The position numbers were made by a program, and so were the translations under genes. The notes under the pieces were generated by a model that saw only the letters and a program-made list of their open reading frames with translations, had not been told where the DNA came from and did not search any database. Below are positions 1 through 10,479 of a stretch of DNA of 10,479 nucleotides, piece after piece. Numbering within the stretch: position 1 is the first letter of the stretch; each line of letters begins with the position of its first letter. The stretch lies in the sequence record NZ_CP022360.1, one strand, 5' to 3'. Source of the DNA: a plasmid.

Positions 1-34
1 GGTGATGAGAAGAAAGCGTTGGAAGGAATAAATT

Positions 35-133
35 ATGACCATTGTTGATTATATCTTAGTATCATCCCCGTTGCTGTTAGTGGTAGCTTTAGGTGTAATG
101 TATTTTAAAAATCATCATAAAGACTCTAACTAA
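35..133 (+). CDS. Small hydrophobic peptide, 32 aa (MTIVDYILVSSPLLLVVALGVMYFKNHHKDSN), one predicted TM segment; function unknown
   Basis: ATG at 35 is preceded by GGAAGGA at 21-27 with 7-nt spacing. TAA stop at 131-133. An intrinsic terminator follows. Not in the ORF track because it is below the size cutoff. Size and composition resemble the peptide at 1678..1776. Confidence 0.35.
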   Translation: MTIVDYILVSSPLLLVVALGVMYFKNHHKDSN

Positions 134-148
134 TAAAATTTTCATTAT

Positions 149-178
149 AAAAAAGCCTTGTAAAAACAAGGCTTTTTT
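149..178. terminator. Rho-independent terminator, probably bidirectional: A-run, stem AAGCCTTG / CAAGGCTT with loop TAAAAA, then TTTTTT
   Basis: Stem 153-160 pairs with 167-174. T-run 173-178, A-run 150-154 on the opposite side. Confidence 0.55.
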
Positions 179-273
179 ATGCCATAAATTTGGTTTTGTT
201 ATCTAATCCCCCCGATTTGAAAATCGTCCGGATAGTTAAAAAAGCAAAACCGGTCAAAAAATTTATAAAACAA

Positions 274-288
274 TTTTGCATTGCAAAA
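274..288. repeat. Palindrome family copy 1: TTTTGCATTGCAAAA followed by TTATCT. Lies directly after the stop of CDS 289..579.
   Basis: Exact 15-bp palindrome. The 21-bp stretch ttttgcattgcaaaattatct is identical to copy 2. Confidence 0.85.
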
Positions 289-579
289 TTATCTACGCCT
301 TCTAAAAAAAGCACTTGGCAGATAAAACAATGGAAATAACACAGTATAAACAACCGCATACAATGCACTGTGCGGCTTTTTTGAAGCAAAATATTTACAA
401 TAACCCCAATAGCCGATCAGCGTAAAAGTAAACGAAACGGAAGCCGCCACAAGATATTGGCTCGATAGGGTGACATCGGACTCCTGAATCGCAAGCCAGG
501 CAAAACCCAGCATACAAGATGAGATGATCACACACGGCAACGCATGGGCCCAAAACGCATTCAACGATACTTTATCCAT
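289..579 (-). CDS. Small integral membrane protein, 96 aa, three predicted TM helices, C-terminal FFRRRR tail; holin-like architecture; function unknown
   Basis: ATG at 579 on the minus strand with GAGAGG about 8 nt upstream. The ORF-track TTG at 588 is probably not the start. Three hydrophobic stretches of 19-21 aa. Lies 24 nt downstream of CDS 604..906, so operon-like. Confidence 0.6.
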   Translation of the reverse strand: MDKVSLNAFWAHALPCVIISSCMLGFAWLAIQESDVTLSSQYLVAASVSFTFTLIGYWGYCKYFASKKPHSALYAVVYTVLFPLFYLPSAFFRRRR

Positions 580-603
580 TAAAAACAACCTCTCGATTAC
601 AAT

Positions 604-906
604 TTATGCTTCTCTAATCATTGAAAAGCCATGCTTAATCCCACTAAGACACTCTCTTTCAATATGCTTTTCACTACCCGCTAATGAGGCAATAGCTATG
701 CCGATCTCATTAGCTAAATCACATACCTCAATATCCTTCTGTGGAAGATCGCTTAAGGCTGCCATTAGCTTAGTTATGAACATTTCAACATCAACTCGAT
801 TTGATACAGTGGCTTGTTCACGCAAGTAAGCCTCAAGAACGGCAGGATTGGCGAGCGCCGCAGCTTTAACTTCTGCAAATGGAATACCTTTAACCTTGTT
901 ATTCAC
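604..906 (-). CDS. TraJ-like ribbon-helix-helix DNA-binding protein, candidate oriT-recognising relaxosome accessory factor, about 100 aa
   Basis: GTG at 906 is preceded by AAGGTGG with 6-nt spacing; the ORF-track alternative is TTG at 960. The N-terminal segment KVKGIPFAEVKAAALANPAVLEAYL resembles RP4 TraJ KVYCLPDERRAIEEKAAAAGMSLSAYL (E-x-KAAA...L-x-AYL). The gene is transcribed away from the RP4-like nick region at 1037-1061, as traJ is in RP4. Confidence 0.55.
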   Translation of the reverse strand: MNNKVKGIPFAEVKAAALANPAVLEAYLREQATVSNRVDVEMFITKLMAALSDLPQKDIEVCDLANEIGIAIASLAGSEKHIERECLSGIKHGFSMIREA

Positions 907-916
907 TATTATCCAC

Positions 917-931
917 CTTGATTTTGTAACT
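917..931 (-). promoter_or_regulatory. Shared operator-like motif AGTTACAAAATCAAG (reads on the minus strand) between a putative extended -10 (TGTGATAAT, plus coordinates 960-968) and the RBS of CDS 604..906
   Basis: Exact 15-mer is also present at 2394-2408. Related copies at 1321-1345 and 3298-3312. Confidence 0.5.
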
Positions 932-1008
932 TTTTCAATAATTGAGGTTGCTTGATTCAATTATCACAGGGAAGGAATTGAGCGCCGGAATGGAGCGAAT
1001 ATATCCAA

Positions 1009-1062
1009 GTGAATAGGGCAGCCTGATTTATCAAGGTAGGCCTACTTCACACATCCTGCCCA
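1009..1062 (+). other. Origin of transfer, IncP/RP4 (MOBP)-type. Imperfect inverted repeat 1009-1027 / 1034-1052, then nick region ACTTCACACATCCTG|CCC. Predicted nick between 1058 and 1059.
   Basis: GGCCTACTTCACACATCCTGCCC at 1039-1061 matches RP4 oriT GGCCTACTTCACCTATCCTGCCC at 21 of 23 positions. The left arm AAGTGAATAGGGCAGCCTG is an imperfect reverse complement of CAAGGTAGGCCTACTTCAC, as in RP4. A TraJ-like gene is divergent on the left, the same layout as RP4. Confidence 0.6.
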
Positions 1063-1320
1063 GTATTATATTCCGCATTTATCCATGTTTTTTTACGGTT
1101 ATTTAGCGGTTTCAGTGCGTAAAAGCTCAACCATACAAAAAACCGCTATAAACCTGAACAATACGAAGAAAAGCCGTGGTATATCAGTGGTAAATACGCG
1201 CTATATACTGGCTATATACCTTCCATGCCCTACATCCTACACGGGATAATCAATACGTCTCAATATGGTATCCGTCATATAGGTTTTATGGCCTAACTAT
1301 ATTGATACGTATTTACTCAA

Positions 1321-1345
1321 ACTTGATTTTGAAACAAAATCAAGT
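1321..1345. promoter_or_regulatory. Perfect 11-3-11 palindrome ACTTGATTTTG-AAA-CAAAATCAAGT upstream of the RHH gene; putative operator carrying a TTGATT -35-like hexamer
   Basis: Exact inverted repeat. Each half is the CTTGATTTTG core of the shared motif. Confidence 0.55.
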
Positions 1346-1427
1346 TCAGATTGGCTATAAGCACAGCATGACAACTGGATACCAATCGATGTAATGTCGT
1401 TTTACATCTTCTATGTTGAGGTTTGCT

Positions 1428-1670
1428 ATGAGTGTCATGTCAGTACGCTTATCCGATGAAATCGAACAAAAGCGAGTACAGCTTGCTCAGTTAACAGGTA
1501 GAACGAAATCTTGGCTGGCGAAGCAAGCGACTCAGGATTATCTAGCTCTGGAAGCATGGCAAATAGCAGAAATCCATGCCGCGCTATGCGAAGCAGATGC
1601 TGGTGATTTTGTGTCAGAAAACGAAATGAACGCCAAGTTTAAGCGTTGGGGGGGAATGAATACAGATTGA
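1428..1670 (+). CDS. Ribbon-helix-helix (CopG/RelB/ParD-like) antitoxin-type DNA-binding protein, 80 aa; no cognate toxin gene downstream
   Basis: ATG at 1428 with GAGG 7 nt upstream (ORF-track start 1413 also possible). N-terminus MSVRLSDEIEQ...LAQLTGRTKS is a typical RHH beta-strand/helix. The C-terminal tail DAGDFVSENEMNAKFKRWG is typical of RelE/ParE-partner antitoxins. Nothing credible is encoded after the TGA at 1668-1670. Confidence 0.75.
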   Translation: MSVMSVRLSDEIEQKRVQLAQLTGRTKSWLAKQATQDYLALEAWQIAEIHAALCEADAGDFVSENEMNAKFKRWGGMNTD

Positions 1671-1677
1671 GTTAGAA

Positions 1678-1776
1678 CTATTCTTTAAAACCTTTGTATA
1701 AGACCACTCCGGATGCGATGACTAAACCGAGTGTCACGAACATGACGAAGATAGACCATAGTTGTAGCTCACTCAT
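1678..1776 (-). CDS. Small hydrophobic peptide, 32 aa (MSELQLWSIFVMFVTLGLVIASGVVLYKGFKE), one TM segment; convergent with the RHH gene
   Basis: ATG at 1776 on the minus strand with GAGG 6 nt upstream. TAG at 1678-1680. A possible promoter TTAACA-17-CATAAA lies upstream. Below the ORF-track cutoff. Confidence 0.4.
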   Translation of the reverse strand: MSELQLWSIFVMFVTLGLVIASGVVLYKGFKE

Positions 1777-1941
1777 AATATACCTCTGCTCAGTTTATGT
1801 TCTTCCGCGCTGTTAATGTTAACAACCACCCCATGAAGGAGCAATGCAAATTGCCCTTACGCTAAGATAAAAAATGCTTATCTAAAGGGGTAATTTTGCA
1901 ACTCATAAATAACCGTTAATGCTGAAATCATGCTCACGTTT

Positions 1942-1956
1942 TTTTGCATTGCAAAA
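1942..1956. repeat. Palindrome family copy 2: TTTTGCATTGCAAAA + TTATCT
   Basis: Exact. About 128 nt downstream of the stop of CDS 2084..2347 on the minus strand. Confidence 0.85.
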
Positions 1957-2014
1957 TTATCTCTCGAAAATGATGCTAAAAAACGGCAAATACGGCCCAC
2001 CCTTTTGGCCCTTA

Positions 2015-2032
2015 TTTTTTGCATTGCAAAAA
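2015..2032. repeat. Palindrome family copy 3: TTTTTTGCATTGCAAAAA (18 bp), followed by a partial repeat TCCATTGCATTT
   Basis: Exact palindrome. 51 nt downstream of the stop of CDS 2084..2347. Confidence 0.85.
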
Positions 2033-2059
2033 TCCATTGCATTTAACGCGCCTGTTTCA

Positions 2060-2082
2060 CGGTGTTGCACTGTGCAACACCG
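2060..2082. repeat. Perfect 23-bp palindrome CGGTGTTGCAC-T-GTGCAACACCG directly after the stop of CDS 2084..2347; readable as 8-7-8 (CGGTGTTG / CACTGTG / CAACACCG), a layout like a tyrosine-recombinase core site
   Basis: Exact inverted repeat. No U-run follows, so it is not a canonical terminator. Confidence 0.7.
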
Positions 2083-2083
2083 C

Positions 2084-2347
2084 CTAGAACGGCATGGTTT
2101 TAAAGCTAATATTCTGCTTATTGTCATCGAGCGAGCGCAGATACACTGGCTCAGATTCCTGCCCATTTTTATAATGGCTATTCAGGTAAGCGGTCTCGTC
2201 TAAGTGGGTGATTAGCGCCTTGATCACCTCTTGGTACTTCTCAGGAACCCGCATCACCACAGTCTTTTCATACTTGGTTTTACGACCAGCACCAGGACGA
2301 GCGCCGCCATGCTGCCCTTTTACAATGGAAATTTGTTCTTCTTTCAT
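2084..2347 (-). CDS. Small basic protein, 87 aa, with N-terminal GGARPGAGRK Gly/Arg motif; putative DNA-binding accessory protein of the adjacent recombinase. A role as recombination directionality factor is a guess.
   Basis: ATG at 2347 with GGAGGTGA 5-6 nt upstream. Has its own consensus promoter (see 2379..2406). Lies immediately downstream of the integrase gene. Confidence 0.7.
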   Translation of the reverse strand: MKEEQISIVKGQHGGARPGAGRKTKYEKTVVMRVPEKYQEVIKALITHLDETAYLNSHYKNGQESEPVYLRSLDDNKQNISFKTMPF

Positions 2348-2378
2348 AGCTCACCTCCATTTTATTTTCATATTAATT

Positions 2379-2406
2379 ATTATACTTGAATAAGTTACAA
2401 AATCAA
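2379..2406 (-). promoter_or_regulatory. Sigma70 promoter on the minus strand: TTGATT (2406-2401), 16-nt spacer, TATAAT (2384-2379). Drives the 87-aa gene and contains the shared motif AGTTACAAAATCAAG (2394-2408).
   Basis: Consensus -10 and near-consensus -35 read directly from the sequence. Confidence 0.65.
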
Positions 2407-2411
2407 GTTAC

Positions 2412-3281
2412 TTAACGACCTAAATACACAGCAGTAACTTGTAACCGGCTATGCCCTAACTCACCGGTTATCACAGTTCTGGCGTACCTATCAGCGGCTT
2501 GTTGCGCCGCGGGTAATGAACCAACAGAAACACCCGATACCGCCGGACATTCAAAACCGGTCAGTTCCACATAACGGCGATGAGCGTAGCTGTGCCTTAA
2601 CCCATGTGCCCTATCCAATCCAATTTTTATACAGGTATTTTCATAGCGTTTCATTTGCTGCACATAACTGAGTTCTTTCGGAATAAGCGATCTGCCGGCA
2701 GCTAATGCTTTCGCCTCTGCCAATAGTTCATGCTGAGCAGCCGTTAAAATCTGGATCGCGCGATCTCGACCGCCTTTGCACCAGGACGCATCAAGTACCA
2801 AACGATCACCCCGATCCGCTTTCGCCGGCTGGATCTTCATGGCTTCTTCACGCCGTAATCCAAACGCTGCCTGCAGGCGCAAGGACATTTGCACATACTG
2901 ATCGGTTATCAAATTTAGTCGCATATCACTCAATTTTCGGCTCTTATTTTCATTGGTGACATACACTCTACGGCTAATCCCCACCGAGTCATTGGAGCGC
3001 GGTATAAGGCCATTTTTACCGATTTTTTCCGCTAACCACCGTAGATGTGCCATACGATTTTTAATCGTGCCCAGGGCAAGGCCCTCAGCTTGCCAATGAG
3101 TAACTAATGCTTCGATGTGCTTAGGTTTTAAATTATTGAGTTTAAGCCCTTTAAAACCCAAGGCAACGAGCTGTTTATCGACTAATTTTATGGTTTTGAA
3201 TCGTTCTGATTTAGTCGCAAAAGAGCTTGGGTTGTGCTGCCGCAATAGCTTGCTGGCCTCAAAAAAGAAATTGGTCGCCAT
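2412..3281 (-). CDS. Tyrosine-type site-specific recombinase/integrase, 289 aa
   Basis: Catalytic signature is present: LRREE (Arg I), HGLRHSYAHRRY (H-x-x-R box II), LGHSRLQVTAVYLG (His/Tyr nucleophile region). AAGGTG lies 4 nt before the ATG. Confidence 0.9.
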   Translation of the reverse strand: MATNFFFEASKLLRQHNPSSFATKSERFKTIKLVDKQLVALGFKGLKLNNLKPKHIEALVTHWQAEGLALGTIKNRMAHLRWLAEKIGKNGLIPRSNDSVGISRRVYVTNENKSRKLSDMRLNLITDQYVQMSLRLQAAFGLRREEAMKIQPAKADRGDRLVLDASWCKGGRDRAIQILTAAQHELLAEAKALAAGRSLIPKELSYVQQMKRYENTCIKIGLDRAHGLRHSYAHRRYVELTGFECPAVSGVSVGSLPAAQQAADRYARTVITGELGHSRLQVTAVYLGR

Positions 3282-3288
3282 AATGCAC

Positions 3289-3310
3289 CTTGAAAAAGTT
3301 ACACAATCAA
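3289..3310 (-). promoter_or_regulatory. Near-duplicate (20/22) of the 2385-2406 promoter element, immediately upstream of the integrase RBS. On the minus strand it reads TTGATTGTGTAACTTTTTCAAG, but it lacks a good -10.
   Basis: Plus strand cttgaaaaagttacacaatcaa versus cttgaataagttacaaaatcaa. Confidence 0.5.
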
Positions 3311-3333
3311 AAAATAGAATTTAATTTTGAGAT

Positions 3334-3363
3334 AAAAAGCACGCCCATTCGGGCGTGTTTTAA
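3334..3363. terminator. Bidirectional intrinsic terminator: AAAAA GCACGCCC ATTC GGGCGTG TTTT
   Basis: 7-bp GC-rich stem 3340-3346 / 3351-3357. T-run 3358-3361 on the plus strand. On the minus strand the stem is followed by CTTTTT. Confidence 0.55.
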
Positions 3364-3708
3364 GAGGAATATATTTCTCGAGGGCTAACAACACGGCGAC
3401 CTATTTCTAGGCCATTTCGGAATTCAGTTCAGTGTTAATGCTCGTTCTGACTGCCGACACAGAAAGAACCCACCGGCAAACCGGTGATATTGAGCGAGTG
3501 TTGTTACGGGCAATTGCCCAAATGGTGTGGCTCTGTTGAGCGCAAACATCCAAATATAATGACCCATAAGCTCTGTTGAGCTTGGAGATTACTAGGTGAT
3601 CAAAGAGGTTTCGTTATTTGGCATCAATGGATGCGAGGTGAAGAAACTTGACTGTACCTCATGCTAAATTACAGCGCAAGCCACTGCTTCGGCGTCACGC
3701 CTCAAAAA

Positions 3709-3807
3709 GCAAAAAATGACGCTACCCCCGCATGAGGAACACCATTTGGGGGTAGTGTCACTCCCTTAAAATGGAGTGACACTACCCCGCTTGACGTCAT
3801 TTTTTGC
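3709..3807. repeat. Nested inverted-repeat element: outer 13-bp IR GCAAAAAATGACG / CGTCATTTTTTGC enclosing a perfect 16-bp-stem hairpin (GGGGTAGTGTCACTCC-cttaaaat-GGAGTGACACTACCCC) and a competing 8-bp stem (CTACCCCC / GGGGGTAG). Contains TGACGTCA.
   Basis: Coordinates read directly: 3709-3721, 3722-3729, 3748-3755, 3749-3764, 3773-3788, 3795-3807. Confidence 0.7.
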
Positions 3808-3999
3808 TCATTGAAAGAACTAGCCACTTTGCTCTTGGCGATAGACTTCGCTAATCACCTATCGCTCAGAGGCCCTAAAATGCGTTTTAAGCAACATTTT
3901 TAAAAAATGGCATGTTGCTATACGTTTATCTTTTTAGCGGGTTTTACAGCGTTTTAACCATGTTAGCATTGATGATAGAGGTGGATTTACCTCCTTCCT

Positions 4000-4270
4000 G
4001 CTAGACCTGAGCGAAGCGATGCTTTTAGCAAGAAGTACAGCACGTTTGTTGTTAAACGGTCGGAGACAAACGGAACTAATAGCGAGGTTTTTATGCTCGC
4101 CCCTAGCGAAGCTAGGAAATGGCGAGGCATTAATGGGTAAGGGTGGAGCCTTTAGGCGAACTAGGGCGAAGCCCTTGGTCGCGGCGCAGCCGCTGCTCTT
4201 GGGGGCGCCGGAAACGAGCGAAGCGAGGGGAAGGGCCGGCGGGGGCAAAGCCCCCTGGAGGGGTTCTTAC
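4000..4270. other. GC-rich island (non-coding by my reading) with a cluster of tri-loop mini-hairpins: CCTAGC-GAA-GCTAGG (4102-4116), GGGC-GAA-GCCC (4162-4172), GCGGC-GCA-GCCGC (4182-4194), GGGGGC-AAA-GCCCCC (4241-4255). GAGCGAAGCGA is repeated at 4010-4020 and 4216-4226.
   Basis: Contrasts with the AT-rich surroundings. Contains the GCGAAGC motif four times. The ORF-track frames here (3934..4248 minus, 4019..4285 plus) overlap each other and give low-complexity Ala/Arg/Gly-rich translations. Confidence 0.6.
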
Positions 4271-4284
4271 TTCCCGAAATTTTA

Positions 4285-4500
4285 AAGTTTTCCACATGAT
4301 TTTTACTTTGTAAGATCTTTATCTTTCTTGTTTGTATAGATCTTTCTTGTTTGTAGCACCTCTGAACACCTTGATACGCAATGATTTCAGCGGTGATAGG
4401 TGGAGAGATTTACGGTGAAAAGCACTTTATAGGAGGAGAGATTTACGGTGAAAACAGAACTGATAGGTGGAGAAATTTACGGTCATATCCACAAATTAAA
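4285..4500. other. Vegetative replication origin (oriV) of an iteron-type theta replicon: DnaA-box-like TTTTCCACA (4288-4296), AT-rich tract with GATC at 4314-4317 and 4339-4342 and a 16-bp direct repeat ATCTTTCTTGTTTGTA (4321-4336, 4340-4355), iteron array, DnaA-box-like ATATCCACA (4485-4493)
   Basis: Classic layout directly upstream of a Rep_3-type rep gene. Confidence 0.75.
4395..4486 (+). repeat. Three iterons, about 27 bp each, consensus (G/T)ATAGGWGGAGARATTTACGGTGAAAA, at 4395-4421, 4428-4454, 4462-4486, with 33-34 bp periodicity
   Basis: Direct repeats read from the sequence. Confidence 0.8.
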
Positions 4501-4519
4501 GAGAAGTTAATTTACAACT

Positions 4520-4544
4520 ATTCCTCCTATATGTAAGGTGGAAT
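4520..4544. promoter_or_regulatory. Inverted repeat ATTCCTCC-n9-GGTGGAAT containing an iteron half (GGTGGA) between the origin and the repA start; putative Rep autorepression operator
   Basis: 8-bp arms with one mismatch. The spacer TATATGTAA could serve as a -10. Confidence 0.5.
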
Positions 4545-4569
4545 AATCTATCAACAATATCTCCTTTGT

Positions 4570-5262
4570 ATGAATTCAAAACTTGCAGTAACGAAAGCAA
4601 ATAGCCTTTTAGATGCTCGATATAGACTTAATGTACAAGCACAAAAGTTGGTTTTAGCCTGTCTGAGCAAGGTAGATCCTCGACCAGATTCAACCCCGTT
4701 AAAAGAGGTCAGGTTATCAGCCCTAGAATTCTCAGAACTTATGGGGATAGATATAAAAAACGCGCATAGAGAGCTATACAAAGCGGCAGATTTACTTTTT
4801 AAATCAACCATAACGCTCTATGAGAACGGTGAAGAAATAGAACTATATTGGATTCAAGAAAAAGCAAAAAAAATTAAAGGTGATGGTGCAGTTAGGTTGG
4901 TTTGGTCTGATCGCGTATTAAAATACATAACTCAGCTAAAGAGTAATTTTACTACCTACAAATTACGCAACATCGCAAATCTTCAGTCTGCACACTCGAT
5001 CCGTCTTTACGAACTGCTTTCACGTTTTAACGACAAAAACTTTAGAAACATTAGTCTAGATGATTTCAGATACGCATTAGGCGTCGATGATAAATATCCG
5101 CTTTTCAAAGATCTAAATAAATGGGTGATAAAGCCTTCCGTTCAAGAATTAAACCAGCGGAGCGATCTTGTTATCACATACGAAACCATCAAACATGGAA
5201 GGAACGTAACCGCACTAGCTTTCACCCTGAAACCAAACAAACAGTTGAAAATGGATCTCTAG
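4570..5262 (+). CDS. repA: Replication initiator protein, Rep_3 (RepA/RepB iteron-binding) family, 230 aa
   Basis: N-terminal NSLLDARYRLNVQAQKLVLACL is the hallmark Rep_3 motif. Iterons and DnaA boxes lie immediately upstream. No obvious SD. Confidence 0.9.
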   Translation: MNSKLAVTKANSLLDARYRLNVQAQKLVLACLSKVDPRPDSTPLKEVRLSALEFSELMGIDIKNAHRELYKAADLLFKSTITLYENGEEIELYWIQEKAKKIKGDGAVRLVWSDRVLKYITQLKSNFTTYKLRNIANLQSAHSIRLYELLSRFNDKNFRNISLDDFRYALGVDDKYPLFKDLNKWVIKPSVQELNQRSDLVITYETIKHGRNVTALAFTLKPNKQLKMDL

Positions 5263-5356
5263 AAACACCTAGGAAAGTTGTAGCATTCACACACATTAGA
5301 CATAATGAAACACATGCAACACCACCGGTCCATTGACCATAAATTGGATGCAACAC

Positions 5357-5803
5357 ATGGCAAAGTTAAATCTAAGTCAGGCTGCTAAAGTAGTAGGTAA
5401 GAACAGGGTTACACTTTGGCGACACATCAACGCTGGCAAGCTTTCAGCAGAAAGAGACCGTGACGGAAATCCATTAGTTGATACATCAGAACTACTTCGT
5501 GTTTATGGAGTGCTGAAACAAGATGCAACACATGAATCAGAAAAAAAGCAACACAATGAAACACCATCATATGAAGAGCTTTTGCAGCTAGTAAAAGAAA
5601 TGCGGAAAGAGCAATCTGAAATGAAATCGCTCATTCTCGACTTAAGCAATAGGCTTGAATACAAACCAGAAAACCCAACATTTCAACATGATTATGTAAC
5701 GAAATCAAAGCCTGAATCAGACCCTGAGTGGCCAAAAGAAGTTAAAACGCTAGCAGATATAATGTTAAGAAATGAAATTAAGGCTAAATACCTCAAAGAC
5801 TAG
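5357..5803 (+). CDS. Helix-turn-helix DNA-binding protein, about 148 aa, immediately downstream of repA (RepB-like accessory gene, as seen in Rep_3 small plasmids); acidic/charged C-terminal half
   Basis: MAKLNLSQAAKVVGKNRVTLWRHINAGKLSA has an HTH signature. Alternative in-frame starts at 5348 (ATG) and 5333 (TTG) cannot be excluded. Confidence 0.7.
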   Translation: MAKLNLSQAAKVVGKNRVTLWRHINAGKLSAERDRDGNPLVDTSELLRVYGVLKQDATHESEKKQHNETPSYEELLQLVKEMRKEQSEMKSLILDLSNRLEYKPENPTFQHDYVTKSKPESDPEWPKEVKTLADIMLRNEIKAKYLKD

Positions 5804-5944
5804 CATTAAACGCTCCCCTAGCCTCAATAGCTACCTTCACGTTGGTGTGCTTCTTGTTGGCTATAGCGCATACTTTGGATAGTAAGGTGCTCATATCGTC
5901 CCTCTTAAAAACAATCCCCATTGATAAACGATAGAGTGTGATAA

Positions 5945-5959
5945 TTTTGCAATGCAAAA
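5945..5959. repeat. Palindrome family copy 4, inverted orientation (TTTTGCAATGCAAAA); its reverse complement carries the same TTATC flank as copies 1 and 2. Lies 36 nt beyond the toxin stop.
   Basis: Central base A versus T, plus the flank, define orientation. Confidence 0.85.
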
Positions 5960-5994
5960 ATGTATTACAATTGAAATACACAAATAAGTGAAGA

Positions 5995-6351
5995 TTACTT
6001 ATAAACCAAGCAATGATTAATCAACTGATTCTGTATACTTTGCCGTTGGCTCAAAAAAAGTAGCACTGTAATAAGGGCTTCACCATTAACGTAGCTAACC
6101 TCGTACAGTATTCTAAAGTCCTCTTTAATCGCATGCCTTACCTGAGTAACGCCAAGCTCAACTAACTCTTGGCATAACGCATGGCTCAAAGGATTTTGCG
6201 TCACGGATGATTCAAAGGCATCAATAACAGCCTCAATTCTCTCGATAATCGAGATCTCGTCATTCCATTGGGAGTAGTGAGATATGGCGCTATCTACGGT
6301 GTCTTCAAATGTCTTGGTATATTCCAGTTTCACCACAGACATACTACTCAT
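5995..6351 (-). CDS. RelE/ParE-superfamily toxin (partner of the Phd/YefM antitoxin), 115-118 aa
   Basis: N-terminal VKLEYTKTFEDTVD and C-terminal DFRILYEV...ITVLLFLSQRQ fit the RelE/ParE pattern. The start overlaps or abuts the antitoxin stop: ATG at 6351 or, better supported by the SD, ATG at 6342. Confidence 0.7.
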   Translation of the reverse strand: MSSMSVVKLEYTKTFEDTVDSAISHYSQWNDEISIIERIEAVIDAFESSVTQNPLSHALCQELVELGVTQVRHAIKEDFRILYEVSYVNGEALITVLLFLSQRQSIQNQLINHCLVYK

Positions 6352-6601
6352 CCTTTAAAGCGAGTTTACGATTAGCCAAACGCTCCTTGAATACACTTGA
6401 TGAGATCGTGCGACCATTTTGTTGATCACTTTTCGCAAAACTGACCAACTTCAGTAAAGCAATCGCCTCATCGCGTCGATTTCTATCAGCAACCGACTCA
6501 ATAACGTAAGCAGGGACACCATTTTGAGTAATAATCATCGGCTCATCGAGGGGCAAACTCGCTGCATTTTTCTTCAAAAAACTGATTGTTTCTATGTTCA
6601 T
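6344..6601 (-). CDS. Phd/YefM-family antitoxin, 85 aa
   Basis: MNIETISFLKKNAASLPLDEPMIITQNGVPAYVIESVADRNRRDEAIALLKL is a typical Phd/YefM N-domain. The gene is upstream of, and overlapping, the toxin gene. Confidence 0.85.
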   Translation of the reverse strand: MNIETISFLKKNAASLPLDEPMIITQNGVPAYVIESVADRNRRDEAIALLKLVSFAKSDQQNGRTISSSVFKERLANRKLALKDE

Positions 6602-6733
6602 AAGTTTGTGCCTGGTTGATTGATTAGAAATAAGGGAACCCCATTCACTATGGCAATAATCATATCATGCGACACACTAAAGACCAAAAAAAGACCAAAT
6701 TTAGCCTTTCTTTAATGAGGTAATGTTAATGCA

Positions 6734-6752
6734 TTTTTTGCATTGCAAAAAA
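6734..6752. repeat. Palindrome family copy 5: TTTTTTGCATTGCAAAAAA (19 bp), 11 nt after the stop of the small recombinase gene. Its left flank TGTTAATGCAT resembles the left flank of the reverse-complemented copy 4 (TGTAATACAT).
   Basis: Exact palindrome. Confidence 0.85.
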
Positions 6753-6762
6753 GGATATCGAC

Positions 6763-7395
6763 TTACCCCCAAGCATTCATCACTAAGCTGTGCCGTTCTT
6801 CACTCAGTACCTGCAGATAAATTTCCGTGGTTTTACTGTCGCTATGGCCCATGAGTTGACTGATCACATGCAGAGGTACTGGAGGATTAGCCGTGACCAT
6901 TGCCACGCCAAAGCCATGCCGTAAACCTTTACCGGTCGCTTGCGCCCCCACAATACCCGCTCTGTGCATGACACGTTTCACTAGGCGATAAGCGGTAGGT
7001 CGACTCTGCGGCCATAACAGACTATCAGCATGAATCTCACGGCGTAGCTGTGCACGCAGGCCAAACACCAAATCCAAGTGCTCAATCAAAGACGGCGGCA
7101 CCGGCACACTGCGATACTGTGCTTGCTTCAACCGGCCATGGGGATCTGTTTTGTGTTTCTTAAGGGAACGAATAACGATTGCCGCATCCTCGACCATCAC
7201 ATGCCTGGGCGAGATCGCTAATGCCTCAGACGGGCGACAACCGGTGTAATGCAGGACATGGCAAAACATCCGCTCACTTGGCGATTCTAAGGCACTGGCA
7301 TCGAGGAAACGCCGCCGTTCTTCAGCGGTTAAATACAACCGCTCACCATCAGGCGTAAATAGGCGCATTTCAGGGGCAATATCGGGGTTTTGCAT
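6763..7395 (-). CDS. Small tyrosine recombinase, catalytic domain only, 210 aa, FimB/FimE-like in size and layout
   Basis: R (CRPSEAL), K (KKHKTD), GLRHGFG (H-x-x-R), MGHSDSKTTEIYLQV (His/Tyr). The LTAEERRRFLDA...TGCRPSE segment parallels the FimB N-terminus. No clear SD; the start could instead be the Met 9 codons downstream (MRLF...). Confidence 0.8.
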   Translation of the reverse strand: MQNPDIAPEMRLFTPDGERLYLTAEERRRFLDASALESPSERMFCHVLHYTGCRPSEALAISPRHVMVEDAAIVIRSLKKHKTDPHGRLKQAQYRSVPVPPSLIEHLDLVFGLRAQLRREIHADSLLWPQSRPTAYRLVKRVMHRAGIVGAQATGKGLRHGFGVAMVTANPPVPLHVISQLMGHSDSKTTEIYLQVLSEERHSLVMNAWG

Positions 7396-7399
7396 GGGG

Positions 7400-7430
7400 T
7401 TGAATCAGTTCTCTAGAGATTTGATTCATC
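7400..7430. repeat. Near-palindrome TGAATCA-gt-TCTCTAGAGA-tt-TGATTCA immediately upstream of the small recombinase gene
   Basis: 7-bp arms plus a 10-bp central palindrome. Confidence 0.7.
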
Positions 7431-7493
7431 TTAAGGGAAAAAACCGCCCCAGAATAGCCGCAAACGGGGCAATAGGGCGGGTTTTAGGGGCTC

Positions 7494-7524
7494 GCGTGAA
7501 TCAGTCTGGTGTAGAGTGATTCAC
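7494..7524. repeat. Inverted repeat CGTGAATCAGTC-tggtgta-GAGTGATTCACG (12-7-12 with one mismatch; 9 bp perfect), a layout like a tyrosine-recombinase core site
   Basis: Read directly. A GC-rich hairpin-prone segment (7438-7490) separates it from the 7400-7430 repeat. Confidence 0.7.
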
Positions 7525-7535
7525 GAACTCGGTAA

Positions 7536-7967
7536 TTAACAAACGCATGATGTGTTAGTTTTTTCATTGAGATAATCGATTGCGAATTCAATATAAGACA
7601 ACAAATCCTCTACGTATCTAGGGAAAGAATACTCGGCATCATCAGGTTCTAAGTTTATTGTAGGTAACAACGAAATATCAATTTCATCGTTAAAATGCGG
7701 GTATATTTTATGTGTAAGGTAATTACGACGAACAATTATAAACGATAAGATCTCACTAAGTTCATCAGTCACTAATTCAGATGATTTACAAGTACTAGCA
7801 AGCTGACCTAGCATTGCTCGTTCGAGATCATATTTGACCTGAATATTAGCGGTGAGAACAACAGATTTTAGAGCTGACTCCAATTTACCAGACATCAAAA
7901 TCAGACGCCCCAAGCTTTCACAAAATCTCTCGCTCTTAAGCAACTCTTCATAAAAATCTAGAGACAT
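7536..7967 (-). CDS. Hypothetical alpha-helical protein, 143 aa, with an R-N-x-x-x-H-x-x-Y motif (RRNYLTHKIY) like HEPN RNase active sites; function unknown
   Basis: ATG at 7967 with AGGGGT about 9 nt upstream. The ORF-track start at 8051 has no SD, so it is less likely. 20-nt gap to the upstream gene, so operon-like. Confidence 0.6.
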   Translation of the reverse strand: MSLDFYEELLKSERFCESLGRLILMSGKLESALKSVVLTANIQVKYDLERAMLGQLASTCKSSELVTDELSEILSFIIVRRNYLTHKIYPHFNDEIDISLLPTINLEPDDAEYSFPRYVEDLLSYIEFAIDYLNEKTNTSCVC

Positions 7968-8071
7968 GATGCGATTACCCCTGAACACATAATAACCAAA
8001 TAATAAACTGCTGCCGAACACTTTAACAGTTAGTTTGTCTTTAAAAATCATTCGTTTTCAACAAAAAATCG

Positions 8072-8605
8072 CTATTCTTGAATAAGTTTTTGCCATTCCA
8101 TATTTAGAGTATCAAAAGCCGCTTTGCTCCCTGTAAAATCAACAATTCCTTGTTCTATCCGGTAAGCACTTGAGCCAGAACGATGTTTAACAGGTGCAGT
8201 TGTAACCTCAAATCTTACTTGGCTTTCATCCATTTTTATAAAGCTTTCTTCAGTTAGTGAATCTAGCAACTGATTTTTGAATAAACATTTTGTACTACCC
8301 CTATATTTTTGTGAGCCATAAAAACTAAGATATAAGTCCCTCTCTGAAAAAATGGATTTATTTATATATCCATAAAAACCTTTACCCCCAAAACACCAAA
8401 CAAGCCCAACTGGAATTGTAGGTAACTCACCAATTGCAGGCTTGATCAACATTAGGCTTACAGAATCACCATTTTGAATTTTCCATAAATACCAACCTTG
8501 GTATTTATGGATCAAATTAACAAAAAATCCAAGGCTATATTCTTCATAATAGCCCACATCAAAATCACGCTCTGATGAGCCCCAAAATTTAGATAACCAC
8601 CCCAT
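8072..8605 (-). CDS. Hypothetical protein, 177 aa, aromatic-rich (many W/Y/F), no recognisable motif
   Basis: ATG at 8605 with GAAGGTG 5 nt upstream. Clean ORF. Confidence 0.7.
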   Translation of the reverse strand: MGWLSKFWGSSERDFDVGYYEEYSLGFFVNLIHKYQGWYLWKIQNGDSVSLMLIKPAIGELPTIPVGLVWCFGGKGFYGYINKSIFSERDLYLSFYGSQKYRGSTKCLFKNQLLDSLTEESFIKMDESQVRFEVTTAPVKHRSGSSAYRIEQGIVDFTGSKAAFDTLNMEWQKLIQE

Positions 8606-8722
8606 ATAACACCTTCATATCATTACATTCTAGCTATAAAAACTGTTGAAGATTACGAAAGCAACGATCGCACCGAAGGAGCGAATAAACTCAAACACAG
8701 CAGTTATAACTACCGCAACTTA

Positions 8723-9232
8723 CTAAAAATCGTTAATGCCTCCGATTGAATCTTCGCTTCGCAAGATAGTCTCAAATGTTTTTGCCATTAATCCAAATTT
8801 TACTAAAATTTGGTCGTATCCATACTTGGATGGCAATGTCCATGCAACACATTCGGAGCCAGCAGGTACACCGGATAGAAGTTCGAGTTGTAATCGAGCT
8901 TTACCATCTTTTGCAAGAAATCTAATATCATAGCTAGAGTAACAGTATGGGCTGATCGCTGAGTCAATCATCTTCCACTGAACAAGCCCTTTACCAATTA
9001 AAGAACCTTCAGATTCATCCTCAACTCTCATTACTTCCTTGCTATCACCATAAACTGTAGCAATGTGATTTCTGGCTTTTTTCCACAATTCAAGCTTCTC
9101 ACCCTTTAAGTCTAAAAAGGTATAAATTTGTGGTTGGATATCTGATTGTGATATTGGATAACTTGATGAATCAGTGCTTGTACAACCTTGTATTGAAAAA
9201 GTAAGTAAAAGGCTAAAAATTATATTCTTCAT
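8723..9232 (-). CDS. Putative lipoprotein, 169 aa: signal peptide MKNIIFSLLLTFSIQG followed by Cys
   Basis: ATG at 9232 with GGAG 8 nt upstream. A hydrophobic h-region is followed by an IQGC lipobox-like motif. Confidence 0.65.
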   Translation of the reverse strand: MKNIIFSLLLTFSIQGCTSTDSSSYPISQSDIQPQIYTFLDLKGEKLELWKKARNHIATVYGDSKEVMRVEDESEGSLIGKGLVQWKMIDSAISPYCYSSYDIRFLAKDGKARLQLELLSGVPAGSECVAWTLPSKYGYDQILVKFGLMAKTFETILRSEDSIGGINDF

Positions 9233-9710
9233 TTAATAAACTCCGAAACTTAATTTGCTTGCTAAGATTTATTAATCTGCATACGTGTCTAACTTATTAG
9301 ATAGAAAATCGCGCACTTTTTAAGACAAACGTATCAGTTTTTCGTCAAATACGCTATGCGCATCCGGCGTTTTTCAACGCCTATTATCTAACCTACATAA
9401 AATTTAAATAATTAAATTTTAATTGTTTTATCTTTATAGCCTTGGGATAACGCATACGTATATTGACTAAAATGCATTCGAAAATAAGAAATTTTGAATA
9501 TAACCGTATAACGATTATGTTTTGACACTAGTAGTGAATAACGCCGAGCAGAAAAATTGTAGGCCAATGAGATAACCAGTGTCTGGTTAAGCGCTCGGCA
9601 CTCAGGCAGTTAGGGAAAAGCGCATTAACCCGAAGCCAGCGTAAAATGACGGCATTTGGGTCTGATTCACTAAAATGTGGGCCTAATTAGCAATGGCAAA
9701 TAGCTCTGTG

Positions 9711-9745
9711 TTGATTACTATAAATCAAAAGTGTACAATGTACAC
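9711..9745 (+). promoter_or_regulatory. Sigma70 promoter TTGATT (9711-9716), 17-nt spacer, TACAAT (9734-9739) for the toxin-antitoxin operon. Two operator-like palindromes: TTGATTactataAATCAA (9711-9728) over the -35 and GTGTACA-A-TGTACAC (9731-9745) over the -10.
   Basis: Read directly from the sequence. Confidence 0.7.
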
Positions 9746-9773
9746 CTTGAGGGTAGCATAAGGATTTTGATTA

Positions 9774-10109
9774 GTGAGCCATGCTATTGAGTTTGTCGAA
9801 ACCTCGATCTTTACAAGACAGATCAAAGAACTTGCAACAGATGACGAACTAAAGGATTTGCAAGCAGAGCTTATTGCTCAGCCAGATAAAGGCGATATTA
9901 TCAAAGGTACAGGTGGCTTACGAAAGGTTAGAATGGCTGTAGGCAACAAAGGGAAGAGTGGCAGTATACGAGTGCTATACGTCCTTGCTCTGGCCGACAA
10001 GATTTACCTGGTACTCGCTTATCCAAAATCAGTTAAAGAGAGCCTAACTGCGGAAGAAAAGGCCAAGTTAAAACAAATCGTTCAATCACTTAAAGGAGAG
10101 AGCAAATGA
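9774..10109 (+). CDS. RelE/ParE-superfamily toxin, HigB-like / phage-related killer type, with toxin-first gene order, 111 aa
   Basis: GTG start with AAGGA 10 nt upstream. GGLRKVRMAVGNKGKSGSIRVLYVLALADKIYLVLAYPKS matches the G-G-x-R-K-x-R...GKSGG-x-RVIY...YPK pattern of this family. 4-nt overlap with the downstream HTH gene. Confidence 0.8.
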   Translation: MSHAIEFVETSIFTRQIKELATDDELKDLQAELIAQPDKGDIIKGTGGLRKVRMAVGNKGKSGSIRVLYVLALADKIYLVLAYPKSVKESLTAEEKAKLKQIVQSLKGESK

Positions 10110-10393
10110 GTATATTTAACGAACTTCAAGCCTCCCTTGAGGAAGCTGTAGAAATTCATCATGGCCTCAAAAAGCCCGCCAGAGTAACGCGTTATGAGGT
10201 TGCCGACGTTAAGTCAATCCGTGAAGATTTACTTAAAGTCACGCAGGCCGAATTTGCTGCGACTATGGGGGTCAGTTTAGACACAGTTAAAAGCTGGGAA
10301 GGTAAACGCCGCAATCCAGCAGGATTGGCAGCTAAAGTGCTTGCAACGATTCAGCAAGATCCCAAAATCTACGCTGTTCTTGCTGCTCATTAA
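10106..10393 (+). CDS. XRE-family HTH antitoxin (HigA-like), 95 aa
   Basis: VTQAEFAATMGVSLDTVKSWEGKRRNP is a classic HTH_XRE. ATGA overlap with the toxin gene. Confidence 0.85.
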   Translation: MSIFNELQASLEEAVEIHHGLKKPARVTRYEVADVKSIREDLLKVTQAEFAATMGVSLDTVKSWEGKRRNPAGLAAKVLATIQQDPKIYAVLAAH

Positions 10394-10398
10394 TATTA

Positions 10399-10425
10399 TT
10401 CAAAGGCTCTTCTTGGGCCTTTGAA
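10399..10425 (+). terminator. Hairpin TTCAAAGGC-tcttcttgg-GCCTTTGAA after the higA-like stop; weak terminator candidate with no long U-run
   Basis: 9-bp perfect stem. Confidence 0.35.
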
Positions 10426-10479
10426 TTAACCAACATCTTAAGCATTCGGTAGCTATGATAAATATGTTTGCTATACCGT

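Follow-up and report, generated by a model that had tools for sequence, protein, structure and literature searches.

The 15-bp palindrome TTTTGCA(T/A)TGCAAAA, found in five copies on the plasmid analyzed, is a real, non-random repeat with a conserved core; it is confined to one plasmid lineage within Shewanella plasmid DNA, yet recurs across genera. Tentatively, it may be a dyad-symmetric candidate binding site for a dimeric DNA-binding protein. The outcome is corrective with respect to module exchange, since the exchange points were not the visible palindromes but sites of a separate, previously undescribed 27-bp family, and gene capture in this lineage, to judge from the sequences compared, apparently runs through these sites beside a minimal 210-aa tyrosine recombinase gene.

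Five copies of the palindrome on a Rep_3/OrfX plasmid

The window, namely, the whole stretch of 10,479 nucleotides that was analyzed, is a complete 10.48-kb circular Shewanella plasmid of the Rep_3/OrfX type. Exact TTTTGCANTGCAAAA matches were found at positions 274–288, 1942–1956, 2017–2031, 5945–5959 (central base A), and 6736–6750 (copies 1–5, respectively), and there were no further matches to the 15-mer in the window at two or fewer mismatches. The mean number of occurrences in shuffled sequences was 0.26, and none of the 200 shuffles reached five. The first-pass annotation had thus counted and placed the five copies correctly; the perfect palindromes, however, span 272–290 (19 bp, copy 1), 2016–2032 (17 bp, copy 3; not 2015–2032), and 6734–6752 (19 bp, copy 5). 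Each copy is built of 7-bp arms on either side of one free base, either A or T, and contains A/T runs of 4–7 nt. All five are intergenic and lie 0, 127, 52, 35, and 12 nt past minus-strand stop codons (copies 1–5, respectively), within the 0–130 nt claimed earlier.

Copy 1 (TTTTGCATTGCAAAA) abuts the stop codon (289–291) of a gene for a 96/99-aa membrane protein and is located between convergent units. Copies 2 and 3 both follow the 87-aa RHH gene; copy 2, with a 21-nt extension (TTTTGCATTGCAAAATTATCT), is 165 nt upstream of an ORF for a 32-aa hydrophobic peptide (1678–1776, minus strand), and copy 3 and a strong GC-rich hairpin (2060–2082) are 28 nt apart. Copy 4, which is inverted and carries a GATAA extension on the left, lies past the parE stop and directly adjoins the left end of the phd/parE module, which is conserved (ATGTATTACA). 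Copy 5, which follows the gene for the 210-aa tyrosine recombinase, precedes the phd start by 135 nt; L001, L002, L003, and L005 keep it beside the recombinase gene, and L004 and L242 lack it. No predicted promoter, terminator call, or Rfam family on the plasmid overlapped any of the copies.

The likeness among the copies extends beyond the core, as had been noted from the sequence for copies 1 and 2 and inverted copy 4: the 21 nt of the copy 2 extension are common to copies 1 and 2, the 21-nt arms around copies 2 and 4 (1941–1961 and 5940–5960) are 100% complementary, and copies 1 and 4 have 31 nt in common at 90%. The resemblance between the left flanks TGTAATACAT and TGTTAATGCAT of copies 4 and 5 proved real, and the three degenerate relatives were found where they had been placed, among them GCAATGCAAATTGC at 1841–1854 and the partial relative CCATTGCATTT at 2035–2045, immediately to the right of copy 3. 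A degenerate inverted copy of the 20-mer (GGTAATTTTGCAACTC) spans 1886–1909 and is 79% complementary to 1941–1964. The region 1841–2082 is the densest in TTGCA/TGCAA on the plasmid (11 in 200 bp).

Conservation, distribution, and candidate binding role

The palindrome columns were identical in 118 of 120 cases, compared with 52–75% in the diverged flanks, and in the five substituted copies of the Shewanella lineage (L001 at 2187 and 6847, L143 at 2156, L262 and L264 at 5185) the changes affected position 1 or 15 only. The core was also present in a Pseudomonas fragi plasmid and, amid unrelated flanks, in small Azotobacter chroococcum plasmids (55–59% GC), in which two copies, 108 nt apart, precede a plasmid-borne gene for an RsmZ-family sRNA by 121 and 244 nt. 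Approximately 251 kb of other Shewanella plasmid DNA contained one copy, which, as far as plasmid DNA is concerned, agrees with the earlier view that the repeat is not a generic host repeat. On the 131-kb conjugative plasmid pNUITM-VS1_1, a single copy lies between convergent genes (chance expectation of about 8 × 10−4 copies, our estimate from base composition), and positions 1–50 kb of pSx1, including parAB, contained none. No Shewanella appeared among the 120 matches listed in the scan of a genome collection, and these matches were single and unrelated.

We infer protein binding at the palindrome, and any effect of it, from this constancy of the core and its recurrence across genera, as well as from the five copies against 0.26 expected, the weak hairpins described below, and the lack of overlap with promoters, terminators, and Rfam families on the plasmid. 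The five copies would be members of one family of recognition elements with dyad symmetry, in which the core TTTGCA-W-TGCAAA is invariant and the flanking T and A runs vary in length; a dimer would bind with one subunit per 6–7-bp half-site, and the flanking A/T tracts would add minor-groove or bending contacts. Because the sites border transcription units on the outside, in intergenic DNA, and are not located in promoters, their role would be one of boundary, silencing, or architecture, resembling that of the dispersed KorB operators of IncP-1 plasmids and unlike that of classical promoter operators. Two other operator-like repeat families of the same plasmid do lie in promoters, which shows that the palindrome family is used differently.

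The suggestion of a shared regulator survives; however, the plasmid's own DNA-binding proteins do not track the motif, and no plasmid protein co-occurs strictly with it. The palindrome is missing from pSXM33 (L004), whose products include a near-identical OrfX-like HTH N-domain, the 87-aa RHH/AT-hook protein, and both recombinases, and from L006, which has genes for the RHH/AT-hook protein and the 289-aa recombinase. Of four plasmids whose HTH proteins are most closely related to the Azotobacter and P. fragi proteins, none carried the palindrome. An operator in promoters for a plasmid regulator was rejected, since no predicted promoter overlaps a copy and the presence of the motif did not vary together with that of the HTH, RHH, and AT-hook proteins. 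A search for ParB domains among the proteins of the ten largest ORFs of the window revealed none, no ParB/KorB genes were found in the window, and large plasmids of the co-resident type contained no arrays of the motif, the vicinity of parAB included. As both the modules and the candidate proteins occur without copies, the sites are dispensable for every module that they accompany; the binding protein need not be plasmid-encoded. It should be noted that the 8-bp centre-to-centre spacing of the half-sites is short for a typical HTH dimer, which counts against the binding-site reading, and that in L003 and L005 the core is the centre of a 45-bp perfect palindrome, which may instead suggest a role based on a hairpin.

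Module boundaries and the 27-bp exchange sites

Doubtful, in our judgement, is the explanation that the palindromes are crossover sites joining modules, either through a site-specific recombinase, of host or plasmid origin, or through short-homology or copy-choice switching between identical palindromes. In the site-specific form, each site could be drawn as 10-7-10, GCATTGC being the invariant overlap; on either account, the Shewanella Rep_3/OrfX plasmids would then possess a shuffling system similar to pdif modules. Homology with L002, L003, and L005 begins at 5956–5960, and that with L001, L003, and L005 at 6736–6737, positions that coincide precisely with the respective edges of copy 4 and copy 5; copy 4 adjoins the sharply defined end of the toxin–antitoxin (TA) module, and the left and right flank types look re-assorted around a constant core. 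In Azotobacter, a 535-bp segment common to two different replicons ends 3–18 nt beyond the second palindrome. The arrangement of a Rep_3/OrfX backbone with a TA module and other modules between dyad sites also resembles the Acinetobacter dif-module plasmids (PMC13141974).

However, only 2 of the 41 clusters of homology breakpoints touched a palindrome (copies 4 and 5; P = 0.21), a non-significant enrichment, and copies 1–3 were away from breakpoints, the nearest being at 216–256 and 2060/2073. In L002, L003, and L005, the TA module stops at the same sharply defined left boundary with no palindrome there; its orientation was the same in all ten contexts (20 contigs) in which the identical Phd antitoxin was found, and about 30 near-identical contigs showed no inversion or deletion between copies. 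The proposals that the copies are recombination sites bounding modules and that copies 4 and 5 enclose an invertible or mobile TA cassette were therefore not supported. Other points of the first-pass interpretation, namely, a non-random and intergenic repeat that is unlikely to be a canonical terminator and, in plasmid DNA, is not a generic host repeat, stood.

The sequence of the sites and the distribution of recombinases also speak against crossover. A Xer (dif/pdif) site comprises 28 bp and resembles chromosomal dif, with XerC and XerD arms of 11 bp each on either side of a 6-bp spacer; a dif-core pattern (three or fewer mismatches) gave two matches against 2.8 expected, neither overlapping a palindrome, and alignment by eye of the copies and their flanks with the dif consensus was poor. 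Core sites of tyrosine recombinases consist of two 9–13-bp arms around a 6–8-bp overlap, and beyond the 15-mer the putative arms of the palindromes were only 6–8/10 symmetric and differed between copies, the 4 nt conserved per putative arm being too few for recombinase recognition. Nor did a cognate recombinase co-occur with the palindrome, which was absent from L004 (both recombinases), L006, and L242 (one each); conversely, L127, L128, L243, and L244 carry palindromes and no annotated site-specific recombinase gene, and the motif-bearing Azotobacter and P. fragi plasmids have no annotated tyrosine or resolvase-type serine recombinase.

Finally, the lineage has a separate, canonical site family with demonstrable exchange. 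Recent module exchange was located at 7524/7525 and 9660, at 27-bp TGAATCAG-type sites (7497–7523 and 9643–9669) beside the 210-aa recombinase gene, and these sites, unlike the palindromes, have conserved 10-bp arms. The few old mosaic junctions that coincide with palindromes are most plausibly a by-product of replicons having short identical palindromes in common. It is unlikely that the palindromes are attachment sites of a second, slower module-assembly system beside the 27-bp cassette sites; circular modules with one palindrome (e.g., phd/parE) would in that case integrate into a resident palindrome, joined by a host factor common to Alteromonadales and Pseudomonadales or by hairpin-mediated strand switching. 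If true, this would be a Xer-independent counterpart of the Acinetobacter dif modules and would explain the two copies flanking the TA module and the copy beside the end of the shared Azotobacter segment.

Remaining explanations and comparison with known systems

Improbable, too, is that the copies have no function of their own and represent a short repeat spread by duplication, gene conversion, and repeated recombination among small co-resident plasmids, or a host-wide REP-like family. Every copy-bearing module also occurs copy-free (L004, L006, L242), and subsets of copies share 20–31 nt, which suggests copying between sites. Against this, the exact core persists in plasmids of Alteromonadales and Pseudomonadales despite unrelated flanks and very different GC content and is conserved where the flanks have diverged, and the scarcity of the motif in other Shewanella plasmid DNA and the absence of Shewanella from the genome matches listed disagree with an abundant host repeat.

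Action through nucleic-acid structure, namely, as weak or bidirectional stops, stabilizers of RNA 3′ ends, or single-stranded DNA hairpins during IncP-type oriT mobilization, appears quite improbable. All five copies follow the stops of minus-strand units, the parE and recombinase units are without any predicted canonical terminator, the plasmid carries an oriT-like element, and the T-run of the first Azotobacter copy, as read from the sequence, is the U-tract of an adjacent minus-strand GC hairpin. In addition, the 45-bp palindrome of L003 and L005 contains a compensatory change and folds at −23.8 kcal/mol (z = −5.2); established template-switch correction, however, can maintain long perfect palindromes without selection. 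The folding energies of the window hairpins are modest, between −3.1 and −9.1 kcal/mol (z between +0.6 and −2.7), and for the most part do not improve on those of shuffled sequences, whereas genuine terminators of this plasmid attain −19 kcal/mol. Copy 4 has an inverted orientation with respect to its own transcript, and other instances are found upstream of genes, in divergent intergenic regions. The palindromes resemble Rho-independent terminators in their position just past stop codons and differ from them in having no GC-rich stem and a U-run that precedes the stem rather than following it, so that an intrinsic terminator was rejected, as the first-pass annotation had anticipated. With REP/BIME elements they share the repetition of palindromes after genes in both orientations; unlike these, they are much shorter, AT-rich, weakly folding, and rare outside one plasmid lineage, and no RAYT-like gene is present.

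As regards the binding-site reading, the KorB operator OB of IncP-1 plasmids is TTTAGCSGCTAAA, and the parS2 site of Vibrio chromosome II is NTTTACANTGTAAAN. Like OB and ParB parS sites, the repeat is a short perfect palindrome (13–15 bp) in several copies, with TTT and AAA at its ends and, between them, three bases on either side of a free centre, and its copies are dispersed over several intergenic positions at variable distance from promoters; its core differs from the parS2 sequence at one position per half-site. Unlike KorB/ParB systems, the plasmid has no ParB/KorB gene, and the sites are not clustered in the pSx1 parAB region or on pNUITM-VS1_1. A conserved dyad element shared across genera provides a handle for finding a new plasmid–host or plasmid–plasmid interaction.

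Small plasmids of the Rep_3/OrfX type are important vehicles of accessory genes, and to our knowledge, the delimitation and exchange of modules on them are understood only for Acinetobacter (Xer/pdif). The present plasmid is of the same replicon type as the Acinetobacter pdif/dif plasmids (Rep_3 with an OrfX-like HTH gene, NF038291) and, as in their XerC/XerD-dependent dif modules, has several short intergenic dyad sites between functional modules and a TA module bracketed by two oppositely oriented copies. In contrast to pdif sites, the palindromes have neither the 11-6-11 XerC/XerD architecture nor similarity to dif, and they show neither an enrichment of breakpoints nor natural rearrangements between copies; the real exchange points of the Shewanella lineage belong to the different, 27-bp site family.

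Palindrome copies and organization of the plasmid

The palindrome TTTGCAWTGCAAA, TTTTGCA(T/A)TGCAAAA, is a real, conserved and lineage-restricted dyad element. Exactly five copies were present in the window, at positions 274, 1942, 2017, 5945 (A at the centre) and 6736 (copies 1–5, respectively), and no additional sites were revealed there with up to two mismatches allowed; shuffled sequences contained 0.26 palindromes on average, and five were reached in 0 of 200 shuffles. Perfect symmetry grew to 19, 17 and 19 bp at copies 1, 3 and 5, respectively. Copies 1, 2 and the reverse complement of copy 4 had 20–21 nt in common, and copies 1 and 4 had 31 nt in common at 90%. All five were intergenic and located 0, 127, 52, 35 and 12 nt past minus-strand stop codons. 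Thus, the exact-match scan and the stop distances agreed with the first-pass annotation, which had placed five copies just past minus-strand units, apart from a one-base slip in its coordinates. The 150-bp segment with copy 4 had no match in PLSDB.

The plasmid is circular and complete: Logan contig L245 (10,509 bp) was 100% identical to it once rotated, and the window end was joined to the window start in two GenBank plasmids. All of its nearest relatives were Shewanella plasmids. A Rep_3 initiator gene with iterons precedes the gene of a 148-aa HTH protein, a relative of the NCBIfam 'plasmid replication DNA-binding protein' (OrfX/ORF2 type), and the gene of a 289-aa Integrase_1-type recombinase precedes that of an 87-aa RHH protein. 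Also encoded are an orphan RHH protein of the RelB-like type, the phd/parE and RelE/NadS pairs, a 210-aa tyrosine recombinase consisting of the catalytic domain only, and a three-gene cargo. Two ORFs (35–133, plus strand, and 1678–1776, minus strand), each with a good ribosome-binding site and annotated as a gene in related contigs, would encode hydrophobic peptides of 32 aa that are possibly type I toxin-like. The ORF at 1678–1776 shared a segment of about 400 bp with palindrome copies 2 and 3, and pSXM33 and pSBP2_mcr4 were without this segment.

An Rfam traJ-II match was found upstream of the 100-aa gene at 960–1061 (minus strand), near the threshold (38.3 bits vs. a gathering score of 40), and the sequence CTTCACACATCCTGCCC inside it resembles the IncP/RP4 oriT nick region; stronger traJ-II matches were detected in pAcX50b and the P. 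fragi plasmid. The plasmid is probably mobilizable, though a relaxase is not encoded. A second repeat family, CTTGATTTTGTAAC...TTCAAG, was located at 917–938, 1320–1345 (a near-perfect 26-bp palindrome), 2384–2409 and 3290–3310, directly upstream of the 100-aa, RHH, 87-aa and 289-aa recombinase genes, and one of its copies overlapped the best predicted promoter (TTGATT-16-TATAAT, 2406–2379). These repeats probably act as a common operator, and the regulator concerned may be the orphan RelB-like RHH protein. Moreover, GTGTACAATGTACAC (9731–9745), perfectly palindromic over 15 bp and organized 7-1-7 like the main palindrome, was found 29 nt upstream of the start of the RelE/NadS operon and is probably the NadS operator.

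Sites of module exchange

Plasmids with backbones 99–100% identical to the window differed from it only within 7524/7525–9660, where an acyltransferase pair, an AbiU2 pair or a single 127-aa gene took the place of the three-gene cargo. The positions 7524/7525 and 9660 were by far the commonest breakpoints (17 and 8 loci, respectively). A 27-bp site with the classic 10-7-10 layout, TGAATCAGTC-TGGTGTA-GAGTGATTCA, was identified at 7497–7523 beside the 210-aa recombinase gene, and a second one, TGAACCAGAC-TAGGCAA-GTCTGATTCA, in relatives at window position 9643–9669, of which the window itself kept the right arm alone (9660–9669); a third site is probable at about 7401–7428. In this family, a 7-bp spacer separates inverted arms of 10 bp, TGAAYCAGNC. 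Further sites were found in the related plasmids L002 (3374–3400, 4239–4265, 17705–17731 and 19094–19120) and pSXM33 (2813–2839 and 3190–3216), as well as in L242 (14692–14718 and 15922–15948). Paired sites bracketed a HigBA pair in L002 and cassettes of one gene each in pS19503, pSXM33, pNUITM-VS1_2 and L143. This same upstream element was also found in pSx1 and two further plasmids, next to a small serine recombinase gene in place of the 210-aa gene; the 210-aa recombinase is therefore only one candidate for the enzyme acting at these sites. A literature search found no paper containing their sequences, and they look like an undescribed cassette-exchange system.

One candidate role proposed for the palindromes was that of recombination sites at module boundaries, in which case module content would vary exactly at them; in the relatives, recent exchange took place instead at 7524/7525 and 9660. 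Old junctions were found at copies 4 and 5, where homology began at 5956–5960 with three relatives and at 6736–6737 with three relatives, and in Azotobacter a 535-bp segment common to two different replicons, a TrfA replicon and a RepB replicon, ended just past the second palindrome. Among 34 related loci, only 2 of 41 breakpoint clusters, those at copies 4 and 5, lay within 5 nt of a palindrome (P = 0.21 relative to random intergenic placement), and neither inversion nor deletion between palindromes was detected in about 30 near-identical contigs, so the proposal was not sustained, and a crossover site is an unlikely reading of the palindrome. In four unrelated contexts, three of them without the palindrome, the left end of the phd/parE module (5960–6707) was identical and sharply defined, (A/T)TGTATTACA, which implies that the module moves as a discrete unit.

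Conservation and distribution of the palindrome

The palindrome was kept in close relatives, and the five substituted copies seen in the Shewanella lineage were changed at the first or last base only. Where the flanks had diverged to 52–75% identity, 118 of 120 palindrome columns were identical; that the palindrome is a repeat devoid of function appears distinctly improbable. In the related plasmids L003 (8830–8886) and L005 (8833–8889), a 45-bp perfect palindrome was centred on the 15-mer, and the two differed at one arm position, with a complementary change in the opposite arm.

Shewanella plasmid DNA does not generally contain the palindrome. No copies were found in pS19503 (49 kb), in 20.6 kb of pSBP2_mcr4 or in the first 50 kb of pSx1, and the whole 131-kb pNUITM-VS1_1 contained one. 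It was also missing from pSXM33, which nevertheless encodes the 87-aa protein, the two recombinases and an HTH N-domain almost identical to that of the window. The same core was present in a P. fragi plasmid and in three small Azotobacter chroococcum plasmids (55–59% GC). In the latter it occurred twice with a spacing of 108 nt, and the distances from the two copies to a downstream sRNA gene of the RsmZ family, also borne on the plasmid, were 121 and 244 nt. This RsmZ/PrrB-family gene was located on the minus strand in all three (L127, 1282–1425; L243, 6437–6579; L244, 3668–3811; 61–66 bits vs. a gathering score of 44), with a GacA-box-like TGTAGGCGATGGCTTACA upstream. Two strong PAGEV RNA matches (652–889 and 5405–5642, 113 bits) were located on the P. 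fragi plasmid, where the OrfX-like HTH gene was also present twice without being annotated.

Scanning of genome collections with the bare 15-mer gave chance single matches only, among the matches listed, and scanning of metagenomes with the 20-mer gave five relatives plus unrelated matches, one of them on a GC-rich contig where, in our reading, the motif resembles a Bacteroidota-type −7 promoter box. In the viral scan (L152–L240), TTTTGCANTGCAAAA recurred in pairs with a spacing of about 132 nt, in contigs of about 105–170 kb (e.g., L153, 11275 and 11408); the pairs resemble the conserved non-coding element of alphabaculoviruses, and the shared palindrome was treated as a coincidence unrelated to the plasmid.

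Possible role of the palindrome

The RNA hairpins of the palindromes had energies of −3.1 to −9.1 kcal/mol (z-scores from +0.6 to −2.7), with real hairpins of the same plasmid reaching −19 kcal/mol, and none of the five was called in a terminator consensus scan of the window. An intrinsic terminator was thus rejected, as the first-pass annotation had anticipated, and a structural element is the least probable of the readings considered. No sigma-70 promoter was predicted on any palindrome; the sequence GATAAT, read by eye, adjoined three of them without a −35 element. There was no Rfam match at any palindrome, and the Xer/dif-like pattern was at chance level, with no occurrence overlapping a palindrome. 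In the literature, no paper was found with the motif in a bacterial regulatory setting, the text matches being primers or the RK2 trfA 3′ end.

The favoured reading, though a tentative one, is a protein-binding site that would serve as a boundary or architectural element. The OrfX-like HTH protein belongs to the sole protein family common to every palindrome-bearing plasmid examined whole (about 17 PLSDB records for the Azotobacter/P. fragi subfamily and 2,095 for the broader family); it was rejected as the binder since the motif was missing from all four plasmids carrying its closest relatives, of that subfamily, as well as from pSXM33 with its near-identical N-domain. The AT-hook-like arm of the 87-aa RHH protein (GGARPGAGRK) would suit a GC core between A/T tracts; this protein was rejected because L004 (pSXM33) and L006 encode it but have no palindrome, and the Azotobacter and P. 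fragi plasmids do not encode it. Neither ParB nor KorB is encoded in the window, and use of those of a large plasmid was rejected, no motif arrays being found on the large plasmids examined. Assigned to neither group by the tests that define them, the palindrome resembles KorB operators and ParB parS sites in its form and the dif modules of Acinetobacter in its setting.

Follow-up and report, generated by a model that had tools for sequence, protein, structure and literature searches.

Plasmids that carry an origin of transfer (oriT) alone, and borrow both the relaxase and the secretion system from a conjugative element, are by now a recognised and abundant class (PMC10123127; PMC12282955). 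They are known as pOriT plasmids (Ares-Arroyo, Coluzzi and Rocha, PMC10123127; reviewed in PMC12282955) and, in Staphylococcus aureus, as oriT-mimic plasmids (O'Brien et al., PMC4652767), and standard tools often type them as non-transmissible (PMC10123127; PMC12282955; PMC4652767). The pOriT surveys have dealt with Escherichia coli and S. aureus, in which other oriT families predominate, whereas the candidate described here has a Shewanella host and an RP4-like oriT.

The reference for this type of origin is RP4/RK2 (IncP-1 alpha), with its relaxosome of TraI (MOBP11), TraJ and TraK. In RP4 the repeat arm is separated from nic by 8 nt, and the oriT holds two divergent promoters, traJp and traKp, the transcription start of traJ being located 24 nt upstream of nic (PMC7314908). 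The nick consensus of MOBP systems is (C/T)ATCCTG(C/T) (PMC3772185). Laboratory vectors with only an oriT are routinely mobilized by RP4/RK2 functions provided in trans (PMC12696120; PMC3772185). In pSB14 and the Streptomyces conjugative vectors, for example, it has been demonstrated by experiment that a relaxase-less IncP oriT fragment is mobilized (PMC3772185; PMC12696120), although these constructs are engineered, reproduce the RP4 sequence exactly and in most cases contain a longer stretch than the one found here. The addition of traJ in cis increases the efficiency of such vectors 5- to 100-fold (PMC12696120), and for the minimal 112-bp oriT of RK2 an efficiency about 100,000-fold below that of a 760-bp fragment is quoted (Guiney and Yakobson 1983, as cited in PMC12696120).

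We have analyzed a stretch of 10,479 bp of a Rep_3 plasmid of Shewanella (NZ_CP022360.1), referred to below as the window. Its end and its start are contiguous in two relatives (L001 and L012), and therefore the window is probably the complete circular replicon.

The oriT core

Judged from the alignments, the plus-strand segment 964..1061 is homologous, block by block, to the IncP-1-type transfer origin located between traJ and traK in RP4-like plasmids. These ca. 100 nt align with RP4, pMATVIM-7, Shewanella IncP-like plasmids and metagenomic traJ-oriT-traK loci. A profile built from five oriTs matched positions 978-1066 with nhmmer (E = 1.6e-23), and BLASTN of 985-1085 retrieved the traJ-traK intergenic regions of S. 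baltica pS19503, pSBP3, pMATVIM-7 and many other MOBP plasmids. The blocks common to our ten-sequence alignment (A6) were TCACAGGGAAGGA (964-976), TTGAGC (978-983), GCGAATA (995-1001), AGTGAA, the right arm of the inverted repeat and the nick. An earlier, sequence-only reading of this DNA had pointed to a match of 21 of 23 positions with the RP4 nick region, and this was confirmed; positions 1039-1061 of the plus strand read GGCCTACTTCACACATCCTGCCC, and the RP4 23-mer had no other match in the window at three or fewer mismatches, nor any in 200 shuffled sequences (0/200). The RP4 oriT used as reference was verified against PLSDB, where IncP-1 plasmids have all of its 112 bases (112/112).

The nick core CATCCTG|C (CATCCTGC, 1052..1059, plus strand) satisfies the MOBP consensus YATCCTGY, its columns show no variation in alignments A1, A3 and A6, and the predicted nic falls between G1058 and C1059. 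The right, proximal arm GTAGGCCTACTTCAC (1032..1050, plus strand) is the predicted TraJ-binding site and ends 8 nt before the predicted nick, the same spacing as in RP4. The left, distal arm (1007..1025, plus strand) is one base short compared to genuine oriTs (GTGAA-TAGG). Both arms were found as quoted in the sequence-only reading, which had described them as an imperfect inverted repeat 5' of the nick; taken alone they are weak evidence. Their pairing comprises 9 bp, with a bulge of one base, and a few additional pairs; a gapless search for inverted repeats in 940-1120 did not find them, and they emerge only when a bulge is allowed. The predicted DNA hairpin (dG -8.4 kcal/mol, z = -1.35) is not significantly more stable than those of shuffled sequences. 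The repeat is convincing because its position is homologous to that of the repeat in genuine IncP-type oriTs, aligning with the repeat of RP4 and of nine other oriTs (A6). The leading side of IncP oriTs is a TraK-binding, intrinsically curved region of about 200 bp. We could recognize no homology to this region 3' of nic in the window, and genuine oriTs also diverge from each other there (A6). The short distal arm, the weak hairpin and the unrecognizable TraK side, together with the low efficiency quoted for the minimal RK2 oriT, were all counted against the interpretation of the plasmid as a pOriT.

The window and RP4/RK2 also have in common the proximal arm GGCCTACTTCAC, identical over 12 nt, the nick core ATCCTG|C, the upstream blocks TCGCAGAGCAGGA, TTGAGC, GCGAATA and AGTGAA, and a small gene on the left, transcribed away in the same orientation. 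They differ at 3 of the 26 arm-plus-nick positions (GTA vs. GTG; ACA vs. CCT), in the length of the distal arm and the TraK-binding side already mentioned, in the lack of traJ, traI and traK on either side of the window oriT, and in the replicon, here a 10.5-kb Rep_3 plasmid. The oriTs of the IncP-like plasmids found in the same genus (S. baltica pS19503 and pSBP3, and S. xiamenensis FH-1 unnamed2) are 75% identical over 79 nt and the closest to the window in the left-hand blocks (GAGCGAATA, TTGAGC). They have 22–23 of the 26 arm-plus-nick positions as in the window, but a different proximal arm, GGACTACATCAC (GGACTACATTAC in pSBP3) instead of GGCCTACTTCAC. The complete 26 nt of right arm plus nick were found with exact identity in 20 metagenome stretches. 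In at least six of them (L016, L018, L021, L022, L023 and L033) the 26-mer has the orientation of the window and is flanked by traJ(-traI) to its left and by traK to its right.

As the sequence-only reading had also stated, the window is devoid of a relaxase gene. Scans of all its ORFs against Pfam and NCBIfam detected no relaxase, TraJ, TraK, coupling protein or secretion system, and tblastn with TraI, TraJ, TraK, TraL and TraM found no match below E = 0.1 in the window, whether intact or decayed. The three small proteins that could be considered as candidates for TraJ gave hhalign probabilities <1% each, and no Rfam family matched anywhere in the window. An IncP-type oriT in a replicon that encodes no conjugation proteins corresponds to an oriT-only mobilizable plasmid, and in the absence of a relaxase any transfer must depend on a helper in trans. 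We therefore consider it likely that this is a genuine IncP-1/MOBP11-type oriT on a Rep_3 plasmid free of conjugation genes, i.e., a pOriT mobilized in trans. The grounds for this are the homology, the conserved architecture, the absence of tra and mob genes and the presence of the module in several replicons of Shewanella, all of them features of the sequences compared; that the origin would be functional, and which helper would act on it, is what we infer from them.

Conservation and distribution

At least ten replicons or contigs carry the oriT module; their sources are several Shewanella species as well as metagenomes. When the genome collection was scanned for the pattern, the only other orphan modules to emerge were the two of S. 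decolorationis S12 and S. profunda. Besides the source strain, S. putrefaciens 4H, S. decolorationis S12 and S. profunda DSM 15900 have complete assemblies with the module. The window-type copies are closely related (mostly 94–98% identical), and in all of them the oriT is co-inherited with the two small genes on its left, ORF100 and ORF99 (see below). The density of variable sites among 10 copies was 0.35 in the ORF100 leader, 0.18 downstream and 0.11 in the oriT core, with no variable site in the arm plus nick (0/26). In the most diverged copy (L007, which was retrieved via protein and not via the oriT) the intergenic region is 84.6% identical, and yet the 49 nt at 1021-1069 are invariant. 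This pattern of conservation around the arm and nick points to constraint, although the invariance of the 26 nt is partly an effect of ascertainment, because five of the copies (L012, L013, L026, L031 and L034) were found by searching with that sequence.

Two other loci have an IncP-like oriT without traI, one in the small plasmid pNUITM-VS2_5 of S. xiamenensis (7.4 kb) and the other in a segment of the 286-kb plasmid pNi1-3 of S. decolorationis. They share the upstream blocks and the nick with the window but differ in the proximal arm (GGTACATGTACTTTAC) and in having kept a cognate traJ beside the oriT, at the place occupied by ORF100 in the window. Such oriT plus traJ loci look like intermediate forms.

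The same data have to be weighed against a different explanation, that the segment is an inactive relic, a piece of ca. 100 bp of an IncP-like oriT left on the Rep_3 backbone by a past recombination with a conjugative plasmid, which would persist by descent or as promoter sequence with no meaningful nicking or transfer. Decay would fit the complete absence of traJ, traI and traK, of which tblastn found not even pseudogene traces, as well as the one-base deletion of the distal arm with its weak hairpin and the lack of recognizable homology on the TraK-binding side. The close relative pNUITM-VS1_2 lacks window positions 562-1322 entirely, indicating that the segment is dispensable for maintenance, and with copies mostly 94–98% identical shared descent accounts for much of the conservation. 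However, the core elements known to be required in cis, namely the nick (YATCCTGY), its 8-nt spacing and the proximal arm, are all intact, relaxosome loci that look active have an identical arm and nick, the 49 nt around them are unchanged in L007 in spite of the divergence of its intergenic region, and the module recurs in the ten or more replicons and contigs mentioned above. For these reasons we regard a relic as unlikely, though as an explanation that deserves to be taken seriously, and a pOriT remains our preferred reading.

Flanking genes

The genes that flank the oriT are not the divergent traJ and traK but ORF100 and a gene for a RelB-like ribbon-helix-helix (RHH) protein. ORF100 (604..906, minus strand) codes for a conserved protein of 100 aa, with a GTG start preceded by AAGGTGG, and occupies the position of traJ, with 58 nt between its start and the left end of the oriT homology. 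It had been described as a TraJ-like gene in non-coding DNA. The ORF is real and conserved in relatives, but it is annotated in RefSeq (as a hypothetical protein), so that it does not lie in non-coding DNA and only the oriT is intergenic. That it is transcribed away from the nick was correct, and in orientation and distance it is similar to the traJ of RP4 and pS19503. The purported similarity of its N-terminus to RP4 TraJ, on the other hand, found no support in NCBIfam, BLASTP or hhalign. ORF100 did not match the NCBIfam TraJ model NF010451 at E <= 0.1, nor any other NCBIfam model, while the TraJ of pS19503, used as positive control, matched it with E = 1.4e-54. In Pfam it belongs to no family (the lone match, at E = 0.04, was spurious), and all the TraJ homologues listed carry PF21983. 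BLASTP against TraJ proteins gave either E = 0.39 over 8 residues or no alignment, and the hhalign probability of the ORF100 family against a TraJ alignment was 0.3%.

Neither did the proposed RHH-like nature of the protein hold. An AlphaFold model based on 10 close sequences (pLDDT 64.6) has a short N-terminal hairpin that might have hinted at an RHH protein, but with a deeper alignment (pLDDT 80.6) the N-terminal strand is gone, and instead of a strand followed by two helices the predicted fold is all-helical. By sequence and predicted structure ORF100 is a helical protein of a very small uncharacterized family that sits at the traJ position and is not TraJ. This way, what stands of the sequence-only reading is the RP4/IncP-type oriT with its repeat on a relaxase-less replicon, over a longer stretch of homology (ca. 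100 nt) than had been claimed, but not the TraJ-like gene. Two other ideas, a HicB-like N-terminus in a relative of ORF100 (P0017) and a resemblance of ORF100 itself to HigA-type "antidote" HTH proteins, were dropped, since neither ORF100 nor its relatives belong to a Pfam family.

Directly downstream of ORF100, ORF99 (289..588, minus strand) codes for a small hydrophobic protein that, judged by eye from the sequence, is probably membrane-spanning. The two genes are conserved together in L012, L013, L026, L031 and L034 and probably form one operon. Between the ORF100 start and the oriT core there is a palindromic, operator-like motif, CTTGAwwwwGwwACwwwwTCAAG (917..939), with four sites in the window against none expected by chance. 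It is common to ORF100 and three backbone genes, suggesting that ORF100 is within the plasmid's own regulon. At the traK position, RHH85 (1413..1670, plus strand) codes for a RelB/CopG-like RHH antitoxin homologue that matches the NCBIfam RelB-like model (E = 4.9e-8) and has its own operator-like palindrome, located, like that of ORF100, outside of the oriT core. It has no toxin partner in the window; in L007 and L005 it has one, a ParE. RHH85 was rejected both as TraJ (no match to the NCBIfam TraJ model, hhalign 0.9%) and as TraK (no TraK match).

The block 295-1941 (ORF99-ORF100-oriT-RHH) is bracketed by identical 21-nt repeats at 274-294 and 1942-1962. The boldest reading of this arrangement would be that ORF100-ORF99 are a new accessory module that displaced traJ, e.g., an adaptor recruiting the relaxosomes of several helpers or manipulating helper transfer, and that in addition the whole block is a portable "mobilization cassette" shuffled between Shewanella replicons by the plasmid's tyrosine recombinases, the candidates being those encoded at 2412-3281 and 6763-7395. 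We think this very unlikely. A narrower version, in which ORF100, perhaps with ORF99, would be a non-homologous replacement of TraJ, an oriT accessory or adaptor recruiting the helper relaxase or modulating helper transfer, draws on the position and orientation of ORF100, on its co-inheritance with ORF99 and oriT and on the lack of an assigned function in its family. It is highly doubtful all the same, given that ORF100 showed no similarity to TraJ or RHH proteins in sequence, profile or fold, and that the shared operator suggests the plasmid's own regulon. In addition, homologues at 68–70% identity (L006, L010 and L011) have other surroundings, behind an HTH_3 gene and in one case adjoining a CBASS-like defense locus, and pattern and profile scans, which covered L006 among these three, detected no oriT there; the more distant homologues appear to have lost the linkage to the oriT. 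Least probable of all, and barely credible, is that the sequence has been retained chiefly for regulation and not as an oriT, with equivalents of traJp and traKp driving ORF100-ORF99 leftwards and RHH85 rightwards: the RP4 oriT does contain such promoters (PMC7314908), the TTGAGC and GCGAATA blocks are retained and the flanking genes are divergent as in RP4, but a simple sigma-70 scan found no promoter-like site in 940-1100 (promoter and terminator scans of 560-1700 gave nothing informative near the oriT), the palindromes of both genes are outside the core, and the exact preservation of nick core and spacing would be left unexplained, even if both roles can coexist, as they do in RP4.

Candidate helpers and proposed mobilization in trans

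Within PLSDB, ten Shewanella plasmids encode TraJ. Plausible helpers are pS19503, pSBP3 and FH-1 unnamed2, as they carry the full traJ-traI / traK-traL-traM core; pS19503 has a TraI with 42% full-length identity to that of IncP-1 alpha, and the identity of its TraJ is 63%. There are thus potential IncP-like helpers in the genus, although a specificity of TraJ and TraK for the native oriT has been reported (PMC12696120) and there are 3–5 differences between the window and the known IncP-like oriTs of Shewanella over the 26 arm-plus-nick positions. None of the oriTs examined from the TraJ-encoding Shewanella plasmids of PLSDB had an arm identical to that of the window, and a cognate helper was found neither by the pattern scan of the genome collection nor by the searches for TraJ in PLSDB and for TraJ homologues. 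The TraJ proteins encoded beside the identical 26-mer form a distinct clade (PIKVWVLP) from uncultured, soil-type sources, none of them named Shewanella. A homologue search with one of these proteins retrieved only uncultured, Syntrophobacteraceae, Caballeronia and Burkholderia sources.

Mobilization of the plasmid as a pOriT would start with an IncP-like conjugative plasmid in the same cell, whose TraJ, by homology with RP4, would bind the proximal arm at 1032-1050. The TraI relaxase of the helper would then cut the plus strand at CATCCTG|C (1058/1059), 8 nt from the arm, and remain attached to the 5' end, while the coupling protein and type IV secretion system of the helper would export the strand 5' to 3'. 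Position 1059 onwards would enter the recipient first and 604-906 last, and the strand would be rejoined by TraI on meeting the repeat and nick again. The model has no need of ORF100, which would be an unrelated gene at the traJ place, apparently under its own operator.

If this oriT works, such plasmids would be a hidden route of gene spread in Shewanella, with transfer taking place each time that they meet an IncP-like plasmid, a type of plasmid with a broad host range. The locus would be a clean natural example of a pOriT, with only ca. 100 bp of the relaxosome locus left and an unrelated gene at the traJ place. For annotation, it illustrates that an oriT should be sought by homology over the whole core and beyond the nick motif, and that the position of a gene is no ground for naming it. 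Two close relatives of the plasmid are labelled non-mobilizable by the MOB-suite typing in PLSDB because no relaxase was found in them. One is pNUITM-VS1_2, from which the oriT segment is indeed absent. The other, a 41.6-kb plasmid of S. putrefaciens, has the same oriT as the window, and a mercury-resistance transposon is inserted about 220 bp from the nick.

An IncP-type origin of transfer

By sequence comparison, the homology of the oriT of this small Shewanella plasmid to IncP-type origins spans about 100 nt and is not confined to the predicted nick (G1058|C1059). The plus strand at 1039-1061, where an RP4 nick region had been claimed, reads GGCCTACTTCACACATCCTGCCC as quoted in the sequence-only reading; the RP4 23-mer has a single match in the window, at 2 mismatches, and had none in 200 dinucleotide-preserving shuffles of it. 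The RP4 oriT reference had been verified beforehand (112/112 bases identical to IncP-1 plasmids in PLSDB). The window's CATCCTGC satisfies the MOBP nick consensus (C/T)ATCCTG(C/T) (PMC3772185), and the 8 nt between the end of the proximal arm and the nick are the same as in the RP4-type geometry (PMC7314908). The arms of the accompanying inverted repeat are found as quoted, at 1007-1025 and 1032-1050, but they make a poor repeat that a gapless repeat finder does not detect at the oriT. Folded as DNA, they pair over 9 bp interrupted by a single-base bulge, with some additional pairs (dG -8.4 kcal/mol, z = -1.35).

In BLASTN, positions 985-1085 matched the traJ-traK intergenic regions of S. baltica pS19503 (MOBP, MPF_T), pSBP3, pMATVIM-7 and dozens more MOBP plasmids. 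pS19503 is a true IncP-1 relative, with a TraI 42% identical over its full length, and a TraJ 63% identical, to those of IncP-1 alpha. Six elements are common to the aligned oriTs, i.e., four upstream blocks (TCGCAGAGCAGGA at 964-976, TTGAGC at 978-983, GCGAATA at 995-1001, and AGTGAA), the proximal arm and the nick ATCCTGCCC. An nhmmer oriT profile recovered the window at E = 1.6e-23. The exact 26-mer of proximal arm plus nick region, GTAGGCCTACTTCACACATCCTGCCC, was present in 20 stretches of a metagenome scan; traJ(-traI) lay to its left and traK to its right in L016, L018, L021, L022, L023 and L033, traK lay to the right in L027, and L026, L031 and L034 were additional copies of the Shewanella module. 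We regard it as nearly certain that the window carries a homologous IncP-type oriT.

Absence of transfer genes and the gene in the place of traJ

Pfam and NCBIfam scans of the ORFs agreed with the earlier claim that the window holds no relaxase, an absence that probably extends to the entire replicon. The same scans found no TraJ/NikA, TraK, coupling protein or type IV secretion component, and tblastn with TraI, TraJ, TraK, TraL and TraM of pS19503 gave nothing below E = 0.1, so that no decayed tra remnants are seen in the window.

The minus-strand ORF at 604-906 (ORF100) is real and conserved, and its relative in S. putrefaciens is named hypothetical protein in RefSeq. Its proposed likeness to TraJ did not hold. 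The NCBIfam TraJ model gave no match (1.4e-54 for the pS19503 TraJ used as control), BLASTP gave no meaningful alignment, and hhalign against a TraJ alignment scored 0.3% for the ORF100 family; two other small candidates, the RHH protein (1413-1670) and the 87-aa ORF (2084-2347), reached 0.9% and 0.2%. ORF100 is thus not TraJ. It does occupy the place where traJ would be, its start being separated by 58 nt from the point where the oriT homology begins on the left (about 40 nt at the equivalent RP4-type locus). The family is very small, with 13 proteins by word-indexed search and 18 when 1.8 billion cluster representatives were searched exhaustively with a profile; conservation lies in the last 60 residues (ELCDLANEIG ... 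GIxHGF), and no member matches any Pfam family. Upstream of the homologues with 89-98% identity the oriT is retained (L007, L008, L009, L012, L013, L026, L031, L034). Those of 68-70% (L006, L010, L011) are in every case preceded by a 103-aa HTH_3 gene and lie in unrelated surroundings, with no oriT nearby in L006, the one of the three loci scanned; conserved 225-aa and 124-aa ORFs of unknown function come after the homologue in two of the three. In L010 (homologue at 647-955) the block adjoins a CBASS-like locus (patatin, DncV-like, E1/E2, JAB).

A 23-nt palindrome, CTTGAwwwwGwwACwwwwTCAAG, is located between the oriT and the start of ORF100; the window has four such sites (917-939, 1322-1344, 2385-2407 and 3289-3311), with none expected by chance. 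The sites stand just upstream of ORF100, the RHH gene, the 87-aa ORF and a 289-aa integrase, and judging by this arrangement the palindrome looks like the shared operator of a plasmid regulon. Its presence upstream of three other backbone genes suggests that ORF100 is under the plasmid's own regulator. No toxin gene follows the RHH gene (1413-1670), which encodes a RelB/CopG-like antitoxin homologue; its counterparts in L007 and pNUITM-VS1_2 are followed by a ParE toxin gene.

Is the origin functional?

Several observations speak for function. The core cis elements are all intact, and the arm and nick are those of loci with a full relaxosome. The intergenic region of L007, a locus unbiased with respect to the oriT because it was found through its protein, is 84.6% identical overall, yet 1021-1069 is unchanged. 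Among ten copies, variable sites had a density of 0.35 in the leader of ORF100 and 0.11 in the oriT core; arm plus nick had 0/26, and the downstream density was 0.18. That figure is biased, because 5 of the 10 were retrieved by arm or nick search. IncP functions in trans routinely mobilise oriT-only constructs (PMC12696120; PMC3772185). Against function, the distal arm is one base short and nothing recognisable is left on the TraK-binding side. Reportedly, the efficiency of the 112-bp minimal oriT of RK2 is below that of a 760-bp fragment by a factor of some 100,000, traJ in cis is of help, and TraJ and TraK are said to be specific to their own oriT (PMC12696120). On balance, the oriT is probably used for transfer. 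The best explanation, and a likely one, is that the window would be an oriT-only mobilisable plasmid (pOriT) dependent on an IncP-like helper, a class already known (PMC10123127; PMC12282955). This oriT is of use in annotation and in predictions of how mobile Shewanella plasmids are.

Related loci and candidate helpers

One carrier of the same backbone, the 41.6-kb S. putrefaciens 4H plasmid NZ_CP104756.1 (L001; ORF99-ORF100-oriT at 12001-12723 onwards), is typed as non-mobilizable by MOB-suite; a Tn3-family mercury-resistance transposon is inserted about 220 bp downstream of its predicted nick (window ~1283). pNUITM-VS1_2 has the backbone of the window but lacks 562-1322, the ORF100-oriT segment. 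An IncP-like oriT with traJ and no traI was found in S. xiamenensis pNUITM-VS2_5 (L035, 7.4 kb, 3826-4444) and in the 286-kb S. decolorationis plasmid pNi1-3 (L037, 2826-3345); the proximal arm of both, GGTACATGTACTTTAC, is a third variant.

Four metagenome contigs (L024, L025, L028, L029) combine an IncP-like left half with the identical 26-mer, and have no TraJ or TraI within the several kb of available flanks; L029 carries toxin-antitoxin pairs, a tyrosine recombinase (integrase) and ParA. These candidate orphan oriTs outside Shewanella indicate that the type is not confined to this genus. Other metagenome stretches (L015, L017, L019, L030, L032) have the identical 26-mer with a different left half (CGAGCC..AGGCGAGTAAGGCAGG) and no IncP TraJ, TraI or TraK at 1e-4, and may represent another relaxosome type using the same nick region.

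Ten TraJ-encoding Shewanella plasmids were found in PLSDB. The proximal arms examined among them are of two types, neither equal to the window's GGCCTACTTCAC: GGACTACATCAC in pS19503 and FH-1 unnamed2 (variant GGACTACATTAC in pSBP3), and ACATGTACTTTAC in pNUITM-VS2_5 and pNi1-3. Over arm plus nick, RP4 matches the window at 23/26 positions and pMATVIM-7 at 25/26. The TraJs adjoining the identical 26-mer constitute a separate clade (PIKVWVLP, against PIKVYCLP in RP4 and the Shewanella plasmids), with 46-56% identity to the TraJs of RP4, pMATVIM-7 and Shewanella. A homologue search found relatives of this clade in uncultured samples, a Syntrophobacteraceae MAG, Caballeronia and Burkholderia, and none from Shewanella.

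The replicon

By megablast, the window matches only Shewanella records in PLSDB, the best being S. putrefaciens 4H plasmid unnamed1 (97%) and the second the 9.5-kb S. xiamenensis pNUITM-VS1_2 (93%); it is a small Shewanella plasmid. Its final 600 and initial 600 bases give one unbroken alignment (97.6%) to two related replicons, and because the ends are contiguous there the window is probably a complete circle of 10,479 bases. Its coding content includes a Rep_3 initiator (4570-5262), several toxin-antitoxin pairs and two tyrosine recombinases. The Rep_3 gene is closely preceded by three iteron-like direct repeats of about 33 nt (4394-4492) and two exact 16-nt repeats (4321-4355), presumably the replication origin. 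At 3934-4313, overlapping ORFs on both strands give Ala/Pro/Arg/Gly-rich peptides; these translations suggest a locally GC-rich non-coding stretch between integrase and iterons, where an Rfam scan gave no match.

A 21-nt repeat with a palindromic core, TTTTGCATTGCAAAATTATCT, occurs at 274-294 (+), 1942-1962 (+) and 5939-5959 (-), with degenerate copies at 268-288 (-) and 2017-2037; four matches at <=3 mismatches compare with 0.01 expected, the fifth copy being more degenerate. The copies at 274-294 and 1942-1962 flank the block from ORF99 (289-588) through ORF100 and the oriT to the RHH gene, and homology to related plasmids breaks at ~256. L001, L005, L012, L013, L026, L031 and L034 contain the 21-nt repeat too; it may serve for recombination or protein binding. 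Another candidate recombination or multimer-resolution site is a stretch of about 125 nt within 7400-7530, beside the site-specific integrase at 6763-7395. With 80-92% identity in other plasmids, it is the only part of the window shared with numerous S. baltica and S. putrefaciens plasmids that are unrelated in other respects, and 7523/7524 is a recurrent homology breakpoint.

Follow-up and report, generated by a model that had tools for sequence, protein, structure and literature searches.

Single-strand initiation (ssi) signals were defined decades ago in a few Escherichia coli plasmids and phages. To our knowledge, they are almost never annotated, and we know of no searchable family of them. 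The mini-hairpins GCGNAGC and GCGNNAGC have an extraordinary stability as DNA, a much lower one as RNA, and they bind SSB poorly (reviewed in PMC13037366). Such mini-hairpins are found at the complementary-strand origins of phages G4 (GCGAAAGC), St-1 and alpha3 (GCGTTAGC), as well as in ssiA of the IncQ plasmid RSF1010, whose ssiA and ssiB hairpins are recognized by primase on single-stranded DNA (PMC13037366). Moreover, pHW126-like plasmids (pIGMS31 and pIGRK) carry, by their iterons, a non-essential ssi-like palindrome, the loss of which results in a changed copy number and in multimerization (bioRxiv 10.1101/2022.12.05.519187). These plasmids represent a different replicon family from the one analyzed here, and the phenotype of that loss indicates what may be expected for the element described below.

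The window analyzed in this work, i.e., the whole stretch of 10,479 nucleotides of plasmid DNA (NZ_CP022360.1), contains an element whose structure is conserved, of which the + strand alone folds, which is non-coding, and which in three replicon types is linked in a fixed orientation to a DnaA box and an AT-rich region.

Composition and parts of the island

An earlier note on this DNA, made from the letters alone, described positions 4000-4270 as a GC-rich island of triloop mini-hairpins beside an iteron origin. The four hairpins listed there are present exactly where they had been placed (one of them, CCTAGC-GAA-GCTAGG, 4102-4116, + strand, is part of the core hairpin), GAGCGAAGCGA occurs twice, at 4010-4020 and 4216-4226, with the claimed spacing of 206 bp, and the island indeed adjoins iterons (4394-4492) and a Rep_3 gene (4570-5262). 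As for the extent of the island, it proved real and non-coding, but the unit is larger than 4000-4270 (about 3997-4296) and modular. The GC content is 58% in 4000-4270 and 60% in 4101-4300, compared with 36-42% in the flanks on each side. The + strand of the element is G-rich, with a positive GC skew and five conserved G-tracts.

Hairpins with a 3-nt loop and a stem of at least four pairs number seven in 4000-4270, whereas 5000 dinucleotide-preserving shuffles gave 1.28 on average (P=2e-4). GNA loops cap three of the seven (0.10 expected from the shuffles), and GCGAAGC occurs four times in the island (0.12 expected, with a maximum of two in any shuffle). This heptamer is also present at 1518 and 1588, within a CopG-like ORF, which was judged coincidental. 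The global folding energy of 3996-4296 is ordinary (z of about -0.4 versus shuffles, for both strands, as DNA and as RNA), so that it is the local mini-hairpins, with their covariation, that carry the case. The following parts of the element and of the adjoining origin were distinguished:

3978-3993, + strand: hairpin GAGGT-GGATTT-ACCTC, 4 nt upstream of the conserved CTG
3997-4006, + strand: left boundary motif CCTGCTAGAC, consensus YCCTGCYNRRC
4008-4020, + strand: hairpin H0, TGAGC-GAA-GCGAT, with core GCGAAGC at 4011-4017
4059-4067, + strand: mini-hairpin H1, GTC-GGA-GAC; loop GGA, GAA or GTA among homologues
4096-4126, + strand: core hairpin, CTCGCC-CCTAGC-GAA-GCTAGG-AAAT-GGCGAG, two stacked helices with a 4-nt 3' bulge
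4138-4195, + strand: module B, an optional insert, GGGTGGAGCC-TTTA-GGC plus hairpins B1 and B2
4163-4175, + strand: hairpin B1 of module B, (A)GGGC-GAA-GCCC(T)
4181-4193, + strand: hairpin B2, GCGGC-GCA-GCCGC; loops vary (GCA, GGA, GAA, GTA, ACA)
4196-4270, + strand: module C, comprising helix P1, the terminal hairpin and then the motif AGGRGGGTT
4206-4211 with 4236-4241, + strand: helix P1 of module C, CGCCGG with CCGGCG
4241-4255, + strand: terminal hairpin of module C, GGGGGC-AAA-GCCCCC
4288-4296, + strand: DnaA-box-like site TTTTCCACA, directly 3' of the element
4313-4355, + strand: AT-rich region with two copies of ATCTTTCTTGTTTGTA, GATC-containing 13-mer-like direct repeats
4394-4492, + strand: three iterons of 32-34 nt each
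4570-5262, + strand: Rep_3 family initiator gene (Rep3_N 3.4e-36, Rep3_C 1.8e-21)

The only CTG conserved across clades lies at the 5' edge of the element, within the left boundary motif (3998-4000). The stem of H0 contains tandem G.A mismatches in the window, whereas its homologues have Watson-Crick stems of 5 bp (GTTGC/GCAAC, GCCGC/GCGGC and GTCAC/GTGAC) closed by GAA, GTA, GCA or GGA loops. The core hairpin is the most widely conserved unit, from Shewanella through to Vibrio phage-plasmids, and it is directly followed by an invariant GGCATT (4127-4132). Helix P1 encloses a sequence-conserved loop, in which the mini-hairpin GC-GAA-GC (4218-4224) and G-tracts are located. In three large Shewanella plasmids (L005, L006 and L014) module A is directly followed by GGTGGATTTATCCACC, a hairpin with a DnaA box in its stem and loop; the window hairpin at 3978-3993 resembles a degenerate copy of it from which the box itself is absent. 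No convincing hairpin was found around the window DnaA box at 4288-4296. The AT-rich segment 4313-4355 is presumed to be the unwinding element, given its likeness to the 13-mers of oriC-type origins.

Conservation, folded strand and origin context

The ~300-nt modular element (3997-4296) recurs in about 45 fetched loci of Shewanella, Pseudoalteromonas, Vibrio, Marinomonas and related plasmids. Module C is present in about two dozen metagenome contigs as well; the distinct sequences that contain it, metagenomic ones among them, number 47. Modules B and C can be missing in relatives. Profile searches with nhmmer revealed a single copy of the element, on one strand only. Many of the carriers were typed as non-mobilizable, and phage-plasmids are among them.

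The element belongs to the origin: the + strand motif TTWTNCACA occurs within 260 nt downstream in 57 of the 74 distinct copies, against a background of 3%, with a median distance of 54 nt between the DnaA box and the element. The DnaA box and the AT-rich region are nearly always downstream, in a fixed orientation. Three initiator types were distinguished among the carriers, i.e., Rep_3, the IncFII RepA and a 245-aa protein encoded next to the element in large plasmids. The Rep_3 genes are co-directional with the element, while those of the 245-aa protein and of the IncFII RepA are convergent with it. The 245-aa protein showed no Pfam or NCBIfam match and no similarity to the IncFII RepA, and it is its context that points to a putative initiator.

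Base pairing was counted in hand-registered alignments with N-padded rows of equal length, as MAFFT mis-registered core triloops against tetraloops. Among 20 distinct variants of the core hairpin, 99.2% of the cells are paired and four pairs have changed on both sides; the observed score was reached by none of 500 shuffles. The middle pair of H1 is T-A, C-G or G-C (RNAalifold pair 39-47: UA 14, CG 5, GC 1), and P1 comprises 229 Watson-Crick and 53 G.T cells with no A.C. In module C all cells pair, its terminal hairpin having been parsed by pairing, so that this helix is fitted to the structure; the closing pair of this hairpin is C-G, G-C or U-A. The mini-hairpin of module C has a GAA, GTA, GCA or GGA loop and shows GC to AT covariation. 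Applied to module A, RNAalifold returned a consensus of H1 and the core hairpin only, with no larger fold.

Every wobble reads G.T on the + strand and none A.C, so it is the + strand that folds. The loops are mostly of the C-GNA-G or GNNA type, and in five separate hairpins the G and A of the loop are fixed while the middle base is free. GNA triloops outnumber their TNC complement on the + strand by 71 to 4 and, together with the compensatory changes and the direction of the wobbles, they bear out the strand-specific structural signal that had been suggested from the letters. The homologues of the core hairpin carry GCGAAGC, GCGTTAGC or GCGATAGC, and in some of them the motif is exactly GCGTTAGC. 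The G.T wobbles and the sharp 5' boundary would equally be expected of an RNA.

Candidate roles of the element

We tentatively interpret the island as the GC-rich portion of an origin module of ~300 nt that is portable, acts in cis and would serve on the + strand as a single-stranded DNA signal for priming or helicase loading; we give this reading a little less than an even chance. As we infer the role and the recognizing enzyme, the initiator and DnaA would open the AT-rich region, with the helicase traveling away from the iterons, and the + strand, now single-stranded, would snap into a row of very stable C-GNA-G and GNNA mini-hairpins. Poor binding of SSB by these hairpins would keep a defined site accessible on the SSB-coated strand, where the host primase might lay the first primer, in a G-site-like manner, or a DnaA- or PriA-type primosome might load DnaB.

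The earlier note had proposed a lagging-strand priming or primosome assembly site. A + strand-specific signal at the origin was indeed found, with priming as its putative use, but it is not simply a lagging-strand one: for a fork that leaves the unwinding region and runs away from the iterons, the strand that folds is the leading-strand template; alternatively, it is the loading strand for a helicase heading toward them. Neither the core hairpin nor B2 nor the terminal hairpin has a conserved CTG start triplet on its 3' side, and after the core GGCATT is found in its place. A hairpin just 5' of the conserved CTG was found in 19 of 47 variants, compared with 32% of control positions, so there is no general enrichment among these variants; all of the IncFII-type members that were examined do have one.

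Against priming, a sigma-54-type promoter is aimed into the element in six large plasmids, which suggests that transcription occurs there. In the main rival reading, the element would be transcribed rightward from about 3998 and act as an RNA, either a primer or R-loop transcript (similar to ColE1 RNA II or the mitochondrial CSB) or a small regulatory RNA, which we consider possible but unlikely. In the six loci, 11-12 nt separate the promoter (TGGCAY-N5-TTGCA) from the conserved CTGCTAGAC downstream of it, the spacers have diverged, and only 10 such motifs were found in all the fetched DNA. Furthermore, homology begins sharply at CCTGC in many clades, the sense (+) strand is the one that folds and tolerates G.U-type wobbles, and its composition, with the G-richness, skew and G-tracts mentioned above, would favor an R-loop. 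Some members of the sigma-54 clade have a hairpin plus a T-run after module A (e.g., GGTGGATTTATCCACC GCTTTTTTG in L014).

However, at the corresponding site the window and most of the small plasmids show neither a sigma-70-like nor a sigma-54-like promoter, and no terminator was found on the + strand: scans of 3300-4600 turned up no sigma-70-like promoter and placed all terminators on the - strand, at 3340-3487. In other clades, GNA-style hairpins continue upstream of the supposed start. The conserved stems of 2-3 bp with 3-nt GNA loops are of a kind that is stable as DNA and weak as RNA (PMC13037366), while the consensus fold consists of isolated small hairpins joined by variable linkers, with an ordinary minimum free energy. 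Searches against Rfam 15 (the whole window, and 3800-4400 at E<=10) gave nothing relevant, the best match in 3800-4400 having E=2.8. In IncFII-type replicons, such an RNA would converge on repA, which is foreign to the known control of that replicon. The structured RNA that the earlier note had kept in view is hence sustained by the sigma-54-type promoter of one clade and weakened by the lack of an Rfam family and of a promoter in the window.

Both lines could be combined in a transcription-coupled origin activator, a reading that we regard as rather improbable. A left-edge promoter, sigma-54-dependent in the large plasmids, would yield a G-rich transcript forming an R-loop over 3998-4290, and the displaced + strand would fold into the array of mini-hairpins and G-tracts, which would recruit priming or helicase loading next to the DnaA box. 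If true, a single portable cassette would make the replication of Rep_3, IncFII-RepA and other replicons depend on a regulated promoter, with control by an enhancer-binding protein in the sigma-54 clade. For the one clade in which it occurs, the sigma-54 promoter would couple replication to regulated transcription in an unusual way.

The GC-rich block, which abuts the DnaA box and the AT-rich region, could also act as duplex DNA, i.e., as a clamp limiting the melting of the AT-rich region or as a set of palindromic protein-binding sites. GC-rich segments beside the unwinding element have been described for some iteron origins, e.g., oriV of RK2. We rank this reading next, as very improbable: the stem bases vary freely provided that they still pair, a freedom that a protein reading the sequence would not permit, a duplex role provides no cause for G.T over A.C or for GNA over TNC on one strand, and modules B and C can be absent.

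Next in rank, and so improbable that we give it little weight, is a role in the transferred strand after conjugation, with the hairpins priming complementary-strand synthesis in the recipient and not vegetative replication. The ssi signals of leading regions are a known class, the window contains an IncP-type oriT (Rfam traJ-II match at 960-1061, with a nic-like ATCCTG/CCC) whose orientation makes the + strand the transferred one, and in locus L011 a traJ gene is located a few hundred nt from the element, in the same orientation. The nic site, however, is ~3 kb from the element in the window, what regularly accompanies the element is the DnaA box with the AT-rich origin and not oriT, many carriers were typed as non-mobilizable, and phage-plasmids carry the element too. 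The CCTGC motif was set aside as a nic site (cf. ATCCTG/C of RP4), as a better IncP-type oriT exists at 960-1061 and the motif accompanies origins, not transfer genes.

Finally, a small protein encoded by ORF 4019-4285 (+, 88 codons) or ORF 3934-4248 (-, 104 codons) can be dismissed, although one homologous stretch is annotated as a hypothetical protein in pSXM33, since substitutions are spread evenly over codon positions (relative to L003, e.g., 17/18/19 in the + ORF and 32/29/32 in the - ORF) with no third-position excess, indels of 1, 2, 8 and 10 nt break both frames, some relatives lack entire modules and a Pfam search of the ORFs gave no match, which agrees with the non-coding status assumed in the earlier note.

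Comparison with known origin signals

In the reading that we favor, the element would be an origin signal of a known type that has taken on a new and portable form. It constitutes a sequence family recognizable by a profile, with clear covariation, and is spread over at least three initiator families in marine bacteria, phage-plasmids and marine metagenome contigs. Should it be a priming or helicase-loading signal, it would offer a tractable system for the placement of the first primer at iteron origins and a case of GNA mini-hairpins selected in vivo as DNA; it would also account for a recurrent unannotated block of origins and help in origin prediction and in the construction of vectors for Shewanella and Vibrio.

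Like ColE1 RNA II, the element is structured, G-rich, origin-proximal and pointed toward the start of DNA synthesis. ColE1 differs in having no initiator protein or iterons and in possessing the antisense RNA I, and a ColE1-type primer RNA was rejected for this locus, as 3300-4600 contains no promoter-like site and iterons with a Rep_3 gene are present.

The hairpin-dependent helicase-loading sites near plasmid origins, i.e., PriA sites of the phiX174 type and the ABC primosome, can also be compared with the element. GAAGCG(A/G), which recurs in the element, is reminiscent of AAGCGG, a motif reported for n' sites. The large Shewanella plasmids have their DnaA-box hairpin after module A, of which the window contains only the degenerate copy at 3978-3993. 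Both classes are biochemically defined, whereas the hairpins and motifs described here were read from sequence.

The ssiA and ssiB sites of RSF1010 share with the element a GAA mini-hairpin (CCGAAGG in RSF1010) located inside an iteron origin, beside GC-rich and AT-rich segments. IncQ plasmids rely on their own RepB' primase and RepA helicase and have two oppositely oriented sites, while the signal described here lies on one strand. No primase or helicase domain was found in any ORF of the window. Membership in this group was rejected on account of the absence of a plasmid primase or helicase and of the single copy on one strand.

The G4, St-1 and alpha3 origins resemble the element in their mini-hairpin motifs and in having several hairpins lined up along a single strand. 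Hairpin I of G4 has CTACTG after it, whereas here GGCATT follows the core and the conserved CTG is found only at the 5' edge; moreover, the G4-type setting is a single-stranded DNA phage and that of the element a plasmid theta origin. Stable hairpins of the template strand that exclude SSB, typical of G4-type ssi signals and G-sites, have their counterpart in the seven conserved hairpins with covariation (SSB exclusion after PMC13037366), and these lie on the leading-strand template just outside the origin, if replication proceeds in the direction assumed from R1. As the ssi class is defined by function and the element is known here from comparison of sequence and structure, its assignment to the class is plausible but tentative.

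A close counterpart is the primase G-site of R1 and R100, where the leading strand is started downstream of oriR. It lies ~400 bp from the AT-rich region, as opposed to ~20-60 nt for the element, which in addition has no conserved CTG 3' of the hairpin and also serves Rep_3 and other replicons. At the sequence level, homology with the priming sites of R100 or G4 was rejected, as the profile of the element gave no nhmmer match at E<=100 to R100 39601-40700 or to the G4 region. In their architecture the two agree: in both, GC-rich hairpins capped by GNNA or GNA loops come after the AT-rich end of the origin and lie on the strand opposite repA, i.e., the leading-strand template. R100 carries CCGGC-GTAA-GCCGG TACTG (a hairpin plus CTG) and CCGC-GTTA-GCGG on the same relative strand downstream of oriR. 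In the IncFII-RepA replicons of Vibrio and phage-plasmids, for which the direction of replication was assumed from R1, the core hairpin is found just past the AT-rich end, at the position and on the strand of the R1/R100 G-site, which strengthens the analogy to phage and plasmid priming sites drawn in the earlier note.

Conserved mini-hairpins of the island

The GC-rich island (~3997-4296, + strand), located beside the iteron origin, has a GC content of 58% (4000-4270) compared with 36-42% in the enclosing DNA. The four tri-loop hairpins and two copies of GAGCGAAGCGA described in the earlier note were all found in place.

Features of the window (coordinates, strand where assigned, description)
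604-960, - strand, ORF in the traJ position, adjoining oriT
960-1061, - strand, IncP-type oriT (Rfam traJ-II match, 38.3 bits, just below the gathering score of 40)
1053-1061, + strand, nic-like ATCCTG/CCC (nick between G and C), IncP/RP4-like oriT
2412-3281, - strand, tyrosine-recombinase gene, left of the island
3832-3871 and 3978-3993, conserved hairpins, left of the island; an AT-rich spacer also lies on this side
~4008-4135, module A (H0, H1 and core hairpin)
~4138-4195, module B (two hairpins), optional
~4196-4270, module C (P1 and terminal hairpin), missing from large plasmids
4288-4296, DnaA-box-like site TTTTCCACA, right of the island
4313-4355, AT-rich, with two 13-mer-like repeats that contain GATC, right of the island
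4394-4492, three iterons, right of the AT-rich stretch
4570-5262, Rep_3 initiator gene, right of the island, beyond the iterons

Against 5000 dinucleotide-preserving shuffles, the region was enriched in stems of at least 4 pairs with 3-nt loops (7 vs. 1.28 expected, P=2e-4), in GNA loops (three of these seven short-loop stems vs. 0.10 expected) and in GCGAAGC (4 copies vs. 0.12 expected). The overall folding energy of either strand, as DNA or RNA, was ordinary (z about -0.4); the hairpin signal is local, not global. Two further GCGAAGC copies (1518 and 1588, + strand) lie within a CopG/RHH-like ORF (1413-1670) and were judged coincidental.

The two overlapping ORFs of the island had been read as non-coding, and protein-coding can be rejected: compared with the homologous locus L003, substitutions are spread evenly over codon positions (17/18/19 for the + strand ORF, 32/29/32 for the - strand ORF), frame-breaking indels of 1, 2, 8 and 10 nt are common among homologues, some relatives lack whole modules across the ORFs, and neither ORF matched Pfam.

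The hairpins are selected as structures, on the + strand, which bears out the strand-specific structural signal proposed earlier. In the core hairpin (4096-4126), 99.2% of cells are paired among 20 distinct variants, although the search pattern permitted non-complementary combinations at covarying positions, and four pairs are altered on both sides (C-G/G-C/A-U, A-U/G-C, G-C/C-G); the observed covariation was reached by none of 500 shuffles, and slid controls collapse. The middle pair of H1 is T-A, C-G or G-C among homologues, and H0 forms in other plasmids a 5-bp stem of differing Watson-Crick sequences; the H0 stem of the window uses tandem G.A mismatches, which is why GAGCGAAGCGA is repeated. 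Over 47 distinct sequences, P1 has 229 Watson-Crick and 53 G.T cells but no A.C, with the path C-G to U.G to U-A seen at one pair. The 2-bp mini-hairpin GC-GNA-GC of module C covaries to AC-GAA-GT, and all four bases occur in the middle of its loop. Family-wide, GNA triloops outnumber the complementary TNC on the + strand by 71 to 4. It should be stressed that the rows of the core-hairpin and module C alignments were N-padded and registered by hand, and that pairing itself guided the parsing of the terminal hairpin.

Distribution of the element and its link to replication origins

The window resembles a small plasmid of Shewanella type, its best matches being pNUITM-VS1_2 of S. xiamenensis (94%) and a plasmid of S. 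putrefaciens (96%); it also carries toxin-antitoxin pairs and a second integrase. A sensitive BLAST search revealed pieces of the element in 33 PLSDB plasmids (31 of Shewanella and 2 of Pseudoalteromonas), unannotated in all but one. Scanning species-representative genomes with the core-hairpin pattern gave 35 loci, and a profile search placed the element in about 45 loci of Shewanella, Marinomonas, Vibrio, Alteromonadaceae and one Neptunicella chromosome; further carriers are one Vibrio phage and five IMG/VR contigs. Bounded on the left by the motif YCCTGCY (window 3997-4006), the unit reaches as far as the DnaA box and comprises three modules.

Of 61 metagenome contigs matched by the module C pattern, roughly half hold genuine copies. 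In about half of the matches (e.g., L057, L059, L063, L067 and L072) the 21-mer GAGCGNAGCGAGGGGAARGGC stands in unrelated contexts, with no P1, terminal hairpin or DnaA box, and may represent another repeat family. L022, L028, L031, L032 and L040, assigned to Noviherbaspirillum, Bacillota, Arenicella and Labilibaculum bins, hold near-identical Shewanella-type copies and are probably plasmid contigs placed in the wrong bin. The fusion of the element to an Illumina adapter (AATGATACGGCGACCACCGAGATCTACACTCTTTCCCTACACGACGCTCTTCCGATCT) in L050 (S. decolorationis S12 Contig12, 306 bp) is an assembly artefact of the public contig. The Neptunicella sp. chromosome record (L023), with a core hairpin plus an IncFII-family RepA gene convergent with it, may contain an integrated plasmid or plasmid-derived origin.

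A DnaA-box-like site follows on the + strand within 260 nt downstream in 57 of the 74 distinct copies (median 54 nt; background 3%); most of the others have near-variants, and AT-rich DNA comes next. Relative to the DnaA box and AT-rich region, the element always points the same way, whereas the initiator type varies. The initiator gene is co-directional with the element in Rep_3 replicons; an IncFII-family RepA is convergent with it in Vibrio phage PhiPS02, Vibrio and Neptunicella loci and IMG/VR contigs, as is the gene of a ~245-aa protein in large Shewanella plasmids. The module thus goes with the unwinding side of the origin, whichever initiator is present. Behind module A, the large plasmids carry, in this order, the DnaA-box hairpin GGTGGATTTATCCACC, AT-rich DNA, repeats of CTTACTCC and TTATCCACA; the window has only a degenerate copy of this hairpin (3978-3993). 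Such hairpins with a DnaA box have been described for DnaA-dependent 'ABC primosome' sites. The ~245-aa protein, whose gene adjoins this region, matched nothing in Pfam or NCBIfam and showed no resemblance to IncFII RepA; it may represent an undescribed initiator family.

Features of homologous loci in large Shewanella plasmids
L005 2949-2964, L006 2944-2959, L013 2959-2974, L014 2910-2925, L034, L036, sigma-54-type promoter
L005 3113-3128, L006 3108-3123, L014 3081-3096, DnaA-box hairpin GGTGGATTTATCCACC directly after module A
L005 3427-4161, L006 3418-4149, L014 3392-4138, L016 3364-4116, all - strand, conserved ~245-aa protein

Left of the island, the stretch from the integrase gene to the origin contains nested long inverted repeats (3702-3814), among them one pair with 20-nt arms separated by 73 nt and another with 19-nt arms separated by 2 nt; they may serve in recombination or resolution. 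The 3832-3871 hairpin (stem CTCTTGGCGATAG/CTATCGCTCAGAG, loop ATAGACTTCGCTAATC) keeps its loop motif ATAGAC-N3-GCTAATC in the small plasmids L020, L027, L029, L041, L043 and L047, and the differing stem of its L040 counterpart contains compensating changes.

Possible modes of action

The loops are almost all 3-nt (C-GNA-G) or GNNA, some conserved stems have just 2-3 bp, and folding gives a consensus of separate small hairpins joined by variable linkers rather than a compact RNA. As, in addition, no Rfam family matched the element and no promoter or + strand terminator was predicted in the window at 3300-4600, we favour action as single-stranded DNA. As DNA, GCGNAGC and GCGNNAGC have exceptional stability, whereas their RNA versions are far weaker; both motifs bind SSB poorly and are found at the sites where primase starts in G4 (GCGAAAGC), St-1 and alpha3 (GCGTTAGC), as well as in RSF1010 ssiA (PMC13037366). 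Exact GCGTTAGC is present in several core-hairpin homologues, and in the G4 record GGACGGCGAAAGCCGCCGTCC is followed by CTACTG.

On the R100 strand complementary to repA, downstream of oriR, CCGGC-GTAA-GCCGG is followed by TACTG, and CCGC-GTTA-GCGG also occurs; this strand serves as the leading-strand template, and the classic primase-dependent start established for R1/R100 is located there. In IncFII-type relatives, the core hairpin lies just past the AT-rich region on the same relative strand, and the window has an equivalent order, running from the iterons through the AT-rich region and DnaA box to the element, whose + strand folds. This R100-like strand and position led us to propose, tentatively, a single-stranded DNA priming or loading signal. 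The AT-rich region would open and unwinding would move away from the iterons; the + strand could then form SSB-resistant mini-hairpins marking either the first-primer site (G-site-like) or DnaB loading (PriA- or DnaA-hairpin-type), in which case DnaB on the + strand would head toward the iterons.

A functional transcript is an unlikelier reading, against which the promoter, terminator and Rfam results in the window speak. In its favour, six large-plasmid loci contain a sigma-54-type promoter (TGGCAY-N5-TTGCA) 11-12 nt upstream of the boundary motif, with diverged spacers and just ten such motifs in all fetched DNA; in part of these loci a hairpin and T-run also lie 3' of module A, and the element is thus probably transcribed in that clade. 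Five conserved G-tracts on the + strand of module C (4201-4263) and positive GC skew throughout 3900-4500 indicate G-quadruplex or R-loop potential, and an R-loop, its transcript freeing the G-rich + strand to fold, could possibly join the promoter and hairpin observations. The remaining probability is shared among other readings, including roles in conjugative entry and at the duplex level. Given the oriT, the + strand would be the transferred one; with no relaxase (nor primase or helicase) encoded in the window, mobilisation may depend on functions supplied in trans. The ORF at 604-960 had no Pfam match.

Comparison with known systems

The element is neither a ColE1-type primer system nor an Rfam RNA, and its window lacks an IncQ primase. 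We propose, by analogy, that it works like the single-strand initiation signal (ssi) or G-site class, with which it shares the hallmark mini-hairpins; it differs in that no sequence homology to G4 or R100 sites was found and no CTG is conserved 3' of the hairpins. The element has a single conserved CTG, at its 5' edge, and a hairpin lies just upstream in 19 of 47 variants (against 32% of controls), generally so in certain clades only. In the IncFII-type clade (L025, L039, L052 and L116), a GNA-triloop hairpin (GGCC-GAA-GGCC, AGGGC-AAC-GCCCT or AGGAC-GAA-GTCCT) stands 9-11 nt 5' of this CTG, matching the geometry of G4 hairpin I plus CTG.

Plasmids of the pHW126-like group can do without a comparable ssi-like palindrome, which nevertheless affects copy number and multimerisation (bioRxiv 10.1101/2022.12.05.519187), and a similar phenotype would be expected here. 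We rate as already known the proposed kind of origin signal (ssi/G-site) that is varied here, and as new a profile-recognisable, modular, portable origin-flanking hairpin cassette of marine gammaproteobacterial plasmids and phage-plasmids.

Follow-up and report, generated by a model that had tools for sequence, protein, structure and literature searches.

A catalytic-domain-only tyrosine recombinase with putative cognate double sites and a candidate slot for exchangeable gene cassettes on Shewanella plasmids

Do a small recombinase gene and the inverted repeats around it form a phase switch on a Rep_3 plasmid (sequence record NZ_CP022360.1), or do the repeats serve another kind of recombination? 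We addressed this in a stretch of 10,479 nt of the plasmid (hereafter the window), in which a small HTH ORF lies downstream of rep. The original prediction had described a FimB/FimE-sized recombinase, two palindromes upstream of its gene and a lone half-site beyond three uncharacterised genes, and had raised the possibility of an invertible or excisable segment. The locus comprises the following features.

6763-7395, minus strand: tyrosine recombinase gene, catalytic domain only, 210 aa (PF00589 match and active-site residues)
7401-7428: S1, a 28-bp palindrome, TGAATCA-GTTCTCTAGAGATT-TGATTCA (TGAATCA-14-TGATTCA), conserved in 40 copies
7438-7485, minus strand: hairpin with a trailing U-run (plus strand: A6-stem-T4), from single-sequence folds
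7497-7523: S2, 27 bp, TGAATCA-GTCTGGTGTAGAG-TGATTCA (TGAATCA-13-TGATTCA), placed by a homology break and varied right flanks
7526-9659, minus strand: accessory cassette of three genes and a 427-nt leader, replaced in near-identical backbones
7536-8051, 8072-8605 and 8723-9232, minus strand: cassette genes, ORFs without a family except for a weak DUF4468 match in the last
9233-9659: non-coding cassette leader, 427 nt
9660-9670: relic of a third site, S3, with only the right arm GTCTGATTCAC, recognised by comparison with contig L026

Judged from its sequence, the 210-aa ORF is a member of the tyrosine recombinase superfamily with intact catalytic residues. PF00589 covers residues 21-198 (E = 1.9e-15; 57.5 bits, above the cut-off of 27.1), and R54, K79/K80, K156, R159, H184 and Y193 are the same in 11 of 11 aligned homologues. 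The nearest solved structures are Xer proteins, a remote match (2e-8), and the Xer models stayed far below their cut-offs (XerD, 41.6 bits against 329.6; XerC, 35 bits against 335), as did the integron-integrase models TIGR02249 (37 bits against 265) and PRK15417 (35 bits against 435). The comparison with FimB/FimE holds for size and architecture (∼200 aa, catalytic domain only, no N-terminal domain, inverted half-sites) but fails for family, since the NCBIfam invertase model PRK09871 aligned with residues 18-81 only and scored 21.3 bits against a cut-off of 222 (a weak E = 1.5e-4). A sigma-70 promoter scan of 7300-7650 returned no promoter for the recombinase gene, and a PF00239 resolvase gene is absent from the window. 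Both in the window and at the loci of homologues the gene neighbours rep, par or toxin-antitoxin genes; in Acetobacter and Roseomonas the homologue lies among all three kinds of maintenance gene.

Both palindromes upstream of this gene were present. S1, which the original prediction had put at 7400-7430, has its near end 5 nt upstream of the ATG of the recombinase gene, and its 8-bp centre is palindromic (CTCTAGAG). S2 can also be read, as predicted, as a 12-7-12 repeat with one mismatch, although it spans 7495-7525 and not 7494-7524, an offset of one base; its spacer, TGGTGTA, is asymmetric. The two sites lie 95.5 bp apart from centre to centre, with 68 bp between them. The predicted third copy, in reverse orientation on the far side of the three genes, is present at 9660-9670: GTCTGATTCAC is the reverse complement of GTGAATCAGAC and is inverted relative to the left arm of S2. 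With their shared TGAATCA-type arms, the three repeats form one family of sites, as had been proposed. At up to two mismatches, GTGAATCAGTC has eight matches in the window compared with 2.17 ± 1.40 expected (0 of 200 shuffles reached eight), and at up to one mismatch its matches are confined to the two arms of S2 and the distal copy. By our own estimate, an 11-mer at up to one mismatch would occur by chance ∼0.17 times in the window, so the distal copy is by itself only marginally significant. The three repeats are solid because the breaks in homology fall at the borders of S2 and of the distal arm: similarity to plasmids with other cassettes stops at 7524-7530 and restarts at 9660.

We found the S1-hairpin-S2 unit (∼125 bp) in 24 PLSDB plasmids and at 15 genome loci. 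All hosts are Shewanella except for one contig labelled Bacillota, which we take to be mis-binned. S2 has 29 distinct right flanks among 47 copies. Wherever the unit adjoins the recombinase gene its arms are perfect, and several orphan copies have decayed (L006, L008, L012, L013, L014, L047 and L053). Two sequence variants of the hairpin exist. An identical left flank of S1, and likewise an identical right flank of S2, accompanies either variant; exchange has therefore happened at or near both sites. The hairpin folds in the window, in L007 (7-bp GC stem and U7) and in Sedimenticola (8-bp stem and U7), and a GCCCC/GGGGC stem is kept in both variants. From this shape, rather than from statistics, we read it as a probable intrinsic terminator that would keep transcription of the cassette out of the recombinase gene; fold z-scores for the hairpin were not significant and a simple terminator scan of 7300-7650 was empty. 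The RNAalifold consensus for 12 copies of the sequence between S1 and S2 was weak, since the alignment puts the two variants out of register, and the terminator call uses single folds instead. An Rfam scan of the whole window matched no family.

To whom do S1 and S2 belong? Upstream palindromes also accompany recombinase homologues with 42-60% identity in Sedimenticola, Roseomonas, Aquimarina, Pseudorhodobacter and Desulfosarcina, where the half-sites are lineage-specific (TGAAACA, TGATACA, CTGACAT, TTAACA and TTACCCA). A 28-bp 7-14-7 site lies beside the recombinase start codon in Sedimenticola, Desulfosarcina and Aquimarina, and the corresponding palindrome of Pseudorhodobacter is shorter (26 bp as an exact match). 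The 27-bp 7-13-7 distal site is kept 85-108 bp upstream in Sedimenticola, Roseomonas, Pseudorhodobacter and Desulfosarcina; Sedimenticola and Desulfosarcina have the exact geometry of a 27-bp distal and a 28-bp proximal site, and Roseomonas has the 27-bp distal site only. Shewanella and four of these genera have two sites upstream of the gene. Paired sites are 84.5, 95, 95.5, 96.5 or 107.5 bp apart from centre to centre, and spacing shifts between genera in steps of ∼11-12 bp. Homologues with 59-65% identity (Desulfobacter, Candidatus Thiodiazotropha and Candidatus Vondammii) have a proximal site with TGAATCA/TGATTCA arms, with one mismatch in two of the three. Because the half-sites differ by lineage, we take S1- and S2-type sites to be cognate to the 210-aa recombinase, very probably as its binding and crossover sites. 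This agrees with the fallback in the original prediction, that the proximal palindromes are the recombinase's own operator or resolution site.

The sites might instead belong to another protein, such as a serine resolvase, a host factor or the integrase of 289 aa (Integrase_1 type) that the window also encodes, and adjoin the 210-aa gene by coincidence. A 28-bp palindrome with a central TA, as in S1, is the format of a serine-resolvase crossover site (res site I of Tn3 and gamma-delta). A serine resolvase gene, of two unrelated kinds, is the neighbour of S1 in 7 of the 24 plasmids, and the tyrosine recombinase gene does not adjoin the S1-S2 unit in 19 of the 24 PLSDB plasmids and 13 of the 15 genome loci. 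However, the two serine resolvases share only 27% identity, and their genes face opposite ways and are not equally far from S1. We rejected a res site, given these inconsistent partners and the covariation of the sites with the tyrosine recombinase. The palindromes on either side of the 289-aa integrase are of another family. A Xer/dif site was rejected too, as the S sites do not resemble dif and the Xer models scored far under their cut-offs. Coincidence is also an inadequate account of five distant homologues with half-sites of their own, most of them in the same two-site geometry. Ownership by another protein is therefore very unlikely.

Comparison with L026, which carries the same plasmid and cassette, revealed the origin of the distal arm. 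L026 has a full S3, TGAATCAGAC-TAGGCAA-GTCTGATTCA, from which the window has lost exactly 21 bp (CGTGTGAATCAGACTAGGCAA), the left arm and spacer. The lone arm noted in the original prediction is thus real, but it is a relic of a full site kept in sister contigs and not the original form. Full S3 also occurs in L027, L028, L034, L036, L037, L004, L005, L049, L051 and L053, and 20 copies have 15 distinct left and 10 distinct right flanks. In L005 and L050, S2-type and S3-type arm sequences are mixed around an S3 spacer. The edge of the 21-bp deletion falls exactly at the junction of the S3 spacer and right arm. Tyrosine recombinases cut at the junction of spacer and arm, and we infer that the deletion is tied to cleavage by the recombinase. 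Since the window lacks the left arm and spacer of S3, present-day excision or inversion of this copy is unlikely, and its three-gene cassette is now probably fixed in place.

A further alternative is that the ∼125-bp S1-hairpin-S2 unit is a MITE-like non-autonomous element with TGAATCA...TGATTCA ends that inserts at many places. Its edges are sharp, both flanks vary and there are several copies per genome. Against this, the edges carry no target-site duplications, for which reason we rejected a MITE; each "end" is a complete palindrome by itself, S2- and S3-type sites also occur alone, and the same geometry lies upstream of the recombinase gene in unrelated genera. Such an element is a hardly credible source of the unit.

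Between S2 and S3 lies what appears to be a slot. In the L033, L034, L037 and L001 backbones another block replaces that of the window. Backbones with 99.9% identity over 5900-7524 and 98.8-100% over 9660-10479 differ in what lies between the two sites, and at least eight unrelated gene blocks occupy this position: AbiU2-like and 160-aa proteins, an acyltransferase with a 104-aa protein, an RraB-like protein, a 139-aa protein, a 253-aa hypothetical protein, a DUF4238 protein, a 78-aa protein and the three genes of the window. The latter block is also found in other backbones with other neighbours (L027 and L028). Hence the block at 7526-9659 is, as the original prediction had suggested, a separate unit with S2 and the distal site as its boundaries. 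The genes of every examined cassette read towards S2, and L049 has a tandem array, S3-cassette-S3-cassette-S2-S1. Searches of Pfam (also at E ≤10), NCBIfam and PADLOC with the three cassette proteins of the window gave only a sub-threshold DUF4468 match, for the gene at 8723-9232, which by our own reading of its sequence encodes a lipoprotein-like N-terminus. Compared with all other cassettes, the 427-nt leader contained no common promoter module, the only match being one of 35 nt.

Could these differences have arisen without S3? S1 and S2 might serve multimer resolution and autoregulation and nothing more, with cassette differences produced by homologous recombination or illegitimate events and with S3 and its half-site uninvolved. 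The two-site locus is kept in other genera, where we found no third site within 2.5 kb of the recombinase homologues, the Acetobacter and Roseomonas genes sit in the maintenance contexts described above, and conserved backbone on either side would allow homologous exchange. Moreover, many cassettes have a loosely conserved hairpin, GCTCA-TTTTGGGACAAAA-TGAG, beside S2 or S3 (it lacks the attC core sequence and is missing from the cassette of the window), and several share a ∼45-nt motif beside S3; some exchanges could therefore have been homologous and not site-specific. A scan of JGI metagenomes for an empty-slot S2/S3 junction, run without a positive control, gave 0 matches. However, at least eight independent cassettes start and stop at S2 and S3 and not at arbitrary points, and the flanks of S3 are as diverse as given above. 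The S3 arms have the arm sequence of the recombinase, tandem S3-bounded units occur, and L005 and L050 have mixed arms around the S3 spacer. Resolution without cassette exchange is thus unlikely to be the full account.

The original prediction had suggested that either a 63-bp segment between the palindromes or the whole gene block is invertible. In a Fim-like phase switch, inversion of the 68-bp S1-S2 segment or of the 2.1 kb from S2 to the distal arm would turn expression on and off. The size of the recombinase and its lack of an N-terminal domain, the inverted distal arm and the weak PRK09871 match all fit, but the invertase model scored about a tenth of its cut-off and no segment was seen in both orientations. 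The cassette had the same orientation in seven of seven assemblies, from different samples, that show both flanks; the S1-S2 spacer had one orientation in ∼40 assembled copies, among which there were no S1/S2 hybrid sites. An inverted cassette junction had 0 matches in a metagenome scan (a weak negative, from a scan with no positive control). The S1-S2 segment holds a terminator-like hairpin and no promoter. Sites with different central regions do not, as a rule, recombine by tyrosine recombinases. Those of S1 (8-bp palindromic centre), S2 (TGGTGTA) and S3 (TAGGCAA) differ, and therefore the three should not recombine with each other; in addition, the distal site of the window is incomplete. 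A phase switch is thus exceedingly improbable, and the locus is not a Fim-like invertible element or flip-flop switch, which corrects the earlier reading of the window.

We consider it fairly probable, from the comparisons of sequence above, that the locus combines a cognate S1/S2 recombination-resolution locus with an exchangeable cassette bounded by S2 and S3, which in the window is now probably locked in. S1 and S2 would each bind a recombinase dimer, and the order cassette, S2, terminator hairpin, S1, recombinase gene would act as a plasmid resolution or recombination locus. With its asymmetric 7-bp spacer, S2 is the likely strand-exchange site and would form the proximal boundary of the slot. 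S1 overlaps the translation-start region and is a probable operator or accessory site, with roles in autoregulation and in assembling the synaptic complex; it is possibly a crossover site too. In Shewanella, the same recombinase would recognise S3 as a third class of site. Since the S2 and S3 spacers differ, the two sites are predicted to be heterospecific and to bound a slot for accessory-gene cassettes. Cassettes would be swapped between co-resident replicons, like with like (S2 × S2 and S3 × S3), by cointegrate formation and then resolution. Where S3 sites are in tandem, S3 × S3 excision and integration may also occur.

Acinetobacter Rep_3/OrfX plasmids carry pdif sites and dif modules acted on by XerC/XerD; sites of that system are reported to react with each other when their spacers are identical or nearly so, movement through cointegrates is proposed and the modules are called unique to Acinetobacter (PMC13141974). 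The window shares with them a small Rep_3 backbone and accessory or toxin-antitoxin modules bounded by short tyrosine-recombinase sites. Here too, modules bounded by recombination sites are shuffled among related backbones, and the S2/S3 locus works like the dif-module system without being a member of it. The S sites are unrelated to dif, with TGAATCAG(A/T)C arms in a 7-13-7 or 7-14-7 format, and the recombinase is plasmid-encoded, consists of a catalytic domain only and matches the XerC/XerD models poorly. C and D modules alternate, whereas the S sites flanking a cassette always have the same orientation relative to each other and cassette genes all point one way.

In the TnpI/IRS system of Tn4430, a core crossover site is joined by accessory motifs that confer selectivity for resolution (PMC2847244). 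That system likewise has several motifs for one tyrosine recombinase in a ∼120-bp locus beside the gene, and the 95.5-bp distance from S1 to S2 and the ∼11-12 bp steps in spacing fit the logic of accessory motifs. The IRS has an inverted-repeat core with direct-repeat accessory motifs, whereas the window has two palindromic sites predicted to bind dimers; the window protein, at 210 aa, also lacks an N-terminal DNA-binding domain and a transposon context. With resolution loci of the Tn4430 TnpI/IRS or P1 Cre/loxP type, the locus shares putatively cognate sites beside a recombinase gene, on plasmids and near maintenance genes. It resembles integrons in that the recombinase gene lies beside a primary site, promoter-poor cassettes gather in one orientation and cassettes occur in tandem with a repeated site (L049). 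An integron was rejected since the integrase models fail. Furthermore, the S sites are double-stranded palindromes whereas attC is folded and single-stranded, cassette genes read towards the recombinase gene and not away from it, and the junction has a putative terminator instead of a Pc promoter.

Our literature search (on pSXM33, Shewanella multimer resolution, accessory modules and the site sequences) found no published description of the S sites or of the 210-aa recombinase family. We tentatively suggest that Shewanella plasmids and some chromosome-size contigs have a self-contained cassette exchange, in which a minimal recombinase acts on heterospecific S1, S2 and S3, and that the wider family may be a new class of resolution and module-exchange loci. 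If so, it would be a functional parallel to integrons and Acinetobacter dif modules with a recombinase and sites unrelated to theirs, and the wider family, with its 27-bp and 28-bp double site, would extend over the sampled plasmids of Pseudomonadota, Bacteroidota and Thermodesulfobacteriota. It would also be a second independent site-bounded module system besides the one described for Acinetobacter, which depends on the host Xer system (PMC13141974), and this mode of building plasmids would have evolved more than once. Given the Abi-like, DUF4238, toxin-antitoxin-adjacent and lipoprotein genes in its cassettes, the slot may move defence and surface functions among Shewanella replicons. With shared arms and different spacers, S1, S2 and S3 would form a compact set, similar to the heterospecific sites that engineered cassette exchange employs.

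The window, a small plasmid of Shewanella type, matches NCBI assembly GCA_002738015.1 (contig PEGD01000004.1) and is probably circular, because a related plasmid (L001) has its two ends joined. Its replication, toxin–antitoxin and recombination features, including two palindromic sites (S1 and S2) upstream of a tyrosine recombinase gene, are:

2412-3281: 289-aa Integrase_1-type integrase (Integrase_1/Phage_int_SAM_2)
4394-4492: iterons upstream of the Rep_3 gene, three 33-bp direct repeats of typical iteron form
4570-5262: Rep_3 initiator
5995-6601: Phd/ParE pair
6763-7395, minus strand: 210-aa tyrosine recombinase
7401-7428: S1, TGAATCA-GTTCTCTAGAGATT-TGATTCA
7497-7523: S2, TGAATCA-GTCTGGTGTAGAG-TGATTCA (7495-7525 in its 12-7-12 form)
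9660-9670: distal copy, GTCTGATTCAC
9774-10393: RelE/HTH pair

The original prediction of three repeats was borne out, since S1, S2 and the distal copy are all present; S2 stood as a site, but its 12-7-12 form lies one base from where it had been placed. The arm motif was over-represented in the window (8 matches versus 2.2 expected, with 8 reached in 0/200 shuffles). Taken alone, the distal copy was only marginally significant, and it was comparison with other plasmids, not motif statistics, that settled it as real.

In these comparisons, near-identical backbones (99.9% over window positions 5900-7524 and 98.8-100% over 9660-10479) enclosed entirely different DNA.

Cassette content between S2 and the distal site (S3) in related plasmids and contigs
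L034: AbiU2-like gene (HEPN_AbiU2) and a 160-aa ORF
L033, L037, L038: acyltransferase and a 104-aa ORF
L036, L044: RraB-like gene
L039: 139-aa ORF
L001, L002: 253-aa hypothetical gene, 1377-bp block
pS19503 (L005): DUF4238
pSXM33 (L004): 78-aa ORF

All compared blocks ran from the outer edge of S2 to S3, a 7-13-7 site (TGAA(T/C)CAGAC-TAGGCAA-GTCTGATTCA) whose orientation relative to S2 is constant. S3 had 15 distinct left and 10 distinct right flanks among 20 copies, and S2 had 29 distinct right flanks among 47. The three-gene block of the window also occurs with other neighbours, RelB/ParE adjoining it in L027 and both outer flanks differing in L028, and one locus (L049, 2768-5639) has a tandem S3-cassette-S3-cassette-S2-S1 arrangement. 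The genes of every cassette read towards S2, on the strand of the recombinase gene. Judging from these alignments, the 2.1-kb block of the window is a cassette in a slot. A loosely conserved hairpin (GCTCA-TTTTGGGACAAAA-TGAG) lies to the right of S2 or S3 in L033, L034, L036, L039, L006, L007, L009, L049 and L053, and a motif of ∼45 nt (TTAGCCCnAAGC...AAAATG), likewise loosely conserved, lies beside the S3 left arm in many loci. These cassette-end motifs may either assist the sites as accessory sequences or act as cassette terminators, and could support homologous exchange too. Within the window's cassette, the 171-aa protein (7536-8051, minus strand) includes the sequence RNYLTH, whose Rx4H pattern recalls that of HEPN nucleases; profile searches gave no match backing this reading, and another cassette of the same slot (in L034) encodes HEPN_AbiU2.

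The lone half-site at the far end of the block was originally considered a possible distal recombination site. It is present, but as the relic of a full S3 kept in sister contigs rather than as a usable site. A full S3 is found in L026, another copy of this plasmid and cassette, and beside the same cassette in L027, L028 and L024. Compared with these relatives, the window, L021, L023, L025, L029 and L030 have a clean 21-bp deletion of CGTGTGAATCAGACTAGGCAA, comprising the S3 left arm plus spacer and ending where the spacer meets the right arm. Therefore, the window's cassette is without a competent distal site. The deletion itself would stem from an aberrant recombinase event. In the sister plasmid L024, an IS element with a DDE_Tnp_1 transposase (3578-4926) is located inside the S3 spacer, which recalls the targeting of pdif sites by IS elements in Acinetobacter.

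An invertible segment between the repeats had also been proposed. Neither the cassette nor the S1-S2 spacer was ever in the other orientation in any assembly examined, and a metagenome scan found none of the predicted inverted junctions, which is a weak negative. The central regions of the sites differ, being an 8-bp palindromic CTCTAGAG in S1, TGGTGTA in S2 and TAGGCAA in S3. Since tyrosine recombinases require matching overlap regions, these differences argue against S1-by-S2 and S2-by-S3 reactions and fit like-with-like exchange between replicons. The single orientation and the differing centres together speak against an invertible element. Like-with-like exchange between replicons is the route proposed for dif modules (PMC13141974).

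We then considered S1, S2 and the intervening hairpin as a unit. The window stretch 7400-7525 was found in 24 plasmids in PLSDB, all Shewanella, and the exact S2 sequence at 15 loci in species-representative genomes, all Shewanella except for one contig labelled Bacillota, which we take to be mis-binned. In an alignment of 16 copies, S1 and S2 were nearly invariant; the spacer had two sequence variants, and in both a GCCCC/GGGGC stem precedes a T-run on the recombinase strand. The flanks of the unit, left and right, were unrelated between plasmids. One and the same left flank, and likewise right flank, was found with both hairpin variants, indicating that exchange happened at or next to both S1 and S2. 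Most units were orphans with no adjoining recombinase gene, a weak point in assigning the sites to this recombinase. These orphans were often decayed, whereas copies adjoining the gene were all perfect, which fits the assignment of the sites to this recombinase, although the copies are not phylogenetically independent. In L053 (2715-4758), S3 sites flank the S1-S2 unit on both sides. Several units are on contigs as long as 145-443 kb, which means that some may lie in chromosomes or megaplasmids.

The complete 210-aa recombinase gene was present in only five Shewanella plasmids in PLSDB, but it belongs to a large family with a uniform length of ∼200-215 aa, and its active site is intact by sequence. 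The protein failed each of the named subfamily models for Xer, IntI and Fim-type invertases; its nearest solved structures are Xer proteins (E-values 2e-8 and weaker). A promoter scan found none for the gene, which is another weak point. We compared homologues from Sedimenticola, Roseomonas, Aquimarina, Pseudorhodobacter and Desulfosarcina (42-60% identity), whose DNA has no similarity to the window. Lineage-specific half-site palindromes (TGAAACA, TGATACA, CTGACAT, TTAACA and TTACCCA) were upstream of all five, with two sites in four of them and only the distal one found in Roseomonas. Sedimenticola and Desulfosarcina kept the exact geometry, with 27 bp (7-13-7) for the distal site and 28 bp (7-14-7) for the one adjacent to the start codon. 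In Pseudorhodobacter the distal site is likewise 27 bp long and the proximal palindrome is shorter; in Aquimarina the proximal site is likewise 28 bp long and the distal one is shorter. The two sites are 95.5 bp apart (centre-to-centre) in the window and 95, 96.5, 84.5 and 107.5 bp apart in the homologues; these steps of about 11-12 bp, roughly one helical turn, suggest that the complexes bound at the two sites need to lie on one face of the helix. Between the Sedimenticola sites there is likewise a hairpin plus U7. In Desulfobacter, Candidatus Thiodiazotropha and Candidatus Vondammii (59-65% identity), the TGAATCA/TGATTCA arms are kept, with one mismatch in two of them. Mainly because protein and site vary together, S1 and S2 are predicted to be sites of the 210-aa recombinase.

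This assignment is also weakened by genes for two unrelated serine resolvases (27% identity) that lie beside S1 in seven Shewanella plasmids, in inconsistent arrangements (e.g. L002 3192-3818, L009 2195-2821 and L007 2387-3016). One of these resolvase genes has taken the place of the 5′ part of the tyrosine recombinase gene in pSx1 and in the FDAARGOS_354 plasmid, where just the 3′ end is left; one breakpoint coincides exactly with the outer edge of S1.

In our proposed mechanism, recombinase dimers would bind S1 and S2, and crossover would take place at S2, both to resolve multimers and to join plasmids into cointegrates. S1, which overlaps the sequence immediately before the ATG, probably represses the recombinase gene and probably helps build a defined synapse, akin to TnpI accessory motifs (PMC2847244). 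The hairpin would halt cassette transcripts short of the recombinase gene, and S3 sites would act as further substrates, allowing cassettes to be swapped or added. That the recombinase binds these sites, where it cleaves them, its autoregulation and exchange by way of cointegrates are all inferred. Acinetobacter dif modules, TnpI/IRS-type resolution loci and integrons come nearest among known systems; the locus would work like parts of each but is a member of none, and neither the site sequences nor an account of this recombinase family was found in the searchable literature.

Chromosomal recombinase homologues in Candidatus Thiodiazotropha and Candidatus Vondammii (L059 3657-6351, and L055) adjoin TIR, SMODS, SLATT and toxin–antitoxin genes. 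TIR, SMODS and SLATT are gene kinds known from CBASS-type defence systems; outside plasmids, too, the recombinase family may be a marker of variable defence islands. In the window, the ∼1.1-kb stretch that separates the integrase from the rep iterons (3300-4400) has no convincing ORF and no Rfam match, and contains a 60% GC patch (4100-4300) and a near-perfect 19-bp hairpin (3749-3788); it is a possible origin of replication or of transfer.

Two other palindrome classes were observed. Five copies of the 15-bp TTTTGCATTGCAAAA occur (274-288, 1942-1956, 2017-2031, 5945-5959 and 6736-6750), two of which bracket the Phd/ParE module at homology breakpoints with L001/L002 (5956/5960 and 6707/6736); this palindrome may represent a second type of module boundary or be bound by a protein. 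Palindromes of ∼26 bp (ACTTGATTTTGTAAC..ATCAAGT; 912-938, 1317-1346, 2384-2409, 3289-3310 and 5686-5711) may be sites of the second, 289-aa integrase; two bracket its gene, and in L002, L008 and L009 this palindrome directly abuts S1. Directly after the 5686-5711 copy, a lone S3-type arm (TGAATCAGAC, 5713-5722) lies inside a 156-aa ORF, and L001 has a truncated S1 (541-571) at the equivalent place, which suggests that the segment holding the toxin–antitoxin and recombinase genes was inserted at an S site as a module in its own right.
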